A stretch of 64,000 nucleotides of DNA. Source: Candidatus Entotheonellaceae bacterium (GTDB taxonomy: Bacteria; Tectomicrobia; Entotheonellia; Entotheonellales; Entotheonellaceae). Positions within the stretch are counted from its first letter, which is position 1. Each line of letters begins with the position of its first letter. The notes below the pieces were generated by a model that searched no databases, was not told the origin of the DNA, and saw nothing but the letters and a program-made list of their open reading frames with translations. The stretch lies in the NCBI GenBank assembly GCA_965238075.1, contig OZ250173.1, forward strand, positions 160,001 through 224,000. The letters are read 5' to 3'. Of the stretch, positions 1 to 64,000 are shown in pieces. The position numbers and the translations under genes were made by a program.

Positions 1-1
1 G

Positions 2-994
2 TTGAGGCGGATTGAAGATCAATGTATTCGAGAGGTGGTTGCCAAGCAGGAAGCCATTGGCCTGCAAGCCGTGACGGACGGCGAATTCAGGCGCTCCTGG
101 TGGCACTTTGACTATCTTGCCGGGCTGGCTGGCGTTGAACTGGCCGAGAGTGAGCAAGGCATTCAGTTTCACGGCGTGCAGACAAAATCGGAAAGGATTG
201 TCGTAACCGGTAGGGTGGGCTTCGACCAGCACGTCATGCTGGAACACTTTCGTTTTCTCCGTGGGGTTGCCGGCGTGACGGCAAAGATGACTATTCCCTC
301 GCCCTCGGTCCTGCACTTTCGGGGCGGCAGGGCCTCCATCAGCAAGGACGTTTATCCCAGCATGGACACATTCTTTGCGGATACGGCAGAGGCTTATCAT
401 CAGGCCGTGCAGGCGTTTTATGCTGCGGGATGCCGTTATCTGCAGTTCGACGACACCGTGTGGGCTTATCTCTGTTCTGCAAAGGAACAGCAGGCCGCGC
501 GCGACCGCGGCGACGACCCGGCCCCGCTGCCGCGCATTTATGCCGACATGATCAATCATGCCCTGAGAGACAAGCCGCAGGACATGGTTGTGACCACCCA
601 CGTCTGCCGCGGGAATTTCCGTTCAAGCTGGATAGCGGAAGGCGGCTATGAACCGGTTGCGGAGATCCTACTGGGAGAAACCGCGTACGACGGCTATTTT
701 CTGGAATACGATACCGAGCGCGCCGGCGGATTTGAACCGCTGCGCTTCCTGCCCAGGGGCGATAAACGGGTTGTGTTGGGATTGGTGACGTCCAAGTCCG
801 GCGAGTTGGAAGACAAGGACGCCATCAAGCGTCGTATTGACGAAGCCGCCCGGTTTGCCGATGTGGACCAATTCTGTCTCAGCCCACAGTGCGGTTTTGC
901 TTCCACCGAGGAGGGCAACATCCTGACCGAAGACCAGCAGTGGCAAAAGTTGGGAATGATTGTTGAATTAGCTGGAGAAGTCTGGAACAGCTAG
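2..994 (+). CDS. Cobalamin-independent methionine synthase II family protein (MetE C-terminal-like/YxjH type), 5'-truncated by the window edge
   Basis: Motifs TDGEFRR, H-V-C-RGN (Zn ligands), LEYD and LSPQCGFAS. Confidence 0.9.
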   Translation: MRRIEDQCIREVVAKQEAIGLQAVTDGEFRRSWWHFDYLAGLAGVELAESEQGIQFHGVQTKSERIVVTGRVGFDQHVMLEHFRFLRGVAGVTAKMTIPSPSVLHFRGGRASISKDVYPSMDTFFADTAEAYHQAVQAFYAAGCRYLQFDDTVWAYLCSAKEQQAARDRGDDPAPLPRIYADMINHALRDKPQDMVVTTHVCRGNFRSSWIAEGGYEPVAEILLGETAYDGYFLEYDTERAGGFEPLRFLPRGDKRVVLGLVTSKSGELEDKDAIKRRIDEAARFADVDQFCLSPQCGFASTEEGNILTEDQQWQKLGMIVELAGEVWNS

Positions 995-1557
995 GGGAGT
1001 GCCAAAAGCTGTGGGGCATACCGGATTCGTGCGGATATACGGCGACATGGTCCACAAAACGCCAACCGACACCGCTATGGCGAGCGGCCGTCTCCACTGG
1101 GGCCGCGGAGAGGATTATCGACAAGCGGTTTGCAAGCGTCGGCAGATTCGATCGTGAAAGCCCGGTGCCCAACTCGTGCTACACACCTGGGCACGAGTCC
1201 TCGACGGGACGCTGGGCATCTCGCGGCCGAGGTTCTATCGTTATCTCGCTTTGCCCGATGTGGCCGGGCAAGATCAGATGCAAGCGCCTTAGCGTAACTT
1301 TTCGTTCCAATGATTGTCACGGACCGAAACGTTGAAAGGCCGATCATGCCCCGTTCGAAGGTGAACTCCTCACCCGCTTTGGATGGACCGTCACTGACAG
1401 GTGTTTCCAAAAACTCGAGTACTCGATCAGTTCCTACCCTATCCTGCACCCGGCCAGACCGAAATGGCGACGCGGTTGTGAGTCCTTATTGAAGTTAACT
1501 GATCGGCTGGTGGCATAACGTTGGCGCCGACACGCAATGTACCATCAAGATCGGAAC

Positions 1558-1790
1558 TTAGACTGCATGGAGAGGACGTTGTAGAGGAAGTTTTGGCAAT
1601 TCATCGGGCCTTGAAAGAACGATGCGGGCACCGCCTGTCTTGTCATAGGTCGCGCTGCCGTCCGCCAAAATATACTTTATGTTTTTCTCACAACGAAAGC
1701 CGACCCATATCTCACGAAGTGTCATTCGGTCATTGAAGGGGAGCAAATACAATCCGGCATCCGGGTCTGGCTCATCGAGAAGCAGTTTTG
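1558..1790 (-). pseudogene. Gene relic resembling the C-terminus of DUF2971-family proteins
   Basis: Reads LDEPDPDAGLYLLPFNDRMTLREIWVGFRC; no N-terminal part; AT-richer than flanks; family recognised from memory only. Confidence 0.3.
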
Positions 1791-1947
1791 CAACTCAGCT
1801 TGCTATCTGGCTTCCTTCTGGTATGTAATCAATACCCCGATGTGTACACTGCTATCCAGGATGGGAATCGAAGGGGCGAGCTGGAACTCGAATTACGGTC
1901 ATGTCGCACGCGGGTGCCGCATGGCCCCTGTATGGAGGAATCATCAG

Positions 1948-3336
1948 ATGCCAGTCCAGACGTTTGAACCGATGACCAAAGATTTTGCGACATTTGACTG
2001 CGATGCCCATGTGACGGAACCCGCCCGTATTTGGGAACGGGCACCCGAACATTTAACTCGGGACGAACTGCAGGCCCTCCAAGCGACGATTTGGTGGGAC
2101 ACAGAGACGCAGCAGCTCATCGTCAATGGAAGAGCGGGCGCGGGCATTGGCTCCCAGAGTCGCGGCGGCATTCCCGGCACCATGCGGGTGATTACGAACG
2201 CGGGACCCGGGGTTAAACACGACATTCAGCGCGCCCTCAATGTGCGCAATCTCAACCCCGAGACGGCGCTCACCCAGGAGCAAGTTGCGTACCTGGATCA
2301 CCCTGGCTCCTACGAGCCCAAGCCACGTCTGGGCGATATGGACGTACAGGGAATTGACCAGGTAATGATCATTCCCACCGATATCGATACCTACCCGTGG
2401 TTGCAGAACGCTGTGGGTGCCAAGGCGTTTTGCAAGGCCTACAACGAGTGGGCCTACGAGTACACCCTGGCTGATCCGGAGCGGCTCTTCTTTGCCGCCA
2501 TGCTGCCCATGCAGAATCCCAAATATGCGGCAGATGAGGTCTACCGTGTGGCTGAGCAAGGATGCCGCGTGGCTCTGGTGCGCCCCATGGACGCCATGGG
2601 CAATTACCCCTTGCAACCCAAATACGAGCCTGTCTGGCAGGCGATGGCCGATACAGGCGTGGTCTACGGCATGCACCCGTTCCCGGCCAGTGGCAACCTC
2701 AAGCCGTCGGGTTATGCCGAACAGTATTCCAGCGCCGAGTTGATTCGGAGAACCGTATCGACGTCAGGGCTCCCGCACTCGCTGCTGTCCAACGTGCAGA
2801 ATTTTCAGGCCGAGGCTTCTCTCTGGGTAACCCTGGTGCTGATGTCCGGTTTTTTCGAGCGCTATCCCACGATCAACGCCGCGGTGTTTGAAGCCTCCTC
2901 CACGTGGCTGAGCTTCCTGCTCGACGAGTGTGACAAGGCCTATAAACTCTATCGCAACGAGCGCCAACTGCCGCCCCTCAAACGCTTACCTAGCGAGACC
3001 TTTTTTCAGCACTGCATCACCGGCTTTGAGGGCGATGAAGCGCCCCCGTCACGCTTTCCCGAATTTTACCGGGATATCCTGGCCTGGTCCTCAGATGTCT
3101 ACCACCACGACGGCGATGACGCTTGGCGGGCCATTGAGATGATGCAGCAGTGCAACCTGTCGGTCGATGACCAGGCTCAGTTCCTGGGGGCAAACGCTCG
3201 CCGCCTGTACAAGATTGAGCCGCCCAAGAACATCATCCGCGAGCGGGTTTGCGAAATTCAACGGCCCGATTGGTGGCCGACTGAGGCGGAGATCGAAGCG
3301 TCCCTTGCACCGGAAGCCTCTGTGACCCATCGCTAG
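1948..3336 (+). CDS. Amidohydrolase_2 family metal-dependent hydrolase/decarboxylase
   Basis: N-terminal DCDAH, MHP and SSDVYHHD motifs; GGAGGA RBS before ATG 1948 (ORF-track start 1840 is too early). Confidence 0.88.
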   Translation: MPVQTFEPMTKDFATFDCDAHVTEPARIWERAPEHLTRDELQALQATIWWDTETQQLIVNGRAGAGIGSQSRGGIPGTMRVITNAGPGVKHDIQRALNVRNLNPETALTQEQVAYLDHPGSYEPKPRLGDMDVQGIDQVMIIPTDIDTYPWLQNAVGAKAFCKAYNEWAYEYTLADPERLFFAAMLPMQNPKYAADEVYRVAEQGCRVALVRPMDAMGNYPLQPKYEPVWQAMADTGVVYGMHPFPASGNLKPSGYAEQYSSAELIRRTVSTSGLPHSLLSNVQNFQAEASLWVTLVLMSGFFERYPTINAAVFEASSTWLSFLLDECDKAYKLYRNERQLPPLKRLPSETFFQHCITGFEGDEAPPSRFPEFYRDILAWSSDVYHHDGDDAWRAIEMMQQCNLSVDDQAQFLGANARRLYKIEPPKNIIRERVCEIQRPDWWPTEAEIEASLAPEASVTHR

Positions 3337-3350
3337 ATCGGAGAGACCTG

Positions 3351-4652
3351 ATGACCCGACAAAAAAACTTTGCGGTCTTCGACGGCGATGCCCACGTGGT
3401 GGAGCCGCGAACGGTATGGGAGCAGTACCTCGATTCCGAGTACCGGGTGTTCGGCAAACACGCCTTATGGCGGGAGGATGGCAAGACCAATGCCTACCTC
3501 AAAATCAACGGTGAGATCCATCGGGATACGACAAACATCAACCTGCCTCGGCACGCTCTCTGGCGGCCCGGCATGACCTGGGAATCGGTTGGCGAGCTGG
3601 ACCCCGATGTCCGCCACGCCATGAACGAGGGCGCCTGGGAGCCTCAGGCCCGGCTGCGAGACATGGATGCCATGGGCGTGGACCAGACCCTGCTCTACCC
3701 CACGTGGTTTGCCGAAGGGTTTCACCTGGTGCATGACCCCGACGTTGCCTATGCGCTGGCCCGAGCCTATAACCATTGGATTGCCGATTTCTGCCGGGCG
3801 GCCCCGGAGCGTCTCTTTGCCGTGGCCATGGTGCCGTTGCAGAACATGGATTTCGCCCTTGAGGAACTTCAGCGGGTCGCTGAAATACCCTGCTTCCGCG
3901 GCGCGTTTATCCGGCCGATGTTTATCGAGGATCGCTACTTCACCCATCCCTACTACGACACCCTGTGGGCGGAACTGGAGCGCCTGGGACTGACGGCTGC
4001 CGTGCACCCGACGCCGGGCTTGTGGAACCCGGAGTGGACGTCCCATGGCCCGTATTTTGAAAAAATACGTGACCGGCTGCACCAGCCCTCGCGCCTTACC
4101 GGGGGCGGCGGACCGTATTCGGGCGGCGGCAATGGGATACACGGGACCAGTTTTTTCACTGCCGCGACACCCCTCGGCCATCCGGTGGCGCCGATTCTAT
4201 CCGGCTGGTTGGACAACCATCTATTCGTTGCCTCGGTCCTGATTGGATTTACCGTGATGGAGCGCTATCCCGAACTGCGATTTGTGGTGGCGCACGGCAA
4301 AGCGTCCTGGATGGAGGAAGTGCTGGAGAAAATGGAGGCTTCGACAAAAGTCATTCCCCTGTTACACACCTATCCGGTGCACACGGAGCCAGAGGAGCTG
4401 TGGACAGAGGGTCGGGTCATGTTGGGGTTTGATGCCGAGGAGCGGCTGATTCAAAAACTGCCCGAAGACTTTGCGGCAAAGGTCGTCTGGGGCTCGCATT
4501 ATCCCCACCACGACACCACCAGTGCCTGGGATGCCATGGACAAGCTTACCCAAGCCAACGTGCCGGACTCCCTGATTGCCCGTATGATGGGAGGGAATGC
4601 CGCCCAGCAATTTGGCATTGAGCTCATACAGACGGTGAGTGTTCAGGCTTAA
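3351..4652 (+). CDS. Amidohydrolase_2 family protein (paralogous partner of the upstream gene)
   Basis: DGDAHVVEP, RLRDMDAMGVD, AVHP, WGSHYPHHD; 14 bp downstream of the first gene. Confidence 0.88.
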   Translation: MTRQKNFAVFDGDAHVVEPRTVWEQYLDSEYRVFGKHALWREDGKTNAYLKINGEIHRDTTNINLPRHALWRPGMTWESVGELDPDVRHAMNEGAWEPQARLRDMDAMGVDQTLLYPTWFAEGFHLVHDPDVAYALARAYNHWIADFCRAAPERLFAVAMVPLQNMDFALEELQRVAEIPCFRGAFIRPMFIEDRYFTHPYYDTLWAELERLGLTAAVHPTPGLWNPEWTSHGPYFEKIRDRLHQPSRLTGGGGPYSGGGNGIHGTSFFTAATPLGHPVAPILSGWLDNHLFVASVLIGFTVMERYPELRFVVAHGKASWMEEVLEKMEASTKVIPLLHTYPVHTEPEELWTEGRVMLGFDAEERLIQKLPEDFAAKVVWGSHYPHHDTTSAWDAMDKLTQANVPDSLIARMMGGNAAQQFGIELIQTVSVQA

Positions 4653-4669
4653 CGCCCCAAGGCAATGGA

Positions 4670-4826
4670 TAGAGCATTTTGGTTCTGATTGAATCGCTCA
4701 ATGCTCCAAGGCGGTCATTCCGGGCTTGACCCGGAATCCAGCGGCCCCCGAAAACCTCTGGACTCCGGCTTTCGCCGGAGTGACATGGACTTAATGTCAA
4801 GCCATTATGATCCGAAAGTGGTCTAG
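4670..4826 (+). repeat. ~157-bp miniature inverted-repeat element containing a REP-like palindrome pair (copy 1)
   Basis: Ends TAGAGCATTTT...AAAGTGGTCTAG; internal GTCATTCCGGGCTTGACCCGGAATCCAG and CTGGACTCCGGCTTTCGCCGGAGTGAC; near-identical to 6255-6413 (-) and 22416-22574 (+). Confidence 0.92.
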
Positions 4827-5113
4827 TCGTTCCCCCGTAAGCGTCGGCGCGAACAGGACCTCCCTCCGCGCTGCGCGTGGCATCCGGGTGAGGCAGCCCT
4901 GCAACTCTATCTTTACCACCTTCTGCAGCCTCGCAAACAGGTCCCGCACTGGAGCATGCGGTAGCGCTGAACCCGCAAGCCCAGTGTCCCAATCGGGGGC
5001 GGCGGCTCGTCCAGCACCGGACAGAGTACCTGTTTCTTACGCGTTCCCTGACACCGTTTCTTCCCTTCCTCGACCGCGATGTGGCGCGACACCGGGGCGT
5101 GTGGACCTCGGAT

Positions 5114-5878
5114 TCAGCCGATTACCCGTTCCACCGGCACACCCCGGACGTCCATTTCAAAAGCCAATCCTTCGACCGGCGGTCGGGCGTAAGTCCAGGT
5201 GACACCGTCCGGTGCCGCACCGCGGCGGACGACCTCGTCGGCGAGAAAACCATGGATATCGTGGACCGTGTAGACTTGGCTCGTGGTGGCGTCCGCCCAC
5301 GTCAAGCCGAGCGCCGCCATGCGGAGCTTCAACGCTCCGAGGACGTATTGCGCCTTTTCTCGCATCGCATCGGGTGCAGTGTCCCCGAGGCGGATGATCC
5401 GGTCCGCATATCCTCCTGGTCCTTCGGGCGCTTCGCCGGAGCCCGAGATGACGAAGCTCTTCACCCCCGCCGTGTCGCTCGCCTCTGCCGGCATGGTGTA
5501 CGAGAACGCATGAAAGCAGGGTGCGATCGGAGGATCGACCTCGGGACATACGTTTGACCGCGCAACGGGATTCTCCTCGTCCTTGAAAATGCCCCAGCGT
5601 TCGAGGGTGCGCACATAGACCCGATTGAAGGCAGCGAAGCCTTCTTCCGTAAACTGGCCGGGCGAGCGCAGTTCGCAAGCGCAGAACGCGGTGGACGGTC
5701 GTCCGAGAGCGGCGAGATGCGTCTCGATCCGACGGAATCCTTGGTCAAGCGGCACGGATCGTGCGAATCGGGCACGTTCGATGACATATCCCTGCTCCGC
5801 TGAGACGCCCCCCGAGTACTTGAACTGCCCCCGCACGTAGCGATACCCGCCGGGTTCGAAAACTGCTGTTTCCGCCAT
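5114..5878 (-). CDS. cnbZ: 2-amino-5-chloromuconate deaminase CnbZ-like protein
   Basis: GGYRY...YSGGV, FCACELRSP, NPVARSNVCP, SFVISGSGE, ARPPV..L.FEMD pattern; GGAGA RBS. Confidence 0.75.
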   Translation of the reverse strand: MAETAVFEPGGYRYVRGQFKYSGGVSAEQGYVIERARFARSVPLDQGFRRIETHLAALGRPSTAFCACELRSPGQFTEEGFAAFNRVYVRTLERWGIFKDEENPVARSNVCPEVDPPIAPCFHAFSYTMPAEASDTAGVKSFVISGSGEAPEGPGGYADRIIRLGDTAPDAMREKAQYVLGALKLRMAALGLTWADATTSQVYTVHDIHGFLADEVVRRGAAPDGVTWTYARPPVEGLAFEMDVRGVPVERVIG

Positions 5879-6034
5879 ATCACATCTCCGGTAGTTGGAA
5901 TTACAAACTTACGAATTGACTCAGGTCCAGCTCTGTACCTGTAGTCCCTTGAATCTCCCGAAATCACTTGTTGGCGATAGGGGTCAAATCACAGACCATG
6001 TCGTTTCATGGCAAAAATATCCCCTCATCCCCAT

Positions 6035-6137
6035 TTAGTCACGCTCTTTCAAAGATCTTCCACCGGCGCGTTCACACGGTTGAAGACGTGACAGACCAAG
6101 CCGCCATCGTCCGCTCTTTTCCGCTATCCGTTCCCAT
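6035..6137 (-). pseudogene. N-terminal relic of a REP-associated tyrosine transposase (RAYT/Y1 HUH)
   Basis: After a GGAGGAG RBS and ATG 6137, frameshifted reading RKRADDGGLVCHVFNRVNA...KIFE matches the RAYT N-terminal pattern (YHV.NR.N....IF). Confidence 0.6.
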
Positions 6138-6254
6138 AGCCCACGGAATCTCCTCCCCCCAGCAGGAAACGGTTTCTGACACCTTTTCTTCTCCAACTCG
6201 AAGCCGTGGTCAAGGACCTTGGCAAAACGAGGCCGCGGCCTCAAAACTCGCGGA

Positions 6255-6413
6255 CTAGAGCACTTCTGGATCATAATGGCTTGACATTAAGTCCATGTCA
6301 CTCCGGCGAAAGCCGGGGTCCAGGGGTCTTCGGGGGCCGCTGGATTCCGGGTCAAGCCCGGAATGACCGCCTTGGAGCATTGAGCGATTCAATCAGAACC
6401 AAAAATGCTCTGG
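6255..6413 (-). repeat. ~157-bp miniature inverted-repeat element (copy 2, inverted)
   Basis: Reverse complement of copy 1 with few substitutions; plus strand starts CTAGAGCACTTC and ends AAAAATGCTCTGG. Confidence 0.92.
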
Positions 6414-6681
6414 GAGCGTGCCTGGCAGCGGCAGTCCTCGCATCACGCGAGGGAGGTGTTACCGGCGACAGCGGTGATATGTCGAGGGGTGGGATAGCGG
6501 TCGATGCCCTCGAAGACGGGCCGGAGTTGTCGGAGACCGTATTAAGAAGCTATCGATTTATTAAGACCTCGACAAAGAAACGATTGATTCGTAAACATTG
6601 AGTTTAGGAACGGAGCGTTTCTCAGCTGTGACTCCCGGACCGGTCAATATCGCATCACAAGCTCCCTCGGAGAGGAGGTTC

Positions 6682-6846
6682 GGCGCGTTCGTTCCCTACC
6701 CGCTGCCTCCGGCCCTCGCCCGTCTTGCCGCGGCTGGCGTCATGGTTCCGAGCACCGATTGGTTCCTCTACGGCTTCGTTCGCCAGGAAGCGGTCATCAC
6801 CTCGCAGATCGAAGGGACTCAGGCCACGCTCCGCGACGTCCTCTTG
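6682..6846 (+). pseudogene. Fic family protein N-terminal fragment
   Basis: AFVPYPLPP...ALARL...WFLYGFVRQEAVITSQIEGTQATLRDVL is the Fic_N signature; internally deleted and lacking the HPFxDGNGR core. Confidence 0.75.
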
Positions 6847-6857
6847 CCGGAGCCGCG

Positions 6858-7050
6858 AACGACTTCGCCGCCTTGGCAAGGAAGGTGCGGGCCAGCGTGG
6901 CGCCTTCCTCTGCGGGGGGGCGTCCCGGCAGGCCGCACAGGTACGGCAGCAGGTCTTCGAGGCGCACAAATTTGAGAGCCTCGACGAAGAATTTGTAGCG
7001 CCGCCTCAGGGGAGCGAGGTTCGGTTCGAGTGTGGGGAAGAATTCCTAGT
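6858..7050 (-). pseudogene. DDE transposase N-terminal fragment (IS1182/IS5-like)
   Basis: Reads EFFPTLEPNLAPLRRRYKFFVEALKFVRLEDLLPYLCGLPGRPPAEEGATLARTFLAKA; GRP...LAR.F.AKA is typical of these transposases; abuts the Fic fragment. Confidence 0.55.
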
Positions 7051-7392
7051 GTCGTGACCGCTTCGGTGGTCGGCGATAACCAGGATGTCTTGGTCCATGG
7101 TCGACCTTGGGATGACCCCAACGCCCCCACCTTTCCGCGCAAAATGTTCCCGACAACCCCGGAAATATCTTTCTGCGATAAGATACGTTCAAGTAAAAGT
7201 TGTCGAGATCGAGAGGTCATCGCCTCATCAGCAACGAAACGTCACATCACGGATCGGGGGCAGATTGAACGGAAGCCGCTCGAAATCCGGCCGCCTCAGA
7301 AGTTTCGCAAGAGGTTTCGAAGAAGGAAGTCGTGCTAAAATTTTCCCTTCCCTTCCCAATCAACCGACAGATAGAGAAGGAGACCCACAACC

Positions 7393-7946
7393 ATGCCACC
7401 TTTCAACAAATCCGCCATCGCCCTGGCCCTGCTGATCGGAGTGTGTCTTGCTTGGCAGGTTGTGATAGCAGCGATGACGAGAGCTTGCAGCAGGAGGCAA
7501 TTGCGGAAATTGGTCCGACGACGGCGAGCGGAAGCAACGTGACCGGAGAAGCGGTTTTCACACAGGACGGTGACGACATCATGCTCACCGTTGATATCCA
7601 GAACGCATCTCCCGGGCTCCACGCCATTCATATCCATGCAACGGGAGATTGCAGTGCACCTGACGGCACCTCTGCGGGCGGCCATTGGAATCCTACCACT
7701 GAAGAGCACGGAAAATGGGGAGGGGATTCATTCCATCTTGGCGATCTCGGCAACATTCCTGTCGGCAACGATGGCACAGGCTATATTGAGCGGACGACAG
7801 ACCTTTGGGACATGGGCACCGGTTCCGACCGGGATATGGTTGGCAAAGCCATTATCGTCCATGCGGGGGAAGACGATTTCACCTCACAGCCTTCGGGCGC
7901 TGCGGGCGGGCGCATCAGTTGTGGAGTGATTGAACTGGAAGAGTAG
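7393..7946 (+). CDS. sodC: Cu/Zn superoxide dismutase lipoprotein, frameshifted in the signal peptide
   Basis: GLHAIHIH, SAGGHWNP, HLGDLGNI, IVHAGEDD, GAAGGRISCGVI; ATG 7393 with AAGGAG RBS encodes a signal peptide that joins lipobox LAGC only after a shift near 7441-7451. Confidence 0.88.
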
Positions 7947-7954
7947 AGACCCTT

Positions 7955-8162
7955 AGGGGTTGACACCTTAACAACCCACATACGCCCGTTCTCAGCCGAG
8001 TGAAGCCGAGGTCTTGGAAGGCGTCCGCAGCCTCAAGCAGTGGTACAACGACAACGGATACGAATTAAAGGGGAGCGACGGCATAGGCAGCCCACGCCTG
8101 AGTAGGAAATTCCCGTCTCTCGGATAAGGCGGCCTCGGTGCCCGGTCAAGGTGTCAAACCCT
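7955..8162. mobile_element. Putative ~208-bp non-autonomous element (MITE or deleted IS)
   Basis: 18-bp terminal inverted repeats with 2 mismatches: AGGGGTTGACACCTTAAC / GTCAAGGTGTCAAACCCT; single copy in the window. Confidence 0.5.
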
Positions 8163-8736
8163 GCCCGGATCGCTTCAGTGGATTCGTGCCGTTGGCGGCA
8201 CTGATTCCCCGCTCACTTCTTGCCGGAGCGGCGTGCAGTCTGGCCGGCGCCGTGGGTCAAGCGCTTGGAAGTGCCGCTACATGAGCGGCGTCGAAGGGGT
8301 TGCTAAGTGGATTTTCCCGGGAGGCGTTGCGAAGAACGAAGGCGCGGCTAAACAAGAACATCAGTAGTGAGCAAATCAGACGTGAGAACAGAGAGAGGAT
8401 GCACATGCTCTCTGACCTTTTCAACCCTGTCAGGAGAATTGGCACTCTCAATTTGGGGAAGGGAATATCGACATCTTCCATGTCCAAGTGGCTATCACGG
8501 TTGGCCCGACAGCAATTCGCGTGCATTCCGGAGCTCGAGATCCTGTTTGAGTGTTCTGAGACGGCATTTGCCTGACAGGTTGACCTGCCCAGAGGCGTGG
8601 TCATACCTGGGAATACGACGGGGCGTGGCCGCCATGGAACGGCTGCTGCACGGACCCATGAATGCGCGGGCAGCCTATATTCCCGGCATATCCTGGAAAT
8701 CGATGTCGGCGAAGCAACAGAAGGGGAAAACACGCT

Positions 8737-9717
8737 ATGGATCCGGCGGCGCTACACCGAGACGCGATCGTTTTCGACGGGCTGATCGTTGCCAACTGGA
8801 GCCGCGAGGTGTTCGAAGACATGCGCCGCGGCGGCTTGACGGCGGCGAACTGCACATGCTGTATATGGGAAGACTTCGCCGACACGATGAAGAACATCGC
8901 CCGCTGGAACGCTTGGTTCCGGGAGCACGACGACGTCATCCTCAAGGTTCGCACCCCTGCCGACATTGGCCGGGCGAAGGCCGAGGGCAGGACCGGAATC
9001 GTCCTCGGATTCCAGAACGTCTCCGCCTTCGAGGACCAGCTCGGCTACATCCAGCACTTCAAGGACGTCGGCGTTGGCGTCGCCCAGCTGGCCTATAACA
9101 CGCAGAACCTCGTCGCCACCGGGTGCTATGAATCAGAGGACCGGGGGCTGAGCGATTTCGGGCGCGAAGTCGTCGCGGAGATGAATCGGGTGGGCATTTT
9201 GTGCGACCTGAGCCACGTCGGCTCGAAATCATCCAAAGACACGATCCTCGCGTCGGACAAACCCGTCGCCTACACCCATTGCCTGCCGTCGGGGCTCAAG
9301 GCGCATCCGCGCAACAAGTCGGACGAGGAACTGCGGTTCATCGCCGATCACGGTGGCTTCATCGGCGTCACGATGTTCCCCCCGTTCCTGAGGCGTGGCA
9401 TCGAGTCCACGGTGGATGACTACGTGGAGGCCATCGATTACGTGGTCAACGTCGCGGGCGAGGACAGCGTCGGCATCGGCACCGACTTCACCCAGGGCTA
9501 CGGCCGGGAATTCTTCCACTGGATCACCCACGACAAGGGCTACGCCCGGCGGCTCACGGAGTTCGGCGAAATCGTGAACCCGGAAGGCATCCGGACCATC
9601 GGCGAGTTGCCGAGCCTGACCGCCGCGATGGTTCGGCAGGGTTGGCCGGAGGAGCGAATCCGGAAAATTATGGGTGACAACTGGCTGGCACTGCTCGCCC
9701 GGGTCTGGGGCGAGTAG
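8737..9717 (+). CDS. Membrane dipeptidase (peptidase M19) family, similar to those in glycine betaine/dimethylglycine catabolic clusters
   Basis: IVFDGL, LGFQN, QLAYN, CDLSH, YTH, HPRNKSD, GIGTDF. Confidence 0.88.
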   Translation: MDPAALHRDAIVFDGLIVANWSREVFEDMRRGGLTAANCTCCIWEDFADTMKNIARWNAWFREHDDVILKVRTPADIGRAKAEGRTGIVLGFQNVSAFEDQLGYIQHFKDVGVGVAQLAYNTQNLVATGCYESEDRGLSDFGREVVAEMNRVGILCDLSHVGSKSSKDTILASDKPVAYTHCLPSGLKAHPRNKSDEELRFIADHGGFIGVTMFPPFLRRGIESTVDDYVEAIDYVVNVAGEDSVGIGTDFTQGYGREFFHWITHDKGYARRLTEFGEIVNPEGIRTIGELPSLTAAMVRQGWPEERIRKIMGDNWLALLARVWGE

Positions 9718-10051
9718 GCTGGCAAGCCGCACCGGAAGTACCCGGCATGGCGTGGTTGGCCCATCCGTCGGCCGCCAGCAGAATCCCTAAGCCCGACGGA
9801 CCAAGGCGTGGGGCAAGCTGCGTGAGTTGACGATAGATTGCAATGGCTTTCGAGTCTGCTCATGCAATTCTGAAGGAGCCAACGGGCGTCCTGTTCGCAT
9901 CGGTTTCTCCTCTCTGGCAATATGTTTTGAGGAGGAATCTAACTCGCAGAACTGTATGATGCTGGATATTTCAACGACAAGACACTTCCAGTTCCAACTG
10001 TTCCTTGGGTGGATTTGATCGCGCCCTCGTTTGCAGAAAGGAGTCCACGTC

Positions 10052-12103
10052 ATGTGCAAGGTACGGCTCACGCGGAAGCAGTACGGCGTCCTGGTTTGCC
10101 TCATCCTAACACTCGTTGCACTGGCAATAGATGGCGGGGTAGCGCGACGGGCGTCGGCACAGGGCGGGGGTACGCTGATGGGCCGGCTGGAGGGGCCGCG
10201 GGTTATCACGGACCGGGAACAGTTTCCCAGACGTTTTCACGAGGCGCCCGCTCTGGCGGACCTGGTGCAGCAAGGCGAGCTGCCGCCAGTGCAGGAACGC
10301 ATCGGTTCAGATCCCCTGGTGATCGAACCGGTGCGGGAGATCGGCAACTACGGCGGCATCTGGCGGCGCGGTTTCAGTGGACCCGCCGACTTCTGGAACG
10401 GTTACCGTTGTTGTGGGCACGACAGGATCCTGTTTTGGGACTATACCGGGAATATCGTCGTGCCGAATGTTGCCAAAGGATGGGAGATCTCGGAGGGCGG
10501 ACGTGTCTTCACCATCTTTCTACGCCGCGGCATGAAGTGGTCTGACGGCCATCCTTTTACGGCGGACGACTTCATGTTCTGGTACGAAGATATCTACCAA
10601 CACGACGAGCTGGTTCCGACGAAAACGCCCATTCTGGCCATTGATGACAAACCGGGCAGGATGGAGAAGGTAGACGATAGTACCATCCGGTTTGTCTTCT
10701 CCCAGCCCTACTACGTCTTCCTCGATATGCTGGCAGGTGCGACGGCGCTTGGCGGCCACAGCTACCAGGGACGCAGTCTCATGGGCGGCTTTGCTCCCAA
10801 ACATTATCTGCAGCAGTTTCACCCCAGGTACGTCGGGCAAGAAGCGGTGGACCGATTGGTCAAAGCCGCCGGGTACGATAACTGGGCCAGTTTCATGAGA
10901 TTCATCAACGATTGGTCCCTCAACCCAGACTTGCCTGCCGTGACCGCCTGGCAGACCACCAGGCCGATCAACACCCCTATTTGGGTGCTCGAACGCAATC
11001 CCTATTTCTATATGGTGGACACCGCCGGTAACCAGCTTCCCTATATCGACAAGGTGGTCCTGACGCTGGCAGAGAATCTCGAAGTCCTCAACCTGCGCGC
11101 CATTGCCGGCGAGTATCATTACCAGTCCCGGCATATCGATATCAGTAAGCTGCCGGTCTTTCTGGAAAATCAGCGGCGCGGCAATTATACCGTCTCCCTC
11201 GATCCGGCAGACAGTGGCTGCGACGCCTGTCTCTTCTTCAACCAGACCTATGATGCAGACCCGGAAATCGCCACTTGGTTACAAAACCGTGACTTTCGTA
11301 TTGCCTTGTCTCATGGGATAGACCGCGAGCAGTTGAACGAGGCCTTCTGGCTGGGTCTCGGCACCCCTGGGTCACAAGTGCTGGCCGAATCGTCGCCGTA
11401 TAATCCAGGGCCGGAGTACCGTACGATGCATTCGACGTACGATCCGCAGCGGGCCAATCGGATGCTGGATGCCTTGGGCCTGACTCGCAAGGACAGCCGG
11501 GGCTACCGCCTGCGGACGGATGGCAAGGGTCGCCTGCGTCTTGAAATGTCCACCGTCGGGGGCCAGTTTCTGCAGTTCACGCAGATTGCGGAAATGATTC
11601 GGGAGCAATGGGGCAAAATTGGCATTCAGGCAGACGTCAATGAAATCGAACGGAGCCTGGCAATTACACGCGTGGGCGCCAATGAGCTTCAGATCCACCT
11701 GTGGCAGAACGACGGTACCGAACACCCCTTTACCTTCCCGGCGCATCTCTTTCCATTCACCCCCAGCGGCCTCGGCGGTTCCAACATCGGGCCCCTATGG
11801 AGTCGCTGGTTCCGCACCAACGGGGTGCAGGGCCGAGAGCCTACTGCCCCCATGAAAAAACTGATGGCGCTTTGGAAACAGGGATTTACAGTCCCTGATG
11901 CGCAGCGTATCGAGATTGGCAAAGAAATTTGGCGCCTGGCTGTCGAGCAGCAATGGGCCCTCGGCACGGTCGGCCTCTCCCCGGCGGGTATGGGGGTGCG
12001 AATCGTCAGCAATCGCTTGGGCAATTCTCCGGGTCGGCAATACAACAGCCCAGATGGTATGACGCCAGCGCCGTCGCGCCCCGAAACCTTTTTCTTCAAG
12101 TAG
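10052..12103 (+). CDS. ABC transporter family-5 (peptide/nickel) substrate-binding protein
   Basis: Signal peptide, LPPVQERI, G.YGG, LRRGMKWSDGHPFTADD, RNPYFY.VD.AGNQLPYID; AAGGAG RBS. Confidence 0.92.
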   Translation: MCKVRLTRKQYGVLVCLILTLVALAIDGGVARRASAQGGGTLMGRLEGPRVITDREQFPRRFHEAPALADLVQQGELPPVQERIGSDPLVIEPVREIGNYGGIWRRGFSGPADFWNGYRCCGHDRILFWDYTGNIVVPNVAKGWEISEGGRVFTIFLRRGMKWSDGHPFTADDFMFWYEDIYQHDELVPTKTPILAIDDKPGRMEKVDDSTIRFVFSQPYYVFLDMLAGATALGGHSYQGRSLMGGFAPKHYLQQFHPRYVGQEAVDRLVKAAGYDNWASFMRFINDWSLNPDLPAVTAWQTTRPINTPIWVLERNPYFYMVDTAGNQLPYIDKVVLTLAENLEVLNLRAIAGEYHYQSRHIDISKLPVFLENQRRGNYTVSLDPADSGCDACLFFNQTYDADPEIATWLQNRDFRIALSHGIDREQLNEAFWLGLGTPGSQVLAESSPYNPGPEYRTMHSTYDPQRANRMLDALGLTRKDSRGYRLRTDGKGRLRLEMSTVGGQFLQFTQIAEMIREQWGKIGIQADVNEIERSLAITRVGANELQIHLWQNDGTEHPFTFPAHLFPFTPSGLGGSNIGPLWSRWFRTNGVQGREPTAPMKKLMALWKQGFTVPDAQRIEIGKEIWRLAVEQQWALGTVGLSPAGMGVRIVSNRLGNSPGRQYNSPDGMTPAPSRPETFFFK

Positions 12104-12114
12104 AGGTCCTATCG

Positions 12115-13101
12115 ATGTTTGGCTATATCCTCCGCCGTTTGTTGATTGCGATGGGCACGGTATGGATGATCTCCATGATCGCCTTCGCGATTATTCAGTT
12201 ACCTCCAGGGGATTACGTCACGTCCTATATTGCCCAATTGATGGCGACCGGGACGTTGGTGACACAAGAGGAAGCTGAGAACCTGCGCATTCAATATGGT
12301 CTGCACCAACCCTTGTACGCCCAATACGCCAGATGGGTATGGCTCATAATGCAGGGCAATTTTGGCGTCTCAATGGAATGGCAACGGCCGGTGCTGGAGG
12401 TGATTGGCGATCGTCTCCTGCTGACCGCTTTACTGGCCTTTGCGGCGGTCATTTTTACCTGGGTTCTGGCCATCCCAATTGGCATCTACTCGGCGGTGCG
12501 GCAATACTCCATCGGGGATTACATTTTTACGTTCATTGGCTTCATTGGCCTTGCGGTGCCGAGCTTTCTGCTGGCCTTGGTGGTGATGTACCTGACGTTT
12601 GCTTATTTCGGTGCCAGTATCGGTGGCCTGTTCTCAACGGAATACCTCGATGCCCCATGGAGCCTGGCCCGTGTGTGGGATCTCTGCAAGCATTTGTGGA
12701 TTCCGGCGCTTATTCTTGGCACGGCCGGTACGGCCCAACTGGTGCGCATTCTGCGTGCCAATCTGCTGGACGAGTTGCGCAAACCTTATGTCGTGACGGC
12801 CCGCGCCAAAGGGCTTTCAGAGCTGAGAACGATCCTCAAGTACCCGGTACGGGTAGCCCTCAATCCGTTTATCAGCACGATTGGCTATACCCTGCCCTTT
12901 CTCGTCTCCGGCAGCATCATCGTCTCTATCGTGCTGAGTCTGCCAACTGTGGGGCCCCTGCTGCTCAAGGCCCTCATCGCCCAGGATATGTTTCTGGCTG
13001 GAACCATCGTCCTGTTGCTCGGACTCATGACCGTCATCGGCACCTTGATCTCCGATATTCTCCTGGTCTGGATCGATCCGCGCATTCGTTTGGAGGAGTA
13101 A
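12115..13101 (+). CDS. ABC peptide transporter permease (DppB/OppB type)
   Basis: YILRRLL, IQLPPGD, YVVTARAKGL EAA motif, DPRIR end. Confidence 0.93.
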   Translation: MFGYILRRLLIAMGTVWMISMIAFAIIQLPPGDYVTSYIAQLMATGTLVTQEEAENLRIQYGLHQPLYAQYARWVWLIMQGNFGVSMEWQRPVLEVIGDRLLLTALLAFAAVIFTWVLAIPIGIYSAVRQYSIGDYIFTFIGFIGLAVPSFLLALVVMYLTFAYFGASIGGLFSTEYLDAPWSLARVWDLCKHLWIPALILGTAGTAQLVRILRANLLDELRKPYVVTARAKGLSELRTILKYPVRVALNPFISTIGYTLPFLVSGSIIVSIVLSLPTVGPLLLKALIAQDMFLAGTIVLLLGLMTVIGTLISDILLVWIDPRIRLEE

Positions 13102-13104
13102 CCG

Positions 13105-14259
13105 GTGGCCAAAAACGCGCTCGTACACGGCGTCGAAGAGCCCAGGGCAGTAGACGCGACAGACGTTGGTGAACGACTGTATGTGGCCTCGCAATGGCAG
13201 CTGATGTGGTGGCGATTTCGCAAACACCGCCTGGCCATGGCGGCCGGGGCAGTCGTCGTACTTTTCTATCTGATCGCCATTGGCGCCGATTTTGTGGCCA
13301 CAACGAATCCCAATCTCTCCGATGCCCGGCGCTCGCTCATGCCGCCGCAGCGTATCTACTGGTTCGAGGGCTGGCGCATCAGGCCGCACGTCTACGCGGT
13401 GACGGGCAAACGCGACCTCCGAACGTTTAAGCGTGTGTACACCACCGATCCGAGCAAAAAGATCCCGGTGCAGTTCTTCGCACGCGGTTTTTCATACACC
13501 TTCCTCGGTCTGTTCCCTACCGACCGTCATTTGCTGGGCGTCGGAGAGGGGTATGAAGCAGCCCAAACCCTGTTCGTGCTTGGCACGGATGTTCAGGGAC
13601 GCGACCTGTGGTCACGCCTCCTGTTTGCTACGCGTATTTCCATGTCCATTGGCCTCGTTGGCGTCGCGCTCAGCCTGTTTCTTGGCATTTTGCTTGGCGG
13701 TCTCTCTGGTTATTACGGGGGCTTTGTGGATGGTCTCATCCAGCGCTTCATCGAGATCCTGCGCTCCATCCCGACCATCCCGCTGTGGATGGGTCTGGCT
13801 GCGGCGTTGCCACGCGACTGGTCCATCTTGCGGATTTACTTTGCCATTACCATCATCATCTCTCTGGTGGGCTGGACTGAACTGGCCCGCGTCGTGCGTG
13901 GACGTTTTCTGGCGCTGCGCGAGGAGGATTTTATTGTCGCTGCCCGCCTGGTTGGGTGCAGCCAGATGCGCATTATTTTCGTACACATGGTCCCGTCGTT
14001 CCTGAGCCATATCATTGCCGCCACCACGCTCGCCCTACCGGCCATGATTATCAGTGAGACCTCCTTAAGCTTTCTCGGGCTGGGCTTACGTCCCCCTGCC
14101 GTGAGTTGGGGTGTGTTGTTGCAGCAGGCCCAAAACGTCCAGACGGTGGCGCTCTCCCCCTGGCTGATGCTACCTGCCATTCCGGTTATCATCGTGGTCC
14201 TGGCGTTCAACTTCCTCGGCGATGGGTTACGTGACGCCGCAGACCCGTACGGACAGTGA
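13105..14259 (+). CDS. ABC peptide transporter permease (DppC/OppC type)
   Basis: WWRFRKHRLA, LGTD.QGRD, ETSLSFLGLG, FNFLGDGLRDAADP. Confidence 0.93.
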   Translation: MAKNALVHGVEEPRAVDATDVGERLYVASQWQLMWWRFRKHRLAMAAGAVVVLFYLIAIGADFVATTNPNLSDARRSLMPPQRIYWFEGWRIRPHVYAVTGKRDLRTFKRVYTTDPSKKIPVQFFARGFSYTFLGLFPTDRHLLGVGEGYEAAQTLFVLGTDVQGRDLWSRLLFATRISMSIGLVGVALSLFLGILLGGLSGYYGGFVDGLIQRFIEILRSIPTIPLWMGLAAALPRDWSILRIYFAITIIISLVGWTELARVVRGRFLALREEDFIVAARLVGCSQMRIIFVHMVPSFLSHIIAATTLALPAMIISETSLSFLGLGLRPPAVSWGVLLQQAQNVQTVALSPWLMLPAIPVIIVVLAFNFLGDGLRDAADPYGQ

Positions 14260-14275
14260 AGGATGGGATATTTTC

Positions 14276-15337
14276 ATGATGGATGATGCCAACACCCCTC
14301 TTGCCTTTCGTTCCTTCGGCCCTCCCCTTCTCTCCGTCCGCAATCTACACACGTACTTCCCTCAGGAAGAAGGGACGGTCAAGGCCGTCGATGGCGTCAG
14401 CTTCGATCTCTACCCCGGCCGCACGCTCGGTATTGTAGGGGAAAGCGGCTGTGGGAAGAGCATGACGGCCCGGTCGATCTTGCGAATTATTGACCGCCCC
14501 GGGCGTATTGTCGCCGGGGAGATCCTGTTTCGCCGCCGGAAAGCGTCGGCCATGTCGCCAGACAGCATGATCGACCTGACGCAACTCGATGCCAACGGCG
14601 ATGATATGCGGGCGGTCCGCGGCGCCGAAATCGCCCTCGTCTTCCAAGAGCCGATGTCATCGTTCAGTCCGGTCCATACGATAGGCAATCAGGTTGTCGA
14701 AGCCATCCTGCTGCACCAGAAGGTAGGCAAACGGCAGGCACGGGCACGCGCCATCGAGGTGTTTCGTCAAGTTGGCATTCCCCTCCCTGAGCAGCGTCTC
14801 GACGCCTACGCGTATCAATTGAGCGGTGGCCTGCGTCAACGCGCCATGATCGCCATGGCCCTGGTGTGTAACCCCAGCCTGCTTATCGCCGACGAGCCAA
14901 CCACGGCGCTGGATGTCACAACCCAGTCGCAGATTCTGGATCTCTTACGCCACCTGCAACAAGAATACGGTATGGCCATCATGCTCATTACCCATGACCT
15001 CGGGGTCATCGCTGAGATGGCGGATGATGTCGTGGTGATGTATCTCGGACGCGTTGTCGAGCACGCACCGGTTGACGAACTCTTCCATGCGCCCAAGCAT
15101 CCCTACACGCAAGCCCTGTTACGCTCGATTCCCCATATCCGCTCCCGCCCGCGTGAGCGCCTGGCATCTGTTGCCGGGGTCGTGCCGCATCCGTACAACC
15201 GCCCGACCGGGTGTCCGTTTCACCCACGCTGCGAGTCGTTCATGCCGGGTGTTTGTGACCGGCAGGCGCCAAGCCTGTTGCCAATCGGCGAGCAACATGA
15301 CGTGAGTTGTGTGCTTTACCACGAGGAGCGCTCATAA
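14276..15337 (+). CDS. ABC peptide transporter ATP-binding subunit (DppD/OppD type)
   Basis: [27 protein letters not shown]-terminal GCPFHPRC. Confidence 0.93.
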
Positions 15338-16401
15338 TGCGTGTGCAGAACGTTGAGGAGGCGGATGTGAGTGCGGAGAACGGCGGCGCCTTGTTGGACG
15401 TCAGAGACCTGCAGAAGCTCTTCCCGATTCACAAGGGCTTTTGGAAGCGGACCGTGGGGCATGTGCGGGCCGTTGATGGGGTGAGTTTCACCCTCAATGA
15501 GGGAGAAACGCTCGGGCTCGTGGGGGAGAGCGGTTGTGGCAAGACCACCACCGCACGCTGTATTTTGCAAGCGCTGAAGCCAACCCAGGGACAAATCTTG
15601 TTCCGCACGGAGGCGGGTGCCGTCGTCGATTTGGCCACCTTGGACAAAACCGAGCTGCGGGCGCTCCGACGAGAAATGCAGATGGTCTTCCAAGACCCCT
15701 TTACGTCTCTCAACCCGCGCATGACTCTGCTCGACATTGTGGGCGAGCCTTTACGAGTACATGGGATGAAGAAGCGCCGTGAACGCGAAGCGCGGGTGGC
15801 CGAACTCCTGCGTCTGGTTGGGCTGCGGGCGGAATACATGCGGCGCTTCCCGCACGCCTTCAGTGGTGGCGAACGGCAACGCATCGGCATTGCCCGGGCT
15901 TTTGCGCTGCATCCACGCCTGGTGATCGCCGACGAGCCGGTATCGGCGTTGGACGTCTCTGTACAAGCGCAAATTCTTAACTTGCTGCTTGACCTGCAAA
16001 CGGAGCTGCGACTGACCTACCTTTTTGTGGCGCATGACCTGAGTGTGGTGAAGCATATTAGCGACCGGGTGGCCGTCATGTATGTTGGGCAGATGGTCGA
16101 GTTGGCGCCCACTGAGCAGCTTTTTATGGCTCCCAAACACCCTTACACGGATGCCCTGCTTTCCGCCGTGCCTGAACCCGACCCGCGCCAGCGTACACGA
16201 CGCGTTGTCCTGCAAGGCGAGGTGGCCAACCCCGCCGATCCGCCCTCCGGGTGTTATTTTCACCCCCGTTGTCCACATGCAGTTGAGGTTTGCCGTACGC
16301 AGGCGCCGACGTGGGAAGAGGTCGCACCGCAGCATTTTGCGCGCTGTCACCGCGCCCAAGAGTTGCAACTCTTGGGTGTGGAAGGAGTCGCAAGGACCTA
16401 G
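15337..16401 (+). CDS. ABC peptide transporter ATP-binding subunit (DppF/OppF type)
   Basis: [37 protein letters not shown] stop/start overlap with the previous gene. Confidence 0.93.
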
Positions 16402-16536
16402 GGCCTGTGGGTCAATAGCGGCACCTCGCCGGGCGCAATGCCGCAATTGTCGACATAAGCGCCCATGCGTGCCATTTGAGTTGCCTGGCGACCCAAGAAA
16501 AGGCGTTTGATCCCTTCCGAGTCACAACGCCATCAT

Positions 16537-18156
16537 CTATTCGCTTGTCAACGGACCAAACCGTGCCGGCGGCTTGCGGTGTTGGGTGCCTTGTTCATAA
16601 GCATACGTATACCGGACGAGCTTACCTTCTTCGAACTCCTTCGCGATAAAGGTCAAGCCGGTTGGCAACCCATGATCGTTCGTGAATCCCGTGGGGACCG
16701 CGATGGCGGGCATGCCGGTGTGAGGGGAAATATGCTGGCTGTTGTCGCCATTGGGACTGTCCATGTCCCCGATTTTCCGAGGCTGATTGCTCCAGGTGGG
16801 GTAGACGAAGGCATCTACCTCGTGCTTGTCCATGGCTGCCTGAATCGCATTGCGAAACTCCTGGTTCTTCGCTTCGAGCTTTACACTCGTACAACTTCGT
16901 TCCGCAGGGTTCAGGTCTTGTTCCAGCGCAAATTTCATGCGTCCGTCGATATAGGGAAGATACAAGCCTGACGCGACGACTTCTCCCAGTTTTTTATAAG
17001 GTGCCTCAGGACCCAAGGTATCGAGATAGTTGTTGAAGTCAAAACGGAACGTGTTACACCATAGACGCCATGGGTCCGATTTGTCTTTCCCGTGGATCAT
17101 CTCTTCGAATCTGGGAATATCCATCTCAACCATGGTGGCGCCCAGGGCGCTCAAGTCTTCGACGGCTTGGTTGGTTAAGCGCCTGATCTCGGGGTCTGTG
17201 GTTTCCTGATTGAGGTGATAGCGAAAAACCCCGATGCGGGCACCCTTCAAACCATCCTTATCCAGAAACTTCAGGTAAGAATCCTCCACTCGACCGATGC
17301 TGGCCTCCGTCACCGGGTCCTGGGGATCATGCCCCGCGATCACCTCCAGAACGCGCACCGCATCCTCGACGGTACGACACAACGGCCCGCCGATGTCATT
17401 ACGCAAGAACAGCGGGATGATGCCGTCGCGGCTGGTCAGCCCCATCGTCGAACGTATCCCCACCAGACCGTTATGCGAGGACGGCCCGCGAATGGAATTC
17501 CCCGTGTCCGTGCCGAGTCCGATCACCCCCAGGTTGGAGGCAATCGCCGCCGCCGTACCCCCACTGGAGCCGGCCGGGACACGACTCAAGTCGTACGGGT
17601 TTCGGGTAATGCCATCGATAGAACTGACCGTGACGTAAGGACTGAAAGCCAATTCCGCCATATTGGACTTGCCGAGAATAATCGCCCCCGCCTCGCGAAG
17701 CTTCTTGATCTGGAACGCATCGTCAGGCGGCAGGGAGCCTTTGAGAGCCAAAGTGCCACCAGCAGTCTGCAAATCATACGTATCGTAATTGTCTTTCACG
17801 ACAGCCGGAATCCCGTGCAACGGCCTGAGCTGTCCCGTACGCTGAAATTCCGCATCCAATTCGTCCGCCCGGCTCAAGGCATTCGGGTTGAGCACAACGA
17901 AAGCATTCAATCTGGTGCTCTCGTCATAGGCCTCGATCCGATCCAAATACATCTGCACCAATTGCCGAAAGGTCAGATTTCCCGCTTTGACGTGATGGTG
18001 TATATCCGCAATCGTCGTTTCCATGATATTGAAGGTGTCCGACTGAGCAAGCGCCTGATCATTCACGATAAGGCCCTGCATGCCGAAGCTGAAAGCCATC
18101 ACGACAAATGCCATGGCCATTTCAAAAATCCGCAGCTTCTTAACAATTTGCCTCAT
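16537..18156 (-). CDS. Amidase-signature family amidase with N-terminal signal peptide
   Basis: [24 protein letters not shown] (Ser-cisSer-Lys triad); AAGGAGG RBS. Confidence 0.92.
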
Positions 18157-18216
18157 GGCATACCTCCTTCTTGTTGCGACAAAATTGCGGCCAGGAGTCG
18201 GGATCTCGTGCGCTGC

Positions 18217-18244
18217 ATGTTAAAGCGACCTTCCATGGTGTCAA
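18217..18244 (-). promoter_or_regulatory. Candidate sigma70 promoter for the amidase gene
   Basis: TTGACA-16 nt-TAACAT on the minus strand, ~60 bp upstream of the start codon. Confidence 0.45.
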
Positions 18245-18404
18245 GTCCTTTGTCTTCTCGATACCACGGCGGCGGCAAATGGCAGTTTCTGGCGACTATG
18301 TGAACAATGTGGTGGCCATGGCCCCAAGTGACCATTTTACGAACACCCAACCCTGCAGCTGGAGGCACAAGAGGTATCGGGTGGGGTTTTGGGGAGTGCG
18401 AGGT

Positions 18405-18649
18405 TGGCACAGACGGGCGAGCGCCGCGTCGGCCCGTGGGCGAGCCGCCCCGATACTGACTGCTGACTGACCGTTTCGGGATACACCCCAAGGCGCTCGG
18501 CAATATCGCCCCGGTGACCCCTTGCTGACGTAGTTCGTTTACCATCCAGTAGTCCTCTTGGGTGAGCATGCTTGCCTCCGGTTTCTTGGTGAAACCAGAG
18601 GGTTGCACGGGTCACTTGAGAGGACATCTTAAAATGCCGTTTTGGGGAC
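18405..18649 (-). pseudogene. istA: IS21-family relic: degraded istA 5' end plus part of the left end
   Basis: ATG 18569 gives MLTQEDYWMVNELRQQGV, continuing out of frame as GDIAERLGVYPETVS and RGGSPTGRRGARPS (IstA HTH); CCCCAAAACGGCATTTTAAGATGTCC resembles an IS21 subterminal repeat. Confidence 0.7.
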
Positions 18650-18708
18650 TGACCCTGCCCCCTAGTTCCTGCCATTGGATAGTAGAGTCTGTTCACGATC
18701 GTTGCTCT

Positions 18709-19560
18709 TCACAACGCCGCTGTTAGGGCCTGCGGCGTAGAGCCATGAAACAGCTCACGTTCAGCATGCCCGTCAATACACCTGAGGCCGGCGTAGATGC
18801 TTGGCGGCAGGCCGCCCAACGAACTGTGCGGCCGGATCGTATTGTAGTCCCGCCTCCAGTCTTCAATGAGGTTGCGCGCCTCGCCTAATGTCGTGCATAA
18901 GTGCTCATTGAGGCATTCGTCCCGCAGCCTGCCGATGAAGCTTTCGACGAAGGCATTCTGGGTCGGCTTGCCCGGCGCGATGTAATGCCAGTTGATCCTG
19001 GCTTCCTGCGACCCCTTGAGGACCGCGTGACTGGTCAGCTCGGTGCCGTTATCCGAGACGATCAGGATAGGCCTGCCACGCAACGAGACGATGCGCTCCA
19101 GCTCTCGGGCAACCCGAACCCCTGAGAGCGAGAAATCCGGCACGATGGCCAAGGCTTCGCGCGAAAAGTCATCGACGATGCACAAGGCCCGAAACCGACG
19201 CCCATCGGGGCGACTTGGCACGACCCTCGGCTTGCGCGTCCCTAAAGCTCGCTTGCGGCCCCGCCTACGTCGCACCGCAAGCCCCTCTTCACGATAGAGG
19301 CGAAAGAGCTTCTTGTGATTCACCAGGGTGCCCTCACGTCGTAACAGGATGCCCAAGCGCCGATAGCCAAACCGGCGGCGCTCGCCGGCCACCATCTTTA
19401 GCCGCTCTCTCAGGGCCGCGTCCGTACCCAGCTTCTTGTGATACTGGAACGTGGAGCGATCCAGCGCCACCAGCTTGCACGCCCGCCGCTCGCTCAAGCC
19501 GTGTATCGTCATCACGTGATGCACGGCTCTTCGCTTGGCGTCGGGCGTCAGAAGTTTTTT
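18709..19560 (-). pseudogene. IS3 OrfB (integrase core) with an in-frame internal deletion
   Basis: [40 protein letters not shown] present; the W(S)xDF segment is missing between PSRP and DGRRFR. Confidence 0.8.
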
Positions 19561-19811
19561 GTCGCCAGCTCCTTCAGGGCGGCGTTGTCCAGCATGGCCT
19601 CGGCCAGGAGTCGTTTGAGGTTGCCGTTTTCCGCCTCCAGGGCGCGTAGCCTTCGCGCATCGCAGACGGTCATGCCACCAAACTTGGCCTTGTACTTGTA
19701 GAAGGTGGCGTCGCTGATGCCATGCTTGCGGCACACCTCGGAGGTCTTCAAGCCCGCCTCTTGCTCGCGGATCATGGCGATGATCTGCTGGTCCGTGAAT
19801 CTACGCTTCAT
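19548..19811 (-). CDS. IS3 OrfA (HTH)
   Basis: [11 protein letters not shown]...[22 protein letters not shown]...[14 protein letters not shown]. Confidence 0.9.
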
Positions 19812-20492
19812 AGAGTCCATTCTCCCAACTCCAAGGGACTCTACATCGTCGCGGCCCGGATTCAAGGGGCTGGGTCACTGGAGGTCCTCGAATCTGTCGC
19901 GGATGTTGCCCGGGGTGAAATACAGACAGAGCACGACGTCGTAAAGGCATCCTCGATGTGCCAGCGCGGCATCGCCCACAAAAATTCGGGCATTGTCGAT
20001 ATGTTCTTTTCGCCAGAGGGCACGAGCGGCTTCCGCGATGGCCGAGGCCCGCAAGACCGCTTCTCCATGCACGAATGCCCTGGCAAGAACACGAACTCGC
20101 CAGGGCACTCCTTTTCACCCGGCACCACAAAAGCATCCCACCACGAGCAGCAGGCCGGAAACAGCACCGAGCAGGGGCAAGCGCACGCTCTACATGGTGG
20201 AGTGGATCAAACATCCCGAACTGCGGTTCATGCCAGGTAGGCAGGTCTGTGGAGACTGCTGTCAGCGGTTGTCGGGAAGCGATTTGGCAAGCGTCAACAG
20301 ATGCGACGATCAAAGGGCGGTTCCACCTCGTGCTACAGACCGGGCGCGAACCCTCGACGGAATGCTGCGGGAGAAAACTCGAGCAGTGGTACCCGAGACC
20401 ACAGGCAGGGGACAGCACCCCCGAAACGGAACCATGCGCTGCCCGAATGCCTCAACTTTTTTGCTCCCCTAAACCACGATTTCGGTGGCCTC

Positions 20493-21464
20493 TCAAGGAT
20501 CGGTGAGATGGAGATTCAGCGGTAGGTTCCCGTCTTCCGAGTCAACAATGTACTTCTTCACTTTGGGGAGGATCTTTTCCATGGCTTCCAGGTAGAGTCG
20601 GATCCTCGTTATATCGGGGGCCTTTTCGTACTCGGTAAGCAAGGCCAGAAACCGACCGCTGTTGCCGATGGCTTCCGCCGTTGTCTGTTCCTTGTAGCTT
20701 TGCGCTGCCAACACGAGCGTACGGGCCTCACCTCTGGCTTTGGGCAGCAGATTGTTCACATACGTCTTTGCTTCGTTGATCTTCTTGTCGCGGTCGGCCT
20801 GGGCGTTAACCACATCCTGGAAAGCCTGGGCGACCGACTTATCCAGCGTGATGGTCATGATATTGGCAGACGTGACCTGAACACCACTGTGGTAGCGGTC
20901 CAGTGCGGTTTGGGTACTGTTCTTGACGTGCTCCTGAATCGCCAGCCGTCCGGTGGTGAGTACTTCATCGACTGACATCCCGATCACGGCGGCGGTTAGA
21001 ATCGCCTCCGCCAAACTGCCAATGAGTGTTTGGGGCGCTTCGACTTCGAACAGATAATCAGTCGGTTGTTGAACGACGTATTGCAGCACCATACCCACGC
21101 CGATGATGTTGGTGTCTCCGGTCAAGAGTTCGATGCCTGTTATCACCTCTCCTTCCACCTCCGGGAGGACGAATCCTACTCCGCTTTTCATCACCGCGGT
21201 GGTCTTCAAGGTATCGACCCGATCCACGGGCCAAGGCAGCCGGTAATGTATCCCGGGCCCCAGTCGGGCGGCGAGACGTCCAAAGCGCCGTACCACGGCT
21301 TGCTCGTCCGCAGCCACAGCAAAAATACCCGAGGCGAGGTAGAGCAGTATGAGGACAACACCGAGGAGCCCCCCCAAGAAGACACGCTTCAGCATCCACG
21401 ACGCACCGGCGGTGGGAGCGATGTCATCATGGTCCGGGGGAGACTGGGAGGCGGTTGTGTCCAT
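20493..21464 (-). CDS. hflK: HflK-type SPFH/band-7 membrane protein
   Basis: Single N-terminal TM, VVRRFG..PGIHYRLPWP, LLTGDTNII, AFQDV..AQ.D, PKARGEA, RLYLEAME..LP. Confidence 0.9.
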   Translation of the reverse strand: MDTTASQSPPDHDDIAPTAGASWMLKRVFLGGLLGVVLILLYLASGIFAVAADEQAVVRRFGRLAARLGPGIHYRLPWPVDRVDTLKTTAVMKSGVGFVLPEVEGEVITGIELLTGDTNIIGVGMVLQYVVQQPTDYLFEVEAPQTLIGSLAEAILTAAVIGMSVDEVLTTGRLAIQEHVKNSTQTALDRYHSGVQVTSANIMTITLDKSVAQAFQDVVNAQADRDKKINEAKTYVNNLLPKARGEARTLVLAAQSYKEQTTAEAIGNSGRFLALLTEYEKAPDITRIRLYLEAMEKILPKVKKYIVDSEDGNLPLNLHLTDP

Positions 21465-21467
21465 GAT

Positions 21468-22385
21468 CTACTCTTGTGTCTGCGGCTGCGGATCAGGGTC
21501 CAACAGTTGCAGGGCTTCTGCATCGGCAGGAAAGAAAACGGTGGTGTTAGCATCCAGAAATTTCTCGTAAGCCTCCAGGGTGCGGAGGAATTTATAAAAT
21601 GGCGGATTGGCACGGAAAGCCTTGGCGTAAATTCGCATGGCTTCCGCATCGCCTGCACCCTTCAAGCGCTCCCCCTCTTTGTACGCTTCGGCCAGGATAT
21701 AGCCCTTCTTCCGTTCGCCCGCAGCGATAAGCTTCTTGAATTCTCGCCCTCCTTCAGAGCGGTGTCGCATGGCGATCCTGCCCCGTTCCGCCTTCATACG
21801 CGCAAAGACACTGGCGCGGTTTTGCTCTGGAAACATCAATTGCCGCAGCCACACGTCCACCACCTCGATACCGTAGTGCGACAGCGCTGCCTTGGAGACA
21901 CGCCCCCGGATCTCGGAAAGAATGGTTTGGTACTGGGTTTCCTGGCCGCGCGGAGCGATTATGGCAGCGAATGGATAGGTCCCCAGAACCGTACCGATTT
22001 CCGCAAAGACGATGTCGATAAGCCGGGCCTCGGCCTGTGTCCCGGTAACTACACGCTCTAGAAAGGCCTCGGGTTCCGCGATCTTCCACGTCACCAGGCT
22101 TTGGACCACAATGTTTTTCTTATCCTGGGTGAGATATTCGGCCCTGGGAGGTTTAAAGCTCAACAAGCGTTTTGGCAGGCGTACCACGCTTTCGATGGGG
22201 GTGGGCAACTTGAAGCGCAACCCAGGCTCGTCGATGACGCGCATCACCTGGCCGAAGCGGGTAACCACCACGTACTCTGTGATGTCGACAGCAAAAAAAC
22301 TCGCCTTGAGCCCCACGGCAAGGAGCACGACTCCCAAAAGCGTCAGTGTTCTAACGAGCTTGGTTTGGAAGACTGTATGTTGCAT
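21468..22385 (-). CDS. hflC: HflC-type SPFH/band-7 membrane protein
   Basis: VVTRFG, PGLRFKLP, LTQDKKNI, YGIEVVDV, RMKAER, GAGDAEA.RIYA, FYKFLRTLEAY; alternative GTG start at 22394. Confidence 0.9.
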   Translation of the reverse strand: MQHTVFQTKLVRTLTLLGVVLLAVGLKASFFAVDITEYVVVTRFGQVMRVIDEPGLRFKLPTPIESVVRLPKRLLSFKPPRAEYLTQDKKNIVVQSLVTWKIAEPEAFLERVVTGTQAEARLIDIVFAEIGTVLGTYPFAAIIAPRGQETQYQTILSEIRGRVSKAALSHYGIEVVDVWLRQLMFPEQNRASVFARMKAERGRIAMRHRSEGGREFKKLIAAGERKKGYILAEAYKEGERLKGAGDAEAMRIYAKAFRANPPFYKFLRTLEAYEKFLDANTTVFFPADAEALQLLDPDPQPQTQE

Positions 22386-22415
22386 TGTCAGCACTCACGC
22401 GGTCTGCTAGGCCCA

Positions 22416-22574
22416 CTAGAGCATTTTCGGTTCGGAATGAATCGCACAATGCTCCGAGGCGGTCATTCCGGTCTTGACCCGGAATCCAGCGGCCCCCGAA
22501 AACCTCTGGACTCCGGCTTTCGCCGGAGTGACATGGATTTAATGTCAAGCCATTATGATCCAAAAGTGCTCTAG
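22416..22574 (+). repeat. ~157-bp miniature inverted-repeat element (copy 3), inside the SPFH operon
   Basis: CTAGAGCATTTT...AAAAGTGCTCTAG; the terminal CTAG overlaps the TAG stop of the permease-HflK gene. Confidence 0.92.
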
Positions 22575-24781
22575 CGATTTTGCTTCATGCCATTGGGTTC
22601 GAGCAACCACAGATCGAGTTCGTTGACATCTTGACGAACCGGCCGAAGGAATTTCTGCACCGGTGGAAGGACCTCCTCGGCGGTCTCGAGGCGCAGGCGA
22701 AATCGGGTGAGATCGGGGGCATCCTGGTATGCGTTCTGGCGCAGGCTGTAGGCCATTGCGTCGCCCTCGGCCCGCAAGATCTTTTCTTCTCGAAAAGCCA
22801 AGGCTTCCTCAATCATGGCCGCGGCCTCCCCTGAAGCGAGATTCACCTTCTCTCCGGCAAAGGTCAGGGCGCGATTTATGATATGCATTTTGTCTTCCTG
22901 TGCGCTGGCCACGTCCCGAAAAGCCTGATGCACGTCCTGGGGGGCATGCAGGTTGAGGAAACTGAGGGATACCACCTGCATGCCGGCCTGGTAGGCGTCC
23001 AAGAGATCTTGCACCCGCGCCAGACTTTGGCGCTCCATTGTGCCCCGCGCGGTCGTCAGAACCTCGTCAATACTGATTGTGCCGACCGTCTCTCGCAGCA
23101 CAGACAGGATCAGACTGCGTACGAGTGCGTCCGGCGCCGAGATGTTATAGGCATAGGCAATCGCATTATGGATGCGATATTGCACCGCAACGCTAAGGTC
23201 AACAATGTTGGCATCACCCGTTAACACGAAGGCCTCATCATCAACCTTCTCCTTTTGGAACCAGAAGCCAGTTGAGGCGATCGCCATGGGTACAGGGTTG
23301 CCCGGTCCGCCAACGGTCAGACGCTGTCGCGCCTGGGCGCGCACCGTGCCGCTCTGCGGGTCAGTGCTTCTGAAGCCGAGTTCAATGCGTCGGATCAGGT
23401 CCTTGTGCACGATCTGATGACTCGCAATAGGCCAGGGCAGACGGTAATGAAAACCAGGTGACAACTCCCCGGCCACAATTTGGCCAAAGCGCGACTTAAT
23501 GCCTACTGCTCCCGGTGGCACAGCAAAAATGCCGCTCGACAGATACAGCAGGGCTAACGCGAGCGCGGTAGCGCCTTGTAAACGCACGGCCGTCAGATGC
23601 ACCCCTGTATGGGCGGTGAGGCTATCGCGCACCCCCAGCCATTCCTCTGGTACATGGGTGCGTCGCATACTGAGGAACAACAAAGCTATGAAAATCACGG
23701 CGGCAGCGACTTTGACCTGTTCAGGCACCCCGCCGGTAGCACGTCCAAAGGTCGCCTGCGGTTCTATGTCCCAGGCCTGATAGAGCCAATTCAACGTATA
23801 GCCGGCCAACAGGGTCATCACCACAATGGCGCCCAGGTAGATGGCAACGATCTTCCGTCCCAGAAATTTCAACAGGATAGGAAAACTTCCCAGGTTTGTG
23901 GCTGGACCTGCCAGCAGAAACACCAGCGCGGCCCCAGGGTTCAACCCCTTCAGCACCAGTGCCGCAGCAATCGGGGTCGAGGAGGACGCACACGTGTATA
24001 TGGGGATCCCGAGGATGAGCATGGCCACCATGGTGGTGAAGCCGCCGCTCAAATAGCGTTCGATGATGGAGGCAGGCAAGAGGACTGCCACGAGGCCCGA
24101 CAGGACAATGCCCAGCACCAGCCAGTGACTGGTATCGTCCAGCAAGTCACGGAAAGCATAGGTAAAGATCGTTCGGACAGTCGTATAGGACCCAACTGAT
24201 GCTCCTGGTGTGACTGCCTTGTCGCTTTCAGCATGAGATAAGTGGGAAGTATGATCATGGTCATGAGTATGGGTATGATGCGGTGTGACTGTATGCGGCT
24301 CTGGCAGAGTTGTGTCGGGATGGGAGGCGTCCTGTTCTACCGCAGGTTCGGTGGTGGTGGTTTCCCTCTCGCCCCAAAAATTGGTTGCGATGCCAGCAGC
24401 GATCGCCGTGGCCATAGCAGACAAGGGGCGAAAAATGGTCATCAGTGGATCCAGCAAGGCGTAACTCAAGCTGATTGAATCTACTCCCGTCTCCGGGGTT
24501 GCAATGAGAAATGAGACAGTCGCCCCTGGCGTTGCGCCCTGTCGCCGCAATCCCAAGGCCGTAGGCAACACCCCGCAGGAGCACAGAGGTAGTGGCATGC
24601 CCAGCGTTGAGGCCCATAACACCGACTTGATCTTACCGGTACCGAAGAAACGCAGGAGGGTTTTCAGAGGCATGAGAACAGCGAGAACACCGGCGACCAG
24701 AAAGCCGAACAGGAGAAAAATGCCTGCTTCTTTGACCACAAACCAGGTCTCTTGCGCAACCTGGAGCAAAAACTCAATCAC
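22571..24781 (-). CDS. SO_0444/ArsP (DUF318)-type metal permease with His-rich loop, fused to a C-terminal HflK/SPFH domain
   Basis: N-half: PLPLCSCGVLP, FLIATPETGVDS, HHTHTHDHDH loop, PIYTCASSSTP, FLLAGPATN. C-half: RFG...PGFHYRLPWP, LTGDANIV, AFRDVASAQED, RLRLET.E. One continuous frame; alternative start 24796. Confidence 0.88.
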   Translation of the reverse strand: MIEFLLQVAQETWFVVKEAGIFLLFGFLVAGVLAVLMPLKTLLRFFGTGKIKSVLWASTLGMPLPLCSCGVLPTALGLRRQGATPGATVSFLIATPETGVDSISLSYALLDPLMTIFRPLSAMATAIAAGIATNFWGERETTTTEPAVEQDASHPDTTLPEPHTVTPHHTHTHDHDHTSHLSHAESDKAVTPGASVGSYTTVRTIFTYAFRDLLDDTSHWLVLGIVLSGLVAVLLPASIIERYLSGGFTTMVAMLILGIPIYTCASSSTPIAAALVLKGLNPGAALVFLLAGPATNLGSFPILLKFLGRKIVAIYLGAIVVMTLLAGYTLNWLYQAWDIEPQATFGRATGGVPEQVKVAAAVIFIALLFLSMRRTHVPEEWLGVRDSLTAHTGVHLTAVRLQGATALALALLYLSSGIFAVPPGAVGIKSRFGQIVAGELSPGFHYRLPWPIASHQIVHKDLIRRIELGFRSTDPQSGTVRAQARQRLTVGGPGNPVPMAIASTGFWFQKEKVDDEAFVLTGDANIVDLSVAVQYRIHNAIAYAYNISAPDALVRSLILSVLRETVGTISIDEVLTTARGTMERQSLARVQDLLDAYQAGMQVVSLSFLNLHAPQDVHQAFRDVASAQEDKMHIINRALTFAGEKVNLASGEAAAMIEEALAFREEKILRAEGDAMAYSLRQNAYQDAPDLTRFRLRLETAEEVLPPVQKFLRPVRQDVNELDLWLLEPNGMKQNR

Positions 24782-24813
24782 CTCTGCTCCCCCCACACCA
24801 AATGGCCAACCGT

Positions 24814-24869
24814 AAGAAGAGGGAAAAGAGAGGAAGAAAAGTCCCCCCCTCTCTTCATCCCTCTATCTT
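24814..24869. other. Intercistronic stem-loop
   Basis: Purine arm AAGAAGAGGGAAAAGAGAGG pairs imperfectly with CCTCTCTTCATCCCTCTATCTT, between the acetamidase and permease genes. Confidence 0.55.
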
Positions 24870-24875
24870 TCCAGC

Positions 24876-25910
24876 CTATTGGGGTAAGTACCTTTTATCC
24901 AACTGACAGGCGACGGAATAACTCGGGTCGACCGCGTTGGCGATCTCCAAGCTAGCTGCCTGCCCCAGAAGCTGGTTGGCCTCAAGCTTGTCATACCCAT
25001 AGTCTTCCACGAGCCAGTTGATCAGGTCGACACAAGCCAGCCTAAGGGCATCGATTAAGGGCCGTGTACTGCCGATGGACATGATATGGGTATCGTTTAC
25101 CAGTCTCGGCCAATTGATGCTTTTTCCCTTGATCAGATCAACGGTGAATTGCACGTCCATTGAGGTTTCGATGGCAGCACCATCGATCTCGCCATCCCCT
25201 TGGGCGGCATGGCCATCACCGATCATGAGCAACGCACCCGGCTCAAACACCGGAAAGTACATGGTGACGCCGGATACCACCTCATTGAAATCCATATTGG
25301 CACCGTGGGGGCCTGGGGTCAGGGAACTCCAGCACTCTTTTCCCGCCGTGACTGTCCCGATGGTTCCAAGGAATGGACGCAGGGGGACTTCCACTCTGCC
25401 AATTTTGCTCTTGGGCATGTCCAGGATGCCAACATTCCTCTCCAGGTCCAAGTTCCAGACAAAGAGGATATCCGGCGCCGGTTCGGTAATCATGGCCGTT
25501 TTGTACTCCGGTTCCAAGGTGCCAAAGTAGGGGATCGAACCGCCCCAACCCCAGTCCCGATTCGGAACGACTTTTTCGAGATGGACCACCAAGGTGTCCC
25601 CAGGCTCAGCCCCTTCGATGTAGAACGGACCGGTCTGGGGGTTCACCCTACTCAGATCGAGCTTGGGAAAGAGGGTCTTGTCAGTGGTGGAATAGACATC
25701 ATTAGACGCATCTCGCGTGGTGGTGATCACCGTATCACCAGGTGAGATGCGCATCGCCGGGGGGTGGGAATGGCAATAGGTGAAATACACCGTGTCACCC
25801 GGATCGTATTCCACGGTCGCCGCCGCCGCCGGGAGCGTCAAGATGAGCCCCATCATGACAGCCAACATCACCTGAACAGCTACCATCTTGCTATTGCACA
25901 AATGCCGCAT
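24876..25910 (-). CDS. Acetamidase/formamidase family protein with predicted Sec signal peptide
   Basis: PGDTV, NPQTGPFYIEGAEPGD, PFLGTIG, HGANMD, GDGHAAQGDGE...AIE; N-terminus hydrophobic, ending PAAAA; AAAGGAG RBS. Confidence 0.9.
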   Translation of the reverse strand: MRHLCNSKMVAVQVMLAVMMGLILTLPAAAATVEYDPGDTVYFTYCHSHPPAMRISPGDTVITTTRDASNDVYSTTDKTLFPKLDLSRVNPQTGPFYIEGAEPGDTLVVHLEKVVPNRDWGWGGSIPYFGTLEPEYKTAMITEPAPDILFVWNLDLERNVGILDMPKSKIGRVEVPLRPFLGTIGTVTAGKECWSSLTPGPHGANMDFNEVVSGVTMYFPVFEPGALLMIGDGHAAQGDGEIDGAAIETSMDVQFTVDLIKGKSINWPRLVNDTHIMSIGSTRPLIDALRLACVDLINWLVEDYGYDKLEANQLLGQAASLEIANAVDPSYSVACQLDKRYLPQ

Positions 25911-25990
25911 ACATGTCTCCTTTGCCTCATTACATAAAGATATAAAGAAAATCGTCACTTAGCTGAAACGTCTACAACACGACCTCTCCC

Positions 25991-26968
25991 CTACTGCCCC
26001 GCCACGTCCATCGGCCTCACCTCCTCCCTGTTCTGGAGCACTGGCGAACGCGGGTCATGAGTCCGAAAGTAGTAGGTGCTGTCATAGAGCATGTGGAACA
26101 ACTCAGAATCCAAAGCCAAGACCATTGTTGTTTGGGAATCGATGGAGCGGCGATAGGTCTGCAGCGTCCGCAGGAAGGTGTAGAACTCCGGATCTTTGCT
26201 CAGCGTCTCAGCATAAATCCGCGCCGCTTCGGCTTCCCCTTCGCCCCGATACTGCTGGGCAATTTTCAAGGCCTCGGCCATGATCGTGGCTTTTTCTCGG
26301 TCCGCGGTGGCCCGGATCTTCAGCCCTTCCTCCTCCCCTTCGGAGCGGTATCGCATACTGATGCGCGTACGCTCCGATTTCATGCGAGAGAACACACTGC
26401 TGCGGTTCTGAGCTGGGAAGTCCAAGCGCTGCAGCCGCACGTCGACCACGGCAATGCCGTAATCCCGCAGGGCAATCTCACGACATTCCCGGGCGACGGT
26501 GGCAAGGATGGCCTCAGCCCGGTAGCCCTCGGGATCCGTTGACACAAAGGCCGTCAGAGGATGCTGTCCGATGGCAGCGCCCAACGCTGCAAAGAGGATA
26601 TCGCTCAGTCGTGAAGCTGCTCCCGAGCGATCGAAAACGGTCTGGAGGAACTTTTGCGGGTCGGCAACGCGCCACAAAACAGCGCTGGCAGCGATGACAG
26701 TGGTCTTTTCCAGGGTGAGGAATTCGCCCAAAGGAGGAACGAGGATAAACAGGCGATTATCGAACCGGGTCACATTATGATAGGGATATTTGAGCTTCAG
26801 CCCCGGAGTTTTGATGACCCGTATAGGATTGCCGAATGCCGTGACCACCGCATATTCGCTGGCATCGACCGTGAAGAAGCAGAGGGTGCCCAGGAATGTC
26901 ACGCAAACGGCTGCACCCAGCAACACGACGGCCCTCACGCGTCCTTTGCCACCGGAGGTCATGGGCAC
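25991..26968 (-). CDS. hflC: Second HflC-type SPFH/band-7 protein
   Basis: VVTAFG.P, PGLKLKYP, YGIAVVDV, RMKSER, RSEGEEE, GEGEAEAARIYA, FYTFLRTLQTY. Confidence 0.9.
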   Translation of the reverse strand: MPMTSGGKGRVRAVVLLGAAVCVTFLGTLCFFTVDASEYAVVTAFGNPIRVIKTPGLKLKYPYHNVTRFDNRLFILVPPLGEFLTLEKTTVIAASAVLWRVADPQKFLQTVFDRSGAASRLSDILFAALGAAIGQHPLTAFVSTDPEGYRAEAILATVARECREIALRDYGIAVVDVRLQRLDFPAQNRSSVFSRMKSERTRISMRYRSEGEEEGLKIRATADREKATIMAEALKIAQQYRGEGEAEAARIYAETLSKDPEFYTFLRTLQTYRRSIDSQTTMVLALDSELFHMLYDSTYYFRTHDPRSPVLQNREEVRPMDVAGQ

Positions 26969-27973
26969 CGAACCTCTTATGAGAGAAGGAGCTAAATGGA
27001 AGGAACCCTGCGACGAATCAGGATTTGCCCATCCTTAGCATTACTTTCCTGATACTGTCAAGCGTCAATATTTCGGGCAGTTCTGACAGCAAGGTAATCG
27101 CACGAACCCTCCAATTTCATAGTGTTGCCCAACGCAACCGAGAAAGGAGGCGCTTCGTGCGACTGCTTCAGCGTTACTGCCGTAACTCACCCATAGCGGC
27201 CGGTCACATGCGCAACCTCCACCTGGAAGTTTGACCCTACAAGTCGGCGGTATCCCAAAAACAGACAGGGTCTTCACCGATTCCAGGCGTTTGGCACGAA
27301 AGGGTGCCGAAGAAAAAGCGGTTGTTTACCCGGTATTGGCATATGGAGATGTTCCGGGTTTATACATCGGACTCTAATGCCAGTCGTGCGCCTCGGGCAT
27401 CCGCAGGCGGGGTGTCGACGGCTTTCAGGTCCGACACGATGACAGCGCATTGCAGGCGAGACAAGGTGGGCGGGAAAAACCAGAAATAAAGCACTGGAAC
27501 AGAATATGGTGAGCGAGAGGCCCCTTTTCATAAAGTTGATCGGGGAAGGAGGTATTATCGGTGCGACGCCCTCCCCTAAGCAGGACTCTGTTCATAGCCA
27601 TCGGCGTTTTGACGACTTGAGAAATACGGCGCTGAGATTGTACATCCCGGTTGCCTCGACCCTTTTGGGTGCGATGGTGAAGTATCTCCTTTCTCCGAGT
27701 GAAATAGGCACCGCGTCAACCATCGCCGTGGCGTAACCAACTTGGAGTCCTGGAGACCCCGCTGGTTTCGGCCGTGCAAGCCATGCAGCTTAGCCCGCAC
27801 AAGGCAACAGCGCCAAGATACCCACTCATGAGAGGGTTGCCGATACTGGTGTCAGGGCGTATAAATGAAATTGATAACGGTTTTCATTATTATGTTACTG
27901 TGGCGGGAAGAACTTCCAAACACCGGGGGTAAGCCGTTCATGGACTCGGTTGGTGTGAACCTGCAAAAACTGC

Positions 27974-28189
27974 GTGCTTCAGGATTTTGGCTGCCGGCTG
28001 CGGCAGATGCGCAAGATGCGGCGGCTGCGCCAAATGGATTTGGCCTCGTTCGGGCTAAGCTACAGGTACTACCAGCGGATCGAGGCGGGCCACGTGAACC
28101 CTACCCTGATTACCATGCACCGGCTGGCATCGGCGTTTGACGTGTCGGTGCACGATTTGTTCCGCCCGGAGATTCCAACGGAGGCCTAA
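27974..28189 (+). CDS. XRE-family HTH transcriptional regulator
   Basis: FGCRLRQMR...LRQMDLA...YYQRIEAG..NPTL.TM.RLA.AF.V; the true start may be ATG 27940 with a shift in the A5 run. Confidence 0.8.
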   Translation: MLQDFGCRLRQMRKMRRLRQMDLASFGLSYRYYQRIEAGHVNPTLITMHRLASAFDVSVHDLFRPEIPTEA

Positions 28190-28423
28190 GGCGACTGATT
28201 CCGCGCAAGCCGCGCTCTCGTTGTCGCCTTAAGCGCTCCTCAGCTCACCCTTTGAACACATTGCCTCACGCCCTTCCCCCTCTGCGTCAGGCACACCCGG
28301 CAGGGGTCGCCGTGGGCTCCTGCCACTGCCTGAGGGATTGGTTGACCTCAACGGGGAACCTGACAAGGTGCAATTCGCAACACCCCGCGCCATCCACAAA
28401 GGTAGGCATTCATTCCCGTTAAC

Positions 28424-29509
28424 TCAACCGAGCCGATGCGGCTCCAGCTTTTCCCAGATGAAATCGACGCTGTGGCCGGGGCGTTCCGGGGCGCGGGCCA
28501 TGCCGTTGACGATGGGCAGAGGCACCTCCACGTAAGGCTCAACGCCGAAGCCGTGGATTTCGAGGTGGTTGGCGTTGGGAATGGCGGCCAGCAGGTGAAC
28601 GTGCAAGTCGTGGACGCCGTGCGAGGTGATGGGCAGGTTGTGGGCTTCGGCCATGTGCGCCACCTTCATCCATGGCGTGATGCCGCCGCAGTTGGTGACG
28701 TCGGGCTCGACGAACGACACGGCATTGGCAACCATGAACTTCTGGAACTCGTAAATGGTGTGCAGGTTCTCGCCGGCAGCGACGGGCGTCAGGCCCTCGG
28801 CAACGATGCGGGCGTGACCGGCGACGTCGTCGGGAATGGTGGGTTCCTCCAGCCAATAGACATCGTGCTCCGCCAGGGCGCGGGAGCGGCGAATCGCTTC
28901 GTCGACCGACCACTTCATGTTGGCGTCGACCATCAGGTGCACGTCCGCCCCGATTTCGTTACGCACCGCCCCGACGCGCTCGATGTCCTCGCCTAGCGTC
29001 TCCTTGCCCACGCGCATCTTGACGGCGTGAAAGCCGCTGTCCACCAGCTTTCGGTTCTGCGCGATCAGTTCGGGAATCGAAAAATTGAAATTGATGCTGC
29101 CAGCGTAGGCGTGCACATCCGGATTGTGCCCGCCGAGCAGGCGCCAGAGCGGAACGCCGAGCTTGCGAGCCTTGAGGTCCCACAGCGCGATGTCGATGGC
29201 CGACATGGCGAAGCTGGCCGCGCCGCCGCGTCCGGCGTAGTGCACGTGCCACCACATGTCTTTCCAGAGCGCCTCGATCAGGTCGGCATCGCGGCCTTGC
29301 AGAAACGGGCCCAGCTCGCCGTCGATGAGCGCGGCGATGCTCTTGCCGCTGTTGAGGGCGTAGGTATAACCGACGCCTTCCACCCCGTCGCCGTCGCGCA
29401 GGCGCACGACAACGAATTCGGAGTGAGTCATTTTGCCGTGCATGGAATCCTGCATGACGAACGGCAGCGGCAGGCGGTACAGAGAGGTTTCAACGTGCGT
29501 GATGGACAA
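28424..29509 (-). CDS. Mandelate racemase/muconate lactonizing enzyme family (enolase superfamily)
   Basis: SAIDIALWDL, KMRVG, MVDAN, WLEEP, GEN, SHG. Confidence 0.92.
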   Translation of the reverse strand: MSITHVETSLYRLPLPFVMQDSMHGKMTHSEFVVVRLRDGDGVEGVGYTYALNSGKSIAALIDGELGPFLQGRDADLIEALWKDMWWHVHYAGRGGAASFAMSAIDIALWDLKARKLGVPLWRLLGGHNPDVHAYAGSINFNFSIPELIAQNRKLVDSGFHAVKMRVGKETLGEDIERVGAVRNEIGADVHLMVDANMKWSVDEAIRRSRALAEHDVYWLEEPTIPDDVAGHARIVAEGLTPVAAGENLHTIYEFQKFMVANAVSFVEPDVTNCGGITPWMKVAHMAEAHNLPITSHGVHDLHVHLLAAIPNANHLEIHGFGVEPYVEVPLPIVNGMARAPERPGHSVDFIWEKLEPHRLG

Positions 29510-29743
29510 AGCGGTTTCCTCGACGAGTGTGCGGCGGCGTGGGCCGCCCGGGTGTTTGGGTGGACCTGTTCGGTCAGGGGTTGAAACGGCATTGTAAAGC
29601 AGCCGCCCGGCGGCCGTCTACCGTGCCAAGTGGCCGTTTGATTGCCCGATGAGGCGAGCGTAGGATAACTGTCCCGCAAGGGGCGAGGACCAATGTCAAC
29701 GGCCTTGTCAGGACATCATCCGCTCAATTTCAGGAGTGCGACC

Positions 29744-31393
29744 ATGTATACCTTGGACGTGTTGAATCCCGTCGCCCAGCAAAGGGGCGTGTTGACCACG
29801 AGGCCAATCAACCCGCGGCCCGCCAGCCTGCACCGCAAAACCGTCGGGCTGCTGTGGAGCGGTACGCATGGCGGCGACGTGGCGCTGAAACGCGTGGGCG
29901 AGCTTATTCAAGAGATGTTCACCGACGTGACCGTCAATTTCTACACTGGCGGCAACTACCCTGCCCCGCCATCGATCGTCCGGCAAGCCGCCGAGGAGTG
30001 TGACGTGGTCGTCGGCGCCACCGCCGATTGAGGAACTTGCGCGTCGTGGATGTGCCACGACATGATCGAGATCGAGAAGATGGGCAAGCCCGCCGTCCCT
30101 ATCGTCTCGGGACGTTTTGAGAAAGACGCCGTCGCCAGCTCCCGAACCTTCGCCATGCCGGATCTGAAATTCGTTACCGTGCCGCGGATCTACCGAAACC
30201 TCGCCCTGAATGAATGCGTCAAGCAAACGGAACTGGCGATTGACAACCTTGTCCACGCCCTCGTGAGCGGTGGGCAGGAGGCCGAGAACGGCGCCGACGT
30301 CCACGATCCCGAGCGGCGCTATTCGTACGACGCCGATGACCGCTACGCCGCGGTGCTGCGCATGAACGAGGATTTCCTGAGCCGCGATTGGGGCGACAGC
30401 CTGCCGCTTTACCCTGCTACCCGCCAGGCGGTTGATGCGCTTCTGCAAGGCACGTGTCTGCCGCCGGATCACCTGGTGTGCGACATGCCGCCCGGCTTCG
30501 GGCTCGCCACGGTGGAGAAGATCGCCATCAATGCGGTCATGGCCGGCGCCCTGCCGGAACACATGCCGGTGGTCATCGCCGCGGTCAAGGCGTTGTCGGA
30601 ACTCGGCCCGCACGGCGGCAAGTCGCTGCTGATGTCCACCTCACCGCACGCCCCGGTGCTGGTGGTGAACGGCCCCATCGCCGAGGAAATCGGCCTCAAT
30701 CCGAGGTCCGGGCTGGGACCGGGGCGCGACAACCGGGTCAACATCACCATTGGCCGCGCCTTCTCCCTGTGTCTGCGCAACATCGGCCAGTGGTATCCCG
30801 GCCACATGGACATGGACACCATCGGCACGACCCGCAAGTTTGTGCATTGCCTGGCCGAGAACGAGGCCATGAGCCCGTGGGAGCCGTTCCACGTCGACCG
30901 GGGTTTTAGGCGGGAAGAAAGCGCCATCAGCATCTTCGTCACCGACGGCGAACTGGACGTGCAGGATCAGGGCAATACCAGCGCCGAGGGGCTGCTCAAG
31001 ACCATCGCCTACGGCTGCACCTTCGGCACCCGCAGCCTCGGGGAGCGGCACGACGCCGAGCGGCTCATTTTCATGCCGCCGGACGTCGCCCGCCCGGTGG
31101 GGGCGCAGGGTTTCAGCAAGCGCGGCGCCAGGGAATTCATCCATCACAACGCCAACGCCAGCCTCGGGAAGATGATCCAGTACATGCCCCTGGAGGGCGA
31201 AGCGCGCGTCGCCGCCAACTGGAAGTGGCTGCTGAACCACAGCGAGCAGGAGCGCCTTGGGATGACCGTCCCGGTGCTCGAAAGCGCCGAGCGTTATTAC
31301 GTTCTGGTCATCGGCGCGGACCGCGCCAAGACGCTGGTGATGCCCAGCAGCCCGAGCCCGGCAACCGTCGGCATCGACGCGTACCGGCCTTGA
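29744..31393 (+). CDS. UGSC-family selenoprotein (Sec at TGA 30029-30031) fused to a large C-terminal domain, 549 aa
   Basis: ORFs 29693-30031 and 30050-31393 share a frame; readthrough gives ATAD-U-GTCASWMCHD..EIEK.GKP; AGGAG RBS before ATG 29744; hairpin right after the UGA. Confidence 0.85.
30043..30061 (+). promoter_or_regulatory. Candidate bacterial SECIS element
   Basis: Perfect 7-bp stem GTCGTGG/CCACGAC with loop ATGTG, starting 11 nt after the in-frame UGA. Confidence 0.65.
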
Positions 31394-31433
31394 GCAGGTT
31401 GAGCACCACAGATGAAGCGCCTGCCATTCCCGG

Positions 31434-31707
31434 TACTAATTCGCTGTGAGAGCCCAGGCGCACCAACTGTAACACGTCCCCGTTGGGCTTCCGGTAGATG
31501 AGGAGCAGATCGGGTCTGATGTGACAGTCCCGATGATCGCCACTCCCCCGTCAAAGGGTGATCGCGGTGCAGCGGCTCGAGCGGCAGGTCGTTGACGAGC
31601 GATACCAGCACCCCGACGAGAATGGTATCCAACGCGGCGCGGTTTCGGCCCCTTCGCACGCGTTTGTAGTCCCGTTTGAACCGCCCGGTGCGCTCAATCC
31701 GGTGCAT
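31434..31707 (-). pseudogene. yafQ: YafQ-family toxin, frameshifted
   Basis: FKRDYKR...RDHPLTGEW, then a shift near 31538 to DHRDCHIRPDLLLIY...LVRLGSHSEL. Confidence 0.8.
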
Positions 31708-31925
31708 TCAGGTCTTCCATCAGCGCATCGACAGTCTCAAAAGACCTTACATTGCCGAGCCGGGCGTCGCGCATGGCAGCGATGGTTTCGTCATTTGGCA
31801 CCAAGGGATCGAACGGGAGGGCTTTTTCAGCCACCACGCGCATCAGCATCATGCGAAAGGCATCGGACACCGTCAATCCAATACTGGCCAGCACAATGGT
31901 GGCTTCCTCTTAGCGCACGGATGGA
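31694..31925 (-). pseudogene. dinJ: DinJ/RelB-family antitoxin with damaged N-terminus
   Basis: EEATIVLASIGLTVSDAFRM...EKALPFDPLVPNDETIAAM...LMEDLNA; RHH beta-strand and normal start are degraded. Confidence 0.75.
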
Positions 31926-31964
31926 TGACTGCCGAAAAACTACCCCATTGCCCCTCTTCTGAAG

Positions 31965-32942
31965 CTACCGAGACATCAGGTACTTCCGGAACCATTCAAG
32001 CGCCGCGGAAGAAGCCGCGTCATAGTGGCGCCGGTAGATGCTGTAGTGCTGGCCGGGATACGTCTTGTATTCGGCCTCGGCGTTTTGACGGATGATGTCA
32101 TAGACGGCGCGGCCGTTGTCCGTGCGGTCGAAGAGTTCTTCCTCGGTAACGTCGATGATCAGGGTCGGGACCCTCACTTCTCCCGCTTGGTCGATCGGGC
32201 GGTGATCCAGCATCTTCGCGAGGTCCGGCGTGCCCTTCAGGTTGGGAATCTGGTCGACACCTTGTGGGATCGGATCGATCTTGCCGCGCGCTTTGTCGAT
32301 GGCGCGCTGACGGGCGAGCCGTTTCGCTTCGGAGCTCCAGCCACCGACGCCTTGATAGCCCACCTGGCTGACGATGGCCGCGACCCGGTCGTCGCGGGCG
32401 CCAACCTGGATGACGTGGCCGCCTGAGTAACTCGTACCCCAGACGCCGATGCGGTCGCGGTCGACGCCGGGCTCGCCGCTCAGGTAATCCAGCGCGCTGG
32501 TGATGTCGCGAATCTGGTCGTGGGGATCCACCACTTCCCGAATGGCGCGGACGCGCACGGTCACCTCGCCGTTGGCGTCGGGCTCCGGTTGCTCGCCGAT
32601 GATGACGAGACGGCTGTGGCTGTCGGCCCAGCCGCGGTAGTCGAATGCCAGTACCACGAAGCCGGCGTCGGCGAATTTCGGCGCATAGGTGCTGTTGAGG
32701 TGGGCGCGCGCGCCGCCCCAGCCATGGGTGAGGAGAATCGCGGGCGCGTCGCTACCCTTGCCGAAGCCGGCGGGTAGCCAGAGGTCACCGGCCATTCTGG
32801 TGCCGTCGCTCCAGATATGGACAGACCGGCGCTCAACACTGTCCGCGGCGGCAAGACCCACCAAGGCGGCAATGACGACAACGACGAACGCGAACGCCAT
32901 GACCGGGCCGCGTCGAACGACCCTACAAGCACGCTTGATCAT
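31965..32942 (-). CDS. Exported alpha/beta hydrolase (S15/CocE-like)
   Basis: Signal peptide, HGWGG, FDYRGW, nucleophile elbow GTSYSGG; GGGAGG RBS. Confidence 0.85.
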   Translation of the reverse strand: MIKRACRVVRRGPVMAFAFVVVVIAALVGLAAADSVERRSVHIWSDGTRMAGDLWLPAGFGKGSDAPAILLTHGWGGARAHLNSTYAPKFADAGFVVLAFDYRGWADSHSRLVIIGEQPEPDANGEVTVRVRAIREVVDPHDQIRDITSALDYLSGEPGVDRDRIGVWGTSYSGGHVIQVGARDDRVAAIVSQVGYQGVGGWSSEAKRLARQRAIDKARGKIDPIPQGVDQIPNLKGTPDLAKMLDHRPIDQAGEVRVPTLIIDVTEEELFDRTDNGRAVYDIIRQNAEAEYKTYPGQHYSIYRRHYDAASSAALEWFRKYLMSR

Positions 32943-33071
32943 GTTTTCCTCCCAACGCTATGTGTGCGCTACGATCTGAGTTCAGCATCATTCTCACCTG
33001 ACTGGAATCGTGACTTTATCGTATGCTGGACGGCAGGCTACAAACCAGATATCGAGAAGGAAAGGTAACCC

Positions 33072-33890
33072 ATGGAATTTGGACTACGAGGCAGGAAGGC
33101 GATTGTGACCGGCGGCAGCCGCGGCATCGGCAAGGCGATTGCGCTGGAACTGGCCCGTGAAGGTGTTGACGTGGCCATCGTGGCGCGCGGCCAAGAGGAA
33201 TTGTCGGCGACAGCCGAGGAACTGGCAGCCGAAACCGGACAGCGCATTGTTCCGATTGTGGCCGACGTGACCAGCCGCGAGCAGGTCGATCGCACGACGG
33301 ATCAGGCCGCCGAGCAGCTTGGCGGCCTGCACATTCTGGTCAATAGCGGTGCCCTGCCCGGCGGCTCACCAACAGCGGTTGGGCACATCGACACGGTGGT
33401 CGACGAAGATCTGCTGCAAGACTTCAACGTCAAATATCTTGGCGCCCTGCGCTGCTGCCGTGCCGCCATTCCGCACATGAAATCCGCGGGATGGGGACGC
33501 ATCATCAACATAAGCGGCACCAACGCCCGCACGGCCGGCAACCTCAGTGGCGGTGCGCGGAATACCTCCATGGTGCACCTGACCCGTACCCTGGCGCTGC
33601 AACTCGGCCGCGACGGCATCACCGTCAACTGTATCCACCCCGGCATTACCCGCACCGAGCGAACCCCCCACCTGCTGGCCGCCCGCGCCAAGGAGTTTGG
33701 CATTACCGCCGCTGAGGTAGAAGCTCGGGATTTCGCCGAGGGCGCTCCTCGCGGCAACGCTATCGGGCGCATGGTTGACGCCTCGGAGATTGCCTATCTA
33801 ACCGTCTTCCTGGCCTCAGACAAAGCATGGGCCGTCACCGGCGAGCTCGTTGTTGCCAACGGCGGCACCGGCGCAGCCGTGTATTACTGA
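33072..33890 (+). CDS. SDR family oxidoreductase
   Basis: TGGSRGIG, ADVT, GRIINISG, VNCIHPG; atypical active site (no YxxxK). Confidence 0.9.
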   Translation: MEFGLRGRKAIVTGGSRGIGKAIALELAREGVDVAIVARGQEELSATAEELAAETGQRIVPIVADVTSREQVDRTTDQAAEQLGGLHILVNSGALPGGSPTAVGHIDTVVDEDLLQDFNVKYLGALRCCRAAIPHMKSAGWGRIINISGTNARTAGNLSGGARNTSMVHLTRTLALQLGRDGITVNCIHPGITRTERTPHLLAARAKEFGITAAEVEARDFAEGAPRGNAIGRMVDASEIAYLTVFLASDKAWAVTGELVVANGGTGAAVYY

Positions 33891-33909
33891 GGCTTGGCCA
33901 CCGGCTCCG

Positions 33910-36027
<2,118 letters not shown>

Positions 36028-36356
36028 AAGCCGGCCTCCATTCGGATACGTTGCGAAAAGCAGAGAGCGCAGCGCGATAACGGGCCGCAATTTTCTGTGT
36101 GCGTCAACCACGGCGGCGCTGGCGAATTCGGCTTTTCAGGTGCCGTTACGCCTTCTGTCTGCTATCAGGGATGGGATGAATCGCGGCGAGAACCAATGAT
36201 GATAAGCGGCATTGTAGCACATTGGCGCGCTGCGGGCGGCCCGCCGCAGGGAAAAACGGTGTGCACCGGTCGGGAGTGGAAGGTATAGTGAATGGCAATA
36301 GTTACAAGACAAAATTGCACAGATTCATCCGACGTTAAGTAGAAAGAGAGACTTCG

Positions 36357-37721
36357 ATGCTACGGAGACTGTTGATCGGCATCAGCACATTGATGATTCT
36401 GATTCTGGGCGTTTTCGGCATGAAGGCGCTGAAGGACATGCGCGAGCCGCCCCAGCGGCAGGTCCTCGCCAACCCCGGTCCGGTTGTGCGGGTGGTCAAC
36501 GTAGAGCCGCGCGAGGTACCGCTTTCCGTGGCCGGATTCGGCACCGTGCGGGCGAAACACGTCTGGAGCGTCGCGCCCGAAGTATCGGGAACGATTGTCG
36601 AGTTGTCACCGCAATTGCGCGCCGGGTTACACGTCAAGCGCGGCGACTTGTTGTTCGAGGTTGATCCCCGCTCTTTCCGGCTGGCCGTGCAGCGTATTCA
36701 GGCCCGCTTGATTCAGCATGAGAAAGAAATCGCCGTCCTGCAGCAGCAGCGGAAGAATCACCTTGAAACCCTGGAACTGGTGCGCCAAAACCTGTCCATC
36801 GCGGAGGAGGACCTGTGGCGCGATGAGGAACTGATGCGCAAGGGCACCATCTCGCCGCGCGAGCGCGACCGCCGCCAGCAGGCGCGGAACGAAGCATTGC
36901 GCGCCGTGCAAAGCACTGAAAACCAGTTGGCGCTGAACGGGCCGCGGATCGAGCAGGCCGAAGCCGCCATCGAGGTGGCGCGCGCCGAATTGGCAGAGGC
37001 CGAGTTGCAACTCAGCAAGACGCGCCTGCTGGCGCCCGCCGACGGTCAACTCGTGCAAACCATGCTCGACCTCGGCGAATTTGTCGCTGCCGGACGCGAG
37101 GTTGCCTCCCTCTACGGCACGGCCGCCGTGGAAATTCCGATTGCCGTACCCATGGACGAGCTCCGCTGGCTGCCGACCCTGTCCCCGGACCACTTCTCAC
37201 TCGCGGCGGATTCCAATCCGGCCCCGAATGATCTCCTGCCGCCGGCCACCATTCACTGGCAAAGCGGCCAGCGCGATTATGTCTGGCACGGCAAGGTGGT
37301 TCGCTGGGAGGCCGGCCTGGATGCCCGGACGCGCACCCTGACCCTGGTGGTGGAAGTCCCCAGGCCCTGGGATTCGTTCCGTCCCGGTGAACACCCCGCC
37401 TTGCAACCCGGCATGTTCTGCCGGGTGGAAATTTCCGCCGGCAGCCAGCCCAATGCCGTTGTCATTCCCCGCACGGCCTTGCACGACGGCAACTCGGTGT
37501 ATCTCGTCACCGACGGACGCCTGGCTCGGCGTCAGGTACAAGTCCTGCGTTTCCTTCGCGACCAGGCTATCCTCAGCGCCGGATTGCAACCTGGCGATCA
37601 ACTCGTGGTTTCTCCCCTCAGCGCCCCGGTCATCGGCATGAAACTTCGCGCCCTGGAAGTAGAGCCTATACCACCTGCCCTTCTGCCCCAGGACACTTTG
37701 GCGCAGCAAGAGGAGCGTTAA
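36357..37721 (+). CDS. RND efflux periplasmic adaptor (MFP) subunit
   Basis: N-terminal TM, VAPEVSG, long coiled coil, APADG, D..TRT, LQPGMF. Confidence 0.9.
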   Translation: MLRRLLIGISTLMILILGVFGMKALKDMREPPQRQVLANPGPVVRVVNVEPREVPLSVAGFGTVRAKHVWSVAPEVSGTIVELSPQLRAGLHVKRGDLLFEVDPRSFRLAVQRIQARLIQHEKEIAVLQQQRKNHLETLELVRQNLSIAEEDLWRDEELMRKGTISPRERDRRQQARNEALRAVQSTENQLALNGPRIEQAEAAIEVARAELAEAELQLSKTRLLAPADGQLVQTMLDLGEFVAAGREVASLYGTAAVEIPIAVPMDELRWLPTLSPDHFSLAADSNPAPNDLLPPATIHWQSGQRDYVWHGKVVRWEAGLDARTRTLTLVVEVPRPWDSFRPGEHPALQPGMFCRVEISAGSQPNAVVIPRTALHDGNSVYLVTDGRLARRQVQVLRFLRDQAILSAGLQPGDQLVVSPLSAPVIGMKLRALEVEPIPPALLPQDTLAQQEER

Positions 37722-40700
37722 GGCATGCGACGCCTTATCGCTGCCGCCGTTCACAATTCGGTGGCGGCCAACCTTTTGATGGTCGTGATCATCGTGGTTG
37801 GCGGCATGAGCGCCTACAACATCAGGCGTGAGACCTTCCCACATATTCCCTTCGATGTTATCCAGGTGCAGACCATCTTTCCGGGCGCCACGCCGGAGGA
37901 AGTCGAAGAAAGTGTTATCGTCAGAATCGAGGAAGCTATCAAGAGCGTGGAGGGTATTCGCGACATCACCTCCCTGGCATACGAAAACTCAGGCGTGGTG
38001 CTCGCCCAGCTCAAGTCGGGGGTCGACAATCGCCGAGCCCTGGAGGATATCCAGAGGGAGGTCGAGAAGATCGACACCTTTCCCGACGACGCCGAACCGC
38101 CGAGATACGAGGAACTCACCATTCCGCGACAGGTCATCAATGTCGCCGTATACGGCCAGCAGTCTGAGCGGACATTGAAGGAAGTCGCCACTCGAGTACG
38201 GGACGATCTTCTGGCTTCCGAGTTCATTTCGCAGGTTCGCCTGGTCGGTACACGCGATTATGAAATCAGCATCGAAGTGTCCGAAGAGAGCCTGCGCCGT
38301 TACGGCCTGACCTTCGAGGAGATTCGCCAAGTGGTGCGGCGCAGCAGCGTCAACCTGCCAGGCGGCAGTATCAAGACACCGGTGCAGGATATCGTGGTTC
38401 GCACCTCTGGCCAACGTTACACTGGCCTGGAATTCGCCCGCGTGCCGCTGCTGACGCGGGCAGACGGCACCGTGGTTACTTTGGGCGAGGTGGCGCAGGT
38501 AAACGACGGCTTCGTCGATGCCTGGCGCATCGGCCGTTTCAACGGCACTCCTAGCGTTCTGGTTGCCGTGTTCAGGACCAGCGAGGAAGACGCTCTGGTC
38601 ATTTCTGACACCGTGCGCCGCTACGTCGCCGAGCAGGCACTGCAACTACCCGAGGGTCTGTCACTGAGCGTGTGGGCGGACGAATCGGCCGTTACCAAAA
38701 GCCGCTTGCAACTGCTCAGCCGAAACGGCTTGCAAGGTCTGGTGTTGGTGCTTCTCAGCCTGTGGCTGTTCATGAATCTACGGTTGGCGTTCTGGGTAGC
38801 GCTCGGTTTGGTGGTGGCTTTGCTGGGAGGCCTCTGGATCCTGATCCTGTACGGCGGCACCCTTAACATGATCACCATGTTCGCCTTCATCATGGCACTC
38901 GGCCTACTGGTCGACGACGCTATAGTGGTCGGCGAGAACATTTACAGCCACTGGCGGCGCGGTAAACCACCGGCACAGGCGGCCATCGACGGCGCCAGCG
39001 AGGTGGCCACGCCGGTCATTGGGGCGGTGGCGACGACTGTTGCAGCGTTCGTGCCGCTGTTCATCATGGAGGGTATTCTGGGCAAGTTCGTCGCCGTGAT
39101 GCCCGTGGCCGTGGTGGCTGCGCTGCTCGGTTCGCTGCTTGAGTGCATGGTGATTCTGCCGCCGCACTTGGCGCACGCCCTGCCGGAGGCCGGGTATCAA
39201 CCCTCCCGGCGGGGCATTCGCCGCCTGGCACAACGCATCCGGAGCGGCATTGATCACGCTCTTGAGTGGTTTATCGAACGGGTCTATGTGCCCCTGCTAA
39301 GGCGCGCCATGGTTTGGCGTCTGGTTGTAGCCGCCTCGGCGGTAGCGATTCTGATGCTCATGTTCGGACTGCTGCTGGGCGGACATCTTAATTTTGAACT
39401 CTTCCCCGACAGGGATACCGATACCATTCTCGCGCGCCTCACCATGCCGCAAGGCACCCCACTAACGCAGACGACAGCGGCCACAGCGCAGCTTGAAGCC
39501 GCTGCGCGCGGACTCGACAGCCATTTTCGGCCTGCTGACGCTACCGCCGGTCGTGTCGTCGAGCAAATCATGACCGTTGTCGGCATCAATTCCGCCTTTG
39601 AACCCGAGGTCGGTAGTCATGTGGGAGAGGTGACGGTCGAACTCCTGGCCGCCGAGCAGCGCGGTATTTCCAGTGCGGTGCTGACTGACAAGTGGCGAGA
39701 GCTGGCCGGCGACGTGCCGGACGCACTCGCTCTTACCTTCATAAGCGAGGAGATCTTTCCCGTCGGCATGCCCATCGAAGTGCGTTTAATGGGGGATGAC
39801 TTCACCGCCATGCGCGAAGCCGCGGCACGTTTGGAGGCCGAATTGGCTACCTATCCTGGCGTCCTGGAAATCGGTAACGATTATCGACCCGGCAAGATGG
39901 AAATCCAGCTTGCCCTGAAGTCCGCTGGCCGGGTGCTGGGCATCACCCTGGCCGACCTCGCCGAGCAGGTCAACCAGGGTTTCTTCGGCGCCGAGGCACT
40001 GCGCCTGCAACGCGGCCGCGACGACGTGAAAGTAGTCATCCGCTACCCGGTCTCGGGGCGGCGCTCGCTGGGAGACCTCGACAACATTCGCATTCGCACC
40101 CCAAACGGCAGCGAAGTGCCCCTCGGAGAGGTGGCCACCGCCACGCTGCGGCGCGGCTTCGCGGTCATCAAGCGAAGTGAACGACAGCGCGCGCTCACCG
40201 TCACCGCCGACGTTGATTCTACCAAGGCCAATGGGGAAAGAATTCTCGCCGTCCTGGAAAAGGACTTCCTGCCCCGCCTACTCGCCGACTACGAAAATAT
40301 GCGGTATTCCTTCGAAGGCCAGCATAAGGAAACGCAGCGCTCGGTGGGCAGCTTGTTCCGGGGCTTCGTCATCGCCATGCTGCTGATCTACACGATCCTT
40401 GCCGTGATTTTCCGCTCCTACGCACAACCCCTGATCGTCATGTCGGTGATTCCCTTTGGCTTCATCGGCGCCGTGATCGGACATATCCTGATGGGGCACG
40501 TACTCTCCCTGATGAGCCTGTTTGGGCTCGTCGCCCTGAGCGGCGTGTTGGTGAACGACTCGCTCGTACTGGTCGATTTCATCAATCGAGCCAGACGTAA
40601 AGGCACCCCGCTGCTCGAAGCCGTGTTGGCAGCCAGCCAGCAACGCTTCCGTGCCATCATCCTGACCAGTGTGACGACGGTCGCCGGTCTGTCCCCCATT

Positions 40701-40877
40701 TTGTTCGAGAAGAGCGCCCAGCCCAATTCCTCATCCCGATGGCGATTTCATTGAGCTTTGGCCTTATGGGTGCCACGCTGCTGGTCCTGGTGCTGGTGCC
40801 CGCCCTCTACCTGCTACTCTACGACGTGCAGAGCATCTGGCGCTGGCTGTGGACCGGCAGCTTTGCAGAGGAATCTT

Positions 40878-42827
<1,950 letters not shown>

Positions 42828-43030
42828 CGCATGTTACGGCTCAAGGGGGAGGTGAAGAAATGGCGTTCCCCGAAGTTGAGAGTGAGGCCAACTCTGCGCA
42901 TCAGGGCCGCAAACAGCCGGTGTGTTATGATGCCCTTATTGGCGATTTGTCTTTTTAGCAAGCCTGACAACGTATGCCAAGGCAAGGCAAGTACGCCGAT
43001 ATCCATCGGATACACATGAAGAGCAGTGCC

Positions 43031-44589
43031 ATGACACCATTTGACCCCAAATCGCCCGCAGGTTGCAATATCGCGGTGATTTGTTTGGTCGTCGCGCTTT
43101 GCCGCAACACTGGTTGGCTGTTCAAGCTCTGGTGATGGCAGCTCGGCCATGGCACCGGAGATGATGCCCCCGGGTGACGGGACGACTCCGGACCAACCCG
43201 ACACGGACGGGCAAATGCCCGCGGAGTGGCTGCCGACCGACCCGCAAGCTGTCACGGCGGCGGCGGACAGGATCAAGGATGCTACTAGCCTCTCAGTCGA
43301 GTTAGAGGATGGGGAGCCCATTACTGGGTATCTCAACCATACCGAAATCAGCGGGGTGCGTTCCGAGTATGCCTCCATGTCGCAATCCTACCGGGACGGC
43401 AGTAGGGCCTTTGTTCTACCGTGGTACAACGAGGAGAGCGAACTTGAAGTTGGCGGCGGGGTATGGCGATCTGCTTCCTCGCACAGCGATCCGTACGTCT
43501 GGTTTGGCCGAGAAGTTGTAACGGACGACAGAGACGTGGAAGCCGTAACGAGGTCACACCGCGCGGTCGAGAACCATGGCCTCGGCTCGGAGTGGCAGGG
43601 ATTCGAGGCCATAACTGAATATGAGGGCGGCGGAAAACTGACGCTTCGTTTGTTCACCGATCTGCAAGAATCCGATAACCCAGGCGACCCGTTCGGGTTC
43701 CTCGGTAATCTCTATCAAGATACGAGTTATCACGACATCGCCTTGACTGATTCCCGGATTGCTGCCATCCCGGCAGACCAAGATGGCATATACGTTGTCG
43801 TTCCGGAAAAGGGTTTGGGCGGTTCTCTGAACGACATGCCAGGAACATTTACATGTGCCACGGGAACCAGTGGGTATTGCGCTCTTCAGGTCTCACGGTA
43901 TCAATTGGCCCCGGGATACATCCCCGACAATCGAGGGAACCCCGTGCTCTTCACGCCTGACGACGGGAAACGCGGCAGTAGAGCTTGCCGGCTCCGGGTC
44001 CGAGCGCGTAGCAGCGACGGACTATCTCAATTTCGGCTACTGGCTGTTCGTTCCGGAAGACGTTACAGTCGCCAGCGACTTTGACTTCGGGGTGTTCGCG
44101 GGTGGTGGCGACCCCTTCCGGGTGAATAATCTCCAGGGGCTTGAGGGGAATGCTGAGTACAAAGGAGAGGCGGCCGGGATGTATGCGGAGGCGACGATGA
44201 TCAGTCCCTTCAACGCGAAGGTTGAATTGACGGCTGACTTCGGCACGGCCGACGACTTCGGTGCGATAGGCGGACGCGTCTATGATTTCAACATAGATGG
44301 GGGTAAAACGTCGCCCCTGACGGAGTTGAGCTTGGGGCCGATACTGGGACGGAACAACAATATCTACCTGTCCTGGAACCACGCCTGGCTGCAAGAGGAA
44401 TGGGAGGCTTGGGCCGGCGGCTGGACTGAAGGCAGGACCTCTGCTGATGGCGGCTGGCAAGGCATATGGGGGGGCCTGTTCTTCGGAAACGGTGATGCCG
44501 CCACCGACCCTCCTACTTCCTTTGCCGGCACGTTCGGCGCCACGGACGGTAACCGCAGCTTCGCCGGTTCTTTTGGGGCTGAGCGATAG
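43031..44589 (+). CDS. Surface lipoprotein with C-terminal TbpB-like beta-barrel, ~518 aa after repairing two single-base frameshifts
   Basis: ATG 43031 signal peptide joins LVGCSS lipobox if one T of 43098-43100 is removed; the 43149 ORF joins the 43855 frame if one A of 43968-43970 is removed; C-terminus DYLNFGYWL...LTADFG...WGGLFFG...GTFGA...GSFGA. Confidence 0.65.
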
Positions 44590-44618
44590 GCACACATTCG
44601 GTTCATTTCAAGCCGAAG

Positions 44619-44652
44619 GCGGGGACAACTCAGGGTTGTCCCCGCTTTTTTT
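44619..44652 (+). terminator. Rho-independent terminator
   Basis: GCGGGGACAAC-tcagg-GTTGTCCCCGC followed by T7. Confidence 0.88.
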
Positions 44653-44764
44653 GATCCCGGCGTTAGAGCATTTCCGTATCTGATTGCGCTCGCCCCCATC
44701 GGCCGGGTTAGCGAGGCTGGCTTTCCCCTGAGGGGGGATTTACTCCCTCTCCCCTGGACGGAGA

Positions 44765-44924
44765 GGGTTGAGGTGAGGGGGAAAATTCAACGTGGGACAC
44801 GACCTCGCAGGCAGAGCGGTTGACGAGGAGGCCCGGCACGACACCCGGACGATGCCGCGCCGGAGTTGGGAAGACGGGGTTATCTCATGGTGATCGGATT
44901 GCTTGGCAACCCCGTGGTAGCCTT
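44765..44924. repeat. Diverged direct repeat, copy A (degenerate copy of the cyclase 3' end and downstream DNA)
   Basis: Aligns collinearly with 45724-45883; on the minus strand encodes ATTGLPSNPITMR* versus GATGSPGNPIAVR*. Confidence 0.8.
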
Positions 44925-44928
44925 GTGG

Positions 44929-44954
44929 ATACGACGGATCCGTGTGTATATAAT
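44929..44954 (+). promoter_or_regulatory. hicAB promoter/operator, probably leaderless
   Basis: TATAAT at 44949-44954, 5 nt before the hicA ATG; no SD; palindrome ACGGATCCGT flanked by ATAC/GTAT just upstream. Confidence 0.55.
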
Positions 44955-44959
44955 TGCGC

Positions 44960-45142
44960 ATGGAACGAAACAGCAGAGCGATCGTCAAACGCCTTCTGGC
45001 TGAAGGCTTCGAACTTGTGAAAGTATCGGGATCGCACCACAAGTTCCGCCGGGGGCCGATCACGGTGATCGTGCCGCACCCGAAGAAGGATCTTCCGGTG
45101 GGAACGGCCCGTGCCATCGCCAAGTTGGCCGACTGGATGTGA
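44960..45142 (+). CDS. hicA: HicA toxin (mRNA interferase)
   Basis: L.AEGF...VSGSHHKF....VIVPHPKKDLPVGT...I. Confidence 0.92.
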   Translation: MERNSRAIVKRLLAEGFELVKVSGSHHKFRRGPITVIVPHPKKDLPVGTARAIAKLADWM

Positions 45143-45155
45143 GGAGCGTCGGACC

Positions 45156-45545
45156 ATGCATTATGTTGCCGTGATCGACAAGGATGCCAACAGCGCCTAC
45201 GGGGTCCGTTTCCCGGACGTGCCTGGCTGCTTCTCGGCAGCCGACACGTTCGACGAGATCGTCCCGAACGCGATCGAGGCACTGGCCCTATTTTTCGAGG
45301 ACAGAGATACCGTCCCGGCGCGTGGCATCGAGGCGGTCCGCGGGGAAGTAGCCGAGGACCTCGCCGCTGGCGCCGTTCTGATGATGATCCCTCACATTTC
45401 GGACCGCTGCCGCGTCGTGCGGGTCAATCTGAGCCTTGACAAGGGGCTTCTCGACACGCTGGACGAGGCCGCACGGGCACGTGGCATGACACGCTCGGCC
45501 TTTATTGCGAAAGCCGCAACAAGGGAAATCTGCGATCCCGGCTGA
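45156..45545 (+). CDS. hicB: HicB antitoxin with C-terminal RHH domain
   Basis: YGVRFPDVPGCFSAADT...A.EAL; RVNLSLD.GLL..LDEAA..RGMTRSAFIA; GAGGAG RBS. Confidence 0.92.
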   Translation: MHYVAVIDKDANSAYGVRFPDVPGCFSAADTFDEIVPNAIEALALFFEDRDTVPARGIEAVRGEVAEDLAAGAVLMMIPHISDRCRVVRVNLSLDKGLLDTLDEAARARGMTRSAFIAKAATREICDPG

Positions 45546-45723
45546 TGATGGCTCGACCGCTTTACGCTCCATGCAGACGTGATTTACGCACTTGGCAACT
45601 CGTTAACATCTTCACGCGTCCCTCCCAAAAACTGTCGCCAGAACGTCAGCGTCCAGAGGTGTAGCCCCTGCACGTCATGCCGGGCTTGACCCCGTATCAA
45701 GTCCGGGGCAGGTTTCGATTTGG

Positions 45724-45883
45724 GGGTTGGGGTGAGAGGCAAAATTCAAAGTAAGACACTGCCGCGCGGGGAGAACGGTTGACGTGGAAGGCCCGGCACG
45801 GCACCCGAAAGAGCCGCGCCGGTTGTTGGAAGGAAGGGTTATCTCACGGCGATTGGATTGCCTGGCGAGCCCGTCGCGCCCTT
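45724..45883. repeat. Diverged direct repeat, copy B (includes the functional cyclase 3' end)
   Basis: Collinear with 44765-44924; preceded by a REP-like half GTCATGCCGGGCTTGACCCCG at ~45674. Confidence 0.8.
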
Positions 45884-46831
45884 CAGACGCAGCGGTGCGA
45901 AGATGTACGCGAACTCATACACCTGGTCCGCCGCCAAGGCTGCCGTGTCGAGATTCTCATGGATGTAGATGCCGTTGCACACCAGCAGGTGCTGGTGACT
46001 CTCAAAAGCCCGTTCCGGGTCCTCGCCCGGTACTGCCTCTACCGGCCACGTATCGGAGGCCAGCATGACAGGTTTCTTCTCAATCAGCCACTTGACGGTC
46101 GTCACGCTGGGTCCGGGCACGGGGCCGCCATAGGCGTCATTGTCCACCATCCATAGCGAACCGTGACCGGTGTGAAACATGATCACGTCACCTTCCCCGA
46201 TGTCGACGCCTTGGCGGGCCAGGGTGCCCTCGATGTCGTCAATGGTGATGACGTATCCCCCCTCCAGCCGGTCGACGCCCTTGTAGGCGGCGACGTCGAG
46301 CAGGACGCCGCGAGTGAAGAACGCCCCGACGTTTTCGACGCCGAGCCGCTTCAGCCCGTAGGTGTCGCCAAAGTCGGCCAGCTTGTTGCCGTTGTAGAAG
46401 ATCTCGTCGTCGCCCACCTGCACGCCGACGTGGCCGAGGCCGTCAAACTGCGTGCCGACCTGGCCGATCTCCGCGCTCACCATCTCGTCGTTGCCGATGA
46501 TCTGGTTCTTGGCGAATGGCGTGTACGTGGGCAGGCCGGGGATCGTCAGGCTGTAGTGCCGCTTACCGGGCATCGCCATGCCGTGTTCATAGATGCGCCC
46601 CAACTGGTAAATCTTGCCCTCCGTGATCAGGGACACGGCCTGCATGACCTTTGCCGGTGTGATGCGGTTCGCCGCCCCTCGTTGATCGTCCGGACCCCAT
46701 TCCGACGGCCAACATACCGGGCCGATGGGGGTCTCGTCTTGCGCTGCTGCCAAACCGACAAAACCGGGCAGAACGAACATCCCGATTACAACCACGGCCA
46801 TCAACCGGGATCTGCGTAACGTGGATTGCAT
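45839..46831 (-). CDS. Cyclase family (kynurenine formamidase-like) metal hydrolase with signal peptide
   Basis: WGPDDQRGAAN, GTQFDGLGH, TRGVLLD, HTG, ENL, PLRLKGATGSP; AAGGAG RBS before ATG 46831. Confidence 0.9.
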   Translation of the reverse strand: MQSTLRRSRLMAVVVIGMFVLPGFVGLAAAQDETPIGPVCWPSEWGPDDQRGAANRITPAKVMQAVSLITEGKIYQLGRIYEHGMAMPGKRHYSLTIPGLPTYTPFAKNQIIGNDEMVSAEIGQVGTQFDGLGHVGVQVGDDEIFYNGNKLADFGDTYGLKRLGVENVGAFFTRGVLLDVAAYKGVDRLEGGYVITIDDIEGTLARQGVDIGEGDVIMFHTGHGSLWMVDNDAYGGPVPGPSVTTVKWLIEKKPVMLASDTWPVEAVPGEDPERAFESHQHLLVCNGIYIHENLDTAALAADQVYEFAYIFAPLRLKGATGSPGNPIAVR

Positions 46832-47086
46832 CGCTTTCTCCTTGTCGTTATTGTGCCTCAGTTGCAGGGCATCTGGCCCTTCAATGCGCGGCATCATACA
46901 CCCGGCAAGGCCGCGGTCAAGCGCGATCTGCCCGGCCTCTCGGATGAGCCGGCCAGACGATAGAAAGGCATCCCCGCTCCCCGCAGGGCCTTTCAGGTTG
47001 TCATGGACCCGTTGTTCGCCGTGCAGTATCATGCCCAGCCAATTGGTCGCGTCGAGGATCGAGGTCATTGTTGAGGGAGAAACACC

Positions 47087-48394
47087 ATGCAGCAAGGAAG
47101 CAAACGCGGCAAGGGCGCGTTGAGCCGCCGGCAGTTCTTGGGCGCCGCGACGGCTACCACGGCGGGGCTGATGATGGTTCCGCCGGCGATTGCGGCCCGC
47201 AAGAAGCGGGTTACGATGCTCAGTTGGAATCACTTCGTGCCGTCGTCGGACGAGGAATTGCGCCGTCAAGCCGCGGAGTTCAGCGAAATCTATGGCGCCA
47301 AGGTGCAGGTGGACACCATTTCCCACCTGCAAATACCGGCCAAGCAGGCCGCCGAGGTCAACGCCCAGCGGGGTCACGACATCATGATCATGGGCGGCGC
47401 CTTCCCCTGGCTGTACGAAAAGCAGCTCCTGCCCGTGGACGACCTGGTGGACGAGCTGGGCGCCAAACTGGGCGGCTGGTACCCGTTCTGCGAGCAGAGT
47501 TTTCGCGTCAAAGGCACGTGGCGCTCGGTGCCGTGGTTCTGGGTATCCTTCCCCGGTACGGTCAACCAGGCCCTGTTCGCGCAGCATGACCTGGCGTGGC
47601 CCGACACCTGGGCCGACGTGCTGGCGGCGGGCACCAAGCTGAAAAAGGCCGGGCACCCGGTCGGTATCGCCATCAGCCATGCCGGCGACGCCAACACCAC
47701 CTTCTGGTCCATCAACTGGTGCTTCGGCGGCAAGGTGATCGACGAAGAGGGGCAGGTCGCCATCCGCTCGCCGCAGACGGAACAAGCCATGGAGTTCTAC
47801 CGCGAGTTGTTCGACAAGGCGATGACCAACGAGGTGCTGGCCTGGGACGACGCCAGCAACAATCGCTTCCTGTTGTCGGGCAGAGGCTCGTGGATTCACA
47901 ACCCCATTAGCCCCTATAACGCGGCGCTGGCCAAGAAGATGGACATCGCCAAGGACATCAATCACCACCCGACCCCCGCCGGGCCGATGGGCCGCCACAA
48001 CGCGCCGCCGATCGTCAGCGTCGGCATCTGGAAGTTCGCGCGTAACCCGGACGGTGCGCGAGAGTTCCTCCGCTACTTGTTCGAACCGGAGAATTTCAAC
48101 AAGTGGGTGGTTGCCAGCATGGCCTTCAACCACGGTCCGGTACGAGAATTCGAGACGCACCCCATCTGGGCTACCGATGAGAAGCTGAAAATCCTGCCCC
48201 TGGAGGGCGAGTTCGGCCATCCGCGCGGCTGGCCCTATCATCCGAACCCGGAGGTGGCGCGTATCGACGAAGTCTACGTGCTACCGGACATGGTGGCCAA
48301 GGCGATCCGCGGCAAGAACGTCAAAGCCGCCCTGCAGTGGGGCGAGGATCAGATCCACCGCATCATGAAGGACACGCGGGAGAGAAGAGCGTAG
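47087..48394 (+). CDS. Tat-exported ABC substrate-binding protein (carbohydrate/SBP family 1), orphan
   Basis: SRRQFLG twin-arginine motif, WNHFVP, PDTW.D, WDDASNN; no permease genes adjacent. Confidence 0.88.
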   Translation: MQQGSKRGKGALSRRQFLGAATATTAGLMMVPPAIAARKKRVTMLSWNHFVPSSDEELRRQAAEFSEIYGAKVQVDTISHLQIPAKQAAEVNAQRGHDIMIMGGAFPWLYEKQLLPVDDLVDELGAKLGGWYPFCEQSFRVKGTWRSVPWFWVSFPGTVNQALFAQHDLAWPDTWADVLAAGTKLKKAGHPVGIAISHAGDANTTFWSINWCFGGKVIDEEGQVAIRSPQTEQAMEFYRELFDKAMTNEVLAWDDASNNRFLLSGRGSWIHNPISPYNAALAKKMDIAKDINHHPTPAGPMGRHNAPPIVSVGIWKFARNPDGAREFLRYLFEPENFNKWVVASMAFNHGPVREFETHPIWATDEKLKILPLEGEFGHPRGWPYHPNPEVARIDEVYVLPDMVAKAIRGKNVKAALQWGEDQIHRIMKDTRERRA

Positions 48395-48418
48395 AGACAG
48401 GCTGAACAGGATGGTGGG

Positions 48419-48458
48419 AACGGCTGGCCGTGGTCAGGTATGCGGCCAGCCGTTTTTT
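48419..48458 (+). terminator. Rho-independent terminator between convergent genes
   Basis: AACGGCTGGCCG...CGGCCAGCCGTT followed by a T-run. Confidence 0.75.
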
Positions 48459-48471
48459 CTGAGCCGGGACA

Positions 48472-48693
48472 TTATGGCTTCCCGGACGCCAAGGGTTCGC
48501 TGGGCTCCGAGAGCCGGTGCACACGCACGTTCAGGCCCTCGCGCAGGGTTGGGAAATGTTCCTGCAAGGCAGCATGCGCCGAGGCATAGCTTCCAAAGCC
48601 GTACGGCGCGCCGTTGGCCTTGCGAACCGTGCGCCAGCCCTCCAGGCCATACCCATGGTGCGCCATTACCTGAATGACGTAGACGTCCGCCAT
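48472..48693 (-). CDS. Small hypothetical protein (73 aa)
   Basis: GGAG RBS, 15 bp downstream of the esterase stop, fills the gap to the terminator. Confidence 0.55.
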   Translation of the reverse strand: MADVYVIQVMAHHGYGLEGWRTVRKANGAPYGFGSYASAHAALQEHFPTLREGLNVRVHRLSEPSEPLASGKP

Positions 48694-48708
48694 GTCGCTC
48701 CCGGGCCC

Positions 48709-49638
48709 CTATTTGCTGGCGAAAGCCTTTTTCATGGCCGCAGCCGCTTCAGAGACGGCCTGGCCGGCTTTGTCAACTGCACCGGACATGCCGAAAAAGC
48801 CGTGGATCATGCCGTCGTAGCGGCTGTGGGTGGTGGGGACACCGTCGGCTTCCAGGTTTTTGGCGTAAGCCTCGCCCTCGTCGCGCAGCGGGTCGAATTC
48901 CGCGGTGATGACCAACGCTGGCGGCAGATTCTTGAAGCTCCCGGCCCGGGACGGCACGGCGTAGGGGTGATTCGGGTCGTCGGAAGCGCCCAGGTACTGA
49001 TCCCAATACCACTTCATGCTGTCGCGGGTCAGCAGGTAGCCATCAGCGTTGTCCACGTAGGAAGACGTCTCGAAATCGAGCGAGGTCATCGGATAGACCA
49101 GCAGTTGGAACGCTAGATCGGGATTGGCGCGGTCGCGGGCCATCTGTGCCACCACGGCAGCCAGGTTGCCGCCGGCACTGTCGCCGCCAACCGCCATGCG
49201 GGAGGCATCGCCCTGGATGCTGGCAGCGTTGTCCGAGGCCCACACCGCGGCTGCGTAGCAATCGTCGCACGCCCCGGGAAACTTCGTTTCCGGCGCCAGG
49301 CGGTAATCCACCGAGACCGTCACGCAGCCGGTTTCGACCGTCAGATGCCGAGCCGTCGCGTCGGCGGTTTCGAGATCGCCCACCACCATGCCGCCGCCGT
49401 GGCACCAGATCAGAATGGGAAAGGGGCCCGTGCCCGCCGGCGTGTAGATGCGAACCGGCACCTCGGCGTCACGCCAAGATACGTTGCGGTCCTCCACCTT
49501 GGCGACCTCCGGCCCGTCGACGCGCGGCCGGTTCCTCATGTTCTCGCGCGCCTGCTGCGGGCTTACCATGTGGTTCGGGGGCAGACCCAACGCCGCCAAT
49601 TGATCGAGGACCTGCTGGGCTTGCGGATCGAGTGGCAT
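48709..49638 (-). CDS. HSL-family esterase/lipase (alpha/beta hydrolase)
   Basis: HGGG, VDYRLAPE, GDSAGG, DPLRDEG, HGF. Confidence 0.93.
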   Translation of the reverse strand: MPLDPQAQQVLDQLAALGLPPNHMVSPQQARENMRNRPRVDGPEVAKVEDRNVSWRDAEVPVRIYTPAGTGPFPILIWCHGGGMVVGDLETADATARHLTVETGCVTVSVDYRLAPETKFPGACDDCYAAAVWASDNAASIQGDASRMAVGGDSAGGNLAAVVAQMARDRANPDLAFQLLVYPMTSLDFETSSYVDNADGYLLTRDSMKWYWDQYLGASDDPNHPYAVPSRAGSFKNLPPALVITAEFDPLRDEGEAYAKNLEADGVPTTHSRYDGMIHGFFGMSGAVDKAGQAVSEAAAAMKKAFASK

Positions 49639-49815
49639 AACTCACCTCTTAACAATGGGTTGACAACGCTCGCTGGCGTTTGGAATGGGTGTGGGTTTTG
49701 ATAGCGGCCACTGTAAACCACACCCTGATAGAGGTCAACGTGCGAAGACCGTGACGGCAATGGACAGATGCTTTTAAGCAGCATGATCTGAAACTGTTCC
49801 AAGAAAGGAAGTCAT

Positions 49816-50847
49816 GTGACACTTGAAAACGGCATGATCACGACGACGACAGGCATCGGGGACGCCGGATACGACGGCGACGGCGGCCCGGCCGGGTCGG
49901 CCCGACTCAACGAACCCTTCATGTGCGCCTTCGACCGGCAAGGCAACTTGTACGTGGCGGAGGCGATGAATCACTGCGTACGCCGCATCGACGGGCGCAG
50001 CGGCGTGATTACCACCGTCGCTGGAACGGGCGAACTCGGCTATGGCGGCGACGGCGGCCCGGCGACGCAGGCGACCCTGAACCAGCCCTATGCCCTGGAC
50101 ATCGCGGACAATGGCGCCCTGTACATTGTGGACCGCTTGAATGCCGTCATCCGCAAGGTGGATGCGGCGAGCGGCATCATTTCCACCGTTGCCGGAACCG
50201 GAACGCCGGGATCGAGCGGCGACGGCGGCCCGGCGACGGCGGCAGCCCTGCGGGAACCCAATGATTGCTTCCTCGACCGGCACGGCGGCCTGCTCATCGC
50301 CGACGTACAAGATCATCGCGTCCGCCGCCTGGACCTGGCTACGGGCTTCATCACCACCTTCGCGGGCAACGGTGACAAGGCATGCGCCGGTGACGGTCGC
50401 CCCGCCGCCGAGGCCAGCATCCTTGGCGCGCGGGCGGTGTGCCAAGACGGCAGCGGCAACACCTACATCTGCGAACGGGAGGGCAACGGGGTGCGCAAGG
50501 TGGGTGCCGACGGCATCATGTCGACCTTCGCGGGAACCGGCGAGCGCGGCTACAGTGGCGACGGCGGTTCCGCCCTGGCGGCGACGTGGGGAGCGCCAAA
50601 AGCCCTGCGTTGCGACCTGCAGGGCAACCTTCTGGTGGTGGACACGGAAAACCACGCCATTCGACGCATTGATGCCGTCACGGGCGTTGTCACCACCGTG
50701 GCCGGTGGGCAACATGGCGGGCACGGCGACGGTGGCCCGGCGACGGCGGCAGGATTGGACCGCCCGCACGGCTGCTGCGTCGATGCACAAGGCAATCTTT
50801 ACATCGCCGACAGTAACAACCACCGCGTGCGGGTTGTGAGGTTTTAG
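49816..50847 (+). CDS. NHL-repeat beta-propeller protein
   Basis: About six repeats of TVAGTG..G..GDGGPA..A.L..P....D..GNLYIAD..NH.VRR. Confidence 0.9.
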   Translation: MTLENGMITTTTGIGDAGYDGDGGPAGSARLNEPFMCAFDRQGNLYVAEAMNHCVRRIDGRSGVITTVAGTGELGYGGDGGPATQATLNQPYALDIADNGALYIVDRLNAVIRKVDAASGIISTVAGTGTPGSSGDGGPATAAALREPNDCFLDRHGGLLIADVQDHRVRRLDLATGFITTFAGNGDKACAGDGRPAAEASILGARAVCQDGSGNTYICEREGNGVRKVGADGIMSTFAGTGERGYSGDGGSALAATWGAPKALRCDLQGNLLVVDTENHAIRRIDAVTGVVTTVAGGQHGGHGDGGPATAAGLDRPHGCCVDAQGNLYIADSNNHRVRVVRF

Positions 50848-50859
50848 TGGCTGGCGAGA

Positions 50860-52002
50860 TCAGCCGGACGATAGTTCGTCGAGGCGGCGCAGGACACGGC
50901 TCTCGCGCAGCCGGTCGCTGGTACCGCTGACGCCGCCGGTGGGCTGGAAAAACCGGGATTGCCGGGCTTCGGCGAGGTGATAGGCCAGGAGTTCTCCGGC
51001 CAAGCAATAAACCAGCGGCGCGAACAGTTCCGGAACCGGTCGCGGTACCGGCAGGAAGACGTCCACGTTAACGGGAAGGGACGCGGGGTCGCCTTGCGCA
51101 ACCACGAGTGTGCGGCGCCCGACTGCCTTGACGTGCGGAAGCAATTCCAAGGCCCGGTCGAGGCTGCGGCCCGGCGGTACGATCAGACAGGTCGGCGTGG
51201 GCTCCCGGCTGTTAAAAAACTGGATGTGCCCCCACTCCTCGATGTCCTGCCCCCAGGCATTGACGCCACAGCTTTCCACCAGCTTGGCGGCGCTGAAAAG
51301 TGCCGTCGCATAGTGCGGCCCGGAACCCAGGAATACCCAGTCCTCATGGTCGCTGAACCGTTCCGCCGCTTGCCGTGCCGGGACGTCAACGGCCTCGATC
51401 GTCGCCGCCATGCAATCGGCAATCTCGACCAGCCGCCGCCGCCAGCGATTGGCCTCGGCGGCCGTCAGCACCTGCCGCAGCTCGCCGACCCGTATCGCAC
51501 ACAGCAGCAAGCTGACAAGCTGAACCGTGTAAGAGCGGATGCCCGGCGCCCGTCCCATCGGCGCAATGGGCACGGCAACAGTCGCTGCCGCTTCCCGCGC
51601 GATGCCGCTTTCCACATTTCCCGTCACCGCCACGGTGTCCAAGCCAGCCGCCCGCGCCAGGGCAACCGCCTCAATTGATCGCGCGACCTGTCCGGAATTG
51701 GAAATGCCGAACAATCCGGCCGATGTTGGTGCCTGATCCGCCTCATAGCGCGCGAATGGCATCGCCGCAAGTGCTTTGACCGGCAGACGGGAAAAACGCG
51801 CGAAGGCCATCTCGCAGGCCAGTCCGGCGTAGAACGAATCGCCACAGCCGGCCGTGTAAATGGCCTGCCAATGCTGCGGCTTCACGTCGCGCAGGGCGTC
51901 AGCTACTTGTTGCTCCGCCGGCTCGACAATATCGCGCAGCAAGGCCGGCTGGCTCGTGATCTGATCCCGCATCACGGTGCGAGGGGGCGATTCGGCAGCC
52001 AT
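50860..52002 (-). CDS. SIS-domain sugar-phosphate isomerase/deglycase (GlmS/FrlB-like)
   Basis: GCGDS, ISNSG, AVTGN, FLGSG, AAKLVE, EEWGH. Confidence 0.85.
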   Translation of the reverse strand: MAAESPPRTVMRDQITSQPALLRDIVEPAEQQVADALRDVKPQHWQAIYTAGCGDSFYAGLACEMAFARFSRLPVKALAAMPFARYEADQAPTSAGLFGISNSGQVARSIEAVALARAAGLDTVAVTGNVESGIAREAAATVAVPIAPMGRAPGIRSYTVQLVSLLLCAIRVGELRQVLTAAEANRWRRRLVEIADCMAATIEAVDVPARQAAERFSDHEDWVFLGSGPHYATALFSAAKLVESCGVNAWGQDIEEWGHIQFFNSREPTPTCLIVPPGRSLDRALELLPHVKAVGRRTLVVAQGDPASLPVNVDVFLPVPRPVPELFAPLVYCLAGELLAYHLAEARQSRFFQPTGGVSGTSDRLRESRVLRRLDELSSG

Positions 52003-52028
52003 CGAGAATCTCCGGGAATGTGCAGCAT

Positions 52029-53174
52029 CTACGTGTGATTGAGCTTGGGGATGACGTGCTTGCCGAACATCTCGATGGACGACATGACCTTGTCGTGCGG
52101 AACGGTCTCGGTGGCCATGAGAAACTGCAGCTGGTCGACGCCGGTGGCGCGGTGCAGCTCGATGGCCTTGAGGCAGCTTTCCGGGTCACCGGAGACCGTG
52201 ACGGCGCGGTCGGCCAGGGTGTCGGCGTCGAACTGATTCCAGATGGCATTGGCGATTTGCGCCGAGCCGCCGGAGAGGTCCAGGCCGCTGTCATCGCCGT
52301 CCTCCTTTTTGATATAGCGGGCGAAATTGGCCTCCAGATGCTCCGGCACGCCGCCCCACGATTCGATGAGGCGCTCGTACACGCCCACCTGGTCTTTCAG
52401 ATAGGGGCGGTCGGGACCGAAAAACGTTTTCAGCGATTGCGCCGCCAATTCACGCGCCGCCTTGTTGTCCTCACCGCAGTAGGCCATCGTGGCGCTGAGC
52501 CACTGATCGTTTACCGCGCGCCCGACCGGCTTGGCATGTTGGACATTATCCTTGAATTCCTTGACGTGCTCGGCCAGGGTCGCGGGGGCGGCGACGCTCA
52601 ACGCCATCACGCCAATTCCCTTCTCGGCCGCCAACCGGTAGGTCGTCGGTTGCAGGGCCGCCACCCAGATCGGCGGGTGCGGCTGCTGGTACGGCTTGGG
52701 ACGCACGTCGCGCGGCGGCACGTTCCAGAAACGGCCTTCCCACTCGAACAGCCCGTCCTCCCAGATCTTGGGAATCATGGACAGCGATTCTTCCCACATG
52801 TCGCGGGTGTTGCGTGGGTCGATGCCCATGCCCGTCTGCTCGTACGGCGCCGAGCGCCCGGTGCCGAAATCGACCCGCCCGCCGGACATGTGGTCGATCA
52901 TGGCGACCCGCTCAGCCACCCGCACCGGGTGATGGTACGGCAGAATGACGACGCCGAATCCGAGCCGGATGCGTTTGGTCAGGCGGCTCAACGCCCCGAA
53001 AATAGCCTCGGGACACGGTGACATCGAAAAGCCGGTGAGAAAGTGGTGTTCCACGAACCAGATGGTGTCGAAACCCATTTCGTCGGCCAAAACGCACTGC
53101 TCGATCGTTTCTTCGATCACTGCGTGGTCGTCAACGACCGGCCGCTGCATTTCGTACGCCAAGCTCAATTTCAT
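52029..53174 (-). CDS. LLM-class (luciferase-like) flavin-dependent oxidoreductase
   Basis: ADEMGFD.IW.VEHHF, HPVRVAER, GRVDFGTGR, PKPYQQPHPPIW. Confidence 0.92.
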   Translation of the reverse strand: MKLSLAYEMQRPVVDDHAVIEETIEQCVLADEMGFDTIWFVEHHFLTGFSMSPCPEAIFGALSRLTKRIRLGFGVVILPYHHPVRVAERVAMIDHMSGGRVDFGTGRSAPYEQTGMGIDPRNTRDMWEESLSMIPKIWEDGLFEWEGRFWNVPPRDVRPKPYQQPHPPIWVAALQPTTYRLAAEKGIGVMALSVAAPATLAEHVKEFKDNVQHAKPVGRAVNDQWLSATMAYCGEDNKAARELAAQSLKTFFGPDRPYLKDQVGVYERLIESWGGVPEHLEANFARYIKKEDGDDSGLDLSGGSAQIANAIWNQFDADTLADRAVTVSGDPESCLKAIELHRATGVDQLQFLMATETVPHDKVMSSIEMFGKHVIPKLNHT

Positions 53175-53203
53175 AATCGCATTCCCCTCGGAGAAACGTC
53201 GTC

Positions 53204-53599
53204 TCAAGAAAAAAGGAACCAATCCTCAGAAACCGTGTTAACGGCGAAATCTGCAAGGCCCGGCAGGGGGTTCTCGTCACCCGCCAATGCCTGTAAGGAA
53301 GTTTCCAGGACTCCAGCCAAAAGCCCAATGGGCTGAAGCGGTGCTTCGCCAATACTGCCGAGTTGATGACATTTTTGCAGCGCCTTGTGCCATTGACCTC
53401 GGCAGCCTCGCCGATTGCCGTTGGTGTAGTGGTAAGCGCCAACCGCCAATTGGATCATCGCCTGCCAGAACAGACGCCGGCGGCCCCGGAGCCCCTGCCA
53501 GACCTCCTCCCACGAATCGTGTGCGGCAAAGTAGTCGGCATTGCGAAAATGTGCCAAGCCGTTGCGGAGAGAGGCTATGTCATCGACCTGCAAGGACAT
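53204..53599 (-). CDS. DUF309 domain protein
   Basis: G..HF...DYFAAHDSWEEVW......FWQAMIQLAVG.YH...GN. Confidence 0.85.
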   Translation of the reverse strand: MSLQVDDIASLRNGLAHFRNADYFAAHDSWEEVWQGLRGRRRLFWQAMIQLAVGAYHYTNGNRRGCRGQWHKALQKCHQLGSIGEAPLQPIGLLAGVLETSLQALAGDENPLPGLADFAVNTVSEDWFLFS

Positions 53600-53766
53600 G
53601 GACGGGCCGTCAGAGGGGTGGAGGTTGACGTGTGAAAGCGAGCACAGGATACCATGCGCCGACCGGCACGGGCAACGGCCTCGGCGAAGCGCCGCACGGC
53701 GGCTGGCTGTGGTAGTATGGCTGCCCTTCTCGACATTCAAGATGCCCTGAAGAAAGGAATCTCCGC

Positions 53767-54417
53767 ATGTCCGAGCCGCGCGTCGCGCCGTACGTCTGGG
53801 TAACATGGATTTCCAAGTTGCTCGCCGGTGACGCTCACTGCGCCTGGGCCGCCTGGTTTCGGGCGCATCATACCTACGACCGGTTGCCGAGTGACTTCGA
53901 CGCGGCCAAGTGGGCCAGTGAGCACACCGCCATGGTACGCGAGCAGGCCGAAGCCCTGCGACAGGCATCGTTTTCGGTGTCGTTGGAGGACCAGAACGCT
54001 TTTCGGCTGCAAGGGCAACAAGGTGTCACTCTCGGCGGCAAGCCGGACATCGTGGCTTGGCGAGACGGCGAAGTGCGGGTCGTCGAGTGCAAGACCGGCC
54101 AGCCGCGTCACGCCGACACGATCCAGGTGATGATCTACATGCTCGTCCTGCCGCACGCCCAGCCCGTCTGGCGAGGGCGGACGTTGAGCGGCTGCGTGCA
54201 CTATGAGACCGGCCCCGTGGACGTTCCCGCCGAGGCGCTCGACAGCGACTTCAGGGCGCGCTTCCGCGAAATGATGGCGCAAGTGGGCGGCGGCACGGCG
54301 CTGGCACGCGTGGCGAGCTTAAACGAGTGCAGCTTCTGCGACATCGGCCGGCTCGATTGCCCCGAACGCGTTGAGATTCAGCCGGACGATGGCGCCGACG
54401 ACCACGATCTGTTCTGA
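53767..54417 (+). CDS. PD-(D/E)XK nuclease, Cas4/RecB-like, with predicted Fe-S cysteines
   Basis: GKPD...VECKTG...QVMIY; N-terminal Cys (HCAW) plus C-terminal CSFC-x5-C; AAGGA RBS. Confidence 0.8.
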   Translation: MSEPRVAPYVWVTWISKLLAGDAHCAWAAWFRAHHTYDRLPSDFDAAKWASEHTAMVREQAEALRQASFSVSLEDQNAFRLQGQQGVTLGGKPDIVAWRDGEVRVVECKTGQPRHADTIQVMIYMLVLPHAQPVWRGRTLSGCVHYETGPVDVPAEALDSDFRARFREMMAQVGGGTALARVASLNECSFCDIGRLDCPERVEIQPDDGADDHDLF

Positions 54418-55427
54418 CCCAGCGGCCAGGCGCGCGGTTCCACCAGCAGGCGGCCGGTGACCTTGCCTTGCAAAATCTCGTCGACGGCCCGGGGGAGTTC
54501 GGCGAGGGTGATGACGCGGGCAAGCCGCTGCAGGTGCCGGGGCTTCAGGTCGGTCGCCAGGCGTTGCCAGATTGCTTGGCGGCAGGACATCGGGCAAGCA
54601 ACCGAATCGATGCCAAGCAGGTTGACCCCGCGCAGCAGGAACGGGATGACGGTGCCGGCAAAATCGTGCCCGGCGACGAGGCCGCAGAGTGCAATGTTGC
54701 CGCCGTGCTGGGTGGTGCGGATCAATCCGCTGAGCGTCGAGCCGCCCACGGTGTCAACCGCGCCGGCCCAGATGCTCTTGAGCAAAGGGCGTGGCTTTGC
54801 GTCCGTGAGGTTCACGTCATCGCGGCTGAGAATCTGACTGGCGCCGAGCTCTCGCAGCAAATCGTGCTGCTCAGGCTTGCCGGTGCTGGCGGCCACGGTG
54901 TATCCCTGCTGGGCCAGGATATCCACGGCAATGCTCCCTACCCCGCCGGTGGCGCCGGTGACTAGGATCGGGCCCTGGTCCGGCGTCATACCGTTACGCT
55001 CCATGGCCAACAGGCACATGGCCGCGGTAAATCCGGCAGTGCCGAGCGCCATGGCCTCGAAATCGCTCAGCGTGTCGGGTGTTCGGACCACCCAGGCCGC
55101 CGGCACGCGCGCGTATTCGGCGTACCCGCCGAAGGACCCGACGCCGAAGTCGTAGCCGGTAACCACCACGCGGTCACCCACCGCAACGTCCGTCGTTTCG
55201 CTGGCGACGACGGTTCCGGCGGCATCGACGCCGGGCACGTGCGGATACTGCCGCACGACGCCGCCCCGTCCGGTACAGGCCAGCCCATCCTTGTAGTTCA
55301 GAGACGAATAAGCCACTTTGATGGTGACCTCACCGGTCGGAAGGTCCTCAAGCGACAGGGAATCGATGCGCCCCTCAACTTGGTCGTCCTGCTTGTCAAC
55401 CACGTATGCCGTGAAACGGTCCTTCAA
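54378..55427 (-). CDS. acuI: Acrylyl-CoA reductase / YhdH-YhfP family MDR oxidoreductase
   Basis: YSSLNYKD, PGVDAAG, GTAGFTA, VTGATGGVGS, WAGAVDTVGG, PFLLRGVNLLGIDS; GGAGG RBS before TTG 55427. Confidence 0.88.
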   Translation of the reverse strand: MKDRFTAYVVDKQDDQVEGRIDSLSLEDLPTGEVTIKVAYSSLNYKDGLACTGRGGVVRQYPHVPGVDAAGTVVASETTDVAVGDRVVVTGYDFGVGSFGGYAEYARVPAAWVVRTPDTLSDFEAMALGTAGFTAAMCLLAMERNGMTPDQGPILVTGATGGVGSIAVDILAQQGYTVAASTGKPEQHDLLRELGASQILSRDDVNLTDAKPRPLLKSIWAGAVDTVGGSTLSGLIRTTQHGGNIALCGLVAGHDFAGTVIPFLLRGVNLLGIDSVACPMSCRQAIWQRLATDLKPRHLQRLARVITLAELPRAVDEILQGKVTGRLLVEPRAWPLGQNRSWSSAPSSG

Positions 55428-55602
55428 GATATCGCCTCCATGGGATGGCCGCGTCGGCTTGCGTTCGGATCGGTCGGGTTCATGGAAAATGGCGCCGGGT
55501 TGTAGCACCCGCACCCTATGGTGTCAAGGCTGGGACACGTCGAGACCGCGGTAGAATCCCTGGCTCAAGAAAAGTCCGAATCAGTCGTCACAGGAGGCCC
55601 CG

Positions 55603-56004
55603 ATGGAAGCCCGGATATCCTTGATCACCCTCGGCGTGGCGGATCTGCAGCGGTCCATTGCCTTCTATCGGGACGGTCTCAAGCTGCCCAAGCGTGACGA
55701 AGGCTCGGAAAACCTCGCCTTCTTTGAAACCTCGGGCATTTGGCTGTCGCTGTATCCGCGCGAGGCGCTCGCCGAAGACGCGGGAATCGCATCCGAGGGC
55801 GGCGGTTCCCGTGGCTTCACGCTGGCCCGCAATATGCGCTCGCCGGAAGAGGTGGAGCGGATTCTGGAGGAGGCCGTAGCCGCGGGCGCCACCCTCGTCA
55901 AACCCGGGGGCCCGGTATTCTGGGGTGGTTACTCGGGGTACTTCGCCGACCCCGACGGCTTCCTGTGGGAGTTGGCCTGGAACCCCCATCTCTGGGTGGA
56001 ATAA
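55603..56004 (+). CDS. VOC/glyoxalase family protein
   Basis: RISLITLGVADL.RS..FY, FWGGYSGYFADPDG.LWE.AWNP; AGGAGG RBS. Confidence 0.92.
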   Translation: MEARISLITLGVADLQRSIAFYRDGLKLPKRDEGSENLAFFETSGIWLSLYPREALAEDAGIASEGGGSRGFTLARNMRSPEEVERILEEAVAAGATLVKPGGPVFWGGYSGYFADPDGFLWELAWNPHLWVE

Positions 56005-56015
56005 TCTGCCACCGG

Positions 56016-57761
56016 CTACAGGAGACGCAACTCCTCAGGCCAGTCGTCGTCTTCGATCGGGGCGGGCCGAGCGACGGCATCGGCCAATCCCTGCATGCGA
56101 TCCAGGGCGGTTTGCAGGTCCTCGAACAGGGTGTCCGGCAGTCCCGCAGCGGCGAACACGGCCGCATCGAGCCGACCACGCTCCGAGCCGTTGGTGTGCA
56201 GAAATTGGTTGTAAGCTCTATCGATCTGATTCAGTGCCCGCGGGACTAGGCGTCGCACGTCAACGACTAGCACCTCGCCGACACTGCCGGGGCTGAGGCT
56301 GTAAACGCCGCCGCCGTATACATGGGCGTTCACGCGCAAGGCCATTTCGGCGATGCCGGTATTCAGCACCGCCAGCAGCGTCTGGGGCGCAACACCCGTC
56401 TGCGGCGTGAGCTCGATGAAGTTTTCACCCGCTACCCAACCGGCCTGATTCCATACCACCCGCAGGCGCCGATGCATCCGGCGCGGCAGCAAAATCGGCG
56501 CCGTGCCGCGGCGCGTCAGATGATCCAGCAGGTTGTACCAAGGGGTGCGGCCCGTTTTGGCCACGCGCGGCAGGTTTTGCACCCCGATAACCGGCTGCGC
56601 CTGACCGCGCGGCGTCAGCACCTGGTTTTCCCAGTACTCGATATAACGTAACACCCGCGTTCCGGTGAGGCGCTCCTTGGCGGCGTTGCACGTCAGTACG
56701 TAGTGGCGGGCCGACAGGTCGGAACTAAGGCATGCCGTGTCAAAATCCTTGGGGGACAGCAGCAAGGGCATGAGCCAGCGACGTTCGAGCTGCCAGCGTT
56801 TTTGGGTAGCGAGCGGCACGACGTAGAACATCTTGGCAAACGTTTGCAGGCCGAGGCGCACCTGGGCCAAGGCGCTCAGGGGCGTCAGGCCGGGATGTTC
56901 CCGCAACGTCTTGTACACCCCTGGAGCGTAGAGGAACGGGGTCCACTTGACTTCGGGATTCAACTCGTCCGAGGACAAAATCGTGCCGTCGGCCTGCGGC
57001 GAGGTGCCGTCCAGCAACTCGCAGGGGTCGTGCGGCAGGTTGGTGGGGGGCGTGCCGTTGAAGGAAACAAAAGCAATCTGCTGGTGTTTCGGAGCCTCTG
57101 GCTCGGCACGCTTTTCCGCCAGGAGGAGTACGGGGCGCACCCGCACCTGGCGGAACATGCGTGCCTGAAATCCGAGGATGCCCCGCACCACGAACGTCCG
57201 CAGCAGGTACTCCTTGAAGGCGGTGCCGTACCGCATGTCCAGCCAGCTATCGGAGATAATGACGGCCAGGCGCCCGCCCGGCTTCAGGAACCGAGCGCCG
57301 TGCATCACGACATAGCATTGCGGATCGGTCAGGCGCGAAAACTTGCCGGCCTCGGGCAACTCTTCCGCGGCGGCCCGCAGGGCCTCCACGTCTCGCTGTT
57401 GCCAGCGGCGGCCGGTGGGCGGATTGCCAACCATCGCATCCGTGGGAGGAAAAGTAGCGGTGAAGAAGTCGCCGGTGCGAATACCGGGCAGGTGGGTCGG
57501 AAGACCGTGGGAACTGAACGCCTGCCGGAGCATCGGCGCGGCGTCGGGACGGGAATCGATGCCGTGAAGTTGATCGGTGAGCCGCTCGGCGGCGGCGCCG
57601 AGCGTTTGAAGATACCTGGCGCTTTCCAGCAGAAAGGCCCCGTCGCCGAAGCCCACGTCAAGAACGTGATCGTCCGCCGAACGCAACGCCCAACGCGCCA
57701 GGAGCCCTGCGATGGCGGGCGGTGTGCGAACGAAGGCTTGCGATCTCAGAGCGTTGCTCAT
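56016..57761 (-). CDS. N6-adenine DNA methyltransferase-like protein (Eco57I/TaqI gamma type) with atypical catalytic motif
   Basis: TPP.IA, motif I VLDVGFGDGAFL, motif IV GNPPT (not NPPY/F), LKPGGRLAVI; C-terminal target-recognition-like region. Confidence 0.75.
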   Translation of the reverse strand: MSNALRSQAFVRTPPAIAGLLARWALRSADDHVLDVGFGDGAFLLESARYLQTLGAAAERLTDQLHGIDSRPDAAPMLRQAFSSHGLPTHLPGIRTGDFFTATFPPTDAMVGNPPTGRRWQQRDVEALRAAAEELPEAGKFSRLTDPQCYVVMHGARFLKPGGRLAVIISDSWLDMRYGTAFKEYLLRTFVVRGILGFQARMFRQVRVRPVLLLAEKRAEPEAPKHQQIAFVSFNGTPPTNLPHDPCELLDGTSPQADGTILSSDELNPEVKWTPFLYAPGVYKTLREHPGLTPLSALAQVRLGLQTFAKMFYVVPLATQKRWQLERRWLMPLLLSPKDFDTACLSSDLSARHYVLTCNAAKERLTGTRVLRYIEYWENQVLTPRGQAQPVIGVQNLPRVAKTGRTPWYNLLDHLTRRGTAPILLPRRMHRRLRVVWNQAGWVAGENFIELTPQTGVAPQTLLAVLNTGIAEMALRVNAHVYGGGVYSLSPGSVGEVLVVDVRRLVPRALNQIDRAYNQFLHTNGSERGRLDAAVFAAAGLPDTLFEDLQTALDRMQGLADAVARPAPIEDDDWPEELRLL

Positions 57762-57866
57762 GCCGGCAGGGACCCCCGGATGTGGGGAACGGCTTTCGAA
57801 TACCACTCAGGCGGCAGGAACGGCGGTTTACAAGAACGCCGGGGAGCGCGGACGAGTCGGCCGTTT

Positions 57867-58655
57867 TCAGGCGCCATTCAGGAAGCCGGTGACTTCCTCA
57901 ACGAAGCCTGTGGGATTTTCGTACATCGGCATGTGGCCGCAGCGCTGCATGATAGACACCTGCGAGCCATGGATGGAGCTTTGGAATGCCTGGGCATACG
58001 CTACCGGCACCAGCCCGTCCGATTGGCCCCAGAGGATCAGGGTGGGCGCCTTCACGCGGTGGATACGTTTCTTCAGGCCCTTGTCGGGAATCGGCCACAG
58101 GAACTTGCCAGCCGTCGCCAGATGCTGCATGCGCACGAGGTAGGCTTGCATTTGAGCCTGTTCGTCCTCCGGCACGGCCATCATCGCCTTGGCAACCTCG
58201 GATTCAGGGTCGTGCCACAGGGCGATGCCGAGCTGGTCCGGCGTCATGGCGAAAAAATCGGCTACCGGATGTTTGTCCAGCCACAGTCCCAAGGCGTTGG
58301 CCAGGACCAGTCGCTGCACCCGATGCGGGCTCAGGGCGGCCAATTCAGCGGCGATCATGCCACCCATCGAATGCCCCACGACGTGCAACGACTCGATGCC
58401 CAAAGCGTCGAGCAGGTCGTTGTAGTAGACCACCAGATCGACGACGTCGTCCAGGTGCTCAAGGCCGCTGCTGCTTTCAAAACCCGGATGCGCCGGAGCG
58501 TACACGGTGTGACGACGGGCCAGTTCGGCCAGAAAGGGGTCCCAACCCCGCAAACCGCCGGCACCGTGCAGGAAGAGTAGCGGCTCGCCGCTCCCACCGG
58601 TGCGTAGTTTGGTCTCGAACAACCCATCGCGAACAGTGACGGTTCTTTCCTCCAC
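57867..58655 (-). CDS. Alpha/beta hydrolase
   Basis: LFLHGAGG, HPGF..S, GHSMGG, LWG.SD, CGH. Confidence 0.9.
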   Translation of the reverse strand: MEERTVTVRDGLFETKLRTGGSGEPLLFLHGAGGLRGWDPFLAELARRHTVYAPAHPGFESSSGLEHLDDVVDLVVYYNDLLDALGIESLHVVGHSMGGMIAAELAALSPHRVQRLVLANALGLWLDKHPVADFFAMTPDQLGIALWHDPESEVAKAMMAVPEDEQAQMQAYLVRMQHLATAGKFLWPIPDKGLKKRIHRVKAPTLILWGQSDGLVPVAYAQAFQSSIHGSQVSIMQRCGHMPMYENPTGFVEEVTGFLNGA

Positions 58656-58778
58656 AACAGTCCTCTCTTTATGAATGTCTTTATGAATGAAATTTGGTCA
58701 GCAACCGCAGACGCGTCGCCGCGGCTGACGTACCATAATGACCGGCCAACAGCTTGTCAACGCAGTGGTTCCTGCCCC

Positions 58779-59672
58779 TTACCCGGCCCGGCGGATGACT
58801 ACCACGCGACCGATCAGCCGCTCTGGCGGCGGGCCCGGAGGCTCAAGCAATTCAAGGCGGCGACCGACTCCCTGCAGCAATTGCAGCCCCTGGGAGGTGT
58901 GCACGAATCCCTTGGCCCGCAGCATTCCGAGACCCCGCAACCGGGCCAGAAGCTCCTCCGGGTCGACACCGTCCGCAACGGCAACTTCATAGGTCTCGAA
59001 GACCTCGTGGTGGTGGGGAGCCGGAGATTTCCCGGCGTTGCGGCGTTGTCGGCGCAAACCGTCCGCATCCGGTGGAAAAAGCAGCGCCGGCTCCACTTCG
59101 CCATGGCACGTGTGCAACACCGGGGTGTCCGGCGCCATGTCATGCAGCAGCGCATCGAGCCGGTTCAGGTCCGCCGCCGGTGCCAGGTCGATCTTGTTGA
59201 GCAGCAGCAGGTCGGCCGACGACACCTGATCCTCAAAGGTGCCGTGCAGGTCGCGGCCCTCTCCAAGCTGCTCGGCGTTGACCACCACAACGGCCACATC
59301 GTCGTCCACCCAGGCGCTCACCGGTTCGCGCCAGAATTGCAACTGCGTGTCGGACGGCAACGCCACCCCGGAGGTTTCGACGATCACCCGATCCGGCTGC
59401 ACGCGCTGCCGCAGCATTTGCAGGGTGTCGCGCAACTCGTCGGACAACTGACAACAGACGCAGCCGCCCTCCAGCTCGACAAACGCCTCGCCGCCCTCCC
59501 CCAATAGCGCCTGATCGATGCCCAAGGCGCCGAATTCGTTGGAGATGACTGCCACCCGTGCGCCGCTGTCCTGAGCTTCACGCAGTAAATGGCACACCAG
59601 GGTCGTCTTGCCCGAACCGAGAAAACCGGACACGACAAGCACCGGGATGCGCTGGTTCGCCGGGTTGTGCAT
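58779..59672 (-). CDS. COG0523/CobW-family G3E GTPase metallochaperone
   Basis: SGFLGSGKTT, NEFG, GCVCC, ETSG, NKID, short His tract, LRAKG. Confidence 0.9.
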   Translation of the reverse strand: MHNPANQRIPVLVVSGFLGSGKTTLVCHLLREAQDSGARVAVISNEFGALGIDQALLGEGGEAFVELEGGCVCCQLSDELRDTLQMLRQRVQPDRVIVETSGVALPSDTQLQFWREPVSAWVDDDVAVVVVNAEQLGEGRDLHGTFEDQVSSADLLLLNKIDLAPAADLNRLDALLHDMAPDTPVLHTCHGEVEPALLFPPDADGLRRQRRNAGKSPAPHHHEVFETYEVAVADGVDPEELLARLRGLGMLRAKGFVHTSQGLQLLQGVGRRLELLEPPGPPPERLIGRVVVIRRAG

Positions 59673-59803
59673 ACCTCCCTTTCCATCCGGGCAGTCGAAC
59701 CCATCAGCACATTTTGGCGCAAGGCGTCACAATGTGGGCGGGCAACGATGTATTGGAATCACCTGTCGAGAACCGTGGGGGTAAATCTGCAGTGAGGTTG
59801 AAC

Positions 59804-60331
59804 TCAGGCGCTCGGGGCAGTCGCCTGCGTGCGGCCTCTCGGGCTCTTGGCCGTGCCGCCGTTCTTACGCTCCTGAGCCTTGATGTAGGTTGGCGCCTTC
59901 TCCCATGGACGGCTCCACTGCACAATCTTCTTGCGTATCGTCGTGGTTTCCTTGGAAGACAACGGCTGAATTCTCGGGATGCCAAATTTGACGCGGTAGG
60001 AACGCGCGTCGAGGCTGTGTTCCTTCAGATGCCTCACCGAAAGCTGCTTGAAAGCCGCGCCGCATACCATGCACACGATGGCGTGCTTCTTGATGCTCTG
60101 CTTCCAATTGGCAGGAATGCTCTTGTCCTTGTTACGCCCCTGCGACGTCTCTTCTTTTTCGCTGAATGAAACGCCGGTAATGGTTTCCCCGGCATCTTCC
60201 TTGTTCTTCAATTCAACCAAGCCGGCATAAGTCTTCTGCAACTCTTTGTGCATCTCTTCCAGTGGCAACGCGCCTACCTGGATCTGCGCCATGACCAGGT
60301 CCTTAGCCATTTCAAGTACAGACTGTGCCAT
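59804..60331 (-). CDS. mucR: MucR/Ros family transcriptional regulator
   Basis: W..SI....IVCMVCG..FKQL..RHL..H.L....YR.KFGIP. Confidence 0.85.
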   Translation of the reverse strand: MAQSVLEMAKDLVMAQIQVGALPLEEMHKELQKTYAGLVELKNKEDAGETITGVSFSEKEETSQGRNKDKSIPANWKQSIKKHAIVCMVCGAAFKQLSVRHLKEHSLDARSYRVKFGIPRIQPLSSKETTTIRKKIVQWSRPWEKAPTYIKAQERKNGGTAKSPRGRTQATAPSA

Positions 60332-60642
60332 TTTCAAAACCCTCTATAAAAATTCCGTCCCGTGCAAATCCAACGTATCTACCGACTCTCCAAAAGAGAC
60401 CGCACAAAGATATAGTGCAACCTTTGACTAAAGTCAAGAAAACGACATCTCCACACAGCAAATGCCGGCTGAATGCAATTGAGAGCAGAAGGCTCCCGGT
60501 CCTTGCCGGCTTCTATTTTCTTGCACGACAATGCAGTTACAAGAGACAACCAAAGGGTTGGTTGACTTATCTCTGCCTCGAGGCACCCGGAGTTATTAAC
60601 ACCAATACATCGAGATCGCCGCGCCTGGCCGTGACTGTAGAC

Positions 60643-62372
60643 TCAGAACGCCTCTTCGGAGGCCGCGATAACCTCCAACTCGTCGCGGCTGTAGGAACCC
60701 AGGCTGCGGAATTCGAACTCGGTGTAGTTCTTGATCCATCGCAAGGCAATGGCATATGCCTTGTGGTAGCGCTCGGCAGCTTGGCGCTGCGTTTCGCTGC
60801 CGGGGTCGGGGAGACGGGCGATGATGTCCTCATGTTCCTTCTGCAGCAGGTCCTTGATCAAAGCAAAATCGTGCCGTTGGCCGGGATCAGTGCTGTCGGC
60901 CACGCGATGCAGAATGCGTTGGGCGATCTGCGCCACGGACATGCGGCCGGTGGCCAGGTCCTCCATCAGAGCGGGATGGATGCCCGGCTTGCCGGCCAGA
61001 CTATCGATGCCCTTGGCCCCCCTACCCTGCAGCCAGCCTTCGAGGTATTCCAGAACCATCCGGGCGTTGCGGCGTGTGCCTTCGACGGTAACGGGGCCGT
61101 CGGGCACACAGATGTCGATGGGGTAATTGTCCGGGTTTGCCATTTCGGGAGACGGCCCCCAGCCCGTCGCGCGGAGATCCTCAAACGGCTTGGCAGCCGT
61201 GTCCATGTGGAAGATATGCGCCACCCAGGCGCGCAGAAATCCCTGCTCCGCTTCCCACTGTTTGTCTGCCCGAATACCTTCCGCGGCTACCTCGTTGACG
61301 TGCGGGTCGGAACTCGGCAGCGGCGTCGCCATGCCGCCAATGGGCACGGCGCCGCGCTTCAGGCAAATCGCCACCAGACGCCGGAAAATGGTGGCGAGAA
61401 AGTCTGTGGTCTTGATGTCGACGCCGAACCGGTCCGGCCACACCGCCGCGGGATCGGCCATCACGTATTCGAAAATGCTGGCCTTGAAATCCCAACGCGC
61501 GGCGTTGAGACCGGCCGCATAGGGACCCAGGGCATACAGCATCTCTTCCATTTGGTAGGCGGCGGGCAGCGATTCCACCAGAATAATGGCACGGATGACG
61601 GCGTCGCCGAGAAACGGCAGATAGGCTTGGCTGGCCGCGAAGAAGTCGCGCCAGAAGGCGGCCTCGTCGGCGGATTCCAGCTTCGGCAGGTAGAAATAGA
61701 TGCCCAGGCCCCGCTCGGCCTGCGCCCGTCCGGCATAGAACAGGGTGAGCGCCGTGCCGAGAATCGCCGCCGACACCGGCTTGCCGTCGATCGTGACGTC
61801 CGATTCACCGGCTTGCCGTCGATCGTGACGTCCGATTCATCGAGGTGCAGGCCGCGCTCACGGTGCATGAAGAAGGGCAACTCGCCGTCGGCCAGGCGAT
61901 ACTCGCGGCCCCGATCGGGATCGGAAAACGACAGGGTGCGTTCAACCGCTGCCAAGCGGTTCCGCGCCGCCGTCAGCGTATCGATCAGCCGGTGCCCGGC
62001 GGCGTCCTCGTCGTCATCGAGGTCGCCAACGGCACGCGAGCCCTCCGGTCCGGGATTCAGCGCGTTGATGAACATGTGGGTGATGGAGGCAGGCCCCGAG
62101 ATTTCGATGCCGGGGCGTTTCAAGTCCTCAGGCACCGGCGGCACCTGCCAATCGCCGGTGTTGATGTCCGAAACAGGGGGATGGGTGGGGAGGACGCCGT
62201 CCTGCAGGGCGCGGCGCAATACCTCGGCGCGGCTCGCGCGCAGCGTTTGGATGCGCGGCGCAAATTTCTCATGCAAGTGCACCAGATAATCGAGAAAGGC
62301 ATCGCTAAAGAGTTCGGCCGCCCCTGCTACCGGAGCAAATGCCACTCGCGCTGCCGTTCCTGTCTCTGCCAT
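60643..62372 (-). pseudogene. aceB: Malate synthase, split by a 32-bp tandem duplication
   Basis: EISGP, DDED, RGLHLDE, YFYLPKLE, GLNAARWD, PIGGMA, MEDLAT; both halves join once the duplicate is removed. Confidence 0.8.
61774..61837. repeat. Perfect 32-bp tandem duplication
   Basis: CACCGGCTTGCCGTCGATCGTGACGTCCGATT x2. Confidence 0.95.
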
Positions 62373-62547
62373 GCAAAAAACCTCCCTGCTCCCGGAGTCT
62401 TTTCTTGGTATAGATGTGGAATTGCGATGAACCGGGTTCATATCGCGGACGGGGCGGGACGCCGAGCCAAGGCACGAACACGCCCTTCTCTTCGATCACC
62501 ACAATGTCGGAATTGGCAGTTAACCTACCATGCGCGTTTGGCCGCCG

Positions 62548-63999
62548 TCAAAGGCCGGCAGTAACGTCTGACGTGCCGTTCGATGAGTCGAGGTGGGAGG
62601 CAAACCATTCGAGGATGAAGCGAAAACGGTCCAAGCGGTGGCGCGGCTTGCCGGCTCGCGACATGTCGTGCCCTTCATCCGGGAAGCGCACGAAGCGTAC
62701 TTCTTTGTGCTGTTTCTTCAGGGCTACGAACAATTGTTCCGCCTGTTCGATGGGGCAGCGTAGATCGTTCTCGGCATGCAGGATAAGCAGGGGTGTCGTA
62801 ATGTCGGCGGTATACGTCAGCGGCGAGCGTTTCAGGTACCAATCCAGGTTGTCCCAAGGCAGATAGCCGCTCTGTGCCTCGGCAAACGAATGGCCAATGT
62901 CGCTGGTGCCGAACAGCGTGTGCACGTTGTTCACCGCGCGCTCCGAGCAGGCCGCCTTGAAGCGCTGTGTATGCCCGACGGCCCAGGTCGTCAGATAGCC
63001 CCCGTAGCTGCCCCCCATGACGCCGAGGCGCTGTGGATCGATGAAATCGCACTGCTGGAGGGCCGCGTCCAGGGCCGCCATCACGTCGGCATGGTCTACC
63101 CCGCCCCAGTCGCCGATCGCCGCACGGGTGAACGTCTCGCCGTACCCTTGACTGCCGCGCGGATTGGCGTAGAGGACGGCATACCCGGCACCGCTGTAGA
63201 CCTGAAACTCGTCGAAGAAATCGTGCCCGTACATCATGTGCGGACCGCCGTGGATGTTGAGCAGCAGCGGGTAGCGGTTGCCGGGCTCGAACCCGTGCGG
63301 TTTCACCACCCAGGCGTCCAGGCCGCAGCCGTCACGTTCGCAGGCGATACGCTCCGGGGCCGACAGTCCGACCTCGGCTTTCCAATCGCCGTTGAGGTCG
63401 GTCAGACGGCGCTCGCCACTGCCGTCCGGATGACAGGCGAACACTTCGGCAGGATTCGTCGGATCCATGGCGGTGAAGGCCAGCCGGCTGCCGTCAGCCG
63501 CGGCTGACAGGTCGGTGATGTGCCGGGGGCCGTCCAGCGCGACTTTGGGGGCCTGCCGGGTATTGGCATCGAATTGGTACGCCTGCACGTTGCCCCGTGT
63601 TTGGACGCCAACGGTCAGCGCGCCACCGTCCGCGGACCACAGCGGACCCTGGTTGCCCAGCGCGCGGCAATTGCGATCCAGGCCACCGCTCAGGCAGACC
63701 GGTGTGCCACCGCCGACCGGTACCGTGTACAAACGCCAGTTGTAACCGGCGTCGTAGCGCTGGCGGTGGCCGAGATAAGCAATCTTTCGCCCATCAGGCG
63801 AAAAAGTCGGATGCCCCACCGGCCCGGCGGTGTCCGTCAGGCGACGCGGCTCGCCGCCGTCGGCAGGCATGACCCACACGTCCGACGCATCGTCTTCGTC
63901 GCGCTCGGCGTGGCGTCCCGAGGTGAAGGCCAGCAGCGCACCGTCCGGCGACCATGCTGCTTCGGCGTGGTTGAAATCGCCGTCGGTGAGTTGGTTCAC
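62548..63999 (-). CDS. S9 family peptidase (acylaminoacyl/dipeptidyl aminopeptidase), 5'-truncated by the window edge
   Basis: PD40-like WSPDG repeats, IHGGP, NPRGS.GYG, GGSYGG, D.RC, EGH. Confidence 0.93.
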   Translation of the reverse strand: MNQLTDGDFNHAEAAWSPDGALLAFTSGRHAERDEDDASDVWVMPADGGEPRRLTDTAGPVGHPTFSPDGRKIAYLGHRQRYDAGYNWRLYTVPVGGGTPVCLSGGLDRNCRALGNQGPLWSADGGALTVGVQTRGNVQAYQFDANTRQAPKVALDGPRHITDLSAAADGSRLAFTAMDPTNPAEVFACHPDGSGERRLTDLNGDWKAEVGLSAPERIACERDGCGLDAWVVKPHGFEPGNRYPLLLNIHGGPHMMYGHDFFDEFQVYSGAGYAVLYANPRGSQGYGETFTRAAIGDWGGVDHADVMAALDAALQQCDFIDPQRLGVMGGSYGGYLTTWAVGHTQRFKAACSERAVNNVHTLFGTSDIGHSFAEAQSGYLPWDNLDWYLKRSPLTYTADITTPLLILHAENDLRCPIEQAEQLFVALKKQHKEVRFVRFPDEGHDMSRAGKPRHRLDRFRFILEWFASHLDSSNGTSDVTAGL

Positions 64000-64000
64000 G

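What the first reader, a model, noticed from the sequence alone, without database searches (positions are those of the whole stretch)
20493..26968. Candidate new system: an FtsH-unlinked HflK/HflC cage operon built around a metal permease and an exported amidase
Seen: five co-oriented genes in transcription order hflC(2) - acetamidase/formamidase with signal peptide - permease::HflK fusion - hflC - hflK. This gives four SPFH domains, two K-type and two C-type. There is no ftsH, hflX or hfq in the window, and the stand-alone HflK lacks the long Gly-rich N-terminal region of the canonical protein. Known: E. coli HflK/HflC alternate to form a large periplasm-facing cage that encloses FtsH in a membrane microdomain. 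Inference: this operon encodes a four-component cage whose cargo is a covalently tethered metal permease rather than a protease, making a compartment for metal handling or for metal-loading/channelling of the periplasmic amidase. It is flanked by IS relics on one side and a divergent XRE regulator on the other, suggesting a mobile accessory module. I cannot confirm that it is undescribed.
Basis: partly seen in the sequence, partly recalled or inferred. Interest (0 to 1): 0.88.

Follow-up and report, generated by a model that had tools for sequence, protein, structure and literature searches.

The report
Metal pump fused to HflK scaffold
A mobile five-gene block joins a copper/zinc-type membrane pump to one of four HflK/HflC-like scaffold proteins and adds an exported amidase; it recurs in the same order in many uncultured soil bacteria and offers a natural case of a scaffold tied to its client.

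Summary
Five minus-strand genes lie at 20493-26968 in this order: HflC-like C2, a Sec-exported FmdA/AmdA-family amidase, an SO_0444-type Cu/Zn permease fused to an HflK-like domain, HflC-like C1, and HflK-like K.

The order is strongly conserved. Among 82 related loci the amidase is present in 66 of 67 evaluable, C2 in 44 of 45, C1 in 69 of 70 and K in 49 of 50. All 9 genomes of another phylum that carry this amidase type have it between C2 and the fusion.

The four SPFH proteins form their own clades, apart from the canonical HflK/HflC that this genome also has.

Compared with a sister genome, the block is a precise 6.8-kb insertion.

A three-gene core (fusion, C, K) exists as a second copy here and across the genus. 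A different zinc-pump family (CDF) is fused to HflK in the same layout.

The "cage with tethered cargo" reading is plausible but untested. "FtsH-unlinked" is not distinctive, and the XRE gene is unrelated to the block.

My literature searches found no description of it. I rate it a new variant of a known kind, of moderately high interest.

The parts
20340..27118 (-). Whole inserted block (6779 bp): promoter region, five genes, terminator-like hairpin
   Evidence: In sister genome G005 the flanking sequences are contiguous. Window 20018-20339 and 27119-27164 match adjacent G005 bases at 94-96%. GC is 0.55-0.58 here against 0.60-0.65 in the flanks.
25991..26968 (-). C2: second HflC-like SPFH protein (325 aa; likely start is the ATG at codon 3)
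   Evidence: Band_7 78.3 bits; TIGR01932 179.7 bits. It forms its own clade with 100 SH-aLRT support. One N-terminal TM at 14-32 follows a positive N-flank.
24876..25958 (-). Exported FmdA/AmdA-family amidohydrolase (360 aa as listed; the true start is probably M17 or M25)
   Evidence: PF03069 115.8 bits. PDB 5ubu matches at E 3.9e-61. The AF2 model has pLDDT 77, and Foldseek finds 5ubu with TM 0.77-0.83. Signal peptides are present in the orthologues. The 41-sequence alignment has 75% mean column identity.
24823..24856 (-). Purine/pyrimidine-rich hairpin between the amidase and the fusion gene
   Evidence: Terminator-like site with 15 pairs. Its function is unknown.
22571..24796 (-). SO_0444-type Cu/Zn permease fused to an HflK-like domain (741 aa)
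   Evidence: NF033936 scores 374.2 bits over residues 18-374, and TIGR01933 scores 176 bits over 425-716. The C72-S73-C74 motif is invariant and a His-rich loop spans 146-198. In the AF2 model the permease helices are followed by a linker helix, a TM at 403-420, the SPFH domain, a 73-residue helix and C-terminal strands. The best PDB fold matches are HflK chains 9cz2, 7vhq and 7wi3.
22440..22545 (-). Host repeat element (REP/MITE-like, two hairpins) lying between the fusion gene and C1
   Evidence: 46 matches in the own genome. The 22-base hairpin core matches 3 places in the window, where 0 are expected by chance.
21468..22394 (-). C1: HflC-like SPFH protein (308 aa)
   Evidence: TIGR01932 173.5 bits. 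It forms its own clade with 99 SH-aLRT support.
20493..21464 (-). K: free HflK-like SPFH protein (323 aa); it starts 3 bases after the C1 stop
   Evidence: TIGR01933 226.7 bits. It belongs to the cassette free-K clade, support 94.
20378..20397 (-). Terminator-like hairpin after hflK, inside the inserted block
   Evidence: 8-pair stem followed by a T-run.

Best explanation
This is a self-contained, horizontally moved five-gene envelope module. Its core is fusion-C1-K: an SO_0444-type Cu/Zn permease whose cytoplasmic C-terminus continues into the membrane anchor and periplasmic SPFH/coiled-coil body of an HflK paralogue, plus one HflC-like and one free HflK-like partner.

I infer that these assemble into a dedicated HflK/HflC-type ring or cage on the periplasmic face of the inner membrane. 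The pump would then be permanently held in, or at the wall of, its own SPFH microdomain.

The upstream pair (C2 plus the Sec-exported FmdA/AmdA amidohydrolase) is an accessory unit specific to this subtype. I infer that C2 takes C-positions in the assembly and that the amidase is a periplasmic client working beside or inside it. Most likely the amidase receives metal (Zn or Cu) delivered by the tethered pump, or acts in the space the pump conditions.

Shown: the domain content, the fusion, the export signal, the conservation and two-way linkage of the five genes, separate clades for all four SPFH proteins, and the insertion.

Inferred: co-assembly, cage shape, direction of transport, which metal, and the client role of the amidase.
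For: 1. Family and fold assignments.
2. Five-gene order: amidase in 66 of 67 evaluable loci, C2 in 44 of 45, C1 in 69 of 70, K in 49 of 50, among 82 loci. From the amidase side, 9 of 9 genomes with a >=70% identical amidase have C2 and the fusion beside it, whereas the 4 distant amidases at 34-42% identity do not.
3. Each of the four SPFH proteins is its own conserved clade outside canonical HflK/HflC, so four non-redundant subunits are maintained.
4. Charges around the TM segments put all SPFH bodies, and the amidase, on the periplasmic side.
5. An unrelated zinc exporter family (CDF, PF01545, transmembrane part only) is fused to an HflK-like domain in the same X::K-C-K layout in two genomes.
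6. Zinc hints: SO_0444 is needed under Zn/Cu stress in Shewanella (PMC3219624, passages read). A ZIP transporter gene is divergent from the cassette in 8 loci. P. aeruginosa has a three-SPFH operon beside the metal ATPase hmtA that is induced 9-14 fold by zinc depletion (PMC4542158 and PMC11761036, passages read).
7. In one Gammaproteobacteria MAG both C2 (3 stops) and the amidase (2 stops plus scrambled stretches) are broken, while the fusion, C1 and K are intact. The pair therefore behaves as one unit.
8. The fused K of the five-gene type carries a 63-69-residue loop with a conserved GFWFQKE motif. The same loop is 43-45 residues in the three-gene type and 34-35 in free K, so this feature co-occurs with the amidase/C2 pair.
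Against: - No direct evidence of assembly, and none that the cage excludes FtsH. The genome has two ftsH genes.
- The three-gene core exists without any amidase, so the amidase cannot be the reason for the scaffold.
- Metal dependence of this amidase subfamily was not established here. The four invariant cysteines (C62, C209, C309, C351) that 5ubu lacks could simply be disulfides.
- No shared operator or Zur-like box was found upstream.
- By helix count the His-rich loop lies on the same side as the SPFH domain. That fits metal capture for uptake as well as it fits hand-off after export.
- The neighbours of the cassette are otherwise unrelated to metals.
Confidence: 0.45

Rival explanations
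1. FtsH-coupled control. The cassette K/C proteins do what canonical HflK/HflC do, which is to hold FtsH. The fusion then makes the permease a permanently presented or shielded FtsH substrate, so that pump levels are set by regulated proteolysis. Under this reading the amidase is only a co-expressed enzyme.
For: All four proteins pass the NCBIfam HflK/HflC models. The best fold matches are HflK chains taken from FtsH complexes. The genome has two ftsH genes. HflK/C is known to control FtsH proteolysis of membrane proteins (PMC12048511, abstract in the search listing).
Against: The genome keeps a separate canonical hflK-hflC pair that groups with E. coli's. The cassette travels between phyla without any ftsH. 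This reading does not explain why C2 and the amidase are strictly linked and decay together.
Confidence: 0.2
2. Metal uptake or scavenging under scarcity. The permease works inward. Its His-rich loop, on the periplasmic side, captures Zn (or Cu). The exported amidase frees metal from an amide-containing carrier molecule, or is a zinc-sparing enzyme. The SPFH ring concentrates these steps.
For: The count of six membrane helices between the His-rich loop and the SPFH domain puts both on the same side, and charge bias puts that side outside. A ZIP importer gene is divergent from the cassette in 8 loci. The P. aeruginosa SPFH triplet beside the importer HmtA is induced by zinc depletion (PMC4542158, passages). 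Earlier notes of this scan read the neighbours of related operons as zinc-shortage genes (unchecked here).
Against: The permease passes the SO_0444 equivalog model, whose founding member protects against Zn/Cu excess (PMC3219624). CDF proteins, which are fused in the same way, are exporters by established knowledge. No Zur-type box was found.
Confidence: 0.15
3. Loose microdomain only. The SPFH proteins form ordinary membrane patches that tune the pump, as stomatin tunes channels. The amidase is an unrelated periplasmic nitrogen-scavenging enzyme kept in the operon only by co-transfer.
For: FmdA/AmdA enzymes hydrolyse small amides for nitrogen (bioRxiv 10.1101/2024.02.22.581678, passages read). 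SPFH deletions in P. aeruginosa give only subtle phenotypes (PMC13086221, passages read).
Against: Linkage is perfect in both directions across phyla. The amidase is the best-conserved gene of the five (median 73% identity against 53% for the fusion). It decays jointly with C2. Together these argue for a functional tie.
Confidence: 0.12

Closest known systems
E. coli FtsH-HflK/HflC complex (PDB 7vhp, 7wi3, 9cz2)
   Same: The cassette has K-type and C-type SPFH paralogues, each with one N-terminal membrane anchor, a periplasmic SPFH body, a long coiled-coil helix and C-terminal strands. These HflK chains are the best fold matches.
   Different: There are four subunit types instead of two, and one K is covalently joined to a 9-helix metal permease. 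The cassette proteins form clades separate from canonical HflK/HflC, which the genome also has. No protease gene travels with the cassette, and binding to FtsH is untested.
Pseudomonas aeruginosa PaFlo5-PaFlo6-PaFlo7 operon (PA2437-PA2439) beside hmtA
   Same: Extra HflK/HflC-family paralogues sit in one operon next to a Cu/Zn transporter. That operon has a patchy, HGT-like distribution and is induced by zinc depletion (PMC13086221, PMC4542158, PMC11761036; passages read).
   Different: There the transporter is a separate P-type ATPase gene, and the passages I read mention neither a fusion nor an amidase. Sequence homology to this cassette could not be tested because no Pseudomonas sequence was available to the tools.
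SO_0444 family Cu/Zn efflux transporters (NCBIfam NF033936; ArsP-type permeases, PF03773)
   Same: The permease half passes the family model, and it has the CSC motif described for the family (bioRxiv 10.1101/2022.07.06.499078, passages read).
   Different: The founding protein is a stand-alone permease under a ZntR-like regulator. Here the permease is fused to HflK and embedded among three more SPFH genes.
Other SPFH assemblies with a membrane client: QmcA-YbbJ (8z5g) and human stomatin with aquaporin 1 (9zd2)
   Same: They are oligomeric SPFH rings or caps sitting over a membrane protein. They appear among the fold matches (titles only).
   Different: The client is not covalently attached, they are homo-oligomers, and no exported enzyme is associated.

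Membership tests
HflK (TIGR01933) | Sequence passes the curated family model | tested here: met
   The fused K domain scores 176 bits and free K 226.7 bits, against a cut-off of 159.4.
HflC (TIGR01932) | Sequence passes the curated family model | tested here: met
   C2 scores 179.7 bits and C1 173.5 bits, against a cut-off of 134.4.
Canonical (E. coli-type) HflK/HflC orthologues | Groups with E. coli HflK/HflC and passes the strict models NF008181 / NF008259 | tested here: not met
   The strict models score 29-166 bits against cut-offs of 660 and 427. In the 92-row tree the genome's other pair (L002) groups with E. coli HflK (support 95). The cassette proteins form separate clades: fused K 97, free K 94, cassette C 94 (quick LG+G4 tree, SH-aLRT support only).
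HflK/HflC complex | Binds and modulates FtsH | not testable with these tools
   The two ftsH genes lie elsewhere in the genome. No binding data exist.
HflK/HflC complex | N-in single anchor, periplasmic SPFH body, long coiled coil and C-terminal cap strands that allow ring or cage assembly | tested here: inconclusive
   The charge bias and the AF2 secondary structure fit, and HflK chains are the best fold matches over about 310 columns. Oligomer formation itself was not modelled.
SO_0444 Cu/Zn efflux transporter (NF033936) | Passes the equivalog model and has the Cys-Ser-Cys motif | tested here: met
   374.2 bits against a cut-off of 300. C72-S73-C74 is invariant in 58 sequences.
SO_0444 Cu/Zn efflux transporter (NF033936) | Exports Cu/Zn | not testable with these tools
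   The only evidence is the Shewanella fitness phenotype of the founding member (PMC3219624).
Acetamidase/formamidase family (PF03069) | Family model and fold | tested here: met
   115.8 bits against a cut-off of 27. 5ubu matches at E 3.9e-61 by sequence and TM 0.77-0.83 by fold.
Formamidase FmdA proper (NF045496) | Passes the equivalog model | tested here: not met
   83.6 bits against a cut-off of 500. The substrate is unknown.
PaFlo5-7 / hmtA-type locus | Homology of the SPFH genes to PA2437-PA2439 | not tested
   No P. aeruginosa sequence was reachable with the tools. The resemblance rests on gene content described in the papers.

The most novel reading that the evidence does not exclude
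The five proteins build a closed periplasmic SPFH chamber whose wall carries covalently tethered Cu/Zn pumps, with their His-rich loops facing the lumen. The Sec-exported amidase is enclosed there and is metal-loaded, or does its chemistry, inside. This would be a protein-walled periplasmic reaction and metalation compartment that moves between phyla as one 6.8-kb block.
Probability: 0.15. Interest if true: 0.9.

Novelty: new variant of a known kind. Interest (0 to 1): 0.68.

Why it matters
What SPFH rings and cages (HflK/C, stomatin, prohibitin, flotillin) actually do to the membrane proteins they surround is a long-standing open question, because clients are hard to define. Here nature has welded a defined client, a metal pump, to one cage subunit. 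It has done so at least twice independently (SO_0444 and CDF pumps), and in one subtype it has added a strictly linked exported enzyme.

The family is large: one ESM Atlas cluster has 1191 members, 99% of which carry Band_7. The block is compact at 6.8 kb with its own promoter region and terminator-like hairpin, and it is absent from a sister genome. It could therefore be moved into a laboratory host for pull-down, cryo-EM and metal assays.

It also bears on how periplasmic enzymes obtain metals, and on the poorly understood zinc-regulated SPFH operon of Pseudomonas.

Tried and rejected
- Complex prediction of C2 (residues 28-325) with the mature amidase (48-360), each with its own alignment. 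The verdict was no answer, score 0.00, and the controls were not run. This is no evidence either way.
- Regulatory motif search. Shared 9-mers and AT-rich palindromes were sought upstream of C2 in about 40 loci, and the ZIP-cassette intergenic regions of 8 loci were inspected. No common operator was found.
- Rfam scan of 19500-28500. It gave only a chance-level miRNA match.
- Plasmid search. None of the 93 matching PLSDB records covers 80% or more of the fusion, so the cassette is not on known plasmids.
- The first genome-contig scan with a single protein gave only 2 loci.
- Neighbour genes beyond the five are not conserved. The recurrent ones are beta-propeller, ABC ATPase and MR_MLE genes, in at most 5 loci each.
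- Selenocysteine or an alternative genetic code as an explanation for the TGA stops in the L004 amidase. Rejected, because one C2 stop is TAA and the flanking residues are frame-scrambled.
- An apparent in-frame TAG in a flanking ABC-ATPase paralogue. It was only the stop codon read through by the search.
- Metatranscriptome contigs (4 runs of one study, 90-99% alike) cover almost the whole block and bridge K/C1, fusion/amidase, amidase/C2 and the upstream flank. Contigs from RNA libraries do not prove transcription or a single transcript, so I use this only as a weak hint.
- The metal dependence of the amidase family could not be settled from the papers found.
- Supplementary files of papers were not consulted. 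Those of PMC13086221 and PMC4542158 may hold domain maps of PA2436-PA2439.

Full report
**What is there.**
Window 20493-26968 holds five minus-strand ORFs. In transcription order they are:
- C2 (25991-26968): HflC-like, TIGR01932 179.7 bits.
- An FmdA/AmdA-family protein (24876-25958): PF03069 115.8 bits.
- A 741-aa fusion (22571-24796). Residues 18-374 pass the SO_0444 Cu/Zn efflux model (374.2 bits, cut-off 300). Residues 425-716 pass the HflK model (176 bits, cut-off 159.4).
- C1 (21468-22394): HflC-like, 173.5 bits.
- K (20493-21464): HflK-like, 226.7 bits.

The permease half has the Cys-Ser-Cys motif described for this family and a His-rich loop (bioRxiv 10.1101/2022.07.06.499078, passages read).

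**The amidase.**
- It matches the solved "acetamidase" 5ubu at E 3.9e-61.
- Its AF2 model (pLDDT 77) superposes on 5ubu, 2ii1, 3tkk and 2f4l with TM 0.67-0.87.
- It fails the formamidase equivalog model (83.6 bits against 500), so its substrate is unknown.
- The orthologues printed begin with a positive stretch, a hydrophobic stretch and an Ala-x-Ala-type site. This is a Sec-type signal peptide.
- In a 41-sequence alignment, four cysteines and a histidine (C62, H65, C209, C309, C351) are invariant but absent from 5ubu. They may be disulfides of an exported protein or a metal site. I could not tell which.

**The genome's other SPFH genes.**
The 3.35-Mb genome has 11 SPFH-domain ORFs. Among them are:
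- a canonical hflK-hflC pair at 2.505 Mb that scores higher on the family models (288.9 and 258.7 bits);
- a second, three-gene cluster just outside the window (fusion of 701 aa, then HflC-like, then HflK-like; L001 4147-8270).

ftsH (two copies), hflX and the canonical pair are all unlinked to each other, and no Hfq was found. Being "FtsH-unlinked" is therefore normal in this organism and does not mark the cassette.

**Conservation.**
- The fusion architecture is common. The best 120 database hits all carry both Pfam domains. One ESM Atlas cluster of 1191 members has ArsP_1 in 100% and Band_7 in 99% of members. Sources name these proteins "HflK protein" or "SO_0444 family Cu/Zn efflux transporter".
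- I fetched 80 metagenome loci. These were the best 80 of 555 confirmed relatives, so they are biased towards the window's subtype. I added two MAG loci, giving 82.
- Among these 82, where the contig leaves room, the amidase lies upstream of the fusion in 66 of 67, C2 in 44 of 45, C1 downstream in 69 of 70, and K in 49 of 50. Thirty-one loci hold all five genes in order.
- The exceptions are L096, a 40%-identical fusion of the other subtype, and L023.
- The amidase is the best-conserved gene (median 73% identity). The fusion has a median of 53%.
- Approached from the amidase side, in the phylum of L003's genome 9 of 251 genomes have a >=70% identical amidase, and all 9 have C2 and the fusion beside it. 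Four distant amidases (34-42% identity) have neither neighbour.
- Beyond the five genes the neighbours vary. The only recurrent metal-related one is a divergent ZIP transporter gene in 8 loci.

**Two subtypes, and a parallel fusion.**
- All five other genomes of the genus carry only the three-gene form (about 40% identity to the window fusion).
- In two other genomes the transmembrane part of a CDF zinc exporter (PF01545) is fused to an HflK-like domain and followed by HflC-like and HflK-like genes. The X::K-C-K layout has thus arisen with two unrelated metal-pump families.
- The five-gene subtype differs from the three-gene one in three linked ways: C2, the amidase, and an insertion in the fused K. 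That loop is 63-69 residues with a conserved GFWFQKE motif, against 43-45 in the three-gene type and 34-35 in free K.
- In the Gammaproteobacteria MAG L004, C2 (3 stops) and the amidase (2 stops, scrambled stretches) are both broken while the fusion, C1 and K are intact. The two add-on genes behave as one unit.

**Phylogeny.**
I built a tree of 92 SPFH bodies (quick IQ-TREE, LG+G4, SH-aLRT only). Two truncated rows were left out. The tree splits K from C (support 100).
- E. coli HflK groups with the host's canonical HflK (95).
- Fused K (97; both subtypes) and cassette free K (94) are separate clades.
- The cassette C proteins form one clade (94), with C2 (100) and C1 (99) as distinct subclades. 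Canonical HflC lies outside it.

The second, no conserved order elsewhere, is clearly not met either.

**Mobility.**
- Against sister genome G005, window 20018-20339 and 27119-27164 match adjacent bases. Window 20340-27118 (6779 bp) is therefore a precise extra block: the five genes, 150 bp of upstream sequence and a terminator-like hairpin.
- An imperfect 12-base direct repeat lies near both ends.
- The sequence to the right of the junction is a multi-copy repeat of the genus.
- An IS3-family element lies 320 bp to the left.
- GC is lower inside the block than in the flanks.
- No other genome of the host's small phylum (17 held) has this amidase type.
- Named carriers include Rokubacteria, a Gammaproteobacteria MAG and a Geminicoccaceae MAG.
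- None of the 93 matching plasmid records carries the fusion.
- A host-specific 106-bp repeat with 46 genomic matches sits between the fusion gene and C1, so the block is not a very recent arrival.
- The XRE-type gene (27974-28189) lies in a different small segment that is absent from G005 at that position, and it has no counterpart in 82 loci. It is not part of the system.

**Topology (inference).**
- Each free SPFH protein has one N-terminal hydrophobic segment with positive charges before it and acidic residues after it. That is the N-in, body-out arrangement of HflK/HflC.
- In the fusion, the linker before the HflK anchor is positively charged. In the CDF fusions the pump's well-established cytoplasmic C-terminus leads into the anchor. 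Both put the fused SPFH body in the periplasm, together with the exported amidase.
- The AF2 model (pLDDT 72) shows six membrane helices between the His-rich loop and the SPFH body, so the loop is probably on the same (outer) side. This is compatible with hand-off of exported metal, and also with capture for uptake.
- The SPFH half has a 73-residue helix and terminal strands like HflK. HflK chains of the FtsH-HflK/C structures are the best PDB matches.
- No solved structure matched the permease half.

**Literature.**
I ran these searches: SO_0444; SaoE with efflux; HflK/SPFH/fused/permease; HflK/HflC with cation diffusion facilitator; PA2437-PA2439; PaFlo5-7; HflC/HflK/acetamidase/formamidase/ArsP/PF03773; SPFH/cage/HflK/zinc/efflux. 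None returned a paper describing a permease-HflK fusion or this cassette.

The nearest described case is the P. aeruginosa PaFlo5-7 operon (PA2437-PA2439) beside hmtA.
- It consists of three SPFH genes, is patchily distributed, and its deletion gives subtle phenotypes (PMC13086221, passages read).
- It is induced 9-14 fold in a zinc-starved znuA mutant and is raised at protein level under zinc depletion (PMC4542158 and PMC11761036, passages read).
- I could not test homology to it.

Earlier notes of this scan had flagged related three- and five-gene operons in other genomes as widespread and undescribed. My counts agree with them but were made independently on this window's subtype.

**Verdict.**
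Cage formation, cargo status and metal-loading of the amidase remain inference. I commit to the tethered-pump scaffold with the amidase as periplasmic client (0.45). The rivals are FtsH-coupled turnover (0.2), metal uptake under scarcity (0.15) and a loose microdomain with an unrelated enzyme (0.12).

Noticed in passing
L001 4147-8270 (own genome C1:228147-232270, 4 kb beyond the window end): A second, three-gene cluster on the minus strand: a 701-aa SO_0444 permease::HflK fusion, then an HflC-like gene, then an HflK-like gene. It is the form shared by all five other genomes of the genus. A P450 gene lies upstream and a vWA-domain gene downstream.
   Followed up: partly
L104 575-4205 and L106 1595-5329: The transmembrane part of a CDF (Cation_efflux) exporter is fused to an HflK-like domain (585 and 530 aa) and followed by HflC-like and HflK-like genes. 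This is the same layout built on a different metal-pump family.
   Followed up: partly
L105 1021-2961 (-): A single 647-aa ORF carries two SPFH bodies. The first groups with canonical HflK and the second with canonical HflC, so it is a natural HflK::HflC fusion in a genome of the same class.
   Followed up: no
window 22440-22545: A 106-bp element with two hairpins has 46 matches in the own genome and two near-identical copies elsewhere in the window (about 4692-4797 and 6284-6389). It sits inside the acquired operon and explains a depth spike of 250-1000 in the metatranscriptome contigs.
   Followed up: partly
window 16398-20018: This segment also differs from sister genome G005, which has 6.4 kb of other sequence there. 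It holds an amidase-signature enzyme (PF01425, 16537-18156), a 151-aa ORF with no family, and an apparently intact IS3-family element (orfA 19548-19865, orfB 18709-19734).
   Followed up: partly
L004 5969-7848: In a Gammaproteobacteria MAG the C2 and amidase genes are broken (3 and 2 in-frame stops, frame-scrambled stretches), while the fusion, C1 and K on the same contig are intact.
   Followed up: yes
window 27600-28415: An 816-bp segment carrying a 71-aa XRE/HTH_3 gene (27974-28189, +) has no match in the G005 stretch compared. It is a separate small indel next to the cassette.
   Followed up: partly
window 24823-24856: A 15-pair purine/pyrimidine-rich hairpin lies between the amidase and the fusion gene. 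It might set different levels for the upstream pair and the core genes.
   Followed up: no
own genome: There are eleven SPFH-domain ORFs in a 3.35-Mb genome, including two further stand-alone ones at 375 kb and 2.131 Mb that I did not examine.
   Followed up: no
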